This document shows, piece by piece, positions 1-64,000 of a DNA stretch of 64,000 nt. The stretch lies in assembly GCF_003334785.1 (NCBI RefSeq), contig NZ_QOWV01000003.1; one strand, written 5' to 3'. The notes under the pieces were generated by a model. The model saw only the letters and a program-made list of their open reading frames with translations, was not told the origin of the DNA and made no database searches. The DNA is from Escherichia coli (GTDB taxonomy: Bacteria > Pseudomonadota > Gammaproteobacteria > Enterobacterales > Enterobacteriaceae). How positions within the stretch are numbered: position 1 is the first letter of the stretch; every line of letters starts with the position of its first letter. The position numbers and the translations under genes are program-made.

Positions 1-14361: not shown

Positions 14362-14571
14362 ATGAATAAAGATGAAGCCGGCGGTAACTGGAAACAGTTT
14401 AAAGGTAAAGTGAAAGAGCAATGGGGCAAACTGACCGATGATGATATGACGATCATTGAAGGTAAACGTGATCAACTGGTCGGTAAAATCCAGGAACGTT
14501 ATGGTTATCAGAAAGATCAGGCAGAAAAAGAGGTCGTGGATTGGGAAACCCGCAATGAATATCGCTGGTAA
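14362..14571 (+). CDS. yjbJ: small stress-induced protein YjbJ (CsbD-like)
   Basis: ORF 14356-14571; start placed at ATG 14362 (MNKDEAGGNWKQFKGKVKEQWGKLTDDD...) giving 69 aa. Confidence 0.85.
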   Translation: MNKDEAGGNWKQFKGKVKEQWGKLTDDDMTIIEGKRDQLVGKIQERYGYQKDQAEKEVVDWETRNEYRW

Positions 14572-14612
14572 TTAATCCCTCCTGCCCGACGTGTACAAGG
14601 ATGTACGCCCTC

Positions 14613-15128
14613 TTAACGCGGTTTCTTTTTCACCTGCACAGAGTGATCATGCTGGCACTGTTCAGGATGACGACACGCTTCCACTTCTACACATGCCGCA
14701 CAGAGCCCATGTGCTTCAATCACATTATGCCGCAGGGCAAACCCCATTTTTGCCGCCAGCGTATGCATAATGTCTTCCACGCCTTCTGCACACTCTTCTT
14801 TCACTGCGCCGCAGCGATCGCAAATAAACATGGCTGACGTATGGGTGGGCTGATCGAACAGATGACAGAGCACATAACTGTTGGTGGATTCCACCTTATG
14901 CACAAAACCTTGCTCAAGCAGAAAATCCAGCGCGCGATAAACCGTTGGCGGCTTGGCTTGCGGTTCAGCTTCGCGCAGTAAATCAAGCAGATCATAAGCG
15001 CTGATAGCGCCATCCTGCAGACTCATCAGGCGCAACACTTCCAGGCGCTGTGGGGTCAGGCGCACATTACGCTGCGCGCAGATTTTTTCAGCCTGCGCTA
15101 ATAACTCCTGCGTTGTGGTCTTTTCCAT
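14613..15128 (-). CDS. zur: zinc uptake regulator (Fur family)
   Basis: ORF 14613-15188; start placed at internal ATG (MEKTTTQELLAQAEKICAQRNVRLTPQRLEVLRLM...) giving 171 aa; Cys-rich metal-binding motifs present. Confidence 0.9.
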   Translation of the reverse strand: MEKTTTQELLAQAEKICAQRNVRLTPQRLEVLRLMSLQDGAISAYDLLDLLREAEPQAKPPTVYRALDFLLEQGFVHKVESTNSYVLCHLFDQPTHTSAMFICDRCGAVKEECAEGVEDIMHTLAAKMGFALRHNVIEAHGLCAACVEVEACRHPEQCQHDHSVQVKKKPR

Positions 15129-15445
15129 CGGGCACCTCAAAGTGGGGGTTAAGAATGTCCTTACTTTACCATGTTCCAGGAAAAACACCGAGAACCCTTA
15201 TTGTTGCCGTAATGTTGATTTTCTGTTTTGTAGGTAAGGTGTTATGTTGCCTTGTCGTACCATTATCAACACGATAATAATTAATAATTCATTTTTAAAT
15301 AAATTGCTTCAAGTTAACTCGCTATTTATTTAACTGGGTTTAAACGCATACCTGTAGTTCAGAAATTATGAGCGATTTTTGATAGTGACCAGATGGCAAA
15401 AGAATTATAAGGAGGACACGGTACGACAAAAAAGGTAGATGAATC

Positions 15446-15700
15446 ATGTTGAAGATAATACCCGGTGCAACTGGATACTTTAATAAAACACTCAATTCAA
15501 ATCAATTCGATAATGAAGATGCAATCAAAGATAAATTAGATAATAGAGGTTCAATCAAAGGTAAATTAAATAATATATATGGTAAATCTATTGATTATGC
15601 AGCGCTGCGTCATCGGGATATAATTATTGCAAAAATAGATTTGTTTATTCAACGAATCACGCATAATTTATGGCATGCACGTAAAAAAATGTGTTTTTAA
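15446..15700 (+). CDS. yjbL: uncharacterised small protein in AT-rich islet
   Basis: 84-aa [38 protein letters not shown]...; matches remembered size of YjbL; function unknown. Confidence 0.55.
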
Positions 15701-15723
15701 TTGTGCAAATAAATGATCTCAAA

Positions 15724-16431
15724 ATGTGGGTCAATAAGTATATTGACGATTGCACTGATGAGGATTTAAACGATCGTGACTTTATTGCATCAGTTGTTGA
15801 CCGGGCTATTTTTCATTTCGCGATTAATAGTATATGTAATCCTGGGGATAATAAAGATGCAATGCCCATTGAACAATGTACTTTTGATGTAGAAACTAAG
15901 AATGACCTTCCCTCCACGGTTCAGCTATTTTATGAGGAATCTAAGGATAATGAACCTTTAGCGAATATACATTTTCAAGCAATAGGTTCTGGTTTTTTAA
16001 CGTTTGTTAATGCCTGCCAGGAACATGATGACAACAGCTTAAAATTATTTGCTTCGCTGTTAATTTCACTTTCATATTCTAGTGCCTACGCAGATTTATC
16101 AGAAACAGTGTATATTAATGAAAATAATGAGAGCTACCTGAAAGCTCAGTTTGAAAAATTATCTCAACGTGATATGAAGAAGTACCTGGGAGAGATGAAG
16201 CGTCTGGCTGATGGGGGAGAAATGAATTTTGATGGCTATCTGGATAAGATGTCACATCTGGTGAATGAAGGAACGCTCGATCCTGATATTTTAAGCAAAA
16301 TGCGAGATGCTGCACCACAATTAATTAGCTTCGCGAAGTCGTTTGACCCAACCTCAAAGGAAGAGATTAAAATACTTACAGACACTTCTAAATTAATTTA
16401 TGATTTGTTCGGGGTTAAATCGGAGAAATAA
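15724..16431 (+). CDS. yjbM: uncharacterised protein in AT-rich islet
   Basis: ORF 15691-16431; start placed at ATG 15724 (MWVNKYIDDCTDEDLNDRDFIASVVD...) giving 235 aa; function unknown. Confidence 0.6.
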   Translation: MWVNKYIDDCTDEDLNDRDFIASVVDRAIFHFAINSICNPGDNKDAMPIEQCTFDVETKNDLPSTVQLFYEESKDNEPLANIHFQAIGSGFLTFVNACQEHDDNSLKLFASLLISLSYSSAYADLSETVYINENNESYLKAQFEKLSQRDMKKYLGEMKRLADGGEMNFDGYLDKMSHLVNEGTLDPDILSKMRDAAPQLISFAKSFDPTSKEEIKILTDTSKLIYDLFGVKSEK

Positions 16432-16472
16432 TATGTGAAGTTCTTCGATAGTATGGAAGGCATTATATAAAA

Positions 16473-16502
16473 GGACCCAATATTTATTGGGTTCTTTTTT
16501 CT
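16473..16502 (+). terminator. rho-independent terminator after yjbM
   Basis: aaggacccaatatttattgggttcttttttctc: hairpin acccaata/tattgggt followed by TTTTTT. Confidence 0.75.
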
Positions 16503-16838
16503 CTATCAATGCTATTAGCAGGGAGATATATCACCAGAGTTTAATGTGTGATTTTTTATTTATCGTCGAACCTGGATTGTTTATCATTGGCCTTAACAAA
16601 GTTAACGGCTAATAAGATTATTTCCATCACTTCGTGAGAGCTTCATGCCTTGAGAGGATCTCAATTTTCTTTTGCAATGAGACAGGCGCTTCCTGTTGTT
16701 ATGGTATAGTACCCCGCTATTGAGCCTCCTGAATAGTGATGCTGAATAACATAACCCCATGATATATCGATAAAATAATCTCTACATTTGAAAATGCACG
16801 GTAATTCTGAAATGCAAAAAATCAACCAAACCAGCGCA

Positions 16839-17831
16839 ATGCCTGAAAAAACTGACGTTCACTGGAGTGGTCGGTTTAGCGTTGCACCAATGCTCGACTG
16901 GACGGACAGACATTGCCGCTATTTCTTGCGTCTGCTTTCCCGCAATACGTTGCTGTATACCGAAATGGTGACCACAGGGGCGATTATTCACGGTAAAGGT
17001 GATTATCTGGCGTACAGTGAAGAAGAACATCCGGTAGCGTTGCAACTGGGCGGTAGCGATCCGGCGGCGCTGGCGCAGTGTGCAAAGCTGGCAGAAGCGC
17101 GCGGATATGATGAGATCAACCTGAATGTCGGCTGCCCGTCTGACCGGGTGCAGAACGGCATGTTTGGTGCGTGTCTGATGGGTAATGCGCAGCTGGTTGC
17201 CGACTGCGTGAAAGCGATGCGCGATGTGGTGTCGATTCCGGTGACGGTGAAAACGCGTATTGGCATCGACGACCAGGACAGCTATGAATTTCTCTGCGAT
17301 TTCATCAATACCGTTTCCGGCAAAGGCGAGTGTGAGATGTTCATCATCCACGCACGTAAAGCCTGGCTTTCGGGGTTAAGCCCGAAAGAAAACCGTGAAA
17401 TCCCGCCGCTCGATTATCCGCGTGTGTATCAACTGAAGCGTGACTTTCCGCATCTGACAATGTCGATTAACGGTGGTATCAAGTCGCTGGAAGAGGCCAA
17501 AGCACACCTGCAACATATGGATGGCGTGATGGTCGGGCGCGAGGCGTATCAGAATCCGGGTATTCTGGCGGCGGTAGACCGGGAGATCTTTGGTTCCTCG
17601 GATACCGATGCCGATCCGGTGGCGGTAGTGCGCGCCATGTATCCGTACATTGAGCGTGAACTCAGCCAGGGGACGTATCTCGGCCATATTACCCGGCATA
17701 TGTTGGGCTTGTTCCAGGGTATTCCTGGCGCGCGGCAGTGGCGGCGTTATTTAAGTGAAAATGCCCATAAAGCGGGTGCAGACATTAATGTGCTGGAACA
17801 CGCGCTCAAACTGGTGGCGGATAAGCGTTAA
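16839..17831 (+). CDS. dusA: tRNA-dihydrouridine synthase A
   Basis: ORF 16788-17831 (347 codons); in-frame ATGs at 16794 and 16839 would give 345 and 330 aa; I recall both lengths from different annotations and chose 330 aa ([29 protein letters not shown]...); Dus TIM-barrel motifs. Confidence 0.85.
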
Positions 17832-17895
17832 CTTTTCACCAAAAAGTAGTCAAATTCACCACGCCCTGCGCACCGTCGCGGGGCGTTTTGCTGTT

Positions 17896-17929
17896 AAATC
17901 AATAGATTATTTTTGGCATGATTCTTGTA
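17896..17929 (+). promoter_or_regulatory. putative sigma54 promoter with IHF-like site upstream of pspG
   Basis: IHF-like aatcaatagattat (17897-17910) followed by TGGCATGATTCTTGTA (17914-17929; GG-N10-GT, like the pspA promoter) about 35 bp before the pspG ATG. Confidence 0.5.
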
Positions 17930-17964
17930 ATGCCAGCAAGAGATTTCATATTTGGGAGAGCATC

Positions 17965-18207
17965 ATGCTGGAACTACTTTTTGTGATTGGCTTTTTTGTC
18001 ATGCTGATGGTCACCGGCGTTTCGTTGCTGGGCATTATCGCCGCGCTGGTTGTGGCGACGGCCATTATGTTCCTCGGCGGTATGCTGGCATTGATGATTA
18101 AGTTGCTGCCGTGGTTACTACTGGCGATTGCGGTGGTGTGGGTTATTAAGGCGATTAAAGCACCAAAAGTGCCGAAATATCAGCGTTATGACCGCTGGCG
18201 TTACTAA
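17965..18207 (+). CDS. pspG: phage shock protein G
   Basis: ORF 17755-18207; start placed at ATG 17965 (MLELLFVIGFFVMLMVTGVSLLGIIAALVV...) giving an 80-aa small membrane protein. Confidence 0.85.
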   Translation: MLELLFVIGFFVMLMVTGVSLLGIIAALVVATAIMFLGGMLALMIKLLPWLLLAIAVVWVIKAIKAPKVPKYQRYDRWRY

Positions 18208-18340
18208 GGGATTGTGCGGATGATCACAACCTAAGGTTTTATCCTTAGAACAAAATAGGAATTGATAATCAAATCTGTCACTATTGCGCCTCTAACAGAT
18301 TCATCGTGCTGTACCCTACATACAGCCGAACTATAAAAAG

Positions 18341-18372
18341 AAAGGGCTTCCCAGGTGGAAGCCCTATTTCTT
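18341..18372. terminator. bidirectional terminator hairpin between convergent pspG and qor
   Basis: aaagggcttcccaggtggaagccctatttctttt: stem gggcttcc/ggaagccc flanked by A-run and T-run. Confidence 0.7.
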
Positions 18373-19356
18373 TTATGGAATCAGCAGGCTGGAACCTTGC
18401 GTCGCCCGGCTTTCCAGAATCTCATGCGCACGCTGCGCATCCTTCAGCGGATATTTCTGCTGCTCGGCGACATCGACCTTAATCACACCGCTGGCAATCA
18501 AAGAGAACAGTTCATTACTGGCCTCGGTTAATTCCTCCCGCGTGGTGATATAGCCTTGCAGGGAAGGGCGTGTCATATACAACGAGCCTTTTTGATTGAG
18601 AATGCCTAAGTTCACACCGGTAACCGCACCTGATGAGTTGCCAAAACTGACCATTAAGCCGCGGCGTTGCAGGCAATCCAGCGACCGTTCCCAGGTGTCT
18701 CTGCCCACGGAATCGTACACCACGCGCACTTTCTTACCGCCGGTGATCTCTTTTAACCGCTCGACCAGATCCTCTTCACGATAGTTAATAACCTGCCACG
18801 CGCCCGCTTTTAGCGCGCTCTGCGCTTTTTGCGCGGTTCCTACGGTGCCGATAAGTTTCGCGCCCAGGGCTTTTGCCCACTGGCAGGCAATTAAGCCAAC
18901 GCCGCCAGCCGCTGCGTGGAACAGGAACTGTTCATCGGGTTTAATTTCATAGGTTTTGCGCAGCAGATAATAAACCGTTAAGCCTTTCAGGAAGGATGCC
19001 GCAGCTTGCTCAAAAGAAATTGCCGCAGGCAGAATCGCCGCTTTATCCGCAATAATGTTATGCACAGAGCTGTAAGCGCCTAACGCCGACTGCGCATAGA
19101 CTACACGATCGCCTGCCTTAATATGCTTTACACCACTGCCGACTTTACTCACGATGCCTGCTGCTTCGGTGCCTAATCCGCTGGGTAGCGATGGCGGCGG
19201 GTAAAGGCCGCTGCGGATATATGTGTCGATAAAATTGATGCCGATGGCTTTATTTTCGACCTGGATTTCATTCTCCGCCGGATCGGCAGGAGTGAACTCT
19301 ACGGCTTGAAGTACTTCCGGGCCACCGTGCTTGTGAAATTCAATTCGTGTTGCCAT
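18373..19356 (-). CDS. qor: NADPH:quinone oxidoreductase
   Basis: ORF 18373-19464; start placed at internal ATG (reverse complement of 19354-19356, MATRIEFHKHGGPEVLQAVEF...) giving 327 aa. Confidence 0.92.
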   Translation of the reverse strand: MATRIEFHKHGGPEVLQAVEFTPADPAENEIQVENKAIGINFIDTYIRSGLYPPPSLPSGLGTEAAGIVSKVGSGVKHIKAGDRVVYAQSALGAYSSVHNIIADKAAILPAAISFEQAAASFLKGLTVYYLLRKTYEIKPDEQFLFHAAAGGVGLIACQWAKALGAKLIGTVGTAQKAQSALKAGAWQVINYREEDLVERLKEITGGKKVRVVYDSVGRDTWERSLDCLQRRGLMVSFGNSSGAVTGVNLGILNQKGSLYMTRPSLQGYITTREELTEASNELFSLIASGVIKVDVAEQQKYPLKDAQRAHEILESRATQGSSLLIP

Positions 19357-19438
19357 GTGTCCTCCAGAACGTATCGTCAGGGTCTGCTTCATATGATAAA
19401 GTTTCGACCCATTCTTTATCTCGGTAACTCCATTCACT

Positions 19439-20854
19439 ATGGCAGGAAATAAACCCTTCAACAAACAGCAGGCTGAACCCCGCGAACGCGATCCACAAGT
19501 TGCCGGGCTGAAAGTGCCTCCGCACTCGATCGAAGCGGAGCAGTCGGTGTTGGGCGGTTTAATGCTAGATAACGAACGCTGGGATGATGTAGCCGAGCGT
19601 GTGGTAGCAGACGATTTTTACACCCGCCCACACCGTCATATCTTTACTGAAATGGCGCGTTTGCAGGAAAGCGGTAGCCCTATCGATCTGATTACTCTTG
19701 CGGAATCGCTGGAACGCCAGGGGCAACTCGATAGCGTCGGTGGTTTTGCTTATCTGGCAGAGCTGTCAAAAAATACGCCAAGTGCGGCTAACATCAGTGC
19801 CTATGCGGACATCGTGCGTGAACGTGCCGTTGTCCGTGAGATGATCTCGGTTGCGAATGAGATTGCCGAAGCTGGTTTTGATCCGCAGGGGCGTACCAGC
19901 GAAGATCTGCTGGATCTGGCTGAATCCCGCGTCTTTAAAATTGCCGAAAGTCGTGCGAACAAAGACGAAGGGCCGAAGAACATCGCCGATGTGCTCGACG
20001 CAACCGTGGCGCGTATTGAGCAGTTGTTTCAGCAGCCACACGATGGCGTTACCGGGGTAAACACCGGTTATGACGATCTCAACAAAAAAACCGCTGGCTT
20101 GCAGCCGTCGGATTTGATCATCGTCGCCGCGCGTCCGTCGATGGGTAAAACAACATTTGCGATGAACCTCGTCGAAAACGCGGCGATGTTGCAGGATAAA
20201 CCGGTACTTATCTTCTCGCTGGAGATGCCATCAGAACAGATCATGATGCGTTCTCTGGCGTCGCTGTCGCGCGTTGACCAGACTAAAATCCGTACCGGGC
20301 AGCTCGATGACGAAGACTGGGCGCGCATTTCCGGCACCATGGGTATTTTGCTCGAAAAACGCAATATCTATATCGATGACTCCTCCGGCCTGACGCCAAC
20401 GGAAGTGCGTTCCCGCGCACGCCGTATTGCCCGTGAACACGGCGGCATCGGGCTTATCATGATCGACTACCTGCAACTGATGCGCGTACCGGCGCTTTCC
20501 GATAACCGTACGCTGGAAATTGCAGAAATCTCTCGCTCGCTGAAAGCACTGGCGAAAGAACTGAACGTGCCGGTGGTGGCGCTGTCCCAGTTGAACCGTT
20601 CTCTGGAACAACGTGCCGACAAACGCCCGGTCAACTCCGACCTGCGTGAATCTGGCTCTATCGAGCAGGATGCGGACTTGATCATGTTTATCTATCGTGA
20701 TGAGGTGTATCACGAAAACAGTGATTTAAAAGGCATCGCGGAAATTATTATCGGTAAACAACGTAACGGCCCAATCGGGACGGTACGCCTGACCTTTAAC
20801 GGTCAATGGTCGCGCTTCGACAACTATGCGGGGCCGCAGTACGACGACGAATAA
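19439..20854 (+). CDS. dnaB: replicative DNA helicase
   Basis: 471-aa ORF MAGNKPFNKQQAEPRERDPQVAGLKVPPHSIEAEQSVLGG...; Walker A ARPSMGKTT. Confidence 0.97.
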   Translation: MAGNKPFNKQQAEPRERDPQVAGLKVPPHSIEAEQSVLGGLMLDNERWDDVAERVVADDFYTRPHRHIFTEMARLQESGSPIDLITLAESLERQGQLDSVGGFAYLAELSKNTPSAANISAYADIVRERAVVREMISVANEIAEAGFDPQGRTSEDLLDLAESRVFKIAESRANKDEGPKNIADVLDATVARIEQLFQQPHDGVTGVNTGYDDLNKKTAGLQPSDLIIVAARPSMGKTTFAMNLVENAAMLQDKPVLIFSLEMPSEQIMMRSLASLSRVDQTKIRTGQLDDEDWARISGTMGILLEKRNIYIDDSSGLTPTEVRSRARRIAREHGGIGLIMIDYLQLMRVPALSDNRTLEIAEISRSLKALAKELNVPVVALSQLNRSLEQRADKRPVNSDLRESGSIEQDADLIMFIYRDEVYHENSDLKGIAEIIIGKQRNGPIGTVRLTFNGQWSRFDNYAGPQYDDE

Positions 20855-20906
20855 TAATTATTTTATGAATTAGGTAATTAAAGCAAACACTTATCAAGGA
20901 ACACAA

Positions 20907-21986
20907 ATGCAAGCGGCAACTGTTGTGATTAACCGCCGCGCTCTGCGACACAACCTGCAACGTCTTCGTGAACTGGCCCCTGCCAGTAAAATGGTTGCGG
21001 TGGTGAAAGCGAACGCTTATGGTCACGGTCTTCTTGAGACCGCGCGAACGCTCCCCGATGCTGACGCCTTTGGCGTAGCCCGTCTCGAAGAAGCTCTGCG
21101 ACTGCGTGCGGGGGGAATCACCAAACCTGTACTGTTACTCGAAGGCTTTTTTGATGCCAGAGATCTGCCGACGATTTCTGCGCAACATTTTCATACCGCC
21201 GTGCATAACGAAGAACAGCTGGCTGCGCTGGAAGAGGCTAGCCTGGACGAGCCGGTTACCGTCTGGATGAAACTCGATACCGGTATGCACCGTCTGGGCG
21301 TAAGGCCGGAACAGGCTGAGGCGTTTTATCATCGCCTGACCCAGTGCAAAAACGTTCGTCAGCCGGTGAATATCGTCAGCCATTTTGCGCGCGCGGATGA
21401 ACCAAAATGTGGCGCAACCGAGAAACAACTCGCTATCTTTAATACCTTTTGCGAAGGCAAACCTGGTCAACGTTCCATTGCCGCGTCGGGTGGCATTCTG
21501 CTGTGGCCACAGTCGCATTTTGACTGGGTGCGCCCGGGCATCATTCTTTATGGCGTCTCGCCGCTGGAAGATCGCTCCACCGGTGCCGATTTTGGCTGTC
21601 AGCCAGTGATGTCACTAACCTCCAGCCTGATTGCCGTGCGTGAGCATAAAGCCGGAGAGCCTGTTGGTTATGGTGGAACCTGGGTAAGCGAACGTGATAC
21701 CCGTCTTGGCGTAGTCGCGATGGGCTATGGCGATGGTTATCCGCGCGCCGCGCCGTCCGGTACGCCAGTGCTGGTGAACGGTCGCGAAGTACCGATTGTC
21801 GGGCGCGTGGCGATGGATATGATCTGCGTAGACTTAGGTCCACAGGCGCAGGACAAAGCCGGGGATCCGGTCATTTTATGGGGCGAAGGTTTGCCCGTAG
21901 AACGTATCGCTGAAATGACGAAAGTAAGCGCTTACGAACTTATTACGCGCCTGACTTCAAGGGTCGCGATGAAATACGTGGATTAA
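20907..21986 (+). CDS. alr: alanine racemase (biosynthetic)
   Basis: 359-aa ORF with PLP-binding motif [10 protein letters not shown]. Confidence 0.95.
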
Positions 21987-22011
21987 TCGTTCTGTAATAT
22001 TTGATTGTCTG

Positions 22012-22044
22012 TGCCGGATGCGGCGTGAATGCCTTATCCGGCCA
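22012..22044. repeat. single REP element after alr
   Basis: gtgccggatgcggcgtgaatgccttatccggcc palindrome. Confidence 0.75.
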
Positions 22045-22238
22045 ATAAAATCCTAAAAATTCAATAAGTTGATGTTCTTTCATGCTCTTATAAAGGTCGT
22101 GCCTCTGGCGGATGTACGTTTGTCATGAGTCTCACTCTGTTGCTAATTGCCGTTCGCTCCTGAACATCCACTCGATCTTCGCCTTCTTCCGGTTTATTGT
22201 GTTTTAACCACCTGCCCGTAAACCTGGAGAACCATCGC

Positions 22239-23432
22239 GTGTTTCAAAAAGTTGACGCCTACGCTGGCGACCCGATTCTTACGCTTATGGAGCGTTTTAA
22301 AGAAGACCCTCGCAGCGACAAAGTGAATTTAAGTATCGGTCTGTACTACAACGAAGACGGAATTATTCCACAACTGCAAGCCGTGGCGGAGGCGGAAGCG
22401 CGCCTGAATGCGCAGCCTCATGGCGCTTCGCTTTATTTACCGATGGAAGGGCTTAACTGCTATCGCCATGCCATTGCGCCGCTGCTGTTTGGTGCGGACC
22501 ATCCGGTACTGAAACAACAGCGCGTAGCAACCATTCAAACCCTTGGCGGCTCCGGGGCATTGAAAGTGGGCGCGGATTTCCTGAAACGCTACTTCCCGGA
22601 ATCAGGCGTCTGGGTCAGCGATCCTACCTGGGAAAACCACGTAGCAATATTCGCCGGGGCTGGATTCGAAGTGAGTACTTACCCCTGGTATGACGAAGCG
22701 ACTAACGGCGTGCGCTTTAATGACCTGTTGGCGACGCTGAAAACATTACCTGCCCGCAGTATTGTGTTGCTGCATCCATGTTGCCACAACCCAACGGGTG
22801 CCGATCTCACTAATGATCAGTGGGATGCGGTGATTGAAATTCTCAAAGCCCGCGAGCTTATTCCATTCCTCGATATTGCCTATCAAGGATTTGGTGCCGG
22901 TATGGAAGAGGATGCCTACGCTATTCGCGCCATTGCCAGCGCTGGATTACCCGCTCTGGTGAGCAATTCGTTCTCGAAAATTTTCTCCCTTTACGGCGAG
23001 CGCGTCGGCGGACTTTCTGTTATGTGTGAAGATGCCGAAGCCGCTGGCCGCGTACTGGGGCAATTGAAAGCAACAGTTCGCCGCAACTACTCCAGCCCGC
23101 CGAATTTTGGTGCGCAGGTGGTGGCTGCAGTGCTGAATGACGAGGCATTGAAAGCCAGCTGGCTGGCGGAAGTAGAAGAGATGCGTACTCGCATTCTGGC
23201 AATGCGTCAGGAATTGGTGAAGGTATTAAGCACAGAGATGCCAGAACGCAATTTCGATTATCTGCTTAATCAGCGCGGCATGTTCAGTTATACCGGTTTA
23301 AGTGCCGCTCAGGTTGACCGACTACGTGAAGAATTTGGTGTCTATCTCATCGCCAGCGGTCGCATGTGTGTCGCCGGGTTAAATACGGCAAATGTACAAC
23401 GTGTGGCAAAGGCGTTTGCTGCGGTGATGTAA
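22239..23432 (+). CDS. tyrB: aromatic amino acid aminotransferase
   Basis: ORF 22197-23432; start placed at GTG 22239 ([24 protein letters not shown]...) giving 397 aa. Confidence 0.92.
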
Positions 23433-23933
23433 TGCAGGAAAGCAGGCTGGAGCTACCCAGCCTGCAGTGAAATTAAACTGTCGTCGCTTTCACTCTTTCT
23501 TTATAGATGATTTTTTTGATGCCATCGTTCTACGTGAGAGATAATAAACGTTGTTAGTTCTTTTATTGTTAAGCTTATCCCAATTATCTGGAATTCCTTA
23601 TCCTGTTTTTTTGGGTGGAGTAATAATTTCTGCACATCTAACCATTATTAAATTTAATAATAAGTATCGGGTTTGTTACGATAGAATATTTCTATATCCT
23701 CAAGAATATGCTTTGCCTTATTGCCTGTGACTTTCTGAGATTCAATTATAGTATCGTTAAATTCTAATGTTAAAGAGAACTCTTTTTTCCGCTTTGTGTA
23801 AGTTTAACCTTATATTGATTACCAATATCAAATAAAAAGGTCCTGTAATGAGAATAATCACCTTTAACCTCCTCGGCAAAACAGCAAAGCGTGCAAATAT
23901 ACATAAAGTCTTTCTTACCCCTGATTTTGTTAA

Positions 23934-24137
23934 CTAAATCAATAAATGCGTGAAAAACTTTACTTGCAATAGAACTTGATACTTCTTCTCCAGGTCTAAA
24001 AAATCTTTTGCAATTTTTAACTGTGTTTCTATGTATAAAAAGAAATCTTTGGCATAAGAGATATCTTTATTATTTAGTGCATCTAGCTCAACAGGTAAAG
24101 ATGTCGTTTTGTTGCTATTCACATATGATATATTCAT
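23934..24137 (-). CDS. yjbS: small uncharacterised protein in AT-rich spacer
   Basis: ORF 23934-24176 on minus strand; internal ATG gives 67 aa (MNISYVNSNKTTSLPVELDALNNKD...), the size I recall for YjbS; weak call. Confidence 0.4.
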   Translation of the reverse strand: MNISYVNSNKTTSLPVELDALNNKDISYAKDFFLYIETQLKIAKDFLDLEKKYQVLLQVKFFTHLLI

Positions 24138-24259
24138 ATCATCATCTCCATCGCGAGTAATAAAATTAATCACCATTGTAGGGTAGGGGGCTGGTCAATC
24201 AGAAATCATCTTTATAAACTTCGATTGTTTTTGTAATGCTGTATCATTAAGTTCATTAA

Positions 24260-25250
<991 letters not shown>

Positions 25251-25252
<2 letters not shown>

Positions 25253-25294
25253 CAGAGCGGGAGAGCGTGATGCTCTCCCGAATGCTGTTTTTTT
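25251..25294 (+). terminator. rho-independent terminator after aphA
   Basis: cagagcgggagagcgtgatgctctcccgaatgctgttttttt: stem gggagagc/gctctccc with extended bulged stem and T7 run. Confidence 0.7.
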
Positions 25295-25362
25295 AATCAC
25301 ACCTTTATCCTTTCGCTGTCTTGCTGCAAACTGATTAAGAGAGTTTTATCAAGGAGCAGCAC

Positions 25363-25779
25363 ATGTGGTATCAAAAGACGCTCACGCTTAGCGCCAAATC
25401 TCGTGGGTTTCATCTGGTAACGGATGAAATTCTGAATCAGCTGGCTGATATGCCGCGCGTTAACATCGGCTTACTGCATCTGTTGCTGCAACATACCTCC
25501 GCCTCTCTGACACTTAATGAGAACTGCGATCCCACCGTACGCCACGACATGGAGCGTTTTTTCCTCCGCACCGTTCCCGACAACGGAAATTATGAGCATG
25601 ACTATGAGGGAGCAGACGATATGCCTTCTCATATCAAATCCTCAATGCTGGGAACATCGCTTGTATTGCCGGTGCATAAAGGGCGTATTCAGACCGGCAC
25701 CTGGCAAGGCATTTGGCTGGGGGAACATCGCATCCACGGCGGATCGCGTCGCATCATCGCGACACTACAAGGGGAGTAA
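25363..25779 (+). CDS. yjbQ: UPF0047-family protein
   Basis: 138-aa [39 protein letters not shown]... Confidence 0.88.
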
Positions 25780-25782
25780 AAA

Positions 25783-26139
25783 ATGACCATTTCGGAGTTG
25801 CTACAATATTGCATGGCAAAACCAGGCGCAGAACAGAGCGTGCATAATGACTGGAAAGCGACGCAGATCAAAGTGGAAGATGTACTGTTTGCGATGGTGA
25901 AAGAAGTAGAAAATCGCCCAGCTGTTTCGCTGAAAACCAGCCCGGAGCTGGCGGAGCTGCTACGTCAGCAGCACAGCGATGTGCGTCCAAGCCGCCATCT
26001 GAATAAAGCGCACTGGAGCACCGTGTATCTCGACGGTTCGCTGCCAGATTCGCAAATCTATTATCTGGTGGATGCGTCTTATCAGCAGGCGGTGAATTTA
26101 CTGCCGGAAGAAAAACGTAAATTGCTGGTGCAACTCTGA
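25783..26139 (+). CDS. yjbR: YjbR/MmcQ-family protein
   Basis: 118-aa ORF MTISELLQYCMAKPGAEQSVHNDWKATQIKVED...; starts 3 bp after yjbQ stop. Confidence 0.88.
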   Translation: MTISELLQYCMAKPGAEQSVHNDWKATQIKVEDVLFAMVKEVENRPAVSLKTSPELAELLRQQHSDVRPSRHLNKAHWSTVYLDGSLPDSQIYYLVDASYQQAVNLLPEEKRKLLVQL

Positions 26140-26152
26140 AAGGAAAAGGCCG

Positions 26153-26180
26153 CTCAGAAAGCGGCCTTAACGATTACAGC
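26153..26180 (-). terminator. terminator hairpin between convergent yjbR and uvrA
   Basis: aaaaggccgctcagaaagcggcctt: stem aaggccgc/gcggcctt; T-rich tail on the minus strand (uvrA side). Confidence 0.65.
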
Positions 26181-28996
26181 ATCGGCTTAAGGAAGCGTGC
26201 CGTGTGTGATGCTTCGCACTCCGCGACGGTTTCTGGCGTACCGGAGACGAGGATCTCGCCGCCACCACTGCCGCCTTCTGGTCCCAGGTCGACAATCCAG
26301 TCAGCGGTTTTGATCACGTCGAGATTGTGCTCAATCACCACAATGGTGTTGCCCTGATCGCGCAGTTTATGCAGTACGTCGAGCAGTTGCTGAATATCGG
26401 CGAAGTGCAGACCGGTGGTCGGCTCGTCGAGAATATACAGCGTCTGCCCGGTGCCGCGTTTTGACAGTTCACGCGCCAGCTTCACGCGCTGGGCTTCACC
26501 GCCTGAAAGGGTGGTTGCGGACTGCCCCAGTCGAATGTACGTCAGGCCAACGTCCATCAACGTTTGCAGCTTACGCGCCAGTGCAGGTACGGCATCAAAG
26601 AACTCACGCGCCTCTTCGATGGTCATATCCAGCACTTCGTGGATGGTTTTGCCTTTGTACTTAATCTCCAGCGTTTCACGGTTATAGCGTTTACCTTTGC
26701 ACTGGTCGCACGGCACGTAGATATCCGGCAGGAAGTGCATCTCCACTTTGATCACGCCATCGCCCTGACAGGCCTCGCAGCGTCCGCCACGAACGTTAAA
26801 GCTGAAACGTCCCGGCGTATAGCCGCGCGCACGGGATTCCGGTACGCCCGCAAACAGTTCGCGCACAGGCGTAAACACGCCGGTATAGGTCGCCGGGTTA
26901 GAACGTGGAGTACGACCAATTGGGCTTTGGTCGATATCGATCACTTTATCGAAATGCTCCAGCCCCTGAATATCGCGATACGGTGCTGGTTCGGCGATGG
27001 TCGCCCCATTCAACTGGCGTTGGGCAATCGGGAACAGTGTGTCGTTAATCAGCGTCGATTTACCGGAACCTGAAACCCCGGTGATGCAGGTAAACAGACC
27101 CACCGGCAGCGTCAGCGTCACGTCCTTCAGGTTGTTGCCGCGTGCGCCTGTCAGCTTCAGCACTTTTTCCGGATTCGCCGGAACGCGTTTCTTCGGCACT
27201 TCAATCTTGCGTTTGCCGCTCATGTACTGCCCGGTCAACGACTCCGGCACCGCCATAATCGCTTCCAGCGGACCTTCTGCGACCACTTCACCGCCGTGAA
27301 CACCTGCGCCCGGGCCAATGTCGATCACATGGTCAGCGGCGCGAATTGCGTCTTCGTCGTGCTCCACCACAATCACGGTATTACCGAGATCGCGCAGATG
27401 GATAAGCGTACCCAACAGGCGCTCGTTATCACGCTGGTGCAGGCCGATAGACGGCTCGTCCAGCACGTACATAACGCCAACCAGGCCCGCACCAATCTGG
27501 CTCGCCAGACGGATACGCTGTGCTTCACCGCCAGAAAGCGTTTCTGCCGAGCGGGAAAGCGTCAGGTAATTCAGGCCGACGTTAACGAGGAATTTCAGAC
27601 GATCGCCGATCTCTTTAAGGATTTTTTCTGCAATCTTCGCCCGCTGACCTGCGAGTTTGAGATTGTTGAAGAATTCCATCGCATGACCAATGCTCATGTC
27701 GGAGATAGCAGGCAGCGGCGTATTCTCGACATACACGTGGCGCGCTTCCCGACGCAGACGCGTCCCTTCGCAGCTGGCGCACGGACGATTACTGATAAAC
27801 TTGGCTAATTCTTCGCGTACCGCGCTGGATTCCGTCTCTTTATAGCGGCGCTCCATATTATGCAGCACGCCTTCGAACGGATGACGACGAATGGAGGTAT
27901 CGCCACGATCGTTCATGTATTTGAATTCAATGTTTTCTTTGCCAGAACCGTACAACACCACTTTATGCACGTTCGCGCTCAGGCTGCCCCACGGCGCTTC
28001 GACGTCGAACTTATAGTGATCTGCCAGCGATTTCAGCATCTGGAAATAATAGAAGTTGCGGCGATCCCAGCCACGGATCGCACCACCAGCCAGCGACAGT
28101 TCCGGATTCTGGATCACTCGATCAGGATCGAAATATTGCTGTACGCCAAGGCCGTCGCAGGTCGGGCAGGCCCCCGCCGGGTTGTTAAACGAAAACAGTC
28201 GCGGCTCCAGTTCACGCATACTGTAGCCGCAAATTGGGCAGGCGAAGTTGGCGGAGAACAGCAGCTCTTCCGCTTTCGGGTCGTCCATATCCGCCACTAC
28301 CGCGGTACCACCGGAAAGCTCCAGCGCGGTTTCAAATGACTCGGCAAGACGTTGGGTAAGATCGTCACGCACCTTGAAGCGATCAACCACCACTTCAATG
28401 GTATGTTTCTTTTGCAGTTCCAGTTTTGGCGGATCGGAAAGATCGCAGACTTCGCCATCAATACGAGCACGGATGTAGCCCTGGCTTGCCAGGTTCTCCA
28501 GCGTTTTGGTGTGTTCGCCTTTGCGCTCTTTAATGATTGGCGCGAGTAGCATCAGACGCTTGCCTTCCGGCTGCGACAGCACGTTATCCACCATCTGGCT
28601 GACGGTTTGCGCCGCCAGCGGGACGTCGTGGTCCGGACAGCGCGGCTCGCCAACGCGGGCGAATAACAAACGCAAATAGTCGTGGATTTCGGTGATTGTC
28701 CCCACCGTAGAACGCGGGTTATGAGACGTCGATTTCTGCTCAATTGAGATGGCAGGAGAAAGCCCCTCAATATGATCGACGTCCGGCTTTTCCATCAGTG
28801 ACAGAAACTGCCGCGCGTAGGCGGAAAGGGATTCAACGTAACGGCGCTGCCCTTCGGCATATAAGGTGTCGAAAGCGAGCGAGGATTTGCCAGAACCCGA
28901 AAGCCCGGTCACGACAATGAGCTTGTCGCGGGGGATAACGAGGTTGATGTTTTTGAGATTATGGGTGCGGGCGCCCCGAACTTCGATCTTATCCAT
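26174..28996 (-). CDS. uvrA: excinuclease ABC subunit A
   Basis: 940-aa [60 protein letters not shown]...; two ABC ATPase modules and zinc-finger cysteines. Confidence 0.97.
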
Positions 28997-29081
28997 TCAC
29001 CTTTCCCGGATTAAACGCTTTTTTGCCCGGTGGCATGGTGCTACCGGCGATCACAAACGGTTAATTATGACACAAATTGAC

Positions 29082-29097
29082 CTGAATGAATATACAG
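29082..29097. promoter_or_regulatory. LexA operator shared by divergent uvrA and ssb promoters
   Basis: ctgaatgaatatacag = CTGT-N8-ACAG palindrome class, located between the uvrA and ssb starts. Confidence 0.85.
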
Positions 29098-29249
29098 TAT
29101 TGGAATGCATTACCCGGAGTGTTGTGTAACAATGTCTGGCCAGGTTTGTTTCCCGGAACCGAGGTCACAACATAGTAAAAGCGCTATTGGTAATGGTACA
29201 ATCGCGCGTTTACACTTATTCAGAACGATTTTTTTCAGGAGACACGAAC

Positions 29250-29786
29250 ATGGCCAGCAGAGGCGTAAACAAGGTTATTCTCGTTGGTAATCTGGGTCAG
29301 GACCCGGAAGTACGCTACATGCCAAATGGTGGCGCAGTTGCCAACATTACGCTGGCTACTTCCGAATCCTGGCGTGATAAAGCGACCGGCGAGATGAAAG
29401 AACAGACTGAATGGCACCGCGTTGTGCTGTTCGGCAAACTGGCAGAAGTGGCGAGCGAATATCTGCGTAAAGGTTCTCAGGTTTATATCGAAGGTCAGCT
29501 GCGTACCCGTAAATGGACCGATCAATCCGGTCAGGATCGCTACACCACAGAAGTCGTGGTGAACGTTGGCGGCACCATGCAGATGCTGGGTGGTCGTCAG
29601 GGTGGTGGCGCTCCGGCAGGTGGCAATATCGGTGGTGGTCAGCCGCAGGGCGGTTGGGGTCAGCCTCAGCAGCCGCAGGGTGGCAATCAGTTCAGCGGCG
29701 GCGCGCAGTCTCGCCCGCAGCAGTCCGCTCCGGCAGCGCCGTCTAACGAGCCGCCGATGGACTTTGATGATGACATTCCGTTCTGA
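29250..29786 (+). CDS. ssb: single-stranded DNA-binding protein
   Basis: ORF 29187-29786; start placed at ATG 29250 ([36 protein letters not shown]...) giving 178 aa; Gly/Gln-rich linker and acidic tail DFDDDIPF. Confidence 0.95.
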
Positions 29787-29850
29787 TTTGTCATTAAAAC
29801 AATAGGTTATATTGTTTTAAGGTGGATGATTAAAGCATCTGCCAGCCATA

Positions 29851-29879
29851 AAAAAGAAGCCTCCGTTATGGAGGCTTCT
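29851..29879. terminator. bidirectional terminator hairpin between ssb and yjcB
   Basis: aaaaaagaagcctccgttatggaggcttc: stem gaagcctcc/ggaggcttc preceded by A6. Confidence 0.7.
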
Positions 29880-29884
29880 ACGTA

Positions 29885-30166
29885 TCAGGTCAAAATCATT
29901 GGCCATTGTGGCGGTGTCTGATTCATCTCTTCTATCATCACCGACTCGATGTTGTGCCAGATAGCGGTGATGTCCGCCATTGTGATGCCAAGCAACCCCA
30001 TTGCGAACCAACAGGCGGAAACAACGCCCAGACCGCTGCTGATCACCGCAAGCCCGACATAATCAGACCGACGAAAACGGATGTTGAGTGTGCTGGCCAG
30101 AAACATCATTACGGCACTAAGAAGTTGCCAGCGAAGAAGAACCACGCCAGTGGTGAGGGTAGCCAT
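29885..30166 (-). CDS. yjcB: small inner membrane protein
   Basis: ORF 29885-30265; start placed at internal ATG (MATLTTGVVLLRWQLLSAVMMFLAST...) giving 93 aa. Confidence 0.7.
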   Translation of the reverse strand: MATLTTGVVLLRWQLLSAVMMFLASTLNIRFRRSDYVGLAVISSGLGVVSACWFAMGLLGITMADITAIWHNIESVMIEEMNQTPPQWPMILT

Positions 30167-30595
30167 CAAACAATTCCTCTGAAAAGAGCCGATGCCCTGG
30201 ACAGCGCGGCGTTGTTCACGGGAGGCGTGGTACACTCTGGCTATCGCGGGGCTTGCAGAACACAAAAATGAAACACTCTGTTTGTTTCATTAATTTTGTG
30301 AACTATATCACAATTGATTGTTTGTTAGCCATATTAGGCCGTGACTTTTATTGCTGTACAGATTATGTGGTTTTTCAGTGGCATTAAGGGCATATCTTCC
30401 CGCCGCCTCTGCATTCCTGTAGGAAATTAATTTTGAATATCAATGAATTATTTTCATCCAGGTGACGATTAGAAAGGTATCAATTTCAAATCAGGCAAAA
30501 GTGCTATTTATACCGTAAGATTTATCTAAAGACGTCGGTACCCAGGGTTTTCACCTTGCAATGGCCGGGTATAAACAGGCAGGAAATTGATAGCA

Positions 30596-32182
30596 ATGAG
30601 TCATCGTGCACGACACCAATTACTGGCGTTGCCGGGCATTATCTTTTTAGTTCTCTTTCCCATCATTCTTTCGCTATGGATTGCCTTCCTTTGGGCAAAA
30701 TCAGAAGTGAATAATCAGCTCCGAACCTTTGCTCAACTGGCACTGGATAAATCCGAGCTGGTCATTCGCCAGGCAGATTTAGTGAGCGATGCAGCTGAAC
30801 GCTATCAGGGGCAAGTTTGCACTCCAGCCCATCAAAAGCGAATGTTGAATATTATTCGTGGCTATCTTTATATTAATGAATTGATCTATGCCCGTGATAA
30901 CCATTTTTTATGCTCATCGCTGATAGCGCCTGTAAACGGCTATACGATTGCACCGGCCGATTATAAGCGTGAACCTAACGTTTCTATCTATTATTACCGC
31001 GATACGCCTTTTTTCTCTGGCTATAAAATGACCTATATGCAGCGGGGAAATTATGTGGCGGTTATCAACCCTCTCTTCTGGAGTGAAGTGATGTCTGATG
31101 ACCCGACATTGCAATGGGGTGTGTATGATACGGTGACGAAAACCTTTTTCTCGTTAAGCAAAGAGGCCTCGGCAGCAACGTTTTCTCCGCTGATTCATTT
31201 GAAGGATTTAACCGTACAAAGAAATGGCTATTTATATGCGACAGTTTATTCGACAAAACGCCCAATTGCAGCCATTGTTGCGACTTCATATCAACGTCTT
31301 ATAACCCATTTTTATAATCATCTTATTTTTGCGTTGCCCGCCGGTATTTTGGGGAGTCTTGTTCTGCTATTACTCTGGCTACGTATTCGACAAAACTATT
31401 TATCTCCCAAACGTAAATTGCAACGCGCCCTCGAAAAACATCAACTTTGTCTTTATTACCAGCCAATAATCGATATCAAAACAGAAAAATGTATCGGCGC
31501 TGAAGCGTTGTTACGTTGGCCTGGTGAGCAGGGGCAAATAATGAATCCGGCAGAGTTTATTCCGCTGGCAGAAAAGGAGGGGATGATAGAACAGATAACT
31601 GATTATGTTATTGATAATGTCTTCCGCGATCTGGGCGATTACCTGGCAACACATGCAGATCGCTATGTTTCTATTAACCTGTCGGCCTCCGATTTTCATA
31701 CGTCACGGTTGATAGCGCGAATCAATCAGAAAACAGAGCAATACGCGGTGCGTCCGCAGCAAATTAAATTTGAAGTGACTGAGCATGCATTTCTTGATGT
31801 TGACAAAATGACGCCGATTATTCTGGCTTTCCGCCAGGCAGGTTACGAAGTGGCAATTGATGATTTTGGTATTGGCTACTCTAACTTGCATAACCTTAAA
31901 TCATTGAATGTCGATATTTTGAAAATCGACAAATCGTTTGTTGAAACGCTGACCACCCACAAAACCAGTCATTTGATTGCGGAACACATCATCGAGCTGG
32001 CGCACAGCCTGGGGTTAAAAACGATCGCTGAAGGCGTCGAAACTGAGGAGCAGGTTAACTGGCTGCGCAAACGCGGCGTGCGCTATTGCCAGGGATGGTT
32101 CTTTGCGAAGGCGATGCCGCCGCAGGTGTTTATGCAATGGATGGAGCAATTACCCGCGCGGGAGTTAACGCGCGGGCAATAA
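30596..32182 (+). CDS. pdeC: c-di-GMP phosphodiesterase with periplasmic sensor domain and EAL domain
   Basis: ORF 30587-32182; start placed at ATG 30596 ([26 protein letters not shown]...) giving 528 aa; C-terminal EAL-domain motifs ([14 protein letters not shown]). Confidence 0.9.
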
Positions 32183-32184
32183 AA

Positions 32185-32508
32185 TTACAGGCGGTGGCGA
32201 TAATCGCTGGGAGTGCGATCAAACTGCCGACGGAAAACGCGGGAGAAGGTCTGCTGCGAGACATAACCCAGGTCCATTGCGATATCAAAAATCGGACGCT
32301 CGGTGGTGCGCAACTCAACGGCGGCCAGTAACAGGCGGCGTTGGCGAATGTAATCGCCAAGCGTCTGATGCGTCACCGTGCGGAACATTCGTTGCAAGTA
32401 CCACTTTGAATAGCCTGATTTTTTTGCGACTACATCAATGTTAAGCGGCTGGTCAATATGCTCGTCAATCCATGCGATAAGATCCTGAATAATTTTCTGA
32501 TGGGACAT
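32185..32508 (-). CDS. soxS: AraC-family superoxide response transcriptional activator
   Basis: 107-aa ORF MSHQKIIQDLIAWIDEHIDQPLNIDVVAKKSGYSKWYLQRMFR... Confidence 0.95.
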   Translation of the reverse strand: MSHQKIIQDLIAWIDEHIDQPLNIDVVAKKSGYSKWYLQRMFRTVTHQTLGDYIRQRRLLLAAVELRTTERPIFDIAMDLGYVSQQTFSRVFRRQFDRTPSDYRHRL

Positions 32509-32564
32509 AAATCTGCCTCTTTTCAGTGTTCAGTTCGTTAATTCATCTGTTGGGGAGTATAATT

Positions 32565-32582
32565 CCTCAAGTTAACTTGAGG
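32565..32582. promoter_or_regulatory. SoxR operator in the soxS promoter (divergent soxS/soxR control region)
   Basis: Perfect 18-bp palindrome cctcaagttaacttgagg between soxS and soxR starts. Confidence 0.85.
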
Positions 32583-32593
32583 TAAAGCGATTT

Positions 32594-33058
32594 ATGGAAA
32601 AGAAATTACCCCGCATTAAAGCGCTGCTAACCCCCGGCGAAGTGGCGAAACGCAGCGGTGTGGCGGTATCGGCGCTGCATTTCTATGAAAGTAAAGGGTT
32701 GATTACCAGTATCCGTAACAGCGGCAATCAGCGGCGATATAAACGTGATGTGTTGCGATATGTTGCAATTATCAAAATTGCTCAGCGTATTGGCATTCCG
32801 CTGGCGACCATTGGTGAAGCGTTTGGCGTGTTGCCCGAAGGGCATACGTTAAGTGCGAAAGAGTGGAAACAGCTTTCGTCCCAATGGCGAGAAGAGTTGG
32901 ATCGGCGCATTCATACCTTAGTGGCGCTGCGTGACGAACTGGACGGATGTATTGGTTGTGGCTGCCTTTCGCGCAGTGATTGCCCGTTGCGTAACCCGGG
33001 CGACCGCTTAGGAGAAGAAGGTACCGGCGCACGCTTGCTGGAAGATGAACAAAACTAA
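32594..33058 (+). CDS. soxR: MerR-family redox-sensing regulator with 2Fe-2S cluster
   Basis: 154-aa [39 protein letters not shown]...; [12 protein letters not shown] cluster-binding motif. Confidence 0.95.
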
Positions 33059-33191
33059 AGCGCCACAAGGGCGCTTTAGTTTGTTTTCCGGTCTTTGTCT
33101 TTCTCTCTATCCCGCTGGTACACAGGAGGGTTTCCCCCGACGTCAACACACCTCATTCGAGCACGTGGTGGAGGTTCCGGTTGGTGTTGAT
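33052..33191 (-). ncRNA. ryjA: possible small RNA RyjA (placement approximate)
   Basis: Recalled from K-12 annotation as a ~140-nt sRNA antisense to the soxR 3' end; the only sequence support is the bidirectional terminator hairpin at 33056-33086. Confidence 0.3.
33056..33086. terminator. bidirectional terminator hairpin at the soxR 3' end
   Basis: ctaaagcgccacaagggcgctttagtttgtttt: stem ctaaagcgcc/ggcgctttag; T-rich tail on plus, TTTTGTT on minus. Confidence 0.7.
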
Positions 33192-33603
33192 GCTTTAATT
33201 GTATGTCACCGACGTTTCTTCGCCAGTGTAAAAGTATACTTTTTAACCGCAATATTTTTGTCATCTCAGACGATTTTTTATCGCAATCCTGAACGGTATA
33301 CGGCTCGATAACGCTGCAATCTTGCGCACCGACGATAACGTTTGCGCATCAATTGCCTGGTTTTTCATCGTCAAGACAATAAAAGAGAAAAAAGCAGCAA
33401 ACTTCGGTTGAAAAAGCCGCTATGATCGCCGGATAATCGTTTGCTTTTTTTACCACCCGTTTTGTATGCGCGGAGCTAAACGTTTGCTTTTTTGCGACGC
33501 AGCAAATTGTCGCAAACCTGGAGCAGGAAGATAACGTTTCGCTGGCAGGGGATTGTCCGCCACGCATCTTGACGAAAATTAAACTCTCAGGGGATGTTTT
33601 CTT

Positions 33604-34953
33604 ATGTCTACGCCATCAGCGCGTACCGGCGGTTCACTCGACGCCTGGTTTAAAATTTCACAACGTGGAAGCACTGTCCGTCAGGAAGTGGTTGCCGGGT
33701 TAACAACGTTTCTGGCGATGGTCTACTCGGTCATCGTCGTTCCAGGTATGTTGGGTAAAGCAGGCTTCCCGCCTGCGGCAGTTTTCGTTGCAACCTGTCT
33801 GGTTGCCGGACTCGGTTCTATCGTGATGGGTCTGTGGGCTAATCTGCCGTTGGCGATTGGTTGCGCCATCTCCCTGACAGCGTTTACCGCATTCAGCCTG
33901 GTGCTGGGGCAACATATTAGCGTACCTGTCGCGCTGGGTGCCGTGTTCCTGATGGGTGTGCTGTTTACGGTAATTTCTGCCACGGGTATCCGTAGCTGGA
34001 TTTTGCGCAACTTGCCTCACGGTGTGGCGCACGGCACGGGGATTGGTATCGGTCTGTTCCTGCTGCTCATTGCCGCTAACGGTGTCGGTCTGGTGATTAA
34101 AAACCCGCTTGATGGTCTGCCCGTTGCGCTGGGTGATTTCGCGACCTTCCCGGTGATTATGTCACTGGTAGGTCTGGCGGTGATCATCGGCCTGGAAAAA
34201 CTGAAAGTCCCTGGTGGCATTCTGCTGACCATTATCGGTATCTCAATTGTCGGTTTGATCTTCGATCCTAACGTCCATTTCTCCGGCGTTTTCGCCATGC
34301 CTTCATTGAGCGATGAAAACGGCAATTCACTGATTGGCAGCCTGGACATTATGGGCGCGCTGAATCCTGTAGTCCTGCCAAGCGTTCTGGCGCTGGTGAT
34401 GACGGCAGTATTTGATGCCACCGGAACTATCCGTGCCGTCGCCGGCCAGGCGAACCTGCTGGATAAAGATGGGCAGATCATCGACGGTGGGAAAGCACTG
34501 ACCACTGACTCCATGAGCAGCGTTTTCTCTGGCCTGGTGGGTGCGGCTCCGGCAGCGGTATACATCGAGTCTGCGGCGGGTACGGCGGCGGGCGGTAAAA
34601 CCGGTTTGACGGCTATCACCGTTGGCGTGCTGTTCCTCCTGATTCTGTTCCTCTCTCCGCTCTCTTACCTCGTTCCGGGGTATGCAACGGCTCCGGCGCT
34701 GATGTACGTTGGCCTGCTGATGCTGAGCAACGTGGCGAAAATCGACTTTGCTGATTTTGTTGATGCGATGGCGGGTCTGGTTACGGCTGTATTCATCGTG
34801 CTGACCTGTAACATCGTAACAGGCATCATGATCGGCTTCGCGACTCTGGTGATTGGTCGTCTGGTTTCCGGCGAATGGCGCAAGTTGAACATCGGTACGG
34901 TCGTTATCGCCGTGGCGCTGGTGACCTTCTATGCGGGTGGCTGGGCTATCTAA
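33604..34953 (+). CDS. ghxP: guanine/hypoxanthine permease (NCS2/AzgA family)
   Basis: 449-aa polytopic [45 protein letters not shown]... Confidence 0.9.
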
Positions 34954-34976
34954 TCTTTCATCGGATTCTGAAAACG

Positions 34977-35006
34977 GGTGGCAATGGCTGCCCGTTTTTA
35001 TTTTCT
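34977..35006 (+). terminator. putative terminator after ghxP
   Basis: aaaacgggtggcaatggctgcccgtttttatttt: short stem acggg/cccgt flanked by A-run and T-run. Confidence 0.55.
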
Positions 35007-35103
35007 CCGCACATTGTGTGAGCTTTTGCGATATTCTGAAAAAATGAGAATTCAGGCATAACGTCTTTCTCAGATCATAAAAAACATCGCAAACAGGGAA
35101 CGC

Positions 35104-36753
35104 ATGGAAATCTTCTTCACCATACTGATAATGACCCTCGTGGTCTCGCTGTCCGGGGTGGTCACTCGTGTCATGCCCTTTCAGATCCCGCTTCCGCTTA
35201 TGCAAATCGCCATCGGTGCGCTACTGGCGTGGCCGACGTTTGGTTTGCATGTGGAGTTTGATCCTGAACTCTTTTTAGTCTTGTTTATCCCGCCGTTGCT
35301 GTTCGCTGATGGCTGGAAAACGCCGACCCGTGAATTTCTCGAACATGGTCGAGAGATTTTCGGCCTCGCGCTGGCGCTGGTGGTGGTCACCGTGGTCGGC
35401 ATTGGCTTCCTTATTTACTGGGTGGTGCCGGGCATTCCGCTGATCCCTGCCTTTGCGCTGGCGGCGGTGCTTTCTCCGACCGATGCTGTGGCGCTCTCCG
35501 GGATTGTTGGCGAAGGGCGCATCCCGAAAAAAATCATGGGCATTTTGCAGGGCGAAGCGTTGATGAATGACGCCTCCGGTCTGGTGTCGTTGAAGTTTGC
35601 CGTAGCAGTGGCGATGGGGACGATGATCTTCACCGTCGGCGGTGCGACGGTCGAATTTATGAAAGTAGCCATTGGCGGTATTCTCGCCGGTTTTGTGGTG
35701 AGCTGGCTGTACGGTCGCTCGCTGCGATTCCTCAGCCGCTGGGGCGGTGATGAACCCGCGACGCAGATCGTCCTGCTGTTCCTGCTGCCATTCGCTTCTT
35801 ATCTGATTGCCGAACATATTGGCGTTTCCGGCATCCTCGCTGCGGTTGCCGCCGGGATGACCATCACCCGCTCCGGTGTGATGCGCCGTGCGCCGCTGGC
35901 AATGCGCCTGCGTGCAAACAGCACCTGGGCGATGCTGGAATTTGTCTTTAACGGCATGGTGTTCCTGCTGTTAGGTCTGCAGCTGCCGGGTATTCTGGAG
36001 ACGTCGCTGATGGCAGCAGAAATCGACCCTAACGTCGAAATCTGGATGCTGTTTACCGATATTATTCTGATATATGCGGCGCTGATGCTGGTCCGTTTCG
36101 GCTGGCTGTGGACGATGAAAAAGTTCAGCAACCGCTTCCTGAAGAAGAAGCCGATGGAGTTTGGTTCGTGGACCACACGAGAAATCCTGATCGCGTCTTT
36201 CGCCGGGGTGCGTGGGGCGATCACTCTGGCCGGTGTGCTCTCTATCCCGCTGCTCTTGCCGGATGGTAACGTCTTCCCGGCGCGCTATGAGCTGGTGTTC
36301 CTGGCGGCTGGCGTCATTCTCTTCTCGCTGTTTGTCGGCGTGGTGATGTTGCCTATTCTGCTACAACACATTGAAGTCGCGGATCATTCGCAACAATTGA
36401 AAGAGGAACGTATTGCGCGAGCGGCAACGGCAGAAGTGGCGATTGTGGCGATCCAGAAAATGGAGGAGCGTCTGGCGGCGGATACCGAAGAGAATATCGA
36501 TAACCAGCTGCTTACGGAGGTCAGTTCTCGCGTCATTGGTAACCTGCGTCGTCGCGCCGATGGACGTAACGACGTTGAAAGTTCCGTGCAGGAAGAGAAC
36601 CTTGAGCGTCGCTTCCGTCTGGCGGCATTGCGTTCTGAACGTGCTGAACTTTACCACCTGCGCGCCACACGGGAGATCAGCAACGAAACGCTGCAAAAAT
36701 TACTGCACGATCTCGATTTGCTTGAAGCGTTGCTAATTGAGGAAAATCAGTAA
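35104..36753 (+). CDS. yjcE: putative Na+/H+ or K+/H+ exchanger (CPA1 family)
   Basis: 549-aa polytopic ORF MEIFFTILIMTLVVSLSGVVTRVMPFQIPLPLMQ... with cytoplasmic C-terminal coiled region. Confidence 0.9.
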   Translation: MEIFFTILIMTLVVSLSGVVTRVMPFQIPLPLMQIAIGALLAWPTFGLHVEFDPELFLVLFIPPLLFADGWKTPTREFLEHGREIFGLALALVVVTVVGIGFLIYWVVPGIPLIPAFALAAVLSPTDAVALSGIVGEGRIPKKIMGILQGEALMNDASGLVSLKFAVAVAMGTMIFTVGGATVEFMKVAIGGILAGFVVSWLYGRSLRFLSRWGGDEPATQIVLLFLLPFASYLIAEHIGVSGILAAVAAGMTITRSGVMRRAPLAMRLRANSTWAMLEFVFNGMVFLLLGLQLPGILETSLMAAEIDPNVEIWMLFTDIILIYAALMLVRFGWLWTMKKFSNRFLKKKPMEFGSWTTREILIASFAGVRGAITLAGVLSIPLLLPDGNVFPARYELVFLAAGVILFSLFVGVVMLPILLQHIEVADHSQQLKEERIARAATAEVAIVAIQKMEERLAADTEENIDNQLLTEVSSRVIGNLRRRADGRNDVESSVQEENLERRFRLAALRSERAELYHLRATREISNETLQKLLHDLDLLEALLIEENQ

Positions 36754-36790
36754 GCCGAAAGCGACGTAACCAGGCCCGAGGTAATCTGAA

Positions 36791-36814
36791 AAAGGTGCAA
36801 TCTTTTGCACCTTT
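36791..36814. terminator. bidirectional terminator hairpin between convergent yjcE and yjcF
   Basis: aaaggtgcaatcttttgcaccttt: stem aaaggtgcaa/ttgcaccttt. Confidence 0.65.
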
Positions 36815-36906
36815 AACAGGTTAGCTCGGGCTAACATTCATGATTCTAAAACAAATAAGTTATCTCTCTTTTAAAGTCAATTCATTGGCTGTTCTTCGAC
36901 TTAACC

Positions 36907-52005: not shown

Positions 52006-54153
52006 TTACGCCAGTGCCGCTTCGCGCAGGCGAGTTTTCAACTTGTTGTACTCGTCAATCACGTACTGCTCGGCGGCGCGCTGATCGGCGATCGGCTCGA
52101 CGCGAACGGCGCAGTATTTGTACTCCGGCGTTTTCGTAATCGGGCTTAAGTTTTCAGTAACCAGCTCGTTACAGGCACCAATCCACCACTGGTAGGTCAT
52201 GTAAATCGCCCCTTTGTTCGGACGATCGCTGACCTGCGCACGGGTGATAATTTTGCCTTTACGCGAGTGCACCCAAACCAATGCCTCATCTTCAATACCC
52301 AGACGTTTGGCGTCTTCGGTATTGATTTGTGCGTAGCCAGGTTCATCAGCCAGCGCCGCCAGTGCCGCACAGTTACCGGTCATCGAACGGCAAGAGTAGT
52401 GACCAACTTCACGCACCGTTGACAGTACCATCGGGTACTCGTCGGTGAGTTTGTCGATTGGCGCTACCCAGTCGCAGGTGAAGAACTGCGCCAGACCGTT
52501 CGGGGTATCAAACTTCTCTTTAAACAGATAAGAAGTCCCCTGATCGGCATCTGAAGTATCGCGGCAAGGCCACTGAATGAAGCCCAGTTCGCCCATTTTC
52601 TCGTAAGTCGCACCGTAGAAATCCGGGCACAGATGACGCAACTCATCCCAGATCTCCTGGGTGTTGTTGTAGTGCATCGGATAACCCATACGGGTGGCGA
52701 TTTCACTGATGATTTGCCAGTCCGTTTTCAGATCCCATTTCGGTTCAACCGCCTTGAAGAAACGCTGGAAGCCACGGTCAGCCGCAGTAAACACGCCTTC
52801 ATGCTCGCCCCACGACGTTGACGGTAAAATAACATCCGCCGCCGACGCGGTTTTGGTCATAAAGATGTCCTGAACGATAACCAGTTCCAGATCTTCAAAG
52901 GCTTTACGTACTGCCGACAGCTCCGCGTCAGTTTGTAGCGGATCTTCGCCCATAATGTACGCGGCACGCACTTCGCCATGCGCTGCGCGGTGCGGCAGCT
53001 CGCTGATGCGATAGCCGGTATGCGCTGGCAGGCTTTCCACGCCCCAGGCTTTGGCGAATTTCTCGCGGTTAGCCGGATCTTTCACGTACTGGTATCCCGG
53101 ATACGTATCCGGCAGCGCGCCCATATCGCAGGCACCCTGAACGTTGTTCTGACCACGAACCGGGTTAACACCCGCATGCGGCTTACCGAGGTTACCGGTC
53201 AGCATCGCGAGGCTGGTCAGAGAACGCACGGTTTCCACGCCCTGGTAGAACTGGGTTACACCCATGCCCCACAGGATGGCGGCGCTTTTCGCCTGGGCAT
53301 ACATCCGTGCCGCCTGACGAATCTCACTGGCGCTGACGCCGGTGATATCTTCAACCGACTCCGGCGTGTAGCCTTCAACGATTTTACGATACTCTTCAAA
53401 GCCTTCTGTACGTGAAGCGACGAACGCTTTGTCGTACAGATTTTCTTCAATAATGACATGGCCCATCGCATTCAACAGCGCGATGTTCGAGCCGTTTTTC
53501 AGTGCAATGTGCATGTCAGCAATGCGCGCGGTTTCAATTTTGCGCGGATCGCAGACGATAATTTTCGCCCCGTTACGTTTAGCGTTAATTACGTGATTCG
53601 CCACGATTGGGTGGGAATCCGCCGGGTTGTACCCGAAAACGAACACTAAATCGGTATTATCAATTTCGTTAATAGCATTGCTCATTGCGCCATTACCGAC
53701 CGATTGGTGCAGACCTGCAACCGATGGGCCGTGTCAGACACGAGCGCAGCAGTCAACGTTATTGGTACCAATAACGGCGCGCGCAAATTTTTGCATTACA
53801 TAGTTGGTTTCGTTACCCGTACCACGCGAGGAGCCGGTCGTCTGGATGGCATCCGGACCGTACTTCTCTTTGATGGCGCTCAGGCGCTCGGCAACGTAAT
53901 TCAGTGCCTCATCCCAGGAAACAGGTTCGAGTTTGCCGCCACGCTGGCGACGGATCATGGGGGTTTTCAGGCGCGGGGTCAGGATCTGGGTATCGTTAAT
54001 GAAGTCCCAGCCATAATAACCCTTCAGACACAGGGTACCCTGGTTGGTTTTCCCCTGCGCTGCCTCCGCCCGGACGATTTTGCCGTTATCGACGACCAGG
54101 TTGATTTTGCAACCTGATGCGCAATAGGGGCAAACCGTGACGACTTTTTTCAT
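52006..54153 (-). CDS. fdhF: formate dehydrogenase H, selenocysteine-containing (UGA recoded as Sec at codon 140)
   Basis: ORF track splits it into 53734-54153 (MKKVVTVCPYCASGCKINLV...CCARV) and 52006-53685, in the same frame and separated only by one TGA (reverse complement of 53734-53736); reading through gives 715 aa. Confidence 0.93.
53690..53733 (-). other. SECIS stem-loop directing selenocysteine insertion at the fdhF UGA
   Basis: Minus-strand sequence directly 3' of the UGA reads cacggcccatcggttgcaggtctgcaccaatcggtcggtaatgg, matching the fdhF SECIS hairpin as I remember it (GGUUGCAGGUCUGCACC apical stem-loop). Confidence 0.8.
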
Positions 54154-54202
54154 CGGTCTCGCTCCAGTTAATCAAATCACGCATACGCGCTCTCGACTAC
54201 AG

Positions 54203-54350
54203 TATGCATCTTTTATGCCACATTTTATGTGGGGTCATTCCCTGATATTACGGGCACTATTTATTCAAAACTCTGACGAAAAACAGGCTGTCGTCAGTTT
54301 TGACGTGACGAAACGAAATACCGCGTGACAGCCATCACGCGGCAGACATT
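54203..54350 (-). promoter_or_regulatory. sigma54 promoter and FhlA-type upstream activating sequence of fdhF
   Basis: Minus-strand TGGCATAAAAGATGCATA (reverse complement of 54203-54220; GG-N10-GC) about 50 bp upstream of the fdhF ATG; repeated tgtcgtcag / tgacgtgacg / cgtgacag motifs at 54290-54340. Confidence 0.65.
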
Positions 54351-55817
54351 TTATTTTTTCTCGACGACGGGACCTGCCTGATACCCGCCGCCCAGCGATT
54401 TCATCAACTGAATGCTTTGGATCACCCGGCGGCTGTCCAGCATCAGTAATGACATCTCTTCGGCAAGCACTGGCAACCGGGCTTCGGTGGCCTGTAAGCG
54501 GCTGGTTAAGCCGCGCTGATAGGCGGCCTCGGCAGCGCGCTGGGTAAAGCGCGTGGCTTCCACGCGTTCAGCCTGCATTTCTCGCTCGTCGTTGAGCGTT
54601 TGCAGACGCGTGCCGTTGACGGCAACGTCACGCACCGCGTTCAGTACTGACTGGTTGTAACGTTCAATCATCATGTTGCTGGCGGCGCGCGTGCCTTCGA
54701 GATTGGCATTCAACCGTCCACCGTCAAACAGCGGCAATTTCAGACCCGGGATGAAGTTGAACTGGCGACTGGTTTTTTTGAATAAGGTATGCAGATGGAT
54801 GGAGTCCAGACCGAAAAACGCTTTGATATCAAAGCTCGGATAGAACAACGCCCGCGCGGAATCCACCTGATCTAATGACGCCTGAACATACCAGCGCATG
54901 GCTTGCAGATCCGGGCGTCTGGCGAGCAACTCATAAGAGAGTGTCGCCGGAATGCCGGTCTGGACTTGCGGTAATGCCACCGGTCTGATCTCCGGCATAT
55001 CGCTGGCTCCCGCGCCAATCAATGCACGCAGAGATTCTCGCGTTTCGGTGATTTGCCCTTTGACGGCAACAATTTGTTTATCGACCGCCAGAATCTGTGC
55101 CCGCGCGCCGTGGAAAGGCACTTGCGCTTCCAGACCGTGCGCCACTTTACTCTGGTGCGCTTTCACCGCGTAATCAATCACATCGTGAGTTTGTTCTAAC
55201 AGATCGAGCATCTGATAGCTGGCCTGCATACTGTAATAAAGCTGCGCTACGCCCGTGGCCAGCGATAGCTCTACTGCTGCGGTTTCTGCCAGCGCGGCAT
55301 TATGCGCGCCAATGGCGGCGGCAACCGCTGAGCGATGCACACCCCACAAATCAAGATCCAGTCCGGCAAACAAACCTACTGTGGCTTCCGTATAGTACGG
55401 CCCGTCCATACCCAGTGCTGGCGCATCCATTGAATAAGGGCTTAAAAAGCCGTTCGCCGAGACACGTTGGCGGTTGAGCATCCCTAACGCTGCGACCTGT
55501 AATTGTGAACCGGCATCTAACAAATCGGCCTGGGACTGCGCTTTTTCTTCCCGCAGTTTCGCTTCGGCGAGGGTGTGTGAACCACTTAGCGTCCGTTGGA
55601 TCAGCGCATCCAGCTGCGGGTCATTGAGTTGTTTCCACCACTGCGCCTGCGGCCAGCCGGAGCTGGCAAGATGAATATCGTCGGCCAGTTTGATTTGTTC
55701 CGGTTTGAGCTGTTGATGAGGTGCAGAATCCTTACGTACCAGGGCACAGCCGGAAATCAGCGTCGTGCTGCCGAGAATGCTGCACAACAGCAGACGTGAA
55801 AGTTGACGATTGATCAT
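54351..55817 (-). CDS. mdtP: outer membrane factor lipoprotein of a tripartite efflux pump
   Basis: 488-aa ORF with lipobox (LISGCA) MINRQLSRLLLCSILGSTTLISGC...; 4-nt overlap with mdtO. Confidence 0.9.
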   Translation of the reverse strand: MINRQLSRLLLCSILGSTTLISGCALVRKDSAPHQQLKPEQIKLADDIHLASSGWPQAQWWKQLNDPQLDALIQRTLSGSHTLAEAKLREEKAQSQADLLDAGSQLQVAALGMLNRQRVSANGFLSPYSMDAPALGMDGPYYTEATVGLFAGLDLDLWGVHRSAVAAAIGAHNAALAETAAVELSLATGVAQLYYSMQASYQMLDLLEQTHDVIDYAVKAHQSKVAHGLEAQVPFHGARAQILAVDKQIVAVKGQITETRESLRALIGAGASDMPEIRPVALPQVQTGIPATLSYELLARRPDLQAMRWYVQASLDQVDSARALFYPSFDIKAFFGLDSIHLHTLFKKTSRQFNFIPGLKLPLFDGGRLNANLEGTRAASNMMIERYNQSVLNAVRDVAVNGTRLQTLNDEREMQAERVEATRFTQRAAEAAYQRGLTSRLQATEARLPVLAEEMSLLMLDSRRVIQSIQLMKSLGGGYQAGPVVEKK

Positions 55818-57865
55818 TGCGTGGCTCCTTGTGCCTGTTCCGTGGCGGGCGTTAATGCCGGGGCTGTCCAGTCTGGCAAGCGGGCGAAAAGCTGGCAGAC
55901 GTGTTGCTCCTGTTTTAATAAGGTGGGCAGGATGGCCTGAGAGGCGGGTGTCTCTTCAAGCGTTATTTGAGGAGAACGGCTGAGTGCGGTTGCCAGACCG
56001 GCAGCGTATTTCTCCAGGGCGTCGGCAAACTGACCTGCTCTGTCCGGCTGTAGTGCGTTATCCAGCGCCTGCGCCGAGTTCCAGGTGGCATCCCAGGCGT
56101 GAAGAAGATCGCGGCCCTGACGAATAACCGTTTGCGAACGTTCAATCAGTAATGCGCGTTCTTCGCTGTCCAGTTGACGCTCCAGCGCCACGCGTTGGCA
56201 CATCTCTTCACAGGCATTAAACGCCGCATGCAGACCGATACGAATTTGCAGATAAGTGCGCAGAGCCGTGACTTCCTGCTGGCGTGGGATCCGCATTACT
56301 TTACTTAACATACCCAGCGTGCCAGCCAGTTTTTGCGGCAGTGTGCGCGCTTCACTTTCAGGCCAGACAAAGGTGTAAATCACCGCGGACACCACGGTAC
56401 CAATGATGATACCCAGGGCGCGATCGCGAATTTCCACCAGGTCGTACACTGGGCCAAAAACGTTTTCGAGCGTGGCGAGCGCGAAGGTGACCACCATCTG
56501 TGTGCCGATATAAGAAGAGCGTTCAGAGCTGGTGGCAATCCATGCGCCCAACAGGAAAATCGGTGCCAGCACAAACAGCAATTCGACAATATTGTCCAGC
56601 CAGGGCATGACCAGTAGCGTGAATAACAGCGCCAGAATCGCGCCGCAAAAGGCCCCGCCAAAACGCAGCACCATCTTCTGGTACGACGAACCGACATTTG
56701 GGTTAGCGACGATCACGCATGTCAGCATACAGGTGTGAATGCCTTCCCAGTCCACGCCGCTGTAAAAGGTGTAACAGATCAAACAGGCGAGCAGCGTTTT
56801 TACCGCGTAGCGCATATAGTCTGGATTGGTAAAAGCATCGGCGGCCATTGATGGCGGTTTGGCTGCGGGCGTTGGCGGCGTATTCGGGTCCATCTGACCC
56901 AGTTGTAACAACGTCTGGCAGATATTCTCCAGGTTACATTCCCGTGCCGCCATCGCTTCACTTTCACTGATCCGCCAGTCGCTTTGCCAGCACTGACCTT
57001 CAGCAACGGCATGCTGCAGCTTGTTGATTTCTGAAGCTAATTTTTGTCGGAATTCAATAATTGCCTGAGAATCAGCAAAAGAGGTGGGATCGTAGCGATT
57101 CAGCGTCGAGTAAATGTAGGTTACCGTTGCCACGCAGCTTTGCCACCATGCGTTTTGAGTTCGCCAGTTGGCATCGTCCGCGAGGCAAAAGACATTGAGT
57201 TTTTGTAGCGCCAGCGCCTCTCTTTCAATCCGCGTTTCGGGTAGCGGTGCGAGGCTGTCTGTCAGGTGACTAATGGCATCATCAAGCCGATCATTAAGCG
57301 CCTGATGCATTTGCGAAATGGCACGACTGGGAAACCACAGCACGCCGATTAACGTCATCAGCAAGGTTGGATAGAGGCCAACAACGATACACCACAGCGT
57401 TAAGCGCACGACCACTTCCGGATAGTCGAGCATGGCGGGGAAGGTTTGCCCGTAAATAGCGACAATGGCGACGGCGAAAAAGACCAGCCCCAAGCGATGG
57501 GTGCGCATCAAAAACATGCAGCCCATCAGGATCGGTCCGGCGATGATCAATCGGATCAACGGTTCGCCGTATGACCATTTGTAGATCAAAAACAGGCTGC
57601 CGATCTCCAGCACCGTGGCAACCACAAACAAGATCGCGACAAATTTGGTGTAAAACGCGTTCGACTGAATACCGTAAAACAGCACTGCCAGCGATAACGC
57701 CACAAAAGGGATCTCAAAGGTCATCGAGATCAGAATCACCAGCAGGCAGCCTACCCAGAGTTGCACGGTCTGCGGCACGCGACCTGGTCGCCGCTCGCTT
57801 AACTCTTCATGAAAGAACGCCAGCAGCCTGACCACCGGTAATGGCAGGGAGTTGAGCGCGCTCAT
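55814..57865 (-). CDS. mdtO: inner membrane efflux component (FUSC/aromatic acid exporter-like)
   Basis: 683-aa polytopic ORF MSALNSLPLPVVRLLAFFHEELSERRPG...; start overlaps mdtN stop by 1 nt. Confidence 0.9.
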   Translation of the reverse strand: MSALNSLPLPVVRLLAFFHEELSERRPGRVPQTVQLWVGCLLVILISMTFEIPFVALSLAVLFYGIQSNAFYTKFVAILFVVATVLEIGSLFLIYKWSYGEPLIRLIIAGPILMGCMFLMRTHRLGLVFFAVAIVAIYGQTFPAMLDYPEVVVRLTLWCIVVGLYPTLLMTLIGVLWFPSRAISQMHQALNDRLDDAISHLTDSLAPLPETRIEREALALQKLNVFCLADDANWRTQNAWWQSCVATVTYIYSTLNRYDPTSFADSQAIIEFRQKLASEINKLQHAVAEGQCWQSDWRISESEAMAARECNLENICQTLLQLGQMDPNTPPTPAAKPPSMAADAFTNPDYMRYAVKTLLACLICYTFYSGVDWEGIHTCMLTCVIVANPNVGSSYQKMVLRFGGAFCGAILALLFTLLVMPWLDNIVELLFVLAPIFLLGAWIATSSERSSYIGTQMVVTFALATLENVFGPVYDLVEIRDRALGIIIGTVVSAVIYTFVWPESEARTLPQKLAGTLGMLSKVMRIPRQQEVTALRTYLQIRIGLHAAFNACEEMCQRVALERQLDSEERALLIERSQTVIRQGRDLLHAWDATWNSAQALDNALQPDRAGQFADALEKYAAGLATALSRSPQITLEETPASQAILPTLLKQEQHVCQLFARLPDWTAPALTPATEQAQGATQ

Positions 57866-58896
57866 TATTGCGGCTCAAGATTAGCGACTGCCGAAGCGCC
57901 GATGCGGAACATTTCCGGGTCAGGTTTATCGACCATGATTTTGACCGGAAAACGCTGGGCAACGCGGACCCAGTTAATAGAACGAGACACTTTCGGCAGG
58001 CCGCCCAGCACCAGGCCGCCGTCATCCGGTAGCACGCCGTAGCCAATCGAATCCACTTTACCCTCGAAGGTTTTGCCGCTGTCACTCATCAGGCGAATCG
58101 TTGCGGGTGTACCTGAGCGAATATTTTTCAGATCGGTTTCGCGGAAGTTGGCGATCACATACCAGTGACGAGTGTCGATTAGGGTAAAAATAGGGCGCAT
58201 GGCAGAAGCAAATTGCCCGACGGAGGTTTTGAGGGAAATGACCCGGCCATCAAACGGCGCGCGAACGGTCGCCATTTCCAGATGCAGTTTGGTCAGGGCA
58301 ATATCCGCTTCGACCGCCGCACGCTGGGCAACTAATGCATCCACGCCGCTGACGGCGCTGGCGGCTGACTGCGCCTGTAACAATACGGCATTAAGATCCG
58401 CTTCTGCGGCGCGCTGCGCCGTTCTTGCACGGTCAACATCTTCCGCTGAGACAAAACCTTCTTTCAGTAATGGCTCGGTGCGGCGTAATGTATCTGTGGC
58501 CTGTTTCGCGGCGGCACGGGCTTTTTCTACCGTGGCATTAACCGAGTCGGCACCAAACTGTTGCGCGTCAACGCTACGCTGGGTGAGCATAATTTGCTTA
58601 TCCAGCGCCGCGAGGGAGGCTTCAGCTTTCGCCAGATTGGCTTCGTACGGGCGCGGGTCGATGCGGAACAGCAAATCGCCCTGTTTGACTGCCTGGTTGT
58701 CGGTGACCGCCAGTTCTACAATGCGGCCGCTGACTTCCGGTACCACATCAATGGTATCTGCTGACGCGTAAGCGTCATTAGTTGATGGCGCACTGTCTAC
58801 GCGCCAGATAACGAAAACAAGGGCAACCAGCGCCAACGCAACCACTAACAGAGCAGGGAATTTACTGCGAGGAGCTTTTTTCGGCGTACTTTCCAT
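57865..58896 (-). CDS. mdtN: membrane fusion protein (HlyD family)
   Basis: 343-aa ORF MESTPKKAPRSKFPALLVVALALVALVFVIWRVD... with coiled-coil hairpin region. Confidence 0.9.
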   Translation of the reverse strand: MESTPKKAPRSKFPALLVVALALVALVFVIWRVDSAPSTNDAYASADTIDVVPEVSGRIVELAVTDNQAVKQGDLLFRIDPRPYEANLAKAEASLAALDKQIMLTQRSVDAQQFGADSVNATVEKARAAAKQATDTLRRTEPLLKEGFVSAEDVDRARTAQRAAEADLNAVLLQAQSAASAVSGVDALVAQRAAVEADIALTKLHLEMATVRAPFDGRVISLKTSVGQFASAMRPIFTLIDTRHWYVIANFRETDLKNIRSGTPATIRLMSDSGKTFEGKVDSIGYGVLPDDGGLVLGGLPKVSRSINWVRVAQRFPVKIMVDKPDPEMFRIGASAVANLEPQ

Positions 58897-58914
58897 GAGC
58901 GCGTCTCAAATAGA

Positions 58915-59190
58915 TTAGAAAAATGCCAGCCAGAACAGCATGGCGTAGAGAGCAAAAAGGGCGGTATAAATAATTCCGACAAATGCCAGATTGATATTTG
59001 CCCGCTGAATAACTCGCCTCGTGATGAGCGTCAAAATAAGGCTGGCAATGGCGCAGAAAAACCAGCTGGGATAATAAGCGCCGATCACCGGGATTGCCGG
59101 AGATAATGAGCATCCCGAAACCATGAAGACGGGAATTATCCAGGCTGTTTTTTTGAGTTGCATCGCCATGCGAGAGAGAACTGTTGGCAT
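58915..59190 (-). CDS. ytcA: small lipoprotein upstream of mdtN
   Basis: ORF 58915-59238; start placed at internal ATG (MPTVLSRMAMQLKKTAWIIPVFMVSGCSLSPA...) giving 91 aa with lipobox. Confidence 0.7.
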   Translation of the reverse strand: MPTVLSRMAMQLKKTAWIIPVFMVSGCSLSPAIPVIGAYYPSWFFCAIASLILTLITRRVIQRANINLAFVGIIYTALFALYAMLFWLAFF

Positions 59191-59351
59191 ATTAAATACA
59201 TCCTGTCTGCTGCGAACAATATCTGTAGTGAATATCAATATCCATTGAAGGCGTCAGTATGGCTATTTTCTTGATGAATAAAAATAGCTTTATTCAGCCA
59301 CCGCATTCATAACTTATATATTTTATTTATTAATTGGCTGTATATATTTTT

Positions 59352-59392
59352 AAAATAAATACTTTTGGGGGCTTCAGCGCCCCCAAAAGCGA
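59352..59392 (-). terminator. rho-independent terminator of yjcS
   Basis: ttttgggggcttcagcgcccccaaaag hairpin 7 bp after the yjcS stop; T-rich tail on the minus strand. Confidence 0.75.
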
Positions 59393-59398
59393 GTGACA

Positions 59399-61384
59399 TT
59401 AATTTGGGGTTACGATATTCACCCACAAATCGAAATTATCCAGACAGGCGATAATTTCTTCCAGTTTCGCGCCATTGCCAATAATTTTGGCTTTCTTCGC
59501 TTTTACCAGATCCGCCATTTTGGCTTGTCCGGTCAGCACGGCGTGCAGATCTTCACGGCTGATGTAGAAAGAGGCGTCGGCTTGCGGTTGCAGCGTTTTC
59601 CGGTAGTTAAGCACGCTATCGTTCAGCGTCAGGTTGAGGTTATCGCCGTTGCTCATATTGAAGTTCAGGCTGATATTTTTACCCGCAGCTTTCGCGCTAT
59701 CGAGGCGAACGGCCATAAAGTCGAACAGCATTTCGACCGACATCCCGCGAATGGTGTCCGGGGAACCGGTGGTGCCGTGGCTGAACTTATGCACCCCTTC
59801 GCGCAGCTCTTTCGCGCCGGTCAGGTAGAAACCGCGCCATGTGGCGGACTCGGCCTGATAGCCCAGCTGTTCAAAGTTATTCGCTTGCAGATTCTTCGCG
59901 ACCTGGTCACCCGGGTTGGCGGCAATCACCTGTTTCAGCAGTTCTGCCGACCAGCGGTAATCACCTTGCTTGTTCGCTTCTTGCGCCAGGTTGATGACAC
60001 GGGCAGAACCGCCCAGCGCCTGCACGTAACGTTTACCCATCTCCACCTGACCATACGGATGCAGGTTAGCCGGGTTACCGTCGTAATAGCCAAGATAGAA
60101 GTTATACACCGCGCGGGCGTTGTGGCTGACAGAACCGTAATAGCCGCGGCTGGCCCAGTTATTGGCAAGTGCAGGCGGCAGCTTAATCATGTCGCCGATT
60201 TCATTCATGGTGTAGCCCTGGTTCGCCAGGTGCAGGGTCTGGTCGTGAATGTACTTGATGGTATCGCGGTATTTACCAATATAATCATTGATATGCTTAT
60301 TGCCCCAGACCGGCCAGGTGTGCGGCATAAACAGCACTTCCGCGTCGTTACCCCACATATCCAGCGTTTCGTTCAGATACTCGGTCCACTTGCTGGTGTC
60401 GCGGGTTTTCGCGCCGCGCAGAGTGTAGAAGTTGTGCAGGGTATGCGTGGCGTTCTCGGCGGTACACAGGGCTTTCAGGGCCGGAATATAGAAGTGCATT
60501 TCGGCTGGCGCTTCGCTACCTGGGGTCATCAGGAAGTCAAACTCCAGGCCGTCGATAATCATCTTCTCGCCAGTTCTGACGATAGTTTTCGTCGGTGCAA
60601 TAATGCTCGGGTCGCCCGTTGCCAGCGTCACGCCAAGGCCATTACCCACATTGCCTTGCGCGTTGTGCGGCAGTAACAGACCGTAAGAGTAGAGCGCACG
60701 GCGGCTCATGATGTTACCCGCCAGCACGTTTTCGCTGATGGCTTCGTCCATAAAGCCTGCAGGGGCAATCACCTGAACTTTGCCGGATTTAACATCGGCT
60801 TCAGAGATAATGCCTTTCACGCCACCATAGTGGTCGGTGTGGCTGTGAGTGTAGATAACGGCAACAATCGGTTTTTGCGGACGATGCTGGAAGTAAAGGT
60901 CAAGTGCGGCTTTTGCGGCAGGCGGCGTCACCAGCGGGTCGATAACAATAATGCCTTTCTCGCCCTCAACGAACGTAATGTTAGAGATATCCTGGCCGCG
61001 CACCTGATACATTTTATCGGTGACTTTGAACAGGCCAGAAATACCGTTGATTTGCGACTGACGCCACAGGCTGGGGTTTACGGTTTCCGGCGCTGCGGCA
61101 TTAATATCAAATTTGTAATCGTCCGCGCGGTAGTAAACTTTACCGTTCGCATCACGCAGAATACCTTCATCCAGCAGCGGGGCGATAAATCCACGCTGGG
61201 CATCGTCAAAATCCTGACGATCGCTAAACGGTAATGATTTGGCGTAATTCTGATTAACCTGTTGGGTATATTGAGTGGCGGCTTTCGCTTCCTCTTTCGC
61301 GTTAGCGGTATTTACCATCATGCCGCTGGCGGCAGTTAACGCAATAACAATCCTGCTCAAACGGAATAACCGAGAGTTATTCAT
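59399..61384 (-). CDS. yjcS: putative alkyl/aryl-sulfatase (metallo-beta-lactamase fold)
   Basis: ORF 59399-61396; start placed at ATG giving 661 aa ([29 protein letters not shown]... signal peptide); metal-binding motif HSHTDHYGG. Confidence 0.88.
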
Positions 61385-61613
61385 ATAAATCTCCATTTAT
61401 CATTTATGTCGTAAATATGTAATCCATGCAAAATACGTCATTTAAAGCTGGCGTTATCATAATTGGGAAATTGCGACTTTAATAAGTGGAAGTGTGAGCG
61501 GAACGCGCCATTTTATTAGGCATTTGTGCTGAAGAGGGAAAATTACAGTAAAACTATCATTGCAGAAAATAATATGAGTCGTTTTATGTGTTTATTATAT
61601 ATATTGTACCTGT

Positions 61614-61650
61614 CGTTGGCACAGCGGGACATTGCGCTACTGTGCCAACG
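61614..61650. other. perfect 11-bp inverted repeat with 15-nt spacer in the yjcS-alsK spacer
   Basis: cgttggcacag-cgggacattgcgcta-ctgtgccaacg followed by TTTTAC on the plus strand. Confidence 0.6.
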
Positions 61651-61656
61651 TTTTAC

Positions 61657-63265
<1,609 letters not shown>

Positions 63266-63275
63266 GTTCAATTCC

Positions 63276-64000: not shown

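Follow-up and report, generated by a model that had tools for sequence, protein, structure and literature searches.

An element-type dusA 5' end and a polymorphic DUF2713 gene between zur and dusA of Escherichia coli, a probable remnant of a dusA-specific integrative element

In Escherichia coli K-12 the genes zur and dusA are separated by AT-rich DNA, which raises the question whether this DNA was left behind by one of the integrative elements that insert into the 5' end of dusA. The window analysed here, a single stretch of 64,000 nucleotides (64 kb), covers the E. coli dinF-yjbJ-zur-yjbL-yjbM-dusA-pspG-qorA region and does not differ in sequence from K-12. The original prediction had read the zur-dusA interval as a decayed element of this kind, with yjbL and yjbM as surviving cargo. 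The AT-rich DNA is real: the GC content of positions 15196-16889 is 34.9% compared with 52-56% in the flanks. For the individual segments, 32.7% was obtained for the left arm, 34.3% for the DUF2713 coding sequence, 35.7% for the right arm and 35.4% for box plus leader; the comparison genes zur, dinF and dusA (body) showed 52.1%, 55.8% and 54.6%. The block was expected to end at 16787, but it runs into dusA up to position 16889. Its outer parts and flanks are the following.

14613-15128, minus strand: zur
15129-15195, no strand: zur-proximal intergenic DNA, common to the native (islet-less) haplotype (BLAST against E. coli E41-1; other Escherichia)
15196-15228, no strand: left edge of the variable block (alignment)
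15229-15445, no strand: left non-coding islet arm, kept among islet alleles, without phage match
16432-16697, no strand: right non-coding islet arm, which holds the terminator
16890-17831, plus strand: native dusA body, coding for the conserved TIM-barrel enzyme (identity to E41-1, dN/dS)

A BLAST comparison with the native-type strain E41-1 matched positions 14600-15195 at 93.5%. Homology ends at 15195 and restarts at 16882, within dusA; from there onward dusA is 97% identical to E41-1, and the dusA body displays a dN/dS of ≤0.04. The K-12 and native haplotypes come together at ...CC(A/G)ATGCT(C/T)GAC. On the zur side, the sequence 15129-15195 is also present in other Escherichia species. The following 33 nt (15196-15228) are unlike the native spacer, yet alignment showed them to be common to HH97, a strain that has no DUF2713 gene. 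Among divergent islet alleles the left arm is 90-100% and the right arm 86-100% identical. The predicted own terminator was confirmed by a terminator scan, which detected a hairpin with a T-run tail at 16469-16498 on both strands.

A survey of 5426 complete E. coli genomes revealed two haplotypes. Islet DNA is present in 4303 of them, and the remaining 1123 (21%), including ST131 and O18 strains, carry instead a 133-bp native zur-dusA spacer with ≥99% identity in every case. These numbers add up to 5426, therefore no genome has both haplotypes, and the E. coli genomes lacking yjbLM that the original prediction had proposed for comparison do exist. In 4302 of the 4303 genomes the islet is tied to a rebuilt dusA 5' end. 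In some E. coli genomes, IS1A and IS200C insertions break the islet (equivalent of window positions 15446-16431).

For the ancestral state, we used 80 zur-anchored loci with one genome per species. A short spacer, with ~209 bp between the ATG of zur and the att point, was found in E. albertii, E. whittamii, Escherichia sp. E1V33 and two further Escherichia lineages, which have the native spacer, promoter and 5' coding sequence in common with native-type E. coli. The native dusA form consists of TGCTATAGTAGCGCCCC, then 36 nt, then an ATG and 18-19 codons ending with (H/Y)RFSIAP. It is kept across Escherichia, Citrobacter, Klebsiella, Kluyvera, Lelliottia and S. enterica Infantis, and the native-type spacer was found in most Enterobacteriaceae. 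Judged by these outgroups, the K-12-type block is derived and not ancestral. A presence of yjbLM in all Enterobacteriaceae, with native composition, had been named, together with the lack of an attachment-site-like repeat at the islet boundary, as the observation that would speak against a mobile origin; DUF2713 is encoded in none of the 80 species loci, and the GC content of the block differs from that of its flanks as given above.

The right 192 nt of the block (16698-16889) have the layout of the attR end of dusA-specific integrative elements.

16698-16711, plus strand: box GTTATGGTATAGTA, an extended -10-like putative dusA promoter (uniqueness, spacing, translations, alignment)
16712-16793, plus strand: leader of 82 nt between the box and ATG 16794, of element-like length, its sequence without known relative
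16794-16889, plus strand: putative element-derived replacement of the dusA 5' end, 32 codons (identity to phage copies, alignment)
16890-16897, plus strand: att core ATGCTCGA, the crossover point, where the attL junctions of prophages break

All element-type loci display a box CTATG(T/C)TATAGTA, a leader of 71-99 nt, an ATG and 32 codons up to MLDW, in contrast to the box, 36 nt and 18-19 codons of the native layout. Read in reverse complement, the element box gives integrase codons 2-6 (MAYYNI); at the same time it resembles an extended -10 facing dusA. In the 64-kb window the K-12 box occurs once, and 0 of 100 shuffles gave a match. Read on the minus strand, it encodes (A)GYYTI where intact elements have the integrase start MAYYNI, and it is probably a stub of the integrase 5' end; this candidate stub of 5-6 codons (16698-16715, minus strand, AGYYTI versus MAYYNI) is indistinguishable from promoter-box conservation. 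Native and element boxes are homologues, and the K-12 box is equally similar to the native promoter and to the phage box (16/20 each), so that its origin has to be judged from the spacing. The distance from box to att is 185 nt in K-12, 194-201 nt in elements and 96-99 nt in native dusA. Similarity of the K-12 leader (83 nt when counted from the end of TATAGT to the ATG) to mEp460-type phage leaders was not significant (P 0.5-0.9). As the leader has no detectable relative, the donor would have been a different lineage of the element family.

The 96 nt preceding the att core are 80-82% identical to phage copies and to the copies in S. arizonae, S. diarizonae and S. houtenae, compared with 52-57% identity to native 5' regions. 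Alignment with dusA-integrating elements had been suggested in the original prediction; BLAST detected ~108 nt matching window positions 16791-16899 at 82-84% in the temperate coliphages mEp460, SKA5, PhiR40_1, 1720a-02 and others. In free phage genomes this dusA-like segment is located ~86 nt from the divergent integrase start, i.e. at attP. Alignments of lysogens with the window break off at 16897, and their attL reads ATGCTCGAT, then AGGATG; the longer read of the junction shows ATGCTCGAT joined to AGGATGTA... Haplotype convergence and lysogen breakpoints coincide, which makes the right edge of the block the att core of dusA-specific integrases, which target the conserved 5' region of dusA where this core is located (PMC4482086). 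Taken together, the alignments support a K-12 dusA 5' end of element type that ends exactly at the att core, joined to the native gene at 16890-16897. The atypical composition and the absence from related strains (1123 E. coli genomes and the other Escherichia species examined) are likewise as in such elements.

The several in-frame start codons of dusA can be explained in the same way, because the N-terminal extension belongs to the element-borne copy. Three ATGs had been listed; those at 16794 and 16839 are present, whereas position 16788 is a TTG and the third ATG is at 16812. The dusA promoter and the first 32 codons in K-12 and in about four fifths of E. coli would then come from a mobile element and not from the ancestral gene, which bears on the annotation and cross-strain comparison of the DusA start codon, N-terminus and regulation. 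The locus would present a clear case of an integrative element that left a permanent, functional scar in a housekeeping gene. Neither PMC4482086 nor PMC13136901 presents the K-12 dusA 5' end as element-derived.

The phage copies could also be read in the opposite direction, with the K-12-type 5' end being native and copied by phages, no integration at this locus, and the AT-rich DNA an unrelated orphan gene. Phage mimics do ultimately derive from some host dusA, and the K-12 leader has no phage match. Against this stand the pan-enterobacterial native form in all other Escherichia species and in 21% of E. coli, the layout and ~80% identity that the K-12 form shares with Salmonella element copies located beside integrase relics, and the haplotype switch exactly at the att core. 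We strongly disfavour this explanation and consider it highly improbable.

Several parts of an intact element are missing. The prediction that no integrase is present held: a tblastn search of positions 15000-17000 with an mEp460-type query gave a best E value of 0.04, inside the DUF2713 frame. Beyond the box, tblastn and tblastx comparisons with the E. coli 3045 prophage yielded noise instead of an integrase relic, and collinear shuffle tests gave P values of 0.17-0.99. A direct repeat of the dusA 5' end, which had been expected at the zur-proximal boundary as an attL, was not detected; only chance-level repeats of 11-13 nt occur on the zur side, and regex and fuzzy searches of 14000-18000 revealed a single att-like site. 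Thus neither a dusA-family integrase nor a ~21-bp attL/attR repeat pair with the original 5' end was found, and a remnant of the native 133 bp is present in 0 of the 4303 islet-bearing genomes. Excision is not expected in K-12, because integrase and attL are missing.

Related elements in different states of decay were found in Salmonella, Leclercia, Silvania and Intestinirhabdus. In S. houtenae and S. arizonae, STM4242 is followed in turn by the native promoter, the opening ~7 nt of native dusA (ATGCGGC), a gene for a Zn-dependent alcohol dehydrogenase, an integrase relic, box, leader, replacement 5' end and dusA. The relic of 40-50 codons reads MEYYNIEKRLKSDDEP... with stop codons after it. 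S. diarizonae displays the same order of alcohol dehydrogenase, relic and box; the promoter box was not detected there. This decayed dusA element is fixed in S. enterica subsp. houtenae (locus L006, 3130-5022), arizonae and diarizonae, and the best KEGG match of its alcohol dehydrogenase is a gene of an Acinetobacter plasmid. In Leclercia and Silvania the integrase is reduced to (M)AYYNIVN, Intestinirhabdus has kept most of it, and Escherichia sp. MOD1-EC7003 carries a fresh integration into a native-type site. K-12 stands at the end of this series as the most reduced state, with AGYYTI at the box, nothing further recognisable, and attL and native remnant lost.

The coding part of the islet is made up as follows.

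15446-16431, plus strand: DUF2713 (PF10897) gene, a pseudogene in K-12 (RefSeq 'frameshifted', alignment, Pfam)
15446-15700, plus strand: yjbL, open reading frame of 84 aa
15501-15560, plus strand: 30-nt tandem repeat with a 10-aa unit (repeat search, protein alignment)
15724-16431, plus strand: yjbM, open reading frame of 235 aa from ATG 15724, or of 246 aa if started from GTG 15691

The two predicted open reading frames of 84 and 235 aa are present; however, they are not separate genes. RefSeq describes 15446-16431 as a single frameshifted DUF2713 pseudogene, and comparison with the intact O145 allele revealed a 1-nt deletion in K-12, with one G absent between 15682 and 15683. yjbL and yjbM are the halves of one 328-aa gene, which corrects the K-12 annotation to one broken gene. 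The intact protein matches the Pfam PF10897 (YjbM family) model over its full length (E 6.8e-157, model positions 1-235 of 235). The model itself covers only the K-12 YjbM fragment (residues 94-328), whereas the real protein has 318-340 aa with YjbL as its N-terminus.

The gene is hypervariable. Alleles have a mosaic structure, and the 10-aa repeat is present in varying copy number, with protein lengths of 318-340 aa; between alleles the nucleotide identity of the coding sequence falls to 50-65%, while the arms stay at 86-100%. At least three allele classes can be distinguished, with 49-67% identical aa, dS values of 0.49-0.81 and dN/dS of 0.41-0.55, compared with a dS of 0.03-0.12 and a dN/dS of ≤0.08 for zur, dinF and the dusA body in the same strain pairs. 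The gene diversifies rapidly, probably by allele swapping through the conserved arms. Database clusters of DUF2713 are mostly full-length, and most strains have an intact gene; it is therefore maintained species-wide and not decaying, and it is broken only in the allele of the K-12 lineage. The predicted decay accordingly describes the element and the K-12 allele, not the gene as such.

All named DUF2713 homologues are from E. coli except one partial sequence labelled Klebsiella pneumoniae, and the AFDB matches include Shigella. An exhaustive profile search added only a few distant relatives of ~400 aa on short IS-rich contigs. These have a ~150-aa N-terminal extension, and their neighbours include fragments of ISL3 and mutator-type transposases, a KfrA-like gene and a pentapeptide-repeat/SopD-like protein. 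Searches with DUF2713 against defence-protein HMMs (PADLOC-DB 2.0) returned no family at E≤1, and neither NCBIfam nor a PDB sequence profile search gave a match. Two AlphaFold runs reached a mean pLDDT of 42 and 55, and Foldseek searches of PDB and AFDB50 returned DUF2713 members only. In the literature searched, DUF2713 is not mentioned, and yjbL-yjbM are listed as no more than a young operon without known function (PMC12218254). DUF2713 is specific to E. coli and diversifies unusually fast, and it deserves functional study.

Sequence divergence is not confined to the islet. For zur, dS between native-type E41-1 and islet-bearing strains is 0.18-0.24, against 0.03-0.12 among islet-bearing strains, which suggests that the haplotypes differ in the flank as well. 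This would fit a history in which the whole haplotype was built in another relative and entered E. coli by homologous recombination via zur and the dusA body, and the DUF2713 allele classes (dS 0.5-0.8), far older than the flanks, also suggest imports. However, DUF2713 was found in no other species, neither among the 80 zur-anchored loci nor in the named database matches, and such a route alters only the place of integration and not the nature of the structure. We consider it improbable.

Is the DUF2713 gene cargo of the element? Intact and half-decayed elements have their integrase and cargo in the place taken here by the DNA to the left of the box (15229-16697). By analogy of position, the gene may plausibly be surviving cargo. 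Neither DUF2713 nor the islet arms matched any of 50,697 phage records, and DUF2713 was found in no other dusA element. In the E. coli 3045 dusA prophage, a SLATT-domain and a reverse-transcriptase-domain protein adjoin the integrase (locus L004, 4481-8009) and a Panacea-domain protein adjoins attL (48232-48804); these three are candidate defence cargo at both ends of that prophage.

Two kinds of apparent evidence for mobility were rejected. Matches in the plasmid database PLSDB turned out to be mislabelled chromosomal records and one small Klebsiella plasmid with a yjbL-yjbM fragment of K-12 type. This plasmid is the 17-kb NZ_CP069917.1 of Klebsiella oxytoca, and its fragment may be IS26-captured like the E. 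coli fragment yjbJ-zur(yjbK)-yjbL-yjbM described on Klebsiella plasmids inside an IS26-blaSHV-12 unit (PMC7319535). The phage protein families phrog_29005 (246 aa) and phrog_28007 (40 aa) were likewise dismissed as proof of a phage origin, their profile lengths being those of the K-12 YjbM and YjbL fragments. All 44 of the 44 interpretable IMG/VR contigs with the leader pattern 16712-16733 are prophage predictions that overran into the host flank; such overruns at dusA explain PHROGs 29005 and 28007, and these 'phage families' for yjbL and yjbM are border artefacts.

One genome separates the rebuilt dusA 5' end from the DUF2713 gene. E. coli HH97 (locus L089, 5881-6098) has the rebuilt 5' end together with the K-12 leader and lacks DUF2713; at the TATAGTA box, native promoter-upstream DNA (30/33 identical) is joined to this leader. 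This junction was found in 1 of 5426 genomes and in no metagenome contig, and HH97 is probably a recombinant between native and element boxes. It had suggested that the box 16698-16711 is a retained native promoter and that yjbLM lie outside the element. This reading was overturned by the spacing and dropped, because alignment and spacing table place the homologous box of the elements at the same distance.

HH97 is compatible both with a single element that carried cargo and with a scar that came first and an insertion that followed. In the latter history the element would have been lost by box-to-box recombination, leaving an HH97-like scar, and a DUF2713 cassette would have entered later by illegitimate recombination just upstream of the box, with replacement of ~22 nt; yjbLM would never have been cargo. 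HH97 has exactly such a scar, including the 30/33 identity upstream of the promoter, and has no DUF2713, the gene was found in no dusA element or phage, and with its conserved arms it has the behaviour of a resident, polymorphic locus. On the other side, HH97 is a singleton without a metagenome match, a second, unexplained foreign acquisition would be needed at the very edge of the box, and the islet displays no target duplication, terminal repeats or transposase as signatures of an insertion. We regard this two-step history as possible, though rather unlikely.

The best explanation, and in our view a reasonably probable one, is a remnant of a dusA element at the dusA 5' end with the DUF2713 gene as its surviving cargo. 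The element itself is supported by the element-type 5' end at att, by the absence of the block in relatives and in 21% of E. coli, and by the parallel decayed elements. The two haplotypes with their limits, the layout of element type, the phage copies, the state in the outgroups, the single gene and its hypervariability are observed directly. From these we infer that the dusA att core of an ancestor of most E. coli lineages received a phage-like element whose tyrosine integrase belonged to the dusA-associated family (Farrugia et al. 2015, PMC4482086), and that the element brought its own promoter box, leader and 32-codon replacement of the DusA N-terminus. Later deletions would have removed the integrase past its first few codons, the rest of the element, attL and the original dusA promoter with the 5' remnant. 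The surviving positions 16698-16889 would now be the everyday promoter and 5' end of dusA, and the site would still serve as attB for present-day phages. Positions 15229-16697 appear as a self-contained AT-rich unit of one 328-aa DUF2713 gene with its own terminator, for which cargo would be the simplest reading.

Going further, DUF2713 might be a conflict gene, anti-phage or effector-like, domesticated from the cargo of the dusA element and kept polymorphic by diversifying or frequency-dependent selection. It would then sit beside a still-active phage attachment site, and its intactness, allele classes about as old as genera, mosaicism and conserved recombination arms would all be explained. 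We offer this as a speculation with little probability.

Compared with known systems, the K-12 block belongs to a kind of element already described, to which it adds a new case that is highly reduced and species-wide. With dusA-specific elements and prophages (PMC4482086) such as mEp460, it shares the target, i.e. the conserved MLDW-coding stretch of dusA, an element-supplied promoter, leader and replacement N-terminus (~81-84% nucleotide identity), an atypical composition and the absence from related strains. Unlike these elements, the K-12 block has no integrase, attL or original 5' remnant, comprises ~1.7 kb instead of 30-60 kb, and is fixed in most of the species with a working dusA 5' end. 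The decayed Salmonella element is similar: it too is an islet that lacks an integrase and lies between a rebuilt dusA and the gene upstream, with the same layout of box, leader and 32 codons and a single cargo-like gene in the slot. It differs in having kept the native promoter, ~7 nt of native dusA and an integrase relic of 40-50 codons, and its cargo is a Zn-dependent alcohol dehydrogenase gene of normal GC content, whereas K-12 carries an AT-rich orphan.

Follow-up and report, generated by a model that had tools for sequence, protein, structure and literature searches.

The yjbQ–yjbR locus of Escherichia coli: a known core-genome operon whose gene pairing is restricted to Enterobacterales

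Gene content and anatomy of the locus

Two plus-strand open reading frames with ATG start codons, located at positions 25363–25779 and 25783–26139 of the window (the whole 64,000-nt stretch of E. coli DNA analysed here), encode proteins of 138 and 118 amino acids (plus stop) and were identified as yjbQ and yjbR, respectively. They are separated by 3 nt (AAA, 25780–25782) and are flanked upstream by aphA (24539–25252, plus strand) and downstream by the convergent uvrA (26174–28996, minus strand), the gene order being tyrB-yjbS-aphA-yjbQ-yjbR-uvrA-ssb. An earlier note on this DNA had described a tightly linked yjbQ–yjbR pair with a spacing of 3 bp between aphA and convergent uvrA. Names, coordinates, spacing and neighbours all agree with the reading frames and with the RefSeq annotation, in which yjbQ is labelled 'secondary thiamine-phosphate synthase enzyme YjbQ' (UPF0047/TIGR00149) and yjbR 'MmcQ/YjbR family DNA-binding protein' (PF04237). 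For aphA, the mechanical ORF list over-extends the gene to a TTG-initiated ORF of 317 amino acids (24299–25252); the annotated start is at 24539 (MRKITQ..., 237 amino acids). The tyrB–aphA interval contains an AT-rich island of ~1 kb (window positions about 23500–24500; GC about 0.29–0.37 versus ~0.50 in the flanks), which holds the tiny minus-strand gene yjbS and looks like horizontally acquired or H-NS-type DNA.

The 1-kb stretch covering yjbQ and yjbR is 100% identical to that of E. coli K-12 MG1655 and was found in all complete E. coli genomes of RefSeq (5426/5426). It matched 5434 places in E. coli genomes, 4 of them on plasmid-labelled records, and a few genomes carry two copies. With ~0.50–0.52, the GC content of the locus is native, and its location is in the core genome. 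The dN/dS values calculated against six other genera by the Nei–Gojobori method were 0.04–0.07 for yjbQ and, within Enterobacteriaceae, 0.04–0.08 for yjbR. Given the Pfam matches of both products, these low dN/dS values and the presence in 5426 of 5426 genomes, yjbQ and yjbR are real protein-coding genes under strong purifying selection and no chance ORFs. In identity and anatomy it is essentially certain that the locus is the known, already annotated core-genome operon yjbQ–yjbR of E. coli.

Both genes lie on the same strand with a 3-nt gap, a scan of 25363–26139 for terminator-like sites on the plus strand returned none, and hairpins border the unit at 25258–25280 and 26146–26168. From this anatomy we infer that yjbQ and yjbR are co-transcribed as a single unit. 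A Shine–Dalgarno sequence of yjbQ, AAGGAG, can be read at 25351–25356 (plus strand), 6 nt before the ATG. The Shine–Dalgarno sequence of yjbR (AAGGGGAG, 25769–25776, plus strand) lies within the final codons of yjbQ (...LQGE), and the sequence of the yjbQ–yjbR junction is CAAGGGGAGTAAAAAATG. The pattern CAAGGGGAnTrA..ATG with a gap of 2–3 nt is conserved in E. albertii, Enterobacter, Salmonella, Superficieibacter, Pantoea and others. The position of the yjbR Shine–Dalgarno sequence inside the yjbQ end, together with the conserved gap of 2–3 nt, suggests that translation of yjbR is coupled to that of yjbQ. Among carriers of the pair, from Escherichia to Pantoea and Rahnella, the junction has remained tight, a finding that would accord with some selective advantage of co-expression. 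ChIP work on GadE and GadX lists yjbQ and yjbR together among the genes under GadE/GadX regulation, and yjbQ or yjbR knockouts showed no phenotype in (glutamate-dependent) acid resistance (PMC4918353). A MazF ACA site has been listed for yjbR 16 nt before its start codon (PMC5001579) and corresponds to 25767–25769 of the window. MazF cleavage at this site would part the yjbR message from yjbQ, 16 nt upstream of the yjbR start.

On its 5′ side the unit is set apart from aphA by the aphA intrinsic terminator (25258–25294, plus strand), which consists of a hairpin with a 10-bp stem and a 3-nt loop (25258–25280) and a T-run extending to 25294. The fold of the region 25251–25294, where the earlier note had placed an upstream terminator, is strong (−22.9 kcal/mol, z = −5.95) and bears out that assignment. 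On the 3′ side, the 34-nt gap between the convergent stop codons of yjbR and uvrA contains a GC-rich hairpin (26146–26168, unstranded), with folds of −15.9 kcal/mol on the plus strand and −17.1 kcal/mol on the minus strand (z about −4). Beyond the hairpin, the minus (uvrA) strand continues with UUUUCCUUUC and the plus (yjbR) strand only with UUAACGAUU. As a U-tract is present only on the uvrA side, the consensus terminator scan calls this hairpin on the minus strand only, that is, for uvrA. Hence, uvrA has a good intrinsic terminator in this hairpin, whereas for yjbQR the hairpin lacks a proper U-tract. A strong terminator shared with uvrA had been proposed at 26153–26180; the hairpin itself is present, but at 26146–26168, with 26174–26180 already belonging to uvrA. 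The sequence offers no evident means by which yjbQR transcription would end before reading antisense into uvrA.

An alignment of nine Enterobacteriaceae intergenic regions revealed the block 25320–25334 (CTTGCTGCAMACTKA) as the best-conserved part of the spacer between aphA and the first gene downstream. This conserved 15-nt motif (CTTGCTGCAAACTGA, plus strand) is located about 30–45 nt before the yjbQ start, has one exact copy in the 64-kb window and shows no dyad symmetry. It is kept both ahead of yjbQ and, in loci from which yjbQ has been deleted, ahead of yjbR as the first gene, and might represent a promoter or operator element. A sigma-70 consensus scan identified no plus-strand promoter in the 110-nt aphA–yjbQ gap, the motif included. 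A permissive Rfam scan of 24000–26400 detected no riboswitch, sRNA or other family, and no TPP element.

The YjbQ and YjbR proteins

YjbQ matches Pfam PF01894 (E = 2.6e-36, model positions 2–116 of 117) and TIGR00149 with 180.3 bits (cut-off 67.75). It is the name-giving member of UPF0047/YjbQ and does not differ from the family in any respect; the HMM match is full-length and all family-invariant residues are present. Sequence searches of the PDB with YjbQ yielded nine UPF0047 structures (1VMF, 1VE0, 1VMJ, 1XBF, 2CU5, 2P6C, 2P6H, 1VPH and 1VMH), all deposited as hypothetical proteins. The YjbQ-like fold was also recovered by Foldseek with the AlphaFold model, which returned only nine UPF0047 entries at E ≤ 1e-5 (TM about 0.55–0.62); the model is of moderate confidence (pLDDT 73.8), with low confidence at residues 80–91. 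In an alignment with the sequences of the Clostridium, Bacillus, Thermus and Sulfolobus structures, the residues H44, T45, E53, D62, H90, G112, W114, Q115 and E121 were invariant, and this polar pattern fits an enzyme active site. UPF0047 is a small universal family with members in bacteria, archaea and eukaryotes. To our knowledge, a primary function has been demonstrated for no member of it, and membership therefore leaves the role of YjbQ unexplained.

Two phenotypes have been described for YjbQ. First, it has a weak secondary thiamin-phosphate synthase activity, and its overexpression rescues thiE mutants (Morett 2008, as cited in PMC3010111 and PMC3020362). Second, overexpression of yjbQ rescues a pdxB deletion, and yjbQ is classed with hisB and php as a multicopy suppressor; poor solubility of the protein precluded an assay in that study (PMC3010111). 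Publications from 2010 to 2026 still call its function unknown or unclear (PMC3010111) or state that it 'has no clear function' (bioRxiv 10.64898/2026.06.26.734693).

These data raise the question whether YjbQ is a genuine back-up thiamin-phosphate synthase, as would be in keeping with its RefSeq name, in which case the operon would be an accessory to thiamine salvage or biosynthesis and YjbR would be unrelated to it. This reading draws on the complementation of thiE auxotrophy by overexpressed yjbQ and its Thermotoga, Sulfolobus and Pyrococcus homologues (Morett 2008, as cited in PMC3020362), on the proposal that YjbQ stands in for the missing thiE in Sodalis (PMC3091646) and on a thiE-based selection strain that also required deletion of yjbQ (PMC11551756). 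However, the activity is low, was seen on overexpression and is not believed to be physiological (PMC3010111). Furthermore, the Rfam scan found neither a TPP riboswitch nor any other family in 24000–26400, no thiamine genes stand beside yjbQ in the loci examined, and yjbQ is lost freely within Enterobacteriaceae. A physiological thiamine function is thus unlikely in our opinion.

YjbR matches Pfam PF04237 (formerly DUF419; E = 2.9e-21, model positions 1–87 of 88), and its residues 1–118 match PDB entry 2FKI, 'Protein yjbR' (E = 2.5e-75), which is its NMR structure. It has the double-wing alpha/beta fold of the solved MmcQ/YjbR members (2FKI, 2A1V and 2KFP/3H9X). Its score against NCBIfam NF007603 (PRK10250 equivalog) was only 43.8 bits, below the cut-off of 183; YjbR of the window is a PF04237 member but not the NF007603 orthologue. 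We take NF007603 to be the model of the E. coli paralogue YbdF. In an alignment of 34 diverse homologues, K51, R61, N74, K75 and W78 of YjbR were invariant.

Structural comparison of YjbR gave values of 11–17.5 for structures of the DUF419 family, 8.0 for the YdhG-like 'frataxin' from Listeria, 5.2 for CyaY, 5.0 for the C-terminal domain of T4 MotA bound to DNA and 4.7 for the N-terminal domain of McrB. The 'double-wing' DNA-binding domain at the C-terminus of phage T4 MotA (5JLT, 6K4Y) is among the closest known systems, and the term 'DNA-binding' in the name of YjbR rests on a weak structural analogy. Most likely, YjbR binds nucleic acid via a conserved basic/aromatic face (K51, R61, N74, K75, H77 and W78), as judged from residue conservation and from structural analogy. 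Fusions of YjbR-family proteins to EVE domains, nucleases and helicases have been reported (PMC7641849). In our own sample the fusion partners of long YjbR-family proteins were heterogeneous, comprising HD, DUF1801, cupin, DUF3795 and tandem YjbR domains.

The fusion of one YjbR-family protein to DUF1801, a YdhG-like family, and the CyaY-like fold mentioned in two publications (PMC7641849, PMC4440780) would also be consistent with a frataxin/YdhG-like protein that handles metal (iron) and does not bind nucleic acid. Yet PMC7641849, with reference to the 2FKI structure paper, notes that YjbR conserves neither the functional residues nor the electrostatics of CyaY. The family-invariant residues K51, R61, K75 and W78 are basic or aromatic and form no acidic ridge, and the published fusions to EVE domains, nucleases and helicases likewise speak for nucleic acids. 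We therefore consider metal handling by YjbR to be very unlikely.

Profile searches of the PDB with the family alignments revealed no characterised relative for either YjbQ or YjbR, and neither protein matched a defence model of PADLOC. Among the PHROGs, only the unannotated family phrog_37337 was matched, by the C-terminal half of YjbQ. A toxin–antitoxin or defence pair was rejected because the locus belongs to the core genome, has native GC and matches none of the models. The domain searches that the earlier note had proposed for both products led to PF01894/TIGR00149 for YjbQ and PF04237 for YjbR. Its description of both functions as undefined holds insofar as no physiological role has been shown; it does not do justice to the named families, the solved structures, the secondary activity of YjbQ, the pdxB rescue and the GadE/GadX targeting. 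Similarly, the characterised homologues that were to speak against it were found in part: the relatives have names and solved structures, yet a primary function is established for none of them.

Distribution of the gene pair

YjbR homologues were collected from 1.84 billion representative proteins, and an alignment of 34 sequences was built, with which 80 loci from named genomes were fetched and scanned for homologues of YjbQ, UvrA and AphA. Presence or absence of yjbQ was scored at the yjbR locus, that is, among the adjacent genes. Seventeen species representatives of the Enterobacterales had a yjbR orthologue; yjbQ was adjacent in 8 and absent from the locus in 9 of them. It is located directly upstream of yjbR in E. 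albertii, Enterobacteriaceae bacterium RIT691, two Enterobacter, Superficieibacter, an Enterobacteriaceae metagenome-assembled genome (L018), Pantoea and Rahnella. It is absent from the yjbR locus in three Citrobacter, Pseudocitrobacter, Kluyvera, Enterobacter sp. Ag1, Yersinia artesiana and two Budvicia. The pair is also kept in Salmonella, in an insect endosymbiont and in one more distant lineage, whose YjbQ and YjbR are 61% and 54% identical to the E. coli proteins and whose flanks differ.

In the Citrobacter, Kluyvera and Pseudocitrobacter loci that lack yjbQ, yjbR begins about 120–135 nt after aphA, and the upstream motif is kept. Just before yjbR, these genomes still carry a remnant of the yjbQ 3′ end (TAAGGGGAATAA..ATG) and the yjbR Shine–Dalgarno sequence. 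The retained motif together with this remnant points to a secondary deletion of yjbQ and not to an insertion elsewhere. A clean deletion is visible around position 4870–5000 of loci L009–L011, L013, L017 and L019, which belong to species of the Citrobacter freundii group, Pseudocitrobacter, Kluyvera and Enterobacter sp. Ag1. Since other Citrobacter (C. rodentium, C. sedlakii) encode YjbQ, the loss is recent and recurrent.

These losses bear on the idea that the operon combines an enzyme with its regulator. According to this idea, YjbR would be a DNA-binding autoregulator that uses the motif at 25320–25334 as operator and adjusts yjbQ expression to the substrate or product of YjbQ. Such a model would account for a small, predicted DNA-binding protein being encoded after the enzyme gene, to whose translation its own is putatively coupled, and for the conservation of the 15-nt upstream motif across genera. 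However, in Citrobacter, Kluyvera, Pseudocitrobacter and Enterobacter sp. Ag1 the deletion of yjbQ has left yjbR and the motif in place, and a YjbR regulator could then regulate only itself. In addition, a motif that lacks dyad symmetry could be plain promoter sequence, DNA binding by YjbR is a prediction, and outside Enterobacterales the YjbR-family gene adjoins a UPF0047 gene in none of 63 loci. Autoregulation by YjbR is thus quite unlikely.

The 63 distant YjbR-family loci span Paenibacillus, Bacteroidota, Actinomycetota, Marinomonas, Cellvibrionaceae and others. Within 5 kb of these loci we found no UPF0047 gene (0/63) and no UvrA or AphA gene (0/63). Clustering of the neighbouring ORFs reflected lineage synteny only, with an IspG-like gene in 13 loci (several Bacteroidota included) and an ABC ATPase in 9, and no functional theme emerged from it. 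Seen from YjbQ, the picture was similar. The first homologue searches were saturated with close enterobacterial relatives, and a mixed-phylum profile was used to reach other phyla. The Gilvimarinus YjbQ gene follows a SCO1/SenC gene, that of Bacillus subtilis (yugU) stands alone, and that of Sulfurisphaera (L101/L102, 2205–3905) is divergent from a 422-amino-acid AIRS/AIRS_C-family gene; a YjbR neighbour is absent in all three. The AIRS family includes the thiamine-monophosphate kinase ThiL. A thiamine link of the Sulfurisphaera arrangement is possible, and for the back-up synthase reading discussed above it is a hint only. A scan of viral contigs with the YjbQ alignment produced one marginal and uninformative match of 21 residues, the patterns being too enterobacterial.

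Thus, the adjacency across distant lineages that would be expected of a conserved functional pair is not found. As the pairing occurs in Enterobacterales only, yjbQ is missing from 9 of the 17 yjbR loci there and none of the 63 distant loci has it, the linkage is lineage-restricted, non-obligate and functionally little informative. The earlier note had recommended the pair for guilt-by-association analysis. The neighbourhood analysis has now been carried out, and the linkage is unfit for this purpose, given its confinement to one order and the repeated loss of yjbQ. The note's remark that the neighbouring genes give no functional clue was correct; beyond Enterobacterales, an association with uvrA or aphA was found in 0/63 loci.

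All Enterobacterales loci whose flanks are long enough show yjbR and uvrA in convergent arrangement, even those that lack yjbQ and aphA; Yersinia, Budvicia (37% identity) and locus L007 are among them. MmcQ, which gave the family its name, comes from a mitomycin gene cluster. Both observations could be taken to tie YjbR to the repair of DNA damage. Against this, yjbR and uvrA are convergent and not co-transcribed, extra genes or kilobases of spacer separate them in Salmonella, the endosymbiont, L007 and several others, and the pair is located away from uvrA in two loci (L002 and L095). None of the 63 YjbR-family loci outside Enterobacterales has a UvrA gene within 5 kb, so that the neighbourhood reflects no more than synteny inside a single order. 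A role of YjbR in DNA repair is exceedingly improbable. The region between yjbR and uvrA in Salmonella enterica (L088, 3358–4138) contains two extra minus-strand ORFs of 112 and 151 amino acids, which have no Pfam match and are absent from E. coli.

Proposed roles and significance

Taken together, the explanation that we favour, and hold to be reasonably probable, is that of a known operon encoding an enzyme, YjbQ, and a nucleic-acid binder, YjbR, which do not form an obligate module. yjbQ and yjbR would be expressed as one transcript from a weak or non-consensus promoter tied to the motif at 25320–25334, and the small operon would be constitutively conserved and probably stress-modulated. The chances are about even for the mechanistic part, according to which YjbQ is an enzyme acting on a (pyro)phosphorylated small molecule and YjbR a nucleic-acid binder, the two working independently. 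YjbQ would be a small cytoplasmic enzyme with an invariant His/Glu/Asp/His/Glu constellation (H44, E53, D62, H90 and E121). Its main reaction would be some transformation of a phosphate or pyrophosphate ester, and the known activities would be side reactions; the assumption of a phosphorylated metabolite is based on the two promiscuous phenotypes, thiamin-phosphate synthase activity and pdxB rescue. YjbR would be a small alpha/beta 'double-wing' protein that binds nucleic acid. Presumably both proteins are independent of each other and are co-expressed for historical reasons: the juxtaposition would have arisen in Enterobacterales, after which yjbQ was deleted several times and yjbR was kept together with the upstream motif.

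Neither gene is new: both had been annotated and published before, each falls into a curated family with solved structures, and the anatomy of the locus is ordinary throughout. The useful outcome is a negative one and the only new information, namely that yjbQ–yjbR is not a conserved module.

One published arrangement resembles the E. coli operon. The yjbQ gene of Pseudomonas aeruginosa shares a transcript with sutA (bioRxiv 10.64898/2026.06.26.734693). As in E. coli, the yjbQ homologue is the first of two genes and the second encodes a small transcription-associated protein; moreover, the yjbQ ORF has been lost in some relatives, which retain the second gene and the regulatory sequences ahead of it, just as in Citrobacter and Kluyvera here. 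In contrast, SutA is an RNA-polymerase-binding regulator and not a PF04237 protein, and the Pseudomonas locus contains an intergenic region and an additional, internal promoter, whereas 3 nt separate the two genes in E. coli. YjbQ, as a dispensable first cistron, might have been paired more than once with a small protein that is associated with transcription or binds nucleic acid (YjbR in the Enterobacterales, SutA in Pseudomonas), although we regard such a theme as highly improbable. If it were true, the UPF0047 enzyme could make or remove a metabolite that tunes the downstream regulator in stress or stationary phase, and this would provide a first physiological handle on the universal UPF0047 family.

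Follow-up and report, generated by a model that had tools for sequence, protein, structure and literature searches.

The SOS box between divergent uvrA and ssb in a K-12-like segment of the Escherichia coli chromosome

The spacer between the divergently transcribed uvrA and ssb genes contains one LexA-like site, at positions 29080 to 29099 of the window, by which we mean the whole stretch of 64,000 nucleotides analyzed here. This site is very probably the uvrA/ssb SOS box of E. coli, at which a LexA dimer binds a single, imperfect palindrome. The box lies between both genes, and its sharing appears to be asymmetric, as it covers the predicted -35 element of the only good promoter facing uvrA and, on the ssb side, at most a distal promoter. 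The uvrA/ssb SOS box has been known since the early 1980s, and the regulatory region of the two genes was reportedly described by Brandsma et al. in 1983 and 1985. The site in the window is identical to that of the K-12 reference, and there is nothing new in the site itself.

The operator in its genomic setting

The window is a K-12-like segment of the E. coli chromosome with 99.98% identity to MG1655. It is collinear with the MG1655 sequence NC_000913.3 (window coordinate + 4,244,875) and differs from it at 15 mismatched positions and by a 1-nt indel; a 113-bp repeat near 51 kb also has three copies fewer in the window. The single-nucleotide change is a deletion relative to MG1655 in an A-run near 35045. 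The repeats are tandem REP-containing units of 113 bp in the gltP/yjcO interval (50956-51220), where the three absent units amount to about 340 bp and where naRNA4/REP matches were found at 51035-51105 and 51148-51218. The lower number of REP units, the 15 mismatches, and the 1-nt deletion together indicate that the window derives from a close relative of K-12 and is not the MG1655 reference itself. Two further elements were recognized elsewhere in the window: the Hfq-binding small RNA sraL/RyjA (33051-33191, minus strand, 153 bits), which runs antisense to the soxR 3' end and overlaps it according to the MG1655 annotation, and a bacterial SECIS element (53687-53741, minus strand, 87 bits) inside fdhF at the expected region of the selenocysteine codon.

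The genes and the operator that are the subject of this analysis are arranged as follows.

26174-28996, minus strand: uvrA coding sequence, excinuclease ABC subunit A (open reading frame and RefSeq annotation of identical DNA)
29080-29099, minus strand: LexA operator (SOS box), a 20-mer reading TACTGTATATTCATTCAGGT from 29099 to 29080 (sequence, matrix score, orthologues, and identity to MG1655)
29250-29786, plus strand: ssb coding sequence, single-stranded DNA-binding protein (sequence, translation, and RefSeq annotation)

The first-pass annotation of this DNA had described a region of about 250 bp between divergent uvrA and ssb, and the measured spacer agrees with this: it runs from 28997 to 29249 (253 bp), with uvrA on the minus strand and ssb on the plus strand, and is identical to that of MG1655. 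The operator lies 83 nt from the uvrA ATG. On the other side, the ssb start is at 29250 and not at 29251, with 150 nt between the operator and the ssb ATG, so that the start of the box is 170 nt from that codon. The 501 bases around the operator had a match in all 5,426 complete E. coli genomes searched (5426/5426), nearly all at 99% identity or more, and the RefSeq annotation under these matches is uvrA and ssb1. The 46 nt immediately around the box were identical in 4,684 of 5,427 E. coli records, and the rest carried one or two changes; in two variants that were sampled, the change was at 29079 in one and at 29081 plus 29099 in the other, positions that flank the core and leave CTG...CAG intact. 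The uvrA–ssb region was also present on four E. coli records labeled as plasmids, and at least one genome carried two copies of it. These plasmid-labeled or duplicate copies may be artifacts of assembly or labeling, or they may be large chromosomal segments carried on secondary replicons.

The core of the operator has the form CTG-N10-CAG, with CTG at 29082-29084 and CAG at 29095-29097. Read on the plus strand, the 16 nt at 29082-29097 are CTGAATGAATATACAG; the minus strand gives CTGTATATTCATTCAG, which is CTGT-N8-TCAG. A perfect CTGT-N8-ACAG palindrome had been claimed at these coordinates; the position and the CTG-N10-CAG element hold, and the sequence departs from the claimed palindrome by one mismatch. 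Of the two half-sites, TACTGTAT is canonical, and the second has CTGA in place of CTGT. On the minus strand, seven of the eight central positions (ATATTCAT) are A or T, which makes the center of the operator A+T rich. The only perfect CTGT-N8-ACAG in the window belongs to lexA box 1. When one mismatch was allowed, the pattern was found 18 times against 16.9 expected in the window; as it is not enriched, the bare pattern carries no weight, and the score against a full matrix was used instead.

A LexA matrix was built de novo and without the uvrA/ssb site, from the 200 nt upstream of 14 other K-12 SOS genes (recA, sulA, umuD, uvrB, dinG, uvrD, recN, dinB, dinD, dinI, yebG, ruvA, sbmC, and polB), using palindromic expectation-maximization with no prior motif. 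The search converged on TACTGTATATATATACAGTA, with one clear site per gene scoring between 14.5 and 28.3 bits, and the resulting matrix reproduces TACTG(TA)5CAGTA, the gammaproteobacterial LexA operator consensus. As five of the 14 operators used for training carry CTGG/CCAG in one or both half-sites, the CTGA half-site of the uvrA/ssb box is not disqualifying. With this matrix, the site at 29080-29099 scored 17.6 bits, the third best score in the 64 kb and inside the range of the training operators. Only three sites in the window reached 14.5 bits or more: the uvrA/ssb box and the two operators of lexA, which are placed as follows.

12193-12212, plus strand: lexA operator (matrix scan, 18.4 bits)
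12214-12233, plus strand: lexA operator (matrix scan, 18.2 bits)
12240-12848: lexA, controlled by these two operators
12867-14246: dinF, co-transcribed with lexA and controlled by the same two operators

When the whole 64 kb was shuffled 300 times (dinucleotide-type shuffles), two of the shuffles contained a site of 17.6 bits or more, and the maxima were 11.7 +/- 2.0 bits; the chance expectation is about 0.0067 per window and about 3e-5 per 253-bp spacer. The second-best LexA-like position in the spacer scored 5.7 bits against 17.6 for the box, which leaves one operator in the spacer. The first-pass description of the operator as single is thus borne out, and the position-weight matrix, although the site was withheld from its construction, places the site among accepted operators. 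Three lower-scoring LexA-like positions elsewhere in the window were dismissed as lying within the noise of the shuffles: 51957-51976 (12.5 bits, about 47 nt upstream of yjcO) and 42825-42844 (12.4 bits, about 45 nt upstream of nrfA), each of which also lacks one of the invariant triplets, and 6060-6079 (10.7 bits).

Conservation of the operator and the uvrA promoter

Orthologous regions were collected by scanning UvrA residues 1-250 against species-representative genomes, which gave 80 gammaproteobacterial loci whose flanks were fetched over 2.5 kb. The arrangement of uvrA, ssb, and the box differs among the groups sampled.

Enterobacterales (42 loci): ssb divergent and adjacent in 40 of the 40 loci with upstream DNA present; spacer 214-533 bp
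Pasteurellales (8 loci): ssb next to uvrA in divergent orientation, with 143-164 bp between them; 7 of 8 loci with a single box scoring 12 bits or more
Tolumonas (1 locus) and Photobacterium (2 loci): ssb divergent and adjacent; one box each, at 19.0, 21.1, and 21.7 bits
Vibrio (8 loci): ssb 2.0-2.2 kb away; uvrA preceded by a strong box (21-26 bits) at a distance of 65-144 nt
Alteromonadales and other (unclassified) loci (16 loci): uvrA and ssb not neighbors; a box of 12 bits or more near uvrA in 4 of these

In each of the 42 Enterobacterales loci, one site and no more reached 12 bits (12.2-22.1, median 16.2), and the CTG and CAG triplets were invariant in all 42 boxes. In 32 of the 42, the box lies exactly 10 nt from the hexamer of the conserved uvrA -10 element (TGnCATAAT). 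An alignment of the spacers of 28 Enterobacterales, in which identity was counted to the E. coli base, gave values of 0.92 for the operator core, 0.94 for the uvrA extended -10, and 0.90 for the ssb ribosome-binding site, while the remaining 162 positions of the spacer averaged 0.41. The box and the uvrA -10 are the best-conserved parts of the spacer across the Enterobacterales, and the most conserved 10-mer of the spacer is the uvrA extended -10. In the Pasteurellales, too, the box forms the conserved core of the spacer. The conservation of the box and its 10-nt spacing to the uvrA -10 argue that the operator is tightly coupled to the uvrA promoter. Direct observations on these DNAs comprise the site, its score against the matrix, its being the only one in the spacer, the degree to which it is conserved, and the fixed distance between it and the uvrA -10.

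One of the collected loci comes from a 2,882-nt contig (L047, JAATFR010000166.1) labeled "MAG: Hyphomicrobiales bacterium." The N terminus of its UvrA is 94% identical to that of E. coli, and its LexA box is the same as that in Acerihabitans (L044). The contig probably belongs to the Enterobacterales and was misbinned into an alphaproteobacterial metagenome-assembled genome.

Where the gene pair is split, as it is in Vibrio, the box follows uvrA and not ssb. No box was present within 300 nt upstream of ssb in the eight Vibrio loci, the best score there being 8.5 bits or less. As the Vibrio box stays with uvrA and leaves ssb without one, LexA control of ssb does not appear to be an independently maintained trait in that genus. 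The divergent orientation of ssb and uvrA is kept in these loci (L059, L069, L070, L072, L075, L080, L082, and L083), with the genes about 2 kb apart. In the one locus that was examined for intervening genes (L072), a gene for a LuxR/CsgD-family regulator and galU lie between ssb and uvrA, both in the orientation of uvrA, and the LexA box is located between galU and uvrA.

A peculiarity of the enterobacterial box is a nonconsensus T at operator position 15 (window position 29085), which creates the CTGA half-site and was present in 40 of the 42 Enterobacterales. This base stands at 2% in the matrix, which is the pseudocount floor; it costs about 5 bits and is essentially absent from other SOS boxes. 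The adjacent ATTCA (29086-29091) is nearly invariant in the Enterobacterales. Because T15 has been kept despite its cost of about 5 bits, and because the adjacent ATTCA is equally fixed, the box might be a deliberately weakened, dual-use sequence that serves both as a LexA half-site and as part of the uvrA -35 region and that was selected for a high basal level of uvrA. Either a role in the uvrA -35 region or selection for a LexA affinity of intermediate strength might account for such a base. According to this proposal, the box would ancestrally have been a uvrA operator, and the coregulation of ssb would be a by-product of adjacency that was lost in Vibrio. We offer this only tentatively and consider it somewhat less probable than its negation.

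Predicted promoters facing uvrA and ssb and their proposed control by LexA

Promoter positions were assigned by a relaxed scan together with conservation, and the start sites are predicted rather than mapped. A strict scan of 28900-29350 for sigma-70 promoters and terminators found neither, and the supplement text of the Cappable-seq and Kim 2012 studies listed no start sites for the uvrA–ssb region in either MG1655 coordinate version. The elements proposed for the spacer are the following.

29064-29072, minus strand: predicted uvrA extended -10, TGtCATAAT, with the hexamer at 29069-29064 and the TG at 29072-29071 (relaxed scan and conservation)
29087-29092, minus strand: predicted uvrA -35 hexamer, TATTCA, with a 17-bp spacer, wholly inside the operator (relaxed scan)
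29093-29098, plus strand: candidate -10, TACAGT, of a distal, LexA-repressible ssb promoter, inside the operator (relaxed scan)
29125-29133, plus strand: second upstream ssb promoter candidate, TGtAACAAT (relaxed scan and inverted repeat)
29171-29176, plus strand: weak ssb-facing candidate, CATAGT (relaxed scan)
29194-29216, plus strand: candidate proximal ssb promoter block, consisting of TGgTACAAT (29194-29202), a CGCGCG discriminator, and TACACT (29211-29216) (relaxed scan)

One good promoter faces uvrA in the relaxed scan. TGtCATAAT is the sole minus-strand match in the spacer that has five of six -10 positions together with the TG, and the operator contains the whole of the predicted -35 hexamer. 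With a uvrA start predicted near 29057, the operator would span about -23 to -42. A 12-nt inverted repeat (29064-29075 and 29122-29133, 83% complementary) connects the two sides of the operator, one arm being the uvrA extended -10 on the minus strand (TTGTGTCATAAT) and the other its plus-strand mirror image, TTGTGTAACAAT, which lies 26 nt past the operator. The stretch at 29060-29074 (GTTAATTATGACACA) overlaps the uvrA -10, and its first half resembles an ArcA half-site. 

On the ssb side, TACAGT (29093-29098) is a weak -10 candidate with a poor -35 and a predicted start near 29105, and its -10 character is lost in species with a CCAGT half-site. TGtAACAAT, the mirror of the uvrA extended -10, has a predicted start near 29140 and is conserved in close relatives only. 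The proximal block is conserved across the Enterobacterales (identity of 0.79-0.81) and is located about 100 nt from the operator, which would place it beyond occlusion by LexA bound there. G+C-rich discriminators are typical of growth-rate-controlled or stringently controlled promoters, and the CGCGCG of the proximal block would fit the reported dependence of ssb on growth phase. No RNA family was detected in the spacer by Rfam at gathering thresholds, and the folding of a putative long ssb leader (29105-29262) was not considered meaningful (z = -2.0; 7 of 200 shuffled sequences folded just as well).

The predicted uvrA -35 inside the operator agrees with what has been published. One SOS box common to uvrA and ssb has been described (PMC9505508; for Salmonella, PMC8072944), with a heterology index of 6.98 (Fernandez de Henestrosa et al. 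2000, cited by PMC9505508). LexA is reported to bind at this box (literature reviewed in PMC9505508). The box is described as overlapping the uvrA -35, and ssb as having three promoters of which only the most distal is controlled by LexA (PMC9505508). For uvrA, transcriptome sequencing (RNA-seq) after azidothymidine (AZT) treatment showed 3.9-fold induction and a 4.4-fold lexA dependence (PMC11228462), and its expression was SOS dependent in PMC9505508 as well.

We therefore take the LexA dependence of expression from the literature, and the geometry of occlusion proposed here would follow from the predicted promoter positions. In undamaged cells, LexA would occupy 29080-29099 and cover the uvrA -35 hexamer along with the promoter spacer; with LexA on the -35, RNA polymerase would be excluded and uvrA would be held at a moderate basal level. 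The same LexA dimer may also cover the -10 region of the back-to-back distal ssb promoter on the opposite strand. Upon DNA damage, RecA filaments would trigger the self-cleavage of LexA and the operator would empty, at which point uvrA would rise several-fold and the distal ssb promoter would add to the transcription of ssb. Most ssb transcription would come from proximal promoters 70-130 nt downstream, out of the reach of LexA. Proximal promoters that are unaffected by LexA would give high and largely SOS-independent expression of ssb that is weakly or conditionally inducible.

Alternative readings and comparison with known systems

The first-pass annotation had called the operator shared by uvrA and ssb. 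For uvrA this is well founded, as there is one box between the genes, it overlaps the predicted uvrA -35, and measurements have shown LexA control of uvrA. For ssb the statement needs qualifying, since at most a distal promoter is within reach and induction of ssb is inconsistent between studies; the results on its inducibility have been in conflict for four decades (PMC9505508). It could be argued that the box is functionally an operator of uvrA only and that ssb is adjacent through synteny, without meaningful control by LexA under physiological conditions. In the AZT experiment in which uvrA responded clearly, ssb was induced 1.5-fold with a lexA dependence of 1.0 (PMC11228462), and three microarray studies and several protein assays of the 1980s (radioimmunoassays) showed no ssb induction (PMC9505508). 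Digital PCR during normal growth found ssb mRNA to be equal in the wild type and lexA3, with uvrA about 30% lower in lexA3 (PMC9505508). The position of the Vibrio box points in the same direction, as do the proximal ssb promoter elements, which are conserved and lie at a distance of about 100 nt. However, reverse transcription-quantitative PCR (RT-qPCR) showed ssb to rise about 18-fold after UV with no increase in lexA3, and to be about 520-fold higher in lexA71(Def) (PMC9505508). In Salmonella, nalidixic acid induced uvrA 11-fold and ssb 9.6-fold, with a common box whose heterology index is 6.99 (PMC8072944), and published fusion work assigned one LexA-repressible promoter to ssb (PMC9505508). 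The -10-like TACAGT that faces ssb from inside the box is also more in keeping with some LexA control of ssb. On balance, we regard an operator that acts on uvrA alone as unlikely, and we prefer a shared box with unequal effects on the two genes.

We give almost no credence to the idea that an A+T-rich near-palindrome arose here by chance in promoter DNA, or that the site serves mainly a different regulator, such as ArcA. The lack of enrichment of the loose one-mismatch pattern would be compatible with chance, and an ArcA site has been drawn in the uvrA–ssb spacer (PMC9505508, Fig. 1); the ArcA chromatin immunoprecipitation supplements mention neither uvrA nor ssb. Against this stand the rarity of the full-matrix score among the shuffled windows, the CTG and CAG triplets that do not vary among the 42 Enterobacterales while the flanking spacer shows about 41% conservation, and the measured LexA dependence of uvrA. 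An adjacent ArcA site would, moreover, be additional to the LexA box rather than an alternative to it. The proximity of the box to lexA-dinF raises a further question, which is whether the four genes form a meaningful SOS neighborhood whose colocation has been selected. A distance of 16.9 kb separates the uvrA/ssb operator from those of lexA, in line with the earlier statement that the four SOS-controlled genes fall within 17 kb. However, with about 31 LexA loci on a circle of 4.64 Mb, about 3.4 pairs within 17 kb are expected by chance, and the probability of at least one such pair is about 0.97; the proximity thus carries no information. The earlier count of two unrelated genes between the SOS units has to be corrected, as MG1655 annotates 14 protein genes and one small RNA between dinF and uvrA (yjbJ, zur, yjbL, yjbM, dusA, pspG, the small RNA pspH, qorA, dnaB, alr, tyrB, yjbS, aphA, yjbQ, and yjbR). 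These are unrelated to the SOS units and are encoded on both strands, and selection for a four-gene neighborhood appears very improbable to us.

The uvrA/ssb SOS box is a founding example both of control by LexA and of a regulatory region between divergent genes, and recent papers continue to debate how much LexA contributes to the expression of ssb. Modest support for the asymmetric, uvrA-centered arrangement comes from the comparisons made here, since the box follows uvrA when the genes are split.

Compared with the known E. coli K-12 uvrA/ssb SOS box, the site in the window has the same sequence (TACTGTATATTCATTCAGGT), the same position, and the same flanking genes, and no difference was found. 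The uvrA/ssb box of Salmonella enterica is likewise single and located between the divergent genes, and both genes are induced by damage there; the induction of ssb by nalidixic acid in that organism is stronger than in most E. coli measurements (PMC8072944). The double operator of lexA (12193-12233) belongs to the same motif class as the uvrA/ssb box and scores slightly higher with each of its two sites. It differs in layout, as lexA has two adjacent boxes that serve one unidirectional operon and lie 7-47 nt from the ATG, whereas uvrA and ssb have one box in a bidirectional region. The Vibrio uvrA box (TACTGTTTTTTTATCCAGTA, 65 nt upstream of uvrA) is orthologous to the E. coli operator and lies at a similar distance from the ATG, but it is nearer to the consensus than the E. 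coli box and is not common to ssb.

Follow-up and report, generated by a model that had tools for sequence, protein, structure and literature searches.

The soxRS switch of Escherichia coli in a 64-kb stretch: a SoxR box within an over-long soxS promoter spacer, and SraL at the soxR 3' end

Introduction

How can two divergent regulatory genes be controlled from only 85 bp of DNA, and what does a perfect palindrome do in so short a space? This question is raised by the soxS/soxR locus in a 64,000-nucleotide stretch of Escherichia coli DNA (hereafter the window), where a first-pass annotation made from the sequence had pointed to a compact control region and to a bidirectional terminator at the far end of soxR. 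The soxRS system is among the best-studied bacterial redox sensors. In E. coli K-12, the SoxR operator in the soxS promoter reportedly goes back to Amabile-Cuevas and Demple in 1991 and to Wu and Weiss in 1991, and the primary work on this promoter and operator is said to be that of Hidalgo and Demple in 1994 and 1997, Hidalgo et al. in 1998 and Watanabe et al. in 2008.

Results

Identity of the genes and conservation of the locus in E. coli

The two genes that flank the control region were assigned from their products (Table 1). The 107-aa product scored 228 bits against the NCBIfam SoxS equivalog NF007584 (cut-off 174), and its scores against the Rob, RamA and MarA models stayed under the cut-offs of these models. 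The 154-aa product scored 248.3 bits against the SoxR equivalog TIGR01950 (cut-off 116.9) and matched PDB 2ZHG/2ZHH full length, over all 154 residues (E = 2.5e-101). It carries in its C-terminal part the CX2CXCX5C cluster-binding motif of SoxR, formed by Cys119/122/124/130, the residues that are also given as those of the cluster in PMC9909328. The annotated gene order is pdeC-soxS-soxR-ghxP, a 1.2-kb segment of the locus matches the DNA of E. coli K-12 MG1655 at 100% identity, and the spacing of 85 bp proposed in the first-pass annotation is the same in the ORF listing and in RefSeq.

Across complete E. coli genomes, the soxRS segment was found in 5426 of 5426 and the 85-bp region was unchanged in 5381 of 5421. 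Three of the segment matches are carried by plasmid-typed records. In E. coli AR Bank #0346 (NZ_CP066366.1), the match to window positions 32150-33350 is broken into two parts by an IS1B transposase and there are two soxR annotations, showing that soxR is interrupted by IS1 in this strain.

Table 1. Features of the soxS/soxR locus, in window coordinates
Feature	Coordinates	Strand	Description and basis
soxS	32185-32508	minus	107-aa AraC/XylS-type activator of the superoxide regulon; ORF, equivalog, RefSeq annotation of identical K-12 DNA
Divergent soxS/soxR control region	32509-32593		85 bp; ORF listing, confirmed by RefSeq annotation of MG1655, whose segment is identical
Candidate soxR -35, TCGTTA	32535-32540	plus	17-bp spacer; weak match, moderate conservation; putative assignment
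soxS -10, TATACT	32556-32561	minus	Custom scan; 19 bp from the -35
Candidate soxR -10, TATAAT	32558-32563	plus	Scan; its bases overlap those of the soxS -10 on the other strand; stops 1 bp short of the box
SoxR operator (SoxR box), CCTCAAGTTAACTTGAGG	32565-32582		Perfect 18-bp palindrome; 9-nt arms, 100% complementary, gapless
soxS -35, TTTACC	32581-32586	minus	Custom scan; the palindrome begins with its last two bases
soxR	32594-33058	plus	154-aa MerR-family [2Fe-2S] redox sensor; ORF, TIGR01950, PDB 2ZHG/2ZHH
sraL (ryjA) sRNA	33051-33191	minus	Rfam RF01408; 8-nt overlap of its 3' end with the end of soxR
Hairpin common to convergent soxR and sraL	33052-33082		Arms 33052-33064 and 33070-33082; perfect 13-bp stem, 5-nt loop
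Candidate sraL -10, TACAAT, then TAA	33198-33203	minus	RpoS-type feature; upstream of the sRNA, 6 nt from its 5' end; by inspection

Promoter geometry of the control region

The first-pass annotation had reported a perfect 18-bp palindrome between the genes and had supposed that it fills most of an over-long soxS spacer; promoter prediction bears this out. Scans were run with standard spacers of 16-18 bp and repeated with spacers of 15-21 bp. The standard scan returned no promoter in the intergenic region, as expected for an over-long spacer, and the wider one gave a promoter on each strand. On the soxS strand, the -35 and -10 elements, which are imperfect (4/6 and 5/6) and bracket the palindrome, are separated by 19 bp (TCAAGTTAACTTGAGGAAT), where 17 bp is usual. 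The palindrome, with fully complementary arms, covers 16 of these 19 positions and also reaches 2 bases into the soxS -35. Neither scan detected an alternative promoter with a normal spacer on the soxS strand of the intergenic region, and we infer a soxS transcription start at about 32549-32551.

This layout, with a dyad operator lying between the -35 and the -10 and a spacer within 19-20 bp, is that of a MerR-type promoter, and a 19-bp spacer is typical of SoxR-activated promoters (PMC4411124). The same 18-mer is given as the E. coli SoxR box in that work, the SoxR site being elsewhere placed between the -10 and -35 of soxS and 3' of the soxR -10 (PMC6612552), and PsoxR/PsoxS is described as a bidirectional promoter with overlapping elements (PMC9067924). 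On the soxR side, the sole Shine-Dalgarno-like element (GAGG, 32579-32582, 11 nt before the ATG) is found inside the right arm of the box, so that a few bases are common to the operator, the -35 region of soxS and the ribosome-binding region of soxR. In 49 of the 50 measurable species among the matches listed, 11-12 nt separate the box from the soxR start.

A natural disruption of this arrangement was found in the clinical isolate E. coli E138 (NZ_AP022351.1, positions 2555-3340 of the retrieved locus L122), where an IS1X4 element is inserted in the soxS-soxR control region, at a place that corresponds to window positions 32560-32568, and has duplicated a 9-bp target, TAATTCCTC. It parts the soxS -10 from the box and the -35, while the box beside soxR is intact; soxS should be uncoupled from SoxR in this isolate, or driven by the insertion sequence.

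Conservation of the box, its flanks and its spacing

We scanned one genome per species for exact matches to the 18-mer. Exact copies occur in more than 120 species, among Enterobacterales, Vibrio, Shewanella, Pseudomonas, alphaproteobacteria and actinomycetes. Among the matches listed, a SoxR homologue lies within 600 bp of the box in 94 of 120 loci, and 58 of these 94 also have a divergent soxS. Because the loci were picked by the exact box, conservation of the box itself is so by construction and the independent evidence is that of the flanks and of the spacing only. Among the matches listed, TTTACC and TATACT stand at exactly 19 bp from each other in 58 of the 58 species with divergent soxS/soxR, and the block formed by AGTATAATT, the box and TAAAG (32556-32587) differs by one base in one of these 58 species. 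An alignment of these loci anchored at the box shows hardly any variation in GAGTATAATT-box-TAAAG (about 32555-32587) whereas the remaining intergenic DNA drifts, and the intergenic length itself ranges from 78 to 155 bp (commonest, 86 bp, in the same listed matches). The candidate soxR -10 is kept in 57 of the 58 species listed. The cross-species comparison thus restates in compact form the grounds for the architecture: the -10, the box, the -35 and the 19-bp spacing are frozen, and the flanks drift.

The geometry is also found where soxS is missing. Among the listed loci with soxR only, the -35 reads TTGACC or TTTACC in 35 of 36, and a TAnnnT located 19 bp from TT[GT]ACC is present on the strand opposite to soxR in 30 of 36 and on the soxR strand in 0 of 36. 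Of the box copies that lack a neighbouring soxR, 23 of 26 (among the matches listed) have this geometry in one of the two orientations, as would be expected of remote SoxR targets.

Three copies (L050, positions 7386-7403; L075, 9411-9428; L118, 4853-4870) combine the exact 18-mer with symmetric AAAACC...GGTTTT flanks, which makes an extended palindrome. Two of them come from metagenome-assembled genomes (MAGs), one of Flavobacteriaceae and one of Candidatus Berkelbacteria, and the third from another locus. Neither an adjacent soxR homologue nor the -35/-10 geometry was seen at these three copies, which may be unrelated to SoxR.

The 3' end of soxR and SraL

SraL is said to have been first described in 2001. 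The first-pass annotation had proposed that the 3' end of soxR overlaps a bidirectional terminator, which might also serve an antisense sRNA. This sRNA is SraL/RyjA: RF01408 matches with 153.3 bits (threshold 39; E = 1.1e-34) over model positions 1-142 of 142, and the Rfam sraL alignment has the hairpin as its terminator helix. SraL/RyjA is already described as an Hfq-binding RNA of about 140 nt that is RpoS-dependent, expressed in stationary phase and encoded convergently beside soxR, from a promoter with RpoS-type features (PMC3753932); in Salmonella, it regulates the tig and rho mRNAs (PMC3753932, PMC6582626).

The left arm of the hairpin encloses the soxR stop codon (TAA, 33056-33058). The hairpin folds on both strands far more stably than shuffled sequences (plus, -26.1 kcal/mol, z = -6.2; minus, -22.6 kcal/mol, z = -5.3). 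A terminator scan let it pass for the minus strand only: the plus-strand tail GTTTTCCG (GTTTTCC) counts 4 T, one fewer than the rule demands. The overlap with soxR and the folding on both strands agree with a bidirectional terminator, and the scan backs the minus strand; soxR transcription most likely also ends at this hairpin.

Of 17 enterobacterial loci, 9 carry a convergent sraL next to soxR. Among the loci checked, the 8-nt overlap of sraL with the end of soxR is found in E. coli and E. albertii only, the gap elsewhere being 0-84 nt, and SoxR is 154 aa long in these two species and 151-152 aa elsewhere. As one hairpin is common to soxR and sraL, the two RNAs have at least 31 nt of perfect complementarity at their 3' ends, a stretch which in Escherichia takes in the final 8 nt of the soxR reading frame. 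Such complementarity could allow cis-antisense cross-talk between the two 3' ends, for example by RNase III processing or transcriptional interference, and could in this way link the RpoS-dependent, stationary-phase SraL to the level of SoxR. We hold this to be improbable; no report of a soxR-SraL interaction was found in the literature searched.

Other palindromes and elements in the window

Three further perfect palindromes with arms of at least 9 nt are present in the window: at 9023-9046 (AAAGCCGGATGATCATCCGGCTTT), at 23644-23661 (ATTATTAAATTTAATAAT) and, as a 20-bp palindrome, at 53757-53776 (CGTTATTGGTACCAATAACG). The last is 16 bp from a SECIS_2 selenocysteine insertion element (53687-53741, minus strand; 87 bits, full length), as found in formate dehydrogenase genes. 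REP-type repeats matching Rfam naRNA4 (RF02564) are located on the plus strand at 220-290, 4449-4519, 40429-40499, 51035-51105 and 51148-51218, and one more naRNA4 match was obtained in the E. albertii locus (L009, 9766-9836).

Alternative readings of the palindrome and of the hairpin

Could the palindrome be a chance or unrelated symmetry, such as a repeat centred on the HpaI site GTTAAC or the site of another regulator, with the real soxS promoter elsewhere in the 85 bp? Palindromes of this kind are not rare enough to dismiss this at once. Under a first-order Markov model, 0.32 perfect palindromes of this size are expected by chance per 64 kb and 28% of the simulated windows hold at least one with 9-nt arms; the window itself holds four with arms of at least 9 nt against the 0.32 expected, and 3 of the 120 exact copies among the matches listed (L050, L075 and L118) have neither promoter geometry nor an adjacent soxR. 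Palindrome length alone is therefore weak evidence, and it is position and conservation that carry the significance. The particular 18-mer, allowing up to 3 mismatches, has one copy in the window and none in 100 shuffles. Critically, the box with its -35 and -10 at 19 bp is invariant in the 58 listed species while the remaining intergenic DNA diverges, 94 of the 120 listed copies adjoin a soxR homologue, the soxS strand offers no promoter with a normal spacer, and the literature names this very 18-mer as the SoxR box (PMC4411124). A chance origin was rejected on this conservation and context, and its probability is negligible in our view. Slightly less remote, and still very improbable, is that the palindrome acts as an RNA hairpin in the soxR leader, where it would cause attenuation or occlude the GAGG, instead of or beside its role as operator. 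This GAGG is indeed the only element of its kind before the soxR ATG and belongs to the right arm, and any transcript begun upstream of the box would carry both arms. Nevertheless, the conserved soxR -10 puts the start inside the palindrome, so that the main transcript would hold the right arm only, and a perfect palindrome that has no loop makes a poor RNA hairpin. That the listed soxR-only loci keep the geometry opposite to soxR (30/36 vs 0/36) further argues for a role at the level of DNA. A hairpin as the main function was thus rejected on the placement of the soxR start, which leaves the operator as the preferred reading of the palindrome.

For the hairpin at the 3' end of soxR, the alternative is that it terminates SraL only, and that soxR reads through it or ends by Rho-dependent termination or processing. 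The simple scan, which accepts the minus strand only and finds a plus-strand tail one T short of the rule, is in line with this possibility, as is the fact that in other genera, where the hairpin lies 0-84 nt past the soxR stop, it tracks sraL and not soxR. On the other hand, the 13-bp stem folds strongly on the plus strand (see above), its 3' arm ends in UUUAGUUU and is followed by GUUUU, so that U and G make up 11 of the last 13 nt, and no other terminator-like site was found between soxR and ghxP. We consider termination of SraL alone unlikely, although it has more in its favour than either alternative for the palindrome, and keep a hairpin that serves both convergent genes as the preferred reading.

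Discussion

Altogether, these results indicate that the locus is the textbook E. coli soxRS switch, with SraL at the distal end of soxR, all of which is already known; we put the probability of this reading at about 0.97, and no observation made here speaks against it. Nothing here is new as a discovery. The value of the check is rather that a MerR-type promoter and a convergent terminator common to two genes are recognisable from raw sequence.

In the switch as it would operate here, SoxR, a homodimer of the MerR family whose subunits each carry one [2Fe-2S] cluster, would occupy the 18-bp palindrome in both redox states. Because the 19-bp spacer is 2 bp too long for sigma-70 to engage both elements, basal transcription of soxS should be low. 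When the cluster undergoes one-electron oxidation or is nitrosylated, the conformation of SoxR would change and the operator would be kinked and untwisted, which would realign the -35 and -10 elements and activate soxS; SoxS would then turn on the regulon. Since the bound box lies directly 3' of the soxR -10, SoxR would also repress its own gene from that single site. This scheme follows what is published: SoxR binds the operator in both redox states, soxS is activated by the oxidised form only, and both forms repress soxR (PMC6612552). The DNA distortion of the MerR family, which the first-pass annotation had suggested from the position of the palindrome, is the accepted mechanism for SoxR, and the structure of oxidised SoxR on DNA (2ZHG) shows a kinked and untwisted operator (PMC9909328). 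SoxR binding, redox control, DNA distortion and autorepression, like the expression and targets of SraL, are thus taken from the literature, and the identities of the genes and of the sRNA, the anatomy of the -10, box and -35 and its invariance are computed here.

The locus compares with known systems at several levels. It is the same locus as soxRS of E. coli K-12, with the same 18-mer box, 19-bp spacer, overlapping divergent promoters and 85-bp spacing, and no difference was seen between the two. The sRNA likewise does not differ from SraL/RyjA of RF01408: the match is full length, the gene is convergent with soxR and the terminator is at the soxR 3' end (PMC3753932). Outside the enteric bacteria, the SoxR regulons of Pseudomonas aeruginosa, Streptomyces coelicolor and Stenotrophomonas maltophilia (mfsA) use the same or a near-identical box within TT[GT]ACC and TAnnnT at 19 bp (PMC4411124, PMC4146615); these regulons have no soxS, and SoxR there controls transporters and oxidoreductases directly (PMC4146615). 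More broadly, MerR at merT of Tn501, CueR at copA and ZntR at zntA likewise act as dimers on a dyad in a 19-20 bp spacer, with a divergent regulator gene and with repression and activation exerted from one site (PMC9909328). Unlike these metal-responsive regulators, SoxR takes its signal from its [2Fe-2S] cluster's redox state and not from metal binding, and soxS, a second regulator, is the one major target under its direct control.

Follow-up and report, generated by a model that had tools for sequence, protein, structure and literature searches.

Our analysis of the DNA upstream of the purine permease gene ghxP (yjcD, b4064) makes it likely that this gene is repressed by PurR through several operators, namely the strong boxes 1 and 3 and the weak box 2, and that a fourth motif copy nearby serves not as an operator but as a pairing partner within the leader RNA. 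The region lies in a 64,000-nucleotide stretch of Escherichia coli DNA (hereafter the window), for which an earlier note, made from the sequence alone, had proposed four direct copies of a PurR-operator-like motif ahead of ghxP. Three of the copies bear out the motif reading, and PurR is the correct interpretation, although not a new one: the link between PurR and ghxP was made between 2011 and 2019, with box 1 as the one site described so far. What we add is a second operator that appears stronger and more widespread than box 1, a weak box in the promoter core, a conserved spacing, and an account of copy 4 in terms of RNA pairing; these additions are incremental and partly inferential.

The region has the soxR–sraL–ghxP arrangement of E. 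coli K-12. In particular, the list of open reading frames places soxS at 32185-32508 on the minus strand and soxR at 32594-33058 on the plus strand, the small RNA gene sraL/ryjA lies at 33051-33191 on the minus strand (an Rfam match of 153 bits), and ghxP, the regulated gene, occupies 33604-34953 on the plus strand as a 449-aa permease reading frame. Its Shine-Dalgarno sequence (GGGGA, 33590-33594, plus strand) is part of an invariant block, CAGGGGAT, 9 nt upstream of the start codon ATG. The MG1655 record has an identical gene layout around ghxP, which is found there at 4278479-4279828 (RefSeq), so that a record coordinate equals the window coordinate plus 4,244,875. The 545-bp intergenic DNA was found in 5,421 of 5,426 complete E. 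coli genomes, mostly with at least 95% identity.

All four motif strings are present in the window, copies 2 and 4 exactly where they had been reported and copies 1 and 3 one base away; the copy 1 string, gataacgtttgcgca, occupies 33334-33348 and the copy 3 string, gctaaacgtttgct, occupies 33475-33488. The core WAWCGTTTGC has three matches in the 64 kb, against 0.96 expected, and all three lie here, on the plus strand and within 152 bp. Copy 4 reads TTTCGC, which puts it outside this core; it has only TAACGTTT in common with the other copies, a string that occurs five times in the window (2.2 expected).

We scored the copies with a PurR weight matrix derived from Table 1 of Cho 2011 (PMC3159470), using the 27 motif instances listed there besides that of yjcD, and scanned both strands of the window (127,970 positions) with it. 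The training sites of this matrix score between 12.1 and 25.3 bits. Copy 3 (33474-33489) ranked first of the 127,970 positions with 19.0 bits and copy 1 (33332-33347) ranked second with 18.5 bits, whereas copy 2 (33431-33446) ranked ninth in the window with 10.1-10.3 bits and copy 4 ranked 33rd with 7.0 bits. The third-best match, at 10959-10974 (14.5 bits), lies inside plsB and was taken as a chance match. According to exact score distributions, the chance expectation for a 545-bp intergenic region is 0.0003 matches for a score of 18.5 bits, rising to 0.036 for 10.3 bits and to 0.15 for 7.0 bits. Copies 1 and 3 are far above chance, copy 2 is marginal on its own, and copy 4 is background as a PurR site.

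We refer to the first three copies as PurR boxes 1 to 3, with the sequences ACGATAACGTTTGCGC (box 1), GGATAATCGTTTGCTT (box 2) and AGCTAAACGTTTGCTT (box 3). Boxes 1 and 3 are 16-bp imperfect palindromes with a central CG whose scores fall within the range of validated sites, and box 3 outscores not only box 1 but also 9 of the 27 training sites; box 2 is borderline (10.3 bits), and copy 4 falls short of a PurR operator on the matrix. The matrix scan that the earlier note had proposed thus bears out its PurR reading of copies 1 and 3, including its choice of copy 3 as the best match. Its count of four PurR copies is too high, copy 2 being weak and fused to the -10 element and copy 4 not being PurR-like, and an imperfect palindrome is poorly described by the label "direct copies".

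Binding of PurR to this region has been published. Cho 2011 (PMC3159470) reported a PurR ChIP-chip peak at 4,275,855-4,276,485 (older coordinates), labelled ryjA/yjcD, with a log2 value of 2.08 in the presence of adenine and no peak in its absence, and the motif given for this peak is ACGATAACGTTTGCGC, that is, box 1. When converted to window coordinates the peak covers approximately 32957-33587 and spans all four copies, and at a width of about 630 bp it does not separate the individual boxes. The proposal to look for PurR ChIP peaks at ghxP is hence answered by an adenine-dependent peak over the region whose motif is exactly copy 1. Furthermore, ghxP is a member of the PurR-1 iModulon of Sastry 2019, with a motif at 4278206 that is again box 1, yjcD/ghxP is repressed by adenine via PurR (Kozmin 2013; Rodionova 2021), and Kozmin 2013 cites a 4-fold drop with HAP. 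The literature has therefore shown that PurR occupies the region when adenine is present and that ghxP is adenine-repressed and co-regulated with the PurR regulon. The sequence of box 3 had no match in the searchable literature.

A scan for σ70-like promoters gave a single site in 32900-33800, TTGAAA-18-GATAAT, which matches 10 of 12 consensus positions, with the predicted -35 element at 33408-33413 and the predicted -10 element at 33432-33437, both on the plus strand. The same combination is present in 80 of 80 scorable Enterobacteriaceae sequences and in 11 of 12 further Enterobacterales loci, and in an alignment of the Enterobacteriaceae conservation is high from the -35 hexamer across the entire leader. 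Promoter geometry would place the transcription start at 33443-33445 on the plus strand, 6-8 nt past the -10 element. An experimental ghxP start site was found neither in the supplements of transcriptome studies nor in the PurR paper, and because the start is a predicted one the positions of the boxes relative to it are provisional: box 1 would be centred at about -104.5, box 2 at about -5.5 and box 3, in the predicted transcribed leader, at about +38.5. Copy 2 corresponds to the -10 hexamer together with the next nine bases, such that box 2 overlaps both the -10 element and the predicted start; its right half-site is perfect and its left half is poor. Several other readings of the promoter region were set aside. 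A second promoter overlapping box 1 or just 5' of box 3 lacked acceptable hexamer pairs or spacing when examined by eye, with the scan giving one site, and a σ54-type GG-N10-GC promoter likewise lacked acceptable elements or spacing by eye. UTP-sensitive reiterative transcription at the GCTTTTTTT start was rejected as a general mechanism on the grounds that the T-run after the start varies (GCCTTAATTT and similar in other genera), and the partly conserved TG...TTC..C near -82 was set aside as a CRP-like site, the match being poor.

We compared 92 Enterobacterales ghxP loci, comprising 80 from Enterobacteriaceae (one per species) and 12 that are more distant. None of the 80 Enterobacteriaceae loci gives box 1 less than 14.7 bits. 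For box 3 the score is 15.8 bits or more in 79 of these 80 loci and 11.6 bits in the remaining one, and it is 15.4-22.5 bits in 10 of the 12 that are more distant. For box 2, 78 of the 80 give 10.3-13.4 bits; in two species of Mangrovibacter, in Pantoea vagans and in P. ananatis the CGTTTGC of box 2 is lost and GATAAT is kept. Nine Erwiniaceae-type loci (L087-L089 and L093-L098; Erwinia, Pantoea, Mixta, Paramixta and related) do not have box 1 but keep the promoter together with box 3 (17.3-22.5 bits). The position of copy 4 scores below 9 bits in 75 of 80 other Enterobacteriaceae and reaches 9.4-9.5 bits in five Citrobacter. Conservation across orthologous upstream regions, which the earlier note had named as a check, is thus found for boxes 1 and 3 (80 of 80 each) and for box 2 (78 of 80) but not for copy 4, which is not PurR-like elsewhere. 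As judged from these alignments, box 3 is the most widespread strong putative operator in the loci examined, with no fixed position, whereas the predicted operator box 1 is a feature of the Enterobacteriaceae and a few related loci that is positionally locked to the promoter and to box 2.

The conservation profile has a sharp upstream edge at 33322, where the heptamer TTGCGCA (33322-33328) lies 20 bp upstream of an identical heptamer within box 1; it is at least 90% identical to E. coli over 81 aligned upstream regions, and its flanks vary. We also considered the idea that box 1 controls sraL/ryjA. More than 800 bp separate sraL from box 1 in genera such as Salmonella, Enterobacter and Klebsiella, where a GST-like gene, encoded on the ghxP strand, comes between them, and the distance between box 1 and the ghxP promoter is fixed; together these observations argue that box 1 belongs to ghxP, and the idea was rejected.

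The spacing of the elements upstream of the leader is nearly invariant. Box 1 lies 76 bp from the -35 element in 78 of 80 species and 77 bp from it in the two that are without box 2 (Mangrovibacter), the spacer between the -35 and -10 elements is 18 bp in all 80, and identity averages about 60% over the 60 bp that separate box 1 from the -35 element. Boxes 1 and 2 are 99 bp apart in 80 of the 80 loci in which both score (78 Enterobacteriaceae plus L090 and L092) and 100 bp apart in the two loci with a degenerate box 2, those of Mangrovibacter. (Note that 99 bp amounts to 9.4 turns at 10.5 bp per turn and is not obviously an in-phase distance.) Box 3 lies 41-205 bp downstream of the conserved -10 element in every locus that has it, the start site itself being predicted; independent insertions have occurred in Klebsiella, Raoultella, Kluyvera, Pseudocitrobacter and others, and there are 115-190 bp between box 3 and the ATG.

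The constrained spacing that would mark multi-operator repression is therefore seen for boxes 1 and 2, with box 3 having no fixed spacing. The invariant 99 bp suggests that boxes 1 and 2 may work as a pair, so that the cooperative binding raised in the earlier note is possible for these two boxes and not for all four copies. PurR is described as a dimer that lacks the C-terminal tetramerisation helix of LacI, and it is not known to enter into any higher-order association; no means by which it would bridge boxes 1 and 2 is known, a point against looped or cooperative repression of the lac or gal type. The conservation of box 2 could instead reflect a constraint from the promoter or the initial transcript rather than PurR, and a repressor at -104.5 would have no standard route to repression by itself.

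Copy 4 (33531-33543, plus strand) probably corresponds to the 3' strand of a helix, P0, whose other strand is the RNA of box 3, and it is probably this pairing, around the hairpin P1, rather than operator function that accounts for it. In the minimum free energy (MFE) structure of the E. coli leader, box 3 RNA at 33474-33484 pairs with 33533-33543. The palindrome AAACGTTT lies inside box 3, and a segment complementary to box 3 RNA consequently resembles a direct copy of it. P0 appears in the single-sequence MFE structure of 48 of 70 species, with a median pair probability of 0.75, and is absent from the predicted MFE structure in 20 of the 70; in a structure-blind MAFFT alignment 90.6% of its cells hold standard pairs. 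Its one variable pair (26:98) is C-G in 29 sequences, U-A in 24 and U-G in 12, and is never C.A; this covarying pair tracks clades.

The helix would enclose P1 (UUUGCGACG / UGUCGCAAA, 33491-33516, plus strand), whose strands, 33491-33499 and 33508-33516, begin directly after box 3, and would be followed by a second hairpin, P2 (33544-33561, plus strand). P1 is rich in compensatory variants: its stem occurs across genera as GCGAC/GUCGC, GUGAC/GUCAC, GUGGC/GCCAC, ACGGU/ACCGU, GCAGC/GCUGC, GUAAC/GUUAC and others, and at pair 48:64 (alignment A1) 29 sequences have G-C and 28 have A-U. P2 is formed by GGC(A)GGG / UCCGCC in E. coli and by GUGG / CCAC elsewhere, with pair 107:123 being U-A in 53 sequences and C-G in 5. 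In total, double changes are found at three pairs of P1, one of P0 and one to two of P2, and the P0/P1/P2 structure has 91.8% paired cells, compared with 29-48% when the 3' partners are slid. Covariation in P1, which directly follows box 3, is an argument for transcription of this region. P0 was not evident in Erwinia, which keeps box 3, so box 3 appears to be conserved independently of the RNA.

The structured leader is a candidate for further regulation of ghxP. Among specific forms that such regulation might take, a leader peptide running from an ATG at 33466 to a TAA at 33534 (22 codons) was rejected, since it has no Shine-Dalgarno sequence, its ATG is AAG in Enterobacter, and a T-run that is 5 to 7 long across genera shifts its frame. 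A terminator or attenuator at P1 was rejected for either strand, the U-run lying before the hairpin and A residues lying after it. No literature was found on CsrA binding to the GGA repeats of the leader.

Four other accounts of the motif copies have to be weighed against multi-operator repression by PurR. That all four copies are PurR operators forming a cooperative array, as the earlier note had suggested, draws on the presence of an ACGTTT core in each of them within 210 bp and on the WAWCGTTTGC that three share, but copy 4 scores at a level at which 0.15 chance matches are expected per intergenic region and is not maintained as a PurR-like site in other species, and the distance between boxes 2 and 3, as well as later distances, differs by tens to hundreds of bp between genera. 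Because the spacing varies from box 2 onward, a phased four-site array does not fit, and we consider it very unlikely indeed. Scarcely more promising is the suggestion of a different regulator, by which another member of the LacI family with an AACGTT-centred operator (RbsR, GalR/GalS, CytR or Cra) would act instead of or beside PurR. The right half of copy 4, AACGTTTCGCTG, may resemble an rbs operator half-site, but this half varies, reading TTTAGC or TTTAAC in most genera. A study of GalR reported GalR ChIP signal at both purR operators, which points to cross-recognition within the LacI family. At ghxP, however, boxes 1 and 3 fit the PurR matrix in the way that validated PurR sites do and the expression data group ghxP with the PurR regulon, leaving the suggestion unsupported; we judge it very unlikely.

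A simpler account would make box 1 the sole functional PurR site, with copy 2 representing promoter elements and copies 3 and 4 representing leader RNA. This would agree with the literature, which gives box 1 alone, with the coincidence of copy 2 with the -10 element and start, and with the position of copy 3 in a leader carrying conserved RNA structure. (Note that the FIMO reporting in Cho 2011 is one motif per region, so that the absence of box 3 there is not counter-evidence.) Against it stand the score of box 3, which is the higher of the two, the Erwiniaceae-type loci, which keep box 3 at 15-22 bits without box 1 and with a differing neighbouring leader, and the expectation that an operator at -104.5 alone would not account for repression, and we therefore hold it to be improbable. 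It is also unlikely, though less so, that the conserved leader of 160 nt around copies 3 and 4 works as a regulatory RNA acting on translation, for instance one responsive to a ligand or a protein, and that the motifs are kept mainly for its sake. Such a role would accord with the plentiful compensatory change in P1, with the mostly paired state of P0 and P2, each with a covarying pair, with the high conservation of the junction AGCACAGGGAGAU, with two Shine-Dalgarno-like CAGGGGAU repeats before the true Shine-Dalgarno sequence, and with the complementarity of the P1 loop, CCCC(U), to the Shine-Dalgarno sequence in most genera. However, an Rfam 15 scan of 32000-35000 at E ≤ 1 returned sraL only, the leader matching no family; the E. 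coli leader showed no excess stability over shuffled sequence (z = 0.01); the RNAalifold consensus energy is weak, at -8.4 kcal/mol; the Erwinia loci retain the box with no evident P0; and PurR already explains the known regulation of ghxP.

In the multi-operator reading that we favor, a σ70 promoter (33408-33437) has a PurR operator of 16 bp and high quality on either side, box 1 upstream and box 3 downstream. With ample hypoxanthine or guanine, PurR bound to its corepressor would occupy the boxes and lower ghxP transcription; this amounts to negative feedback, since the bases taken up by the transporter are themselves the corepressors. Box 3 most likely would act alone, as a downstream block to early elongation comparable with those at purB and purR, and at box 2 PurR would lie over the -10 element and the start point. 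Box 1 would be an auxiliary site that loads PurR onto the weak box 2 or otherwise affects the promoter complex, a helper role suggested by its invariant distance to box 2 and the promoter. A more elaborate device, in which three operators act with cooperation or looping between boxes 1 and 2, or with an unknown bound partner, and in which pairing of box 3 RNA with copy 4 adds a post-transcriptional layer, is conceivable but doubtful.

That guanine and hypoxanthine uptake is under feedback by a repressor that those bases activate is confirmed here, having been established between 2011 and 2019. Box 1, the site that has been published, probably serves as an auxiliary operator and is largely confined to the Enterobacteriaceae, and the mechanism would be mis-assigned by databases in which ghxP has just one PurR site. 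With their invariant spacing, boxes 1 and 2 would offer a simple testable case for PurR cooperation at a distance. The transporter is also of interest in that it determines sensitivity to toxic purine analogues.

Boxes 1 and 3 share the 16-bp imperfect palindrome with a central CG that is found in the operators of the pur regulon (purF, purHD, purMN and xanP among others; ACGCAAACGTTTGCGT type), and ghxP resembles the members of that regulon in being a purine-related gene whose expression is lowered by available purines. As a rule, PurR boxes are located between the -35 and -10 elements (Cho 2011, PMC3159470). In contrast to this usual layout, the strong boxes of ghxP flank the predicted promoter, and only the weak box is on the core promoter. 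With the same matrix, xanP has matches of 18.9 and 12.5 bits that are 98 bp apart, adeP/yieG has matches of 20.3 and 12.0 bits that are 32 bp apart, and purA has a single match of 16.0 bits. Like ghxP, xanP and adeP encode nucleobase transporters, and at both of them a strong PurR box is accompanied by a second, weaker match. For purR the matrix gives 22.5 and 10.1 bits at sites 88 bp apart, at -60 and +28 from the start codon and both downstream of the purR promoter; both positions are also inferred LacI-family sites in the GalR study, and Rolfes & Zalkin 1990 reported that purR requires two control sites. The second purR site has the same score as box 2 (10.1 bits). The second matches at purR, xanP and adeP indicate that a second site of about 10 bits is normal at PurR targets, and the remark that multiple PurR copies are unusual does not hold for these genes, each of which has a strong and a weaker site. 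Of the five promoters compared, ghxP alone has two boxes above 18 bits together with a weak third.

PurR bound within purB and purR blocks elongation (Cho 2011, PMC3159470). The ghxP arrangement is like these two in that box 3, wherever it is present, follows the predicted promoter, and differs from them in that box 3 would be in an untranslated leader near the start (about +38 in E. coli) and is accompanied by an upstream operator. The lac (O1/O2/O3) and gal systems offer a further comparison, ghxP sharing with them a strictly conserved spacing between two operators. LacI tetramerises, and GalR dimers associate with the help of HU. At gal, the operators OE and OI, at -60.5 and +53.5 and 113 bp apart, are looped with HU (GalR study), and ghxP is similar to gal in having operators upstream and downstream of the promoter that do not cover it. 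Unlike in lac and gal, the invariant pair at ghxP consists of boxes 1 and 2 and not of the two strong sites, and the weak member of that pair sits at the promoter.

The RNA copy of box 3 (33474-33489), the PurR-matrix site that lies downstream of the predicted ghxP transcription start (~33443-33445), is predicted to take part in the folding of the ghxP leader. In particular, nucleotides 33474-33484 are complementary to 33533-33543, within the segment (33531-33543) that holds the fourth copy of the motif described in the earlier note, and together they would form a helix, P0, that encloses a second predicted element, the hairpin P1 (33491-33516; stem UUUGCGACG / UGUCGCAAA), which adjoins the 3' side of box 3. 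P0 appears in the predicted minimum free energy structure of 48 of 70 species and contains one covarying pair (C-G / U-A / U-G). The stem of P1 is kept across Enterobacteriaceae through many differing compensatory base changes. In most genera P1 carries a C-rich loop, CCCC(U), whose sequence is complementary to GGGGA, the Shine-Dalgarno sequence of ghxP; the E. coli K-12 loop is CAGCA.

The distance between the promoter and box 3 varies among genera. Independent insertions of ~35-160 bp separate box 3 from box 2 (33431-33446), the preceding PurR-matrix site, in Klebsiella, Raoultella, Kluyvera, Pseudocitrobacter and a Citrobacter (L076, L078, L040/L041, L046, L053-L055 and L071/L074/L079/L080), so that box 3 can lie up to 205 bp past the -10 hexamer.

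Upstream of the promoter, the spacer between box 1 (33332-33347), the PurR-matrix site farthest from ghxP, and the -35 element (33349-33407, 60 bp) is constant in length in 78 of 80 species and only ~60% identical in sequence. A few spots within it are conserved (TG at 33354-33355, TTC at 33364-33366, C at 33369 and an A-rich UP-like stretch at 33389-33401), and the spacer might be bound by another protein. A heptamer, TTGCGCA, that is conserved across Enterobacteriaceae lies at 33322-33328, outside any 16-mer that scores as a PurR site, and recurs exactly 20 bp downstream, at 33342-33348 (the 3' end of box 1).

Farther upstream lies the sRNA gene sraL/ryjA (33051-33191, minus strand; Rfam RF01408, 153 bits). 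Its terminator and the 3' end of soxR overlap, and a weak match on the sense strand at 33047-33082 is this terminator hairpin read in reverse. Salmonella, Enterobacter and Erwiniaceae carry a glutathione S-transferase-like gene between soxR/sraL and ghxP (L008 1502-2154; L025 1533-2203; the upstream genes of L087-L098), the Salmonella copy being apparently fragmented. E. coli lacks this gene and has only ~130 bp of unalignable DNA between sraL and box 1 (compare 33192-33320).

Three CAGG(G/A)(G/A)GAU-like repeats, each containing GGA, are present in the leader at 33521-33531, 33546-33553 and 33587-33594, and the last is the true ghxP ribosome-binding site. The repeats resemble CsrA sites, or the layout of a decoy or anti-SD system; a literature search on CsrA binding to the GGA repeats found nothing.

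The third-best match to the PurR matrix in the window (10959-10974, AGGCCCACGTTTGCCT, 14.5 bits) falls within the plsB coding sequence and is probably a chance match. At other MG1655 loci the matrix detected paired sites, among them xanP, where a second PurR-like match of 12.5 bits lies 98 bp from the main box (L082, NC_000913.3 3828877-3828990), and purR, where two sites lie 88 bp apart (L084, NC_000913.3 1737784-1737887). These spacings are similar to the 99 bp that separates box 1 from box 2 at ghxP.

Follow-up and report, generated by a model that had tools for sequence, protein, structure and literature searches.

Formate dehydrogenase H (FDH-H) is the molybdopterin- and selenocysteine-containing enzyme of the formate hydrogenlyase complex, and in Escherichia coli K-12 its gene, fdhF (b4079), has gltP, yjcO, mdtP, mdtO and mdtN as neighbours. 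E. coli has two other selenoprotein genes, fdnG and fdoG, whose SECIS sequences differ from that of fdhF. Both share with fdhF the decoding mechanism, the enzyme superfamily and the catalytic position (PDB 1KQF was matched), but they occupy other loci, outside the window analysed here, and encode different, periplasmic enzymes exported by Tat. The fdhF-type elements of Firmicutes, Deltaproteobacteria, Nitrospirae and Chloroflexi place the UGA at the same position of the protein (CAR-x-U-H-x-P-x-VAG) and an apical hairpin, its loop containing the motif G-G-U-C, over the Val-Ala-Gly-Leu codons at an equal distance from the UGA. Their hairpin is a perfect 6-bp stem, GUNGCN/NGCNAC, closed by the 5-nt loop GGUCU and free of any bulged U, whereas in the E. 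coli type a bulged U divides the stem into two parts (3+3 bp), the loop is the 4-nt GGUC and the lower helix is long.

The gene is a standard experimental model for the insertion of selenocysteine (Sec) in bacteria (e.g., PMC4513850). In that work, the exact fragment of fdhF containing UGA140 and the SECIS was used, and recoding was measured to depend on both the SECIS and selenium, with an efficiency of 30-40% and negligible read-through of the fragment when no selenium was added (PMC4513850). SelB binding and Sec insertion are published for this exact sequence, and in vitro Sec is inserted by just a fraction of the ribosomes, which leaves a truncated by-product (PMC4513850). Recoding at UGA140 of fdhF is thus a textbook bacterial case that is already known, and its occurrence in the DNA described here is biologically nothing new.

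The window, by which we mean the whole 64,000-nt stretch of DNA that was analysed, is collinear with the chromosome of K-12 MG1655 at ~99.98% identity. It carries fdhF at the same locus as K-12, with a single synonymous base difference from MG1655 (nt 1998 of the gene) and an identical SECIS region. The other differences are a few SNPs and an array of REP elements between gltP and yjcO that is ~338 nt (about three units of ~113 nt) shorter than that of MG1655, which is a copy-number polymorphism; the DNA is therefore not from MG1655 itself, and nothing relevant to the recoding differs. The features of the gene are as follows.

52006 to 54153, minus strand: fdhF coding sequence, formate dehydrogenase H, 715 aa, selenoprotein (from the reading frame, PDB identity, TIGR01591 and RefSeq)
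53734 to 53736, minus strand: UGA codon 140, selenocysteine (aligns with X140 of the PDB FDH-H chains and with Cys of Thermoanaerobacter kivui FdhF)
53734 to 54153, minus strand: apparent upstream ORF of 139 aa, corresponding to FdhF residues 1-139 and including the 4Fe-4S cysteine motif
52006 to 53685, minus strand: apparent downstream ORF of 559 aa from Met157, corresponding to the C-terminal part of FdhF

Translation of the minus-strand frame gives 716 codons, in which the only stops are the TGA at codon 140 (53736-53734) and the terminal TAA at codon 716, so the product would be 715 aa long if the TGA is decoded. This agrees with an earlier note on this DNA, which had proposed that a single TGA splits fdhF in the ORF track and that the correct product is one selenoprotein of 715 aa. 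The triplet is indeed what ends the 139-aa ORF, and the read-through product is identical to FDH-H structures. The note had also warned that a naive ORF caller would split the gene, and the loss is somewhat larger than the single codon: because the 559-aa ORF opens at the first ATG past the TGA, which is codon 157, codons 141-156, which encode the SECIS, disappear as well. Gene callers that treat UGA as a stop will therefore divide a selenoenzyme gene that is essential for function into two pseudo-ORFs and drop 16 SECIS-encoding codons. Once the recoding is recognised, the catalytic subunit of formate hydrogenlyase is recovered at its full 715 aa, and the practical value of this lies in annotation only.

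Across the species, a 2.5-kb query around fdhF has a hit in 5420 of the 5426 complete E. coli genomes, in which the region is annotated yjcO, fdhF and mdtP, and many E. coli chromosomes carry it with 100% identity; megablast with fdhF gave no match in the remaining 6 of the 5426, and 4 of the fdhF matches are on records typed as plasmids. RefSeq E. coli genomes annotate fdhF as a single CDS of 2148 nt. Of the 5421 E. coli records that match the 75 nt around the UGA, 5406 do so with an identity of 99% or more, all of them annotated as fdhF. In some PGAP-annotated genomes (E. coli RefSeq records H22 and H29), the product name given for fdhF reads [quoted passage not shown]; since FDH-N is FdnG, this looks like a product-name inconsistency. 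A 137-aa ORF also runs antisense to fdhF at 53704-54117 on the plus strand, overlapping the region of the Sec codon, and is most likely spurious, since it lies wholly within a conserved coding sequence whose product has been crystallised.

With X written at residue 140, the read-through product matches PDB entries 1AA6, 1FDI, 1FDO, 2IV2 and 7Z0T over residues 1-715 with zero differences, and these FDH-H chains likewise have X, a non-standard residue, at position 140. The NCBIfam equivalog model TIGR01591 (formate dehydrogenase subunit alpha) aligns in one stretch over residues 6-685 with 1089 bits, well above its cut-off of 666 bits, so that both homology and identity to a solved enzyme place the product in FdhF. 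The next-best structure is 7qv7_S, the FdhF subunit of the hydrogen-dependent CO2 reductase of T. kivui, in which a Cys is aligned with residue 140. That alignment is unbroken through the site (T. kivui segment …CARLCHAPTVAGL…), and the Cys sits within a continuous conserved block, CAR-x-HxP-VAGL, which means that residue 140 is not a domain boundary. The earlier note had named a genuine domain boundary in homologues as one observation that would count against recoding; instead, both 7qv7_S and TIGR01591 run straight through. It had also predicted Sec or Cys at the aligned position of known FdhF proteins, and the alternation between X140 and Cys is what would be expected of a catalytic selenocysteine. 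We take it from the crystal-structure literature that Sec140 of FDH-H is a ligand of the Mo centre, and it is at this ligand position that Sec or Cys is found.

The RNA around the UGA matches the Rfam family SECIS_2 (RF01988) over all 55 model positions, scoring 87.1 bits where the gathering threshold of the family is 70 (E = 1.4e-18 in a 5-kb scan and 1.8e-17 in the full window). This is the sole cis-regulatory match of the Rfam scan in the window; against Rfam SECIS_3 the window reaches 35.8 bits, short of that family's gathering score of 63. The parts of the element are listed here.

53687 to 53741, minus strand: full extent of the SECIS according to SECIS_2, with an outer helix of 5 bp enclosing the UGA (87.1 bits; minimum free energy (MFE) fold equal to the consensus)
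53695 to 53734, minus strand: main SECIS stem-loop, from the A of the UGA to nt 42 of a 47-nt segment (RNAfold)
53706 to 53722, minus strand: apical 17-nt hairpin GGU-U-GCA GGUC UGC-ACC (fold and model alignment)
53712 to 53715, and 53719, minus strand: GGUC loop, and bulged U (fold and model alignment)

The 47-nt segment is the one that the earlier note had put forward as the SECIS, at 53690-53736. RNAfold gives it a single imperfect stem-loop of -14.9 kcal/mol that has a bulged U and is closed by a GGUC tetraloop. The boundaries have to be moved slightly: the 5 nt at its end (53690-53694) are unpaired when the segment is folded in isolation, and the Rfam extent is 53687-53741. Over that 55-nt extent the MFE fold is identical to the SECIS_2 consensus structure. 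The UGA occupies positions 6-8 with the frame open on both sides, and an outer 5-bp helix is formed between GUGUC, 5' of the UGA, and GGCGC, past the stem (53737-53741 with 53687-53691). Between the UGA and the point at which the upper hairpin begins to pair there are 11 nt. We presume that the apical hairpin is the minimal element bound by SelB and that the GGUC loop, with its G and U exposed, together with the bulged U, provides the determinants for SelB. In sum, the element has a family-level score, a site 3' of an in-frame UGA, a hairpin with GGUC loop and bulged U, and pairing that is retained in orthologues.

Hairpin stability, which the earlier note had offered as a test, turned out to be a poor guide. 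The segment folds as claimed, but its energy is indistinguishable from that of shuffled controls: against dinucleotide shuffles, z was -0.94 for 47 nt, -1.23 for 55 nt, -1.73 for 40 nt and -0.24 for the 146-nt context. Thermodynamic significance of the hairpin was accordingly rejected as evidence at all four lengths (z from -0.24 to -1.73), since values so near the shuffles give no independent support for a SECIS. What marks out the site is its specific architecture and its conservation rather than the stability of the hairpin, and the support for the SECIS is the covariance-model score, covariation in relatives and published experiments.

The covariation was examined with a degenerate pattern, C-A-R-[VIL]-UGA-H-[GA]-P-x-V-A-G, which has 24 specified bases and for which our own arithmetic gives a chance expectation of ~0.03 matches; it was found at 120 loci or more in the genomes of other species. 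The 55-nt extracts of the matches listed sort into two classes, A and B. Class A comprises, among the matches listed, 22 distinct sequences from Enterobacterales and Pasteurellaceae that have the E. coli fold, with standard pairs in 92% of cells against 23-50% in slid controls and with the apical 3 bp and the loop invariant in all 22. The model's A17-U39 pair is kept in just 7 of these 22 listed sequences, and the sole compensatory pair among them is G20-C36, which becomes U-A in three. Since the listed class A sequences are 94% conserved and offer only this one compensatory pair, support from covariation comes mainly from more distant relatives.

Class B supplies it, with 86 distinct sequences among the matches listed, from Firmicutes, Deltaproteobacteria, Nitrospirae, Chloroflexi and others, which share the 6-bp stem GUNGCN/NGCNAC and the GGUCU loop and have no bulge. 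In the 5' arm of this stem, only the wobble positions of the Val and Ala codons are free, and these covary with their partners: in the 86 listed sequences, one pair is GC in 39, AU in 13, CG in 12 and UA in 12, and the other is CG in 59, AU in 15 and UA in 2. Among the listed class B matches there are 54 doubly changed cells, where shuffles yield 15.3 ± 3.2; the same set has a covariation score of 0.357, and slid controls reach at most 0.127. We read these alignments as direct evidence that an RNA structure is under selection over these codons in the family, obtained from relatives in which the helix has another register. A small subgroup among the matches listed (GUAGCGGGUCUACAG/ACUG, within loci L007-L126) appears to use yet another register.

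The outer 5-bp helix is 99% paired across the Enterobacterales and Pasteurellaceae among the matches listed, in which the wobble C of Gly155 is invariant. It could conceivably have a function of its own, for example by sequestering the UGA from RF2 or by aiding refolding of the SECIS between ribosomes, an idea that we consider doubtful; alternatively, its pairing may be a by-product of conserved codons.

Taken together, these observations make it virtually certain that the UGA at codon 140 of fdhF is decoded as selenocysteine in formate dehydrogenase H by means of the 3' SECIS. In the mechanism that we envisage, the mRNA directly 3' of the UGA, which codes for residues 141-155, folds into the bacterial SECIS stem-loop, and its apical hairpin would be the binding site described in the literature for the C-terminal domain of SelB, a specialised elongation factor. 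This factor would carry GTP and Sec-tRNA(Sec), the selC product with anticodon UCA, which would have been charged with Ser and then converted by SelA using selenophosphate made by SelD. According to the literature, the lower helix would be melted by the ribosome as the UGA enters the A site, where the tethered SelB ternary complex would deliver Sec-tRNA(Sec) in competition with RF2. Sec140, once inserted, would then ligate the Mo centre, as the literature describes.

The machinery for this is expected outside the window. ARAGORN found no tRNA in the window, so selC must lie elsewhere, and neither selA/selB nor selD nor selC is located in the window. The K-12 annotation lists selB and selA (b3590, b3591), selD (b1764) and selC (tRNA-Sec, UCA), and in complete E. 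coli genomes DNA matching selA/selB is found in 5426 of 5426, selD in 5426 of 5426 and selC in 5425 of 5426. The selAB and selD matches include strain 300709, which has an fdhF region 100% identical to that of the window. The suggestion that selA, selB, selC and selD would be found elsewhere in the genome is thus borne out at the level of the species, at which all four genes needed for selenocysteine decoding are present.

Two other readings of the UGA deserve consideration. If the TGA were a genuine stop, then fdhF would be either a pseudogene or two genes, one for a 139-aa Fe-S protein and one for a 559-aa molybdoenzyme. Such an arrangement is what a mechanical ORF list suggests, with its exactly two ORFs, and a truncated product does form in vitro, where Sec insertion is partial (PMC4513850). 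A pseudogene or a gene pair would not, however, be expected to show a TGA that, together with its surroundings, is conserved in 5420 of 5426 E. coli genomes and lies within a single annotated CDS there, nor to leave the frame open across the TGA and the homology to single-chain homologues unbroken, with TIGR01591 spanning residues 6-685 in one stretch. There is also no start codon or ribosome-binding site placed for a restart at codon 141, the first ATG being codon 157. The crystal structures hold one chain of 715 residues, and the full-length 80-kDa selenium-containing protein is already published and contained in PDB 1AA6 and related entries. We therefore regard termination at codon 140 as the natural end of a gene as extremely improbable.

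The homologues also bear on a subtler possibility, in which the UGA is read through but no Sec is inserted. The decoding could, for example, be done by a near-cognate Trp-tRNA or by tRNA(Sec) misloaded with Cys, and the hairpin would do no more than slow the ribosome. The unremarkable stability of the hairpin would fit such a non-specific role as far as folding goes. The element, however, matches a covariance model specific to SECIS elements and its GGUC loop is invariant; the species has the complete Sec machinery; the residue at position 140 in homologues is Cys and not Trp; and the fragment needed both selenium and the SECIS in order to be read through (PMC4513850). Read-through of this kind is, in our judgement, just as hard to believe as a genuine stop, and decoding of UGA140 as selenocysteine is the reading that we retain.

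An element of the sigma-54 promoter type lies ~50 nt upstream of the fdhF ATG (TGGCATAAAAGATGCA).

54206 to 54220, minus strand: sigma-54-type -24/-12 promoter element TGGCATAAAAGATGC, 5' of the fdhF start codon and separate from the recoding signal (sequence and pattern match)

The sigma-54 pattern is mildly enriched in the window, with 24 matches against 14.6 expected. Inverted GTCACGTCA/TGACGAC motifs are found further upstream, at ~54283-54310 on the minus strand. These motifs and the element at 54206-54220 would, we presume, fit an fdhF promoter that depends on FhlA and is inducible by formate, together with its upstream activating sequence. Directly after the stop codon of mdtP, at ~54318-54343 on the minus strand, a G+C-rich hairpin (GCCGCGTGA…TCACGCGG) is followed by a U-rich run, which is probably an intrinsic terminator separating the mdtNOP operon from fdhF.

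Elsewhere in the window, repeats of the REP/BIME type (Rfam naRNA4) are present at 51035-51105, 51148-51218, 220-290, 4449-4519 and 40429-40499. The Hfq-binding sRNA sraL/RyjA is encoded at 33051-33191 on the minus strand (153 bits in Rfam), where it adjoins soxR as it does in K-12.

Follow-up and report, generated by a model that had tools for sequence, protein, structure and literature searches.

Introduction

The fdhF promoter of Escherichia coli K-12, together with a formate-responsive upstream activating sequence (UAS), was reportedly described by Birkmann, Sawers and Bock in 1987 and by Birkmann and Bock in 1989. The hycA-hypA region is assigned to the same activator, FhlA, in the literature. 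At that locus two divergent promoters share one UAS region, its spacers have a very high AT content, and IHF dependence has been reported for hyc/hyp. In its general mechanism the fdhF promoter also resembles glnAp2 with its activator NtrC: a closed complex forms at a −24/−12 element, the activator site lies about 100 bp upstream, and looping is followed by ATP-driven promoter opening. The two systems differ in signal, which is phosphorylation for NtrC and the binding of formate to FhlA's N-terminal domain for fdhF (PMC11291172). According to reviews, control of fdhF by FhlA has been known for ~35 years, with FhlA sensing formate and binding upstream of both fdhF and hyc (PMC11841067, PMC11291172).

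Orthologous sigma-54 elements precede fdhF in Salmonella Typhimurium (STM4285) and Proteus mirabilis. The Salmonella element, TGGCATAAAACATGCATA, was ChIP-chip positive for sigma-54, and expression of the gene was 29-fold sigma-54-dependent (PMC3844500). In P. mirabilis, activity of an fdhF reporter was lower in both fhlA and rpoN mutants (PMC7658346).

Here we analysed a 64-kb stretch of DNA (64,000 nucleotides, hereafter the window), for which an earlier sequence-only reading had proposed a complete enhancer-dependent promoter upstream of fdhF. That proposal is supported: the −24/−12 element is identical to a mapped sigma-54 site, OS41, and the upstream repeat cluster is conserved. We have very little doubt that the locus represents the promoter-enhancer region native to E. 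coli fdhF, comprising a sigma-54 promoter and an FhlA-bound upstream enhancer. This is a textbook formate-inducible promoter that is already well known, and it brings no new biology. Its interest is that a complete enhancer-dependent promoter can be recognized from raw sequence, which makes it a clean positive control. Feature coordinates are collected in Table 1.

Table 1. Features of the fdhF promoter region and flanking genes (window coordinates; positions with a minus sign are relative to the predicted transcription start).
Feature	Sequence	Position	Strand	Basis and remarks
Sigma-54 −24/−12 promoter element	GTGGCATAAAAGATGCA	54205..54221	−	Sequence, RpoN matrix, OS41 identity, conservation
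Predicted transcription start		54194	−	Spacing from −12 (12 nt after the −12 C); leader of 41 nt
UAS core	TTTCGTCACGTCAAAACTGACGA	54291..54313	−	Centred about −104; sequence, cross-genus conservation, fixed spacing
Proximal enhancer element	TTTCGTCAG	54273..54281	−	−87 to −79; conservation; second TTTCGWC half-site
Probable distal enhancer element	CTGTCACG	54324..54331	−	−137 to −130; also lies within the mdtP terminator hairpin (3' arm)
Conserved spacer block	CCCGTAATATCAGG	54241..54254	−	Conservation profiles across Enterobacteriaceae genera
Intrinsic-terminator-like mdtP hairpin, then T-rich tail	TTTCGTTTCG (tail)	54319..54344	−	Terminator scan, RNA fold
fdhF CDS (formate dehydrogenase H)		52006..54153	−	ORF read through to 52006, RefSeq annotation
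mdtP		54351..55817	−	Upstream of fdhF, co-directional

Results and Discussion

Locus identity

The window is E. coli chromosome. A segment of 321 bp (54100–54420), in which RefSeq places the last part of mdtP and the beginning of fdhF, matched K-12 MG1655 and numerous further strains at 100% identity; of 5426 complete E. coli genomes, 5420 contained it. The fdhF promoter examined here is therefore the same locus as that of K-12, with no difference of substance; the strain departs from MG1655 only elsewhere, with identity of 99.95–99.97% over 50 kb. One such difference lies in a REP-type array between gltP and yjcO (50956–51220, with Rfam naRNA4 matches at 51035–51105 and 51148–51218), which is ~340 bp shorter than in MG1655, or roughly three 113-bp units. 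The shorter array indicates that the window comes from a close relative of MG1655 and not from MG1655 itself. Elsewhere in the window, the Hfq-binding small RNA sraL (ryjA) adjoins soxR (33051–33191, minus strand; Rfam 153 bits).

Identification of the downstream gene as fdhF follows from three features. Its product of 715 residues has an in-frame UGA (selenocysteine) codon at position 140 (53736–53734, minus strand), this codon is directly followed by an Rfam SECIS_2 match (87 bits, 53741–53687, minus strand), and the RefSeq annotation agrees. The ATG lies at 54153 and is preceded by a GGAG at 54165–54162, 8 nt upstream. On the minus strand, a 197-bp spacer separates mdtP from fdhF.

The sigma-54 element

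Within this spacer, and pointing toward fdhF, the minus strand reads TGGCATAAAAGATGCA, or TGGCAT-AAAAG-ATGCA, at 54220–54205. Its GG (54219–54218) and GC (54207–54206) give the GG-N10-GC spacing. The sequence-only reading had described a well-spaced TGGCAT-N5-ATGCA upstream of the gene, and this was borne out. The 17-mer GTGGCATAAAAGATGCA is, letter for letter, site OS41 of the MG1655 sigma-54 ChIP-seq study, where it is assigned to fdhF with a fold-above-threshold of 41 and transcription predicted to begin 41 bp ahead of the gene (PMC4591121). The start predicted here agrees with the rule used in that study, by which transcription begins 19 bp downstream of the motif centre (distance to fdhF = 41). 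OS41 is further flagged as an experimentally confirmed promoter in EcoCyc (PMC4591121), and the fdhF-mdtP spacer was also recovered by genomic SELEX (gSELEX) with reconstituted RpoN holoenzyme (PMC8743547). For the Salmonella and Proteus promoters, one base in the spacer between −24 and −12 differs from the window, and the upstream neighbour varies.

A sigma-54 matrix scan, suggested as a check alongside the sequence-only reading, relied on the 186-promoter RpoN matrix given in PMC7658346 and covered about 128,000 window positions. The fdhF element scored 13.5 bits and ranked third. Among the high-ranking matches is the known pspG sigma-54 promoter, TGGCATGATTCTTGTA (17914–17929, plus strand; ChIP-seq site OS40), at rank 7. 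The top score, 15.0 bits, belongs to TGGCAGACGTGTTGCT (55893–55908, plus strand), which lies antisense inside mdtO, a gene that is unnamed in the main text and tables of the MG1655 sigma-54 ChIP-seq paper (PMC4591121). The loose pattern TGGCA-N7-TGCA, taken alone, was uninformative: three matches were seen in the window versus 1.0 expected, and 9 of 100 shuffled sequences reached three.

These scores bear on whether the GG-N10-GC could be a chance or non-productive site, in which case a sigma-70 promoter, or read-through that began at mdtNOP, would account for fdhF transcription. Matches of equal or higher score do occur inside genes, at 45500–45515 as well as within mdtO, and the loose pattern is not enriched. 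Against this stand the in vivo occupancy by sigma-54 at OS41, its listing as a confirmed promoter, and retention of the element 51–84 nt from the ATG in 77 of 80 species. For a sigma-70 promoter, a consensus scan of 53900–54700 returned no promoter-like site, and fdhF is rpoN-dependent in both Salmonella (PMC3844500) and Proteus (PMC7658346). Read-through is made conceivable by mdtP, which is co-directional and only 197 bp upstream, but mdtP is followed by a strong terminator-like hairpin. We regard this set of explanations as extremely improbable.

The upstream repeat cluster

Upstream of the sigma-54 element, all three plus-strand motifs listed in the sequence-only reading are exactly present: TGTCGTCAG at 54289–54297, TGACGTGACG at 54301–54310 and CGTGACAG at 54324–54331, corresponding to −95 to −137 relative to the predicted start. 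Their upstream location stood, and they lie 69–111 bp from the −24 GG, slightly closer than the distance of about 80–130 bp given for them. A fourth copy, TTTCGTCAG (54281–54273, minus strand), was absent from the earlier list.

The UAS core contains a tandem CGTCA CGTCA and a palindrome, CGTCA-AAAC-TGACG (54305–54292). There are two copies of the half-site TTTCG(T/A)C, at 54313–54307 and 54281–54275, 32 bp apart. Taken together the elements run from −79 to −137, in keeping with the repeated or dyad sites expected of an enhancer about 70–150 bp upstream of a −24/−12 element. Across the 64 kb, four CGTCA/TGACG pentamers within 40 bp are found only here, making this the densest such cluster, and six YGTCR/YGACR within 65 bp form a unique maximum at the same place. 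Birkmann and Bock are said to have placed the fdhF UAS, in 1989, roughly 100–120 bp upstream of the start, in agreement with a core centred at about −104.

Conservation and helical phasing

One genome per species was scanned, yielding 80 Enterobacteriaceae loci with FdhF N-termini 89–100% identical to the query. The best RpoN-matrix match in the 77 species that keep the −24/−12 element was TGGCAT-N6-TGCA or a one-base variant of it. When sequences were anchored on this element, the upstream region gave the consensus TTCGaCACGTCAAat.TGACGA..gcCTGttTTTCGTCAG.gTTTTG as one strongly conserved block. The core, CG(A/T)CACGTCA-N4-TGACGA, was present in all 77 element-bearing species. Its distance to TGGCA was bimodal among the 78 sequences (the window plus 77 species), being 86/87 bp in 70 and 77/78 bp in 8. 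The two classes are one helical turn apart, which is consistent with a face-of-helix constraint. Proximal GTCA was found at its offset in 72 of the 78 sequences, and distal GTCA[CT] 12–32 bp upstream of the core in 65.

The core had been anchored by a regular expression, and an unbiased MAFFT alignment of 25 genera was therefore added. Invariant columns fell only in the distal G(TC) (54329–54327), the UAS core and the −24/−12 element. In the core (54309–54291) they read G.CA.G.CA....TG.CGA, while at −24 TGG.A was invariant, and the full TGGCA and the −12 TGCAT were invariant or nearly so. The proximal T.G.CA (54279–54274) was nearly invariant; in the distal element the G was invariant and the TC nearly so. 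A cross-species footprint of this kind sharpens the picture of the promoter slightly, and suggests a tripartite enhancer composed of distal GTCAC, core CG(A/T)CACGTCA-N4-TGACGA and proximal TTTCGTCAG. Given this cross-species conservation, neither the −24/−12 element nor the upstream repeats can be put down to chance.

Gene neighbourhood varies around this footprint. mdtP precedes fdhF at just 13 of the 80 loci, and the remaining 67 have other neighbours, which argues that the conservation belongs to fdhF and not to the adjoining gene.

Three loci have no intact −24/−12 element: Entomohabitans teleogrylli (L076), Leclercia sp. 29361 (L080) and Enterobacter sp. BIGb0383 (L083). They retain remnants of the fdhF upstream region, be it a portion of the enhancer, the spacer or a −24 element that is truncated. 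From these remnants they look like decayed or rearranged promoters rather than counter-examples.

Overlap with the mdtP terminator

The hairpin that directly follows the mdtP stop codon has 11 pairs and a folding energy of −20.1 kcal/mol (z = −3.3 versus shuffles). Its 3' arm includes the distal motif, cgtgacag. Where mdtP lies upstream, the hairpin has been maintained; in Kluyvera and Salmonella arizonae its stem shows compensatory changes that retain GTCA, and in Kluyvera cryocrescens it reads GCCGCATGA...TCATGCGGC, again with GTCA. In species that lack mdtP at this position, GTCAC is still there and no hairpin is found. The distal element is best read as a part of the enhancer that probably doubles as a terminator stem in Escherichia and some relatives.

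This overlap raises the question of whether the upstream repeats are simply the mdtP terminator plus fortuitous short repeats, with no enhancer present. Such a reading would account for a distal motif that sits within a hairpin's 3' arm ahead of a T-rich tail, and for the weak scores obtained with the published FhlA matrix and consensus (see below). However, the hairpin overlaps the distal motif only, and the core and proximal elements (54313–54273) lie downstream of it. No part of the spacer is better conserved than these two elements in species without mdtP upstream (67 of 80 loci), the distal GTCA persists even without hairpin context, and spacing to the promoter varies only by one helical turn. 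We give the absence of an enhancer practically no weight. On the preferred reading of the repeats as an enhancer, its distal element sits within the terminator stem in mdtP-linked lineages, which might tie transcription or termination of mdtNOP to FhlA occupancy, and CCCGTAATATCAGG could bind a regulator so far unassigned to fdhF; we consider this two-part reading unlikely. If true, terminator coupling and a regulator site at CCCGTAATATCAGG would each add only a little to a promoter already studied in depth.

FhlA specificity and the formate regulon

Upstream regions of E. coli hycA-hypA, hydN and hyfA were fetched and compared qualitatively with fdhF, a comparison which for hyc/hyp had been proposed together with the sequence-only reading. 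Like fdhF, hycA-hypA combines −24/−12 elements with an upstream cluster of (C/T)GTC(A/G) and TTTCG(T/A)C sites. Clusters of the (C/T)GTC(A/G) pentamer were found 60–110 bp upstream of their own −24 elements at hycA, hypA, hydN and hyfA, with TGTCGatgaTGTCGaaaTGACACGTCGACAcggCGACG as an example from hyc-hyp. The sequence GACACGTC appears both at hyc-hyp and in the consensus that other genera give for fdhF, and hyc-hyp likewise has two copies of the half-site TTTCG(T/A)C. The fdhF enhancer differs from that of hycA-hypA in serving a single promoter, with no convincing IHF site seen in the fdhF spacer. It differs from glnAp2 in having no TGCACC-N5-GGTGCA, the NtrC-type site.

Published FhlA consensus sequences predict the fdhF enhancer poorly. 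With the 14-nt FhlA matrix (PMC7658346), the best local site was the palindrome CGTCAAAACTGACG, which scored 8.1 bits and ranked only 96 in the window; the matrix was rejected as a discriminator. The idealized consensus CATTTCGTACGAAATG, from Leonhartsberger et al. 2000 as quoted in PMC4987338, had at least 7 mismatches in 16 wherever it was placed in the fdhF and hyc-hyp regions. It was likewise rejected as a test of membership, and only its half-site TTTCGWC was kept. Since neither published motif discriminates by score, specificity for FhlA rests on published experiments and on the architecture shared across the regulon. The view of the upstream repeats as an FhlA-type enhancer site is nonetheless upheld by their conservation, their helical phasing, their likeness to other sites of the regulon and the published control of fdhF by FhlA.

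These features suggest the following sequence of events. Sigma-54 RNA polymerase would occupy the −24/−12 element (54221–54205) as a closed complex, unable to start alone. FhlA, encoded elsewhere in the hyp-fhlA operon, would bind the cluster of (C/T)GTC(A/G) and TTTCG(T/A)C sites at about −80 to −137 (54273–54331). Formate-bound FhlA would oligomerize and loop the roughly 85-bp spacer to reach the polymerase, and its hydrolysis of ATP would open the promoter, with transcription starting near 54194. Sigma-54 occupancy, dependence on sigma-54 and FhlA, and formate sensing are taken here from the literature. Our own analysis shows that the sequence equals the mapped site, that the cluster is unique in the window, that both elements and their phasing are conserved, and that the region resembles others of the FhlA regulon; the repeats contacted by FhlA and the precise point at which transcription starts are inferred.

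The conserved spacer block and other regulators

Between the UAS and the −24 element lies a second conserved stretch, CCCGTAATATCAGG, followed in most genera by ATACCCACAAT beside TGGCAT. Its presence is one reason to ask whether the region serves other regulators, either because the enhancer acts mainly for a different activator, for instance HyfR, a paralogue of FhlA, or because the region integrates IHF, ModE or NarL through the spacer block. The hyfA upstream region carries a related palindrome, CGACA-N4-TGTCG, and ModE and NarL are described in secondary literature as affecting both the fhl regulon and fdhF. On the other hand, FhlA is consistently named as the fdhF activator in the literature, and a role for IHF would depend on a core match in this block that is 8/9 in E. 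coli and weaker in other genera (judged by eye, unscored). We did not adopt an IHF site in the fdhF spacer on account of this poor retention, and consider another main activator or an integrating spacer block very unlikely. FhlA remains the preferred activator of the fdhF enhancer.

Follow-up and report, generated by a model that had tools for sequence, protein, structure and literature searches.

YtcA as the probable small subunit of the FUSC-type MdtNOP efflux pump of Escherichia coli

The tetrapartite fusaric-acid pump of Burkholderia, Bucl8-FusC-FusD-FusE, has been described as an efflux system with a FUSC permease and a small protein among its components (PMC7682875), and DUF1656 genes show cofitness with the genes for adaptors and FUSC proteins (10.1101/072470). 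In AcrAB-TolC, the small inner-membrane protein AcrZ binds the transmembrane (TM) domain of the permease and tunes its substrate range (cited in PMC7682875). Rv2571c, a bacterial FUSC channel with a single repeat, has been proposed to act as an ALMT-like homodimeric anion channel (10.64898/2026.03.10.710584). For MdtNOP of E. coli (formerly YjcRQP), published phenotypes involve puromycin, acriflavine, pyrrolomycin, and armeniaspirol (PMC8672772, PMC8277102, PMC11762307), and the literature treats the locus as three genes, often mislabelled as MFS and with ytcA ignored (PMC8277102, PMC11762307). The locus analyzed here, including YtcA, is the very same one with no sequence difference, and we consider it likely (probability of about 0.7) that ytcA-mdtNOP encodes a four-component, envelope-spanning FUSC-type (PET / aromatic-acid-exporter) efflux system with YtcA as its small subunit.

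The window (i.e., the whole 64,000-nucleotide stretch of DNA that was analyzed) is E. coli K-12. The DNA of the locus matches strain MG1655 at 100% identity, and the RefSeq annotation contains exactly the same four genes, arranged on the minus strand as ytcA, an 18-nt spacer, mdtN, mdtO, and mdtP (Table 1). This is the known K-12 ytcA-mdtNOP operon, an ordinary and already annotated locus, and 5420 of the 5426 complete E. coli genomes carry the block. The four genes form one unit bracketed by hairpin terminators: the upstream limit is set by the hairpin directly after the stop codon of yjcS, the gene upstream of ytcA, and the downstream limit by the hairpin that follows mdtP. A sub-threshold Rfam match turned out to be the yjcS terminator hairpin itself and was discarded as a chance match. 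No strong sigma-70 consensus was found on the minus strand in the ytcA leader, and the promoter of the operon lacks experimental confirmation according to PMC11762307.

On direct reading, the gene identities, the overlaps of 1 and 4 nt, and the 18-bp ytcA gap given in the earlier note were all correct. Its span (54351-59238) holds the right gene set, but the end at 59238 corresponds to the TTG of the longest open reading frame (107 aa), whereas the 91-aa protein starts at 59190; the invariance of M1 of this 91-aa YtcA among enterobacterial homologues supports the ATG start. The genes were also described as translationally coupled. The stop/start overlaps are present and compatible with coupling, but such overlaps are common in operons and do not prove it; the tight gene packing would keep synthesis of the components coordinated.

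Table 1 Features of the ytcA-mdtNOP unit and its boundaries (positions in the window)
Feature	Position	Strand	Details
yjcS intrinsic terminator hairpin	59361..59390	-	12-bp stem, 7 GC pairs, then T-rich tail
Leader and presumed promoter of ytcA-mdtNOP	59191..59360	-	AT-rich, about 36% GC; promoter position presumptive
ytcA CDS	58915..59190	-	91 aa; ATG at 59190, stop TAA 58917..58915; Pfam PF17090
Cys27 codon of YtcA, lipobox FMVSG/C	59110..59112	-	C27 invariant in 51 diverse homologues
YtcA conserved motif, residues 30-46 (SPAIPVIGAYYPSWFFC)	59053..59103	-	Common to N-terminus of AaeX and YdhI
YtcA predicted two-helix TM hairpin	58921..59067	-	Helices 42-63 and 71-90, basic loop between; AF2 block-mean pLDDT 87-97
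ytcA-mdtN spacer	58897..58914	-	18 nt, ytcA stop to mdtN start
mdtN CDS	57865..58896	-	343 aa; periplasmic adaptor (membrane fusion protein), N-terminal TM anchor
mdtN stop/mdtO start junction	57863..57867	-	TAATG, 1-nt overlap
mdtO CDS	55814..57865	-	683 aa; FUSC-type inner-membrane permease, tandem duplication of ALMT-like unit
mdtO stop/mdtP start junction	55814..55817	-	ATGA, 4-nt overlap
mdtP CDS	54351..55817	-	488 aa; NodT-family outer-membrane factor lipoprotein, lipobox LISG/C, Cys24
Terminator hairpin directly 3' of mdtP stop	54319..54344	-	11-bp stem, 6 GC pairs; downstream limit of unit

The YtcA protein matched the full length of Pfam PF17090 (E=1.7e-15; residues 30-91 aligned to model positions 1-62 of 62), and an exhaustive search recovered 475 clusters of this family. 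In YtcA, the conserved motif is preceded by a signal peptide of 26 residues with a lipobox. Among 215 family members, 189 fitted the lipobox pattern and 209 carried the lipobox Cys; in 188 members, the core Gly follows this Cys at a distance of exactly 10 residues. Invariant positions among the 51 diverse homologues are C27, P31, G37, P41, W43, and W87, and a GAYFPxW motif (also given as GAYYPxW) is conserved ten residues after the lipobox Cys. Based on these features and the AF2 model, YtcA is a lipid-anchored two-TM hairpin with predicted lipidation, and no soluble small lipoprotein. The description of ytcA as a tiny lipoprotein gene needs refining in view of the two-TM hairpin and the homology to DUF1656/AaeX described below. 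YtcA would be cleaved and lipidated at Cys27 and, because of its two TM helices, would be retained in the inner membrane, its N-terminus and GAYYPxW motif facing the periplasm.

Profile comparisons connected YtcA to DUF1656 (PF07869), which includes AaeX, YdhI, and FusD and is encoded by the small leading gene in other FUSC pumps. Fourteen of 51 YtcA members matched PF07869 at E<=1e-3 (best 3e-8) and 32 at E<=0.1, and no other family recurred in more than two of the 51. The match of E. coli YtcA alone was weak (i-E=0.0016, 18.8 bits, residues 35-66); hhalign of YtcA against DUF1656 gave E=8e-6 at 84% probability, with a score of 31.7; the highest score among 200 column shuffles was 21.7, and the reversed alignment scored 12.4. 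The alignment pairs P31, G37, F/Y40, and P41 of YtcA with the P, G, F, and P of AaeX/YdhI (G-x-S-F-P-P motif). YtcA has the DUF1656-type two-TM hairpin, N-terminal G-x-x-F-P motif, and basic cytoplasmic loop, but not the DUF1656 arrangement in which the protein begins at the motif without a cleavable signal, as in AaeX and YdhI. YtcA thus appears to be a remote homologue of DUF1656 that belongs to the same superfamily and is not a member of the family.

To analyze the genomic context of ytcA, two locus samples were used. The order ytcA, adaptor, FUSC permease was found in 75 of 77 evaluable YtcA-anchored loci from many phyla (drawn from the best 80 of 460 matches, a biased sample rich in Burkholderiaceae), and in the sample anchored on MdtO-type permeases, ytcA heads the operon at each of the 14 loci (likewise a biased sample, taken from a plasmid and chromid collection only). 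Two orphan ytcA genes were found (L005 and L066). The linkage spans Beta-, Gamma-, and Alphaproteobacteria, Acidobacteriota, and Verrucomicrobiota, and the genes flanking the ytcA-pump block vary between genera. In nearly all MdtO-type pump operons sampled, ytcA directly precedes the adaptor gene, with a median ytcA-adaptor spacing of 19 nt in related loci (<=30 nt in 72 of 91). The association of ytcA with the pump is as consistent as that of the adaptor. A co-occurrence analysis of ytcA-like genes and pump genes had been proposed beforehand, with a lack of co-conservation as the result that would count against an accessory subunit; both samples gave the opposite result.

The permease MdtO matched Pfam FUSC PF04632 (E=1.3e-17) and FUSC_2 (E=1e-7), and scored 1370 bits with the NCBIfam MdtO equivalog (cut-off 821). 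The MdtO-family profile also matched AtALMT1 (E=4e-4) and GmALMT12 (E=0.006), and hhalign of the N-half against the C-half recovered an internal repeat (E=3.6e-5 over 294 columns). In the AF2 model (pLDDT 89, pTM 0.86), the secondary structure comprises two units of TM bundle plus cytoplasmic helical domain, and the top five Foldseek matches were all ALMT (probability 1.00); the ALMT-like fold of the repeat unit, a FUSC/PET trait, is thus present in MdtO. According to the model, MdtO joins two ALMT-channel-like repeats covalently into a pseudo-dimer, and each repeat has a TM bundle and a cytoplasmic helical domain. These matches uphold the earlier view that MdtO is of the FUSC type rather than RND or ABC: no RND or ABC profile in NCBIfam or Pfam matched, and ABC structures reached a Foldseek probability of <=0.06. 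No solved structure was found for relatives of either MdtO or YtcA. For the partner proteins, MdtN scored 535 bits with the MdtN equivalog NF007785 (cut-off 376) and 419.7 bits with TIGR00998, the EmrA/EmrK subfamily (cut-off 390.8), identifying it by profile as an EmrA-type (HlyD/EmrA) adaptor encoded next to the permease. MdtP scored 1023.7 bits with the MdtP equivalog NF007390 (cut-off 597) and 272.8 bits with TIGR01845, outer_NodT (cut-off 210.05), and carries the lipobox LISGC, features that mark it as a NodT-type outer-membrane lipoprotein channel of the NodT/TolC superfamily.

On the basis of sequence and context, YtcA is probably the fourth subunit of the MdtO-type pump. The role of an accessory subunit is supported by genomics, from which we infer physical association. 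The earlier suggestion that such a small lipoprotein may be an accessory subunit is strengthened by the co-conservation, and its remark that these proteins are poorly understood holds only in part: YtcA is less mysterious than implied because a small fourth component of FUSC pumps has already been described (10.1101/072470; PMC7682875). YtcA would bind the TM domain of MdtO and stabilize or tune the pump, comparable to AcrZ on AcrB. YtcA-linked permeases scored 154-1004 bits on the MdtO HMM, compared to about 6 bits for AaeB and YdhK, whereas the MdtN- and AaeA-type adaptors are still related (about 197 bits) despite the permease divergence. Solely from this parallel divergence, we infer the permease, and not the adaptor, as the partner of YtcA.

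Several other explanations were weighed against this reading. YtcA may instead partner MdtN, for instance by pairing with its single TM anchor to recruit or assemble the adaptor ring, and the position of ytcA directly upstream of the adaptor gene at very short spacing, together with a small gene before the adaptor in aaeXAB and ydhIJK, is consistent with this. We regard it as unlikely, since the divergence between YtcA and DUF1656 follows that of the permease (MdtO and AaeB are barely detectable as relatives, MdtN and AaeA clearly related), and the small gene of the Burkholderia fus operon comes after the permease gene, overlapping its stop codon (PMC7682875). Considerably less probable is that ytcA is mainly a translated leader whose coupling drives mdtN expression, with a peptide of little function. 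The 18-nt gap contains just a weak Shine-Dalgarno-like sequence before mdtN, and the short ytcA-adaptor spacing is conserved; furthermore, PMC8672772 describes mdtOP-mediated resistance without a need for ytcA. There, resistance to pyrrolomycin and armeniaspirol depends on mdtOP, and in pyrrolomycin-resistant tolC mutants a deletion of ytcA and mdtN places mdtOP under the als promoter, so that the phenotype does not strictly require YtcA or MdtN. This also speaks against our main reading of YtcA as a subunit, although the paralogues AaeX/YdhI and AaeA/YdhJ could substitute in these mutants. A pure leader would not, however, keep strong amino-acid conservation across phyla (overall identity about 30%, six residues invariant, the lipobox Cys among them), a fixed Cys-to-motif spacing with a confidently predicted hairpin, or homology to DUF1656, a protein family with mutant phenotypes.

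The notion of YtcA as an envelope lipoprotein independent of the pump, whose gene just happens to lie beside the pump genes in E. coli, could draw on the two orphan copies and on a simulation study that treated YtcA as an ordinary lipoprotein (PMC7139219); it is contradicted by linkage in 75/77 and 14/14 loci with differing flanking genes, and we give it very little credence. Least credible is an assignment of MdtNOP to the MFS-type tripartite pumps, of which EmrAB-TolC is an example, even though reviews list it under MFS (PMC8277102, PMC11762307), the PLSDB feature label reads 'MFS antibiotic efflux pump', and MdtN does fall in the EmrA/EmrK subfamily. No MFS profile in Pfam or NCBIfam matched MdtO, and its comparison to MFS structures, including EmrB, remained at noise level (Foldseek probability <=0.35, TM-score about 0.1); fold and profile tests thus refute an MFS identity of the permease.

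Beyond a four-component system with YtcA as small subunit, a more specific and tentative proposal, which we hold to be rather less than an even bet, is that YtcA is an obligate lipid-anchored fourth subunit specific to the MdtO clade of FUSC pumps. Its periplasmic GAYFPxW motif, kept at a distance of exactly ten residues from the acylated Cys, would dock on the ALMT-like pseudo-dimeric permease and either gate it or link it to the adaptor and the outer-membrane channel; the complete pump would be a channel-like exporter, driven by membrane potential, for anions of lipophilic weak acids, protonophores for example. More generally, the pump would export lipophilic weak acids or anions, and transport may be channel-like and driven by membrane potential, as the ALMT fold suggests. 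If the docked YtcA and channel-like exporter are real, the transport principle would be unlike that of RND, ABC, and MFS tripartite pumps.

The locus is textbook E. coli and reveals no new system, and tetrapartite FUSC pumps are already published. The analysis corrects a widespread mislabel, with MdtO as a predicted ALMT-like FUSC permease and not MFS, and ties the ignored gene ytcA to the pump and to the AaeX/YdhI/FusD small proteins, implying that the FUSC-type pumps of E. coli all follow a plan of four or three parts that includes a small subunit. The role of this subunit can be approached experimentally through the GAYFPxW motif and the invariant lipobox Cys.

Compared to known systems, the plant ALMT anion channels (AtALMT1 7vq3, GmALMT12 7w6k, AtALMT9 8hiw) have a TM bundle and a cytoplasmic helical domain as in each half of MdtO; unlike these channels and Rv2571c, MdtO has two repeats fused in one chain and would work with an adaptor, an outer-membrane factor (OMF), and YtcA. 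The likeness of AcrZ to YtcA is a functional analogy only, with no evident homology: AcrZ has a single TM helix, lacks a lipid anchor, and serves an RND permease, and its gene lies apart from the pump genes. AaeXAB and YdhIJK of E. coli share the order of small two-TM protein, adaptor, and FUSC permease with the ytcA operon (aaeX-aaeA-aaeB; ydhI-ydhJ-ydhK), and their adaptors are clearly homologous to MdtN. AaeX and YdhI share the G-x-x-F-P motif and basic loop with YtcA but lack its signal peptide and lipobox, AaeB and YdhK are marginal on the MdtO-family HMM, and both operons lack the OMF gene found in mdtNOP. Based on its published description, FusD is an AaeX-sized, 67-aa DUF protein with no lipobox reported (PMC7682875). 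The fus operon differs in its order (OMF-permease-small-adaptor), but Bucl8-FusC-FusD-FusE, like ytcA-mdtNOP, combines an OMF lipoprotein, a FUSC permease, a small protein (FusD, about 67 aa), and an adaptor (PMC7682875).

The DNA between positions 54200 and 59400 is 100% identical to that of E. coli K-12 MG1655, and the stretch was found in 5420 of 5426 complete E. coli genomes. RefSeq gives the gene order yjcS, ytcA, mdtN, mdtO, mdtP, and fdhF, and ytcA-mdtNOP is completely annotated in what is the best-studied of bacterial genomes, so that the locus itself is already known. ORF listing and base-by-base reading agree with the four genes, spacing, and overlaps that an earlier note had described for 54351-59238, including the 91-aa length of YtcA. 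The end at 59238 does not hold, since the longest ORF (107 aa) begins there with TTG; the first Met of the 91-aa form is invariant in enterobacterial homologues. As read from the sequence, the stop/start overlaps in mdtN-mdtO-mdtP are compatible with the translational coupling that the note had proposed, short of proving it. Terminators follow both yjcS and mdtP, and therefore the four genes and their leader form one bounded unit.

Layout of the ytcA-mdtNOP operon and its boundaries (positions in the window)
Feature	Position or size	Strand	Details	Basis
Hairpin terminator	59390..59361		strong; directly 3' of yjcS	
Operon leader	170 nt		AT-rich, 36% GC	
ytcA	59190→58915	minus	ATG start, 91 aa, TAA stop	base-by-base reading
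ytcA-mdtN gap	18 nt	minus		base-by-base reading
mdtN	58896→57865	minus		base-by-base reading
mdtN stop/mdtO start	1 base in common	minus	TAATG	base-by-base reading
mdtO	57865→55814	minus		base-by-base reading
mdtO stop/mdtP start	4-base overlap	minus	ATGA	base-by-base reading
mdtP	55817→54351	minus		base-by-base reading
Hairpin terminator	54344..54319		strong; directly 3' of mdtP	

A sigma-70 scan upstream of ytcA gave no convincing minus-strand promoter, and according to a 2025 review the ytcA-mdtNOP promoter is not confirmed (PMC11762307). Scanning the operon and its leader against Rfam revealed neither a riboswitch nor any known leader RNA; the sole, sub-threshold match was a chance match on the yjcS terminator hairpin. 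Downstream, ORF listing cuts fdhF (52006-54153, minus strand) into 139-aa and 559-aa ORFs at an in-frame TGA (53734-53736; 'tca' on the plus strand), which RefSeq spans with one 715-aa formate dehydrogenase H. This TGA is the established selenocysteine-140 codon of FdhF, so there is no real gene break.

Co-occurrence of ytcA with the pump genes was determined from two directions. A search through one genome from each species gave 460 confirmed YtcA relatives, and the analysis used the best 80 loci, drawn from Burkholderiales, Pseudomonas, Erwiniaceae, Nitrosomonas, Alphaproteobacteria, Acidobacteriota, and Verrucomicrobiota; with Yokenella and Kluyvera, these made 82 YtcA-anchored loci, five of them too short to judge. 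ORFs were called at each locus and scored with HMMs seeded from the window proteins. For the pump-anchored sample, tblastn of MdtO against plasmids and chromids returned 42 records, and we examined 14 loci from outside E. coli, with full-length identity of about 35% at the upper end and partial matches at the lower. In the first sample (best 80 of 460, plus Yokenella and Kluyvera), ytcA was followed on the same strand by an adaptor gene and then a FUSC permease gene at 75 of 77 evaluable loci, and in the second it lay directly upstream of the adaptor gene at 14 of 14, values that are not population frequencies because the samples were biased (best matches only; plasmid collection only). An outer-membrane factor (OMF) gene came next in line at 56 of the 82 YtcA-anchored loci. 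The true orphans, lacking a downstream adaptor or FUSC gene, were in Burkholderia sp. Bp8963 (locus L005, 5498-6349) and Pararobbsia alpina (L066, 6941-7225). The spacing between ytcA and the adaptor gene had a median of 19 nt across related loci, intergenic distances being rough under earliest-start ORF calling, above all from permease to OMF. Two apparent exceptions (L050 and L057) were artefacts of the same procedure, caused by its choice of the first possible start in GC-rich DNA. What flanks the block changes from genus to genus, and the conserved unit is therefore the block itself; annotated pump-anchored records carry the PGAP name 'YtcA family lipoprotein'. The co-conservation on which the earlier note had made its idea of an accessory pump subunit depend was thus found in both samples and supports that interpretation; this strong genomic evidence, pointing to YtcA as a component of the pump, is new from the present analysis.

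About a fifth to a quarter of the YtcA-adaptor-FUSC operons have no OMF gene next in line (loci L008, L017, L019, L026, L040, L041, L045, L048, L049, L055, L059, L061, L062, L067, L068, L075, L078, L081, L091, L092, and L099), mainly in Pseudomonas and Acidobacteriota, plus Photobacterium, Sinorhizobium, and Pantoea, where a TetR gene occupies the OMF position. These pumps must either borrow an OMF from elsewhere in the genome or work without one. A MarR-family regulator often adjoins YtcA-type or related pump operons (L002, 4815-6765; L087, 8087-8581; L085, 4366-4800): in Yokenella the regulator is accompanied by a UbiD-family decarboxylase, in B. pyrrocinia it lies downstream of the OMF gene, and in E. 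coli it stands beside ydhIJK. Such regulators hint at phenolic or aromatic acid substrates. Among the annotated neighbours of E. coli ytcA-mdtNOP there is no adjoining regulator gene.

YtcA matched its own Pfam family (PF17090, E=1.7e-15) and no NCBIfam model, and an exhaustive profile search yielded 475 clusters at 50% identity. Two long proteins near the top of that search (P0220, 1321 aa; P0221, 1953 aa) are false positives rather than fusions of YtcA, since their tandem repeats sum at least 10 weak matches of about 7 bits each. Six residues (C27, P31, G37, P41, W43, and W87) are invariant across 51 diverse members, which share about 30% identity with E. coli YtcA. Of 215 members having the core motif, an upstream Cys is present in 209, and in 188 of these it stands exactly ten residues ahead of the core Gly; 189 fit the lipobox pattern, a hydrophobic h-region occurs in 204, and Asp at +2 is rare (4 cases). 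AlphaFold2 returned a helix for the signal peptide, an extended stretch of low confidence that bears the motif (residues 25-41), and, with confidence, two helices (42-63 and 71-90) that form a hairpin with a basic loop between them. YtcA would accordingly be an inner-membrane protein with both ends periplasmic, anchored by two helices and an N-terminal lipid; the 'tiny lipoprotein' of the earlier note stands as a lipobox protein and not as a soluble lipoprotein. Frameshifted variants, with termini matching YtcA and the middle out of frame, exist in some Escherichia and Shigella assemblies (P0095, P0096, and P0089), so ytcA is occasionally inactivated. Some database names mislead: 'formate dehydrogenase H' for some of the YtcA entries and 'electron transfer flavoprotein FixA' for some of the AaeX entries. 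Our literature search found no paper on YtcA function or its relation to DUF1656; one simulation study counts YtcA among ordinary lipoproteins (PMC7139219).

The second Pfam match of E. coli YtcA is DUF1656 (PF07869, the family of AaeX and YdhI), weak at E=0.0016. This family was matched by 14 of the 51 diverse members at E<=1e-3 (best 3e-8) and by 32 at E<=0.1, and every other family appeared in at most two. Profile-profile alignment placed YtcA residues 30-87 on AaeX residues 4-60 (E=7e-5; E=8e-6 and 84% probability against AaeX plus YdhI). The P-x(5)-G-x-S-F-P-P of AaeX/YdhI there meets the residues P, G, F/Y, and P that YtcA keeps invariant. Since the real score (31.7) exceeded the maximum of 200 column shuffles (21.7) and the reversed alignment (12.4), the match is not explained by hydrophobic composition. 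A further homologue search intended to widen the DUF1656 set returned AaeX orthologues only, and the relation rests on the Pfam model and shuffle controls; the AaeX and YdhI sequences were confirmed by exact database look-up. YtcA is a remote, putatively lipid-anchored relative of AaeX/YdhI, an identification new from this analysis.

MdtN, MdtO, and MdtP each gave a full-length NCBIfam equivalog match above cut-off. MdtN also passed the EmrA/EmrK adaptor subfamily cut-off, and MdtP, with a lipobox (LISGC), that of NodT outer-membrane factors. MdtO matched Pfam FUSC and FUSC_2 and had no RND, ABC, or MFS match in the Pfam/NCBIfam profile search, in line with the FUSC type assigned earlier. The 'MFS' label in reviews and resistance-gene annotation is incorrect for MdtO, being contradicted by profiles and a fold test; PLSDB features likewise name mdtN, mdtO, and mdtP 'MFS antibiotic efflux pump'. 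Single-sequence PDB searches with MdtO and YtcA gave nothing useful and no solved MdtO relative. Plant ALMT anion channels were reached only by the fold search and the MdtO family profile (alignment A6, 42 members; AtALMT1, E=4e-4; GmALMT12, E=0.006), and MdtO is therefore a covalent pseudo-dimer of ALMT-like units. The fold-level evidence for an ALMT-like MdtO is added by the present analysis.

Either adaptor or permease could be the partner of YtcA. The MdtO-family HMM scored all YtcA-linked permeases at 154-1004 bits and AaeB and YdhK at about 6 bits, whereas the adaptors AaeA and YdhJ still scored about 197 bits with the MdtN HMM; small protein and permease thus diverged in parallel, which favours the permease as the probable partner. 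In the literature, mdtNOP mutants are sensitive to puromycin, acriflavine, and tetraphenylarsonium (PMC11762307). Pyrrolomycin and armeniaspirol resistance of tolC mutants depends on mdtOP, and ytcA and mdtN are deleted in the resistant mutants (PMC8672772, which summarises the pyrrolomycin result of Valderrama et al. 2019). This speaks against YtcA being strictly essential for the resistance, although paralogues may substitute there. An armeniaspirol-resistant tolC mutant listed in PMC8672772 has MdtO residues 2-9 all changed (S2K, A3T, L4I, N5G, S6T, L7E, and L9C), with no mechanism given. The change sits exactly at the mdtN stop/mdtO start overlap (57840-57867), and a rearrangement at this junction may alter coupling or expression. 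A more novel reading, given a probability of roughly 0.3, would make YtcA an obligate, lipidated subunit of an anion exporter that works like a channel.

Four-component FUSC pumps are already published. DUF1656 genes related to YdhI and AaeX share operons and co-fitness with the adaptor and FUSC protein (Price et al., 10.1101/072470), and a 'tetrapartite' FUSC pump in Burkholderia includes FusD, a 67-aa DUF protein whose location and function are unknown there (Grund et al., PMC7682875). The paralogous E. coli operons aaeX-aaeA-aaeB and ydhI-ydhJ-ydhK have the same order of small protein, adaptor, and FUSC permease as ytcA-mdtN-mdtO. The pseudo-dimer of ALMT-like units in MdtO agrees with the proposal that Rv2571c, a single-repeat FUSC protein, is an ALMT-like homodimeric anion channel (2026 preprint, 10.64898/2026.03.10.710584).

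Follow-up and report, generated by a model that had tools for sequence, protein, structure and literature searches.

A palindrome immediately after alsK in Escherichia coli is most likely a 3′-end stem-loop without a U-tract

The spacer between yjcS and alsK of Escherichia coli contains a perfect palindrome with a run of T's on the plus strand, while both of its neighbours are read from the minus strand, which raises the question of which strand, and which gene, the palindrome serves. An earlier note, made from the sequence alone, had suggested either that an unannotated small transcript of the plus strand ends here or that the palindrome is a protein-binding site for the regulation of als or yjcS. 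We address this question within the 64,000-nucleotide stretch of E. coli DNA that was analysed (the window). The RefSeq annotation agrees with the note on the orientation of the flanking genes. alsK (61657–62586, minus strand) encodes D-allose kinase and is the last gene of the als operon; its stop codon is the TCA at 61657–61659 (TGA on the minus strand). Downstream of it lies yjcS, an alkyl sulfatase gene that is likewise encoded on the minus strand (59399–61384). Between the two, RefSeq annotates no feature, and no terminator feature marks the 3′ boundary of the als operon. The spacer, described as AT-rich and 260 bp long, measures 272 bp (61385–61656), with a G+C content of 32% over 61385–61613. 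It is 100% identical to E. coli K-12 MG1655 (NC_000913.3, 4306598–4306869), so that K-12 coordinates are obtained locally by adding 4245213 to the window coordinate.

The two arms of the palindrome, CGTTGGCACAG (61614–61624) and CTGTGCCAACG (61640–61650), are 100% complementary over 11 bp with 15 nt between them, and the perfect 11-bp inverted repeat reported for 61614–61650 is therefore confirmed. In the sense of alsK, the element reads CGUUGGCACAG-UAGCGCAAUGUCCCG-CUGUGCCAACG and forms a stem-loop consisting of a 5′ arm (61640–61650), a 15-nt loop (61625–61639) and a 3′ arm (61614–61624). Read in the direction of alsK, a 6-nt linker, GUAAAA (61651–61656; TTTTAC on the plus strand), separates the stop codon from the start of the stem. 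The hairpin has a folding energy of -19.5 kcal/mol in the plus sense and -20.0 kcal/mol in the minus sense, with modest z-scores for its 61-nt context compared to dinucleotide shuffles (-1.9 and -2.7). First-order Markov simulations, with loops of 3–20 nt, give an expectation of 0.28 perfect 11-bp inverted repeats per 64 kb. The window holds five distinct ones, including the terminator of yjcS at 59362–59389, and the yjcS-alsK palindrome is not a chance feature.

The other perfect inverted repeats of at least 11 bp are located at 62066–62096, inside the alsK coding sequence, at 29794–29820 and at 33052–33082. The last of these has 13-bp arms and T-rich flanks on both strands, giving it the look of a bidirectional terminator. 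A second, imperfect palindrome, TTAGCACAG-AA-CTGTGGCAA, lies within the 3′ end of alsK (61667–61686), where both arm motifs of the hairpin recur 50 bp away. Together with the stem-loop, it makes up four TTRGCACAG-like half-sites within 70 bp. This second palindrome is not conserved in a divergent E. coli (locus L005).

The distribution of the hairpin among E. coli genomes indicates to which gene it belongs. Some part of the spacer is matched in 5,353 of 5,426 complete E. coli genomes, and the hairpin is found together with the 3′ end of alsK in 3,368 of the 5,426; the alsK 3′ end is missing from about 38% of them. Two arrangements that lack als are instructive. In L002, a rearranged remnant of rpiB replaces als; L003 is from O157:H7, in which, according to published work, the island OI167 stands in for the allose loci. 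Both retain the K-12 sequence from the yjcS start codon to approximately 61607, and neither has the hairpin, which starts at 61614. Beyond approximately 61607, the K-12, L002 and L003 arrangements are mutually unrelated. The als-less lineage represents a rearranged arrangement, not a clean deletion. Because what the als-less lineages share stops short of the hairpin, the hairpin belongs to the als segment and not to the upstream region of yjcS. The spacer itself divides into a portion common to all lineages (61385–61546) and a variable portion (61547–61607). The first of these, the ~160 bp adjoining yjcS, is nearly identical in all lineages, whatever stands beyond it. The seven nucleotides at 61607–61613 are the divergence point of at least three arrangements, namely als present, the rearranged rpiB remnant and the O157 island OI167 (L002, L003, L004 and L029). 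In other genomes, IS903B or ISKpn26 is inserted in the yjcS-alsK spacer.

This location also invites a different explanation, in which the edge of the als segment carries a functionless remnant, a neutral junction or scar left by acquisition or rearrangement, and the palindrome looks conserved only because the als alleles of Escherichia are young. The palindrome lies ~5 bp or less from the point at which three genome configurations diverge, the locus is prone to rearrangement (IS903B, ISKpn26, the rearranged rpiB remnant and the OI167 replacement), and the palindrome is absent from other genera with alsK. No second copy of the arms was found at the far (rpiB) end of the als segment or elsewhere in the window, which counts against a relic and led us to reject paired boundary repeats of the segment. 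The hairpin occurs at one place per genome. A member of the REP/BIME or another repeat family was likewise rejected, as the element is single-copy, with no second copy in the window. It resembles REP/BIME elements, which stabilize upstream mRNA, in being an intergenic palindrome right after a stop codon and in its proposed role as an exonuclease barrier. It differs from them in copy number, in its unrelated sequence and in having no Rfam match.

Comparison with more distant relatives bears on the same issue. A one-genome-per-species scan for close relatives of AlsK yielded 16 loci, and the hairpin follows alsK in only two of them, the divergent E. coli L005, whose AlsK is 89% identical, and E. 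whittamii (L018). What follows alsK in Citrobacter, Klebsiella, Kosakonia, Cedecea, Enterobacter and Superficieibacter is unrelated sequence, and the hairpin is not conserved in these genera. Within this sample, the hairpin thus appears only in Escherichia, and the cross-species conservation that the earlier note had proposed as a check holds for L005 and E. whittamii and fails outside the genus. Several other genera have non-homologous stem-loops of their own within a few nucleotides of the end of alsK, most of which lack a T-tract, although G+C content was not controlled for in this observation. A common motif, TTCGACACGTCAAAACTGACGA...TTTTCGTCAG, occurs ~60–120 nt after alsK in seven loci, of Klebsiella, Citrobacter, Enterobacter and related ones (L008, L011, L012, L014, L016, L017 and L019), where it possibly serves the regulation of the gene that follows.

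In E. whittamii, the alsK stop codon is elsewhere and the stem starts ~17–18 nt after it. Compared to K-12, the arms differ at 1 of 22 positions in L005 and at 2 of 22 in L018, and the loop at 3 of 15 and 1 of 15, respectively. In the same two genomes, the last 300 nt of alsK are 13–17% different, the 60 nt after the hairpin 35–40% and the rest of the spacer 14%. By this comparison, the stem is the best-conserved stretch of its neighbourhood. Among the sampled alleles, the 5′ arm (alsK sense) is invariant except in one singleton, L027, and the loop, with four variable positions, is more variable than the arms. The 3′ arm carries a C-to-U change in both outgroups, and the terminal pair is broken in E. 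whittamii. Divergence within E. coli is too low to prove selection on pairing. Nevertheless, a difference of 4.5–9% in the arms against 35–40% in the adjacent non-coding DNA of two divergent Escherichia is not what a neutral relic would predict, and neutral drift would be unlikely to leave a perfect 11-bp repeat intact while altering the loop and flanks around it. We therefore hold a relic of the segment edge to be an unlikely origin of the palindrome.

The substitutions within the stem offer a clue to the strand on which it is used. The sole recurrent one, present in both outgroups, leaves RNA of the alsK sense with G·U in place of a G-C pair, whereas plus-sense RNA is left with a mismatch, A·C. 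The outgroup hairpins retain -17.5 and -15.2 kcal/mol in the minus sense compared to -13.2 and -12.1 kcal/mol in the plus sense, and 97.0% of the cells are paired in the minus sense compared to 93.9% in the plus sense. This pattern is suggestive of a minus-strand RNA, with the caveat that the substitution is possibly a single event in two related outgroups. No double-sided compensatory changes in the stem were found in the sampled alleles, and the singleton E. coli allele L027 runs counter to the pattern, its plus-sense fold being the more stable.

The sequences that follow the stem differ between the two strands. On the plus strand, the stem is followed by TTTT (61651–61654) and then ACTCAT, and this tail, TTTTACTCAT, includes the TCA of the alsK stop codon. 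On the minus strand, the sequence past the stem is ACAGGTACAATAT, and the U-run is absent, as the note had observed. The T-tract weight is 0.08 for the minus-strand tail ACAGGUACAAUAU and 3.38 for the plus-strand tail, compared to 2.95 for the yjcS terminator. It is this plus-strand tail, scoring higher than that of the yjcS terminator and placed behind a stem of -19.5 kcal/mol, that could make the hairpin and its UUUU an intrinsic terminator, either of a small RNA or of an antisense or divergent transcript from the yjcS upstream region that would be stopped before it ran antisense to alsK. With a G+C-rich stem of about -20 kcal/mol and, in K-12, four T's on one side and four A's on the other, the hairpin does resemble canonical intrinsic terminators, including bidirectional ones.

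The T-run, however, is not a stable property of the locus. Position 61651 is T in 1,440 complete E. coli genomes and C in at least 1,881, as counted with allele-specific 31-mers, and C is also found in both outgroups. The description of TTTT after the repeat is thus accurate for the K-12-type allele, and does not hold for the at least 1,881 genomes with CTTT. Replacing T by C lowers the plus-strand T-tract weight from 3.38 to 1.65. Since both outgroups and all sampled non-K-12-type alleles have C (CTTT), the T at 61651 is a derived, minority, K-12-type allele, and the terminator look of the K-12 plus strand comes down to one C-to-T change adjoining the stem.

The hairpin also departs from an intrinsic terminator in its architecture. 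A U-rich tract of ~7–8 nt would be expected; the plus strand provides UUUUACUC in the 1,440 genomes and CUUUACUC in the others and in both outgroups, and the strand of the genes has no U-tract. The expected loop is compact (~3–8 nt), whereas this one has 15 nt. With such a loop and a tail of four U's, the element fails a consensus terminator scan, which makes no call on either strand. Nor is there a transcription unit to terminate: no plus-strand gene reads into the hairpin, and promoter matches on the plus strand of the AT-rich spacer reach 8/12 at most, so that the promoter prediction advised by the note returned none of 9/12 or better. The putative RNA body (61547–61613) is the least conserved part of the spacer, with a 2-nt indel in one sampled allele, and the hairpin is missing where the spacer is kept and als is absent. 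Two small plus-strand ORFs (61526–61696 and 61588–61743) span this variable stretch, including the indel, and run antisense into alsK. No Rfam family matches; a search at a permissive E-value returned noise only (isrA, with 13.9 bits against a gathering score of 51, and JUMPstart).

The curated Term-seq list of Adams et al. (2021), which comprises only ~1,000 dominant ends per condition, contains no 3′ end on either strand of K-12 4306300–4307099 in three growth conditions. The earlier note had staked its small transcript on plus-strand 3′ ends near 61655, and none is listed there. Taken together with the weak promoter matches, the derived T-run, the A·C mismatch in the plus sense and the poorly conserved body, this leaves the unannotated plus-strand transcript unsupported, and we regard a plus-strand terminator as very improbable. 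For als, the reading of the same list is different: because als is not induced in LB or M63 glucose, the missing end is uninformative for this operon and not contradictory.

For the minus strand, Supplementary file 2 of Adams et al. (2021) provides a Rho-termination-region coordinate at K-12 4306814, which corresponds to 61601, 13 nt past the stem in the alsK sense. The Rho score is 4.46 (p = 6e-9), with upstream/downstream reads of 53/32 in untreated cells and 75/202 with bicyclomycin. This coordinate marks where 800-nt windows are best divided and does not resolve a 3′ end to the nucleotide. The data indicate that Rho acts on the minus strand at the yjcS-alsK spacer. As the downstream reads under bicyclomycin (202) exceed the upstream reads (75), part of the signal probably stems from transcripts started in the spacer, at the yjcS promoter, rather than from als read-through. 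The untranslated stretch 3′ of the stem, which is also the yjcS upstream region (61385–61613, minus strand, 229 nt), is AU-rich in the minus sense and contains more C than G (44 vs 29), with a C/G ratio of 1.6–2.3 over the first 150 nt, a weak criterion. It is a candidate zone for Rho loading and termination.

Such a combination has a precedent. Dar and Sorek (2018, NAR 46:6797) reported that Rho-dependent transcripts of E. coli end, at steady state, just past stable stem-loops without a U-tract, and that a mild bias of C over G follows these stem-loops. Termination takes place further downstream, and PNPase and RNase II trim the transcript back to the stem. The idea of a protective 3′ stem-loop is a hypothesis of Peters et al. 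(2012). The earlier note dismissed the minus strand for its missing U-run; stable stem-loops of just this kind, lacking a U-run, occur at Rho-terminated 3′ ends of E. coli.

The palindrome is, on balance, probably the terminal stem-loop of the als mRNA, on the minus strand and without a U-tract, of the protective type found at Rho-dependent 3′ ends. This reading is based on its position, its linkage to als, the conservation of the stem, the wobble substitution, the lack of a U-tract, the C-over-G bias and the bicyclomycin-sensitive boundary. In the proposed mechanism, the stem would form 6 nt past the alsK stop codon after the departure of the terminating ribosome. Without a U-tract, efficient intrinsic termination on the minus strand would be improbable, and RNA polymerase would enter the AU-rich, untranslated spacer, with its excess of C over G, where Rho would terminate transcription. 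The 3′ tail would subsequently be shortened by PNPase and RNase II as far as the stem, and the stem would shield the als mRNA from further 3′-to-5′ decay. We infer that als transcripts end at the stem, and that this end is made by Rho and the exonucleases.

The element shares with the protective 3′ stem-loops of Dar and Sorek (2018) a stable sense-strand stem-loop just past the last ORF, no U-rich tract, a slight excess of C over G in the sequence that follows and, on the same strand, a published boundary that responds to bicyclomycin. It differs in that no steady-state 3′ end is mapped here, als being uninduced, and in its long loop of 15 nt. A further difference is the A-rich linker that precedes the stem in the K-12 allele, a feature that Dar and Sorek report as atypical of the protective class.

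The other suggestion of the earlier note, a protein-binding palindrome, finds partial support in published in vitro data. A gSELEX-chip peak of Shimada et al. (2021) at 4,304,842 (old K-12 numbering) corresponds to 4,306,819 in the current numbering (+1977, verified on the sigma-54 sites of fdhF and pspG) and to 61606 in the window, ~8 bp from the stem. This peak was obtained with NtrC alone (43%) and with the RpoN holoenzyme plus NtrC (41%), and its target was assigned as yjcS. A probe covering 61371–61744 was gel-shifted by the RpoN holoenzyme, by NtrC and by both, in vitro. The inverted TTGGCACAG boxes of the palindrome (61616–61624, plus strand, with the inverted copy at 61640–61648, minus strand) could accordingly bind RNA polymerase-sigma-54, NtrC, or both, upstream of yjcS, and act either as a sigma-54 promoter of low strength or, without productive initiation, as a "repressive" site in competition with an overlapping sigma-70-like promoter. 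The -24 element of sigma-54 promoters, TGGCAC, is present as TTGGCACAG in both arms. The box is identical to those of glmY and glnA, here on both strands, and the minus-strand arm TTGGCACAGT equals the first 10 nt of the glmY sigma-54 promoter. The spacer also resembles the NtrC-assisted "repressive promoters" of Shimada et al. (2021) in being a published in vitro target of NtrC and of the RpoN holoenzyme plus NtrC.

The remainder of a sigma-54 site is lacking. A matrix built from 50 ChIP-defined sigma-54 sites recovers pspG (18.0) and fdhF (16.8) as the top matches of the window, yet scores the arms at -1.4 (minus) and -7.6 (plus), compared to 7.8–21.0 for real sites. With scores below zero and positive controls recovered, a true sigma-54 promoter was rejected. 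The -12 element TTGCW is not at the fixed spacing, the minus-strand GC being 1 nt too close. At best, matches to an NtrC box have 5–6 mismatches in 14 positions, a background level that 139 sites of the window equal or surpass. The locus is not listed for the RpoN holoenzyme alone in gSELEX, and no in vivo sigma-54 site appears here in the ChIP-seq tables of Bonocora (2015) or in the ChEAP ChIP-exo supplements. Neither the array resolution nor the 374-bp probe localizes the binding to the palindrome. Moreover, it is als, not yjcS, that the palindrome accompanies, and als-less lineages that carry yjcS are without it. An AlsR operator was also rejected, as the published gSELEX gives a single AlsR/RpiR target, the rpiR/rpiB spacer. 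We consider it unlikely that binding of sigma-54 polymerase or NtrC accounts for the palindrome; binding at the DNA level could nonetheless coexist with its role in RNA.

Elsewhere in the window, further matches to the sigma-54 matrix reach 13.6–14.6 bits, within the range of ChIP-defined sites, at 36918–36934 (plus), 49231–49247 (plus), 26565–26581 (minus), 11395–11411 (minus) and 55892–55908 (plus). The known sigma-54 promoters in the window are those of pspG (17913) and fdhF (54205).

The best sigma-70-like match, GTGCCA-17 nt-TATAAT (10/12; 61594–61622, minus strand), faces yjcS, and its -35 box falls inside the 3′ arm of the stem, a point that would favour protein binding. Its -10 box is conserved in the outgroups, and the spacer between the boxes is 17 nt in K-12 compared to 20 and 18 nt in the aligned outgroup sequences. 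This overlapping promoter does not explain the palindrome. A start from this match, predicted near 61587, would give yjcS a 5′ UTR of ~200 nt, and the conserved 160 bp adjoining yjcS may hold the real yjcS promoter. A published gSELEX table lists yjcS among the targets of SutR, a regulator of sulfur utilization, which would fit since yjcS is an alkyl sulfatase gene.

The RNA and DNA roles could also be combined in a dual element, in which the stem-loop caps the als transcript while the -24 boxes hold NtrC-assisted sigma-54 polymerase, non-productively, over the sigma-70 -35 box of yjcS. Such an arrangement seems quite improbable. If it existed, the 3′ boundary of the als operon would also serve yjcS as an operator responding to nitrogen, and it would do so only in lineages that carry als.

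Setting this combination aside, the palindrome is most likely an ordinary, hitherto unannotated E. coli 3′-end stem-loop without a U-tract. If confirmed, the terminal stem-loop would set the 3′ boundary of the als operon, and the T/C difference at 61651 would constitute a natural allele pair for the gain or loss, by a single base, of terminator activity on the opposite strand. The locus also calls for caution in annotation: T's behind a hairpin on the "wrong" strand do not necessarily betray a hidden gene, the T-run in this case being a one-base polymorphism. The overlap with a published in vitro target of NtrC and sigma-54 is a modest lead for the regulation of yjcS.

Finally, the window is not strictly MG1655. 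In the gltP-yjcO spacer (50956–51220), MG1655 is longer by a net 338 bp, with approximately three extra copies of a ~113-bp tandem repeat; outside this spacer, the compared stretch is at least 99.9% identical.
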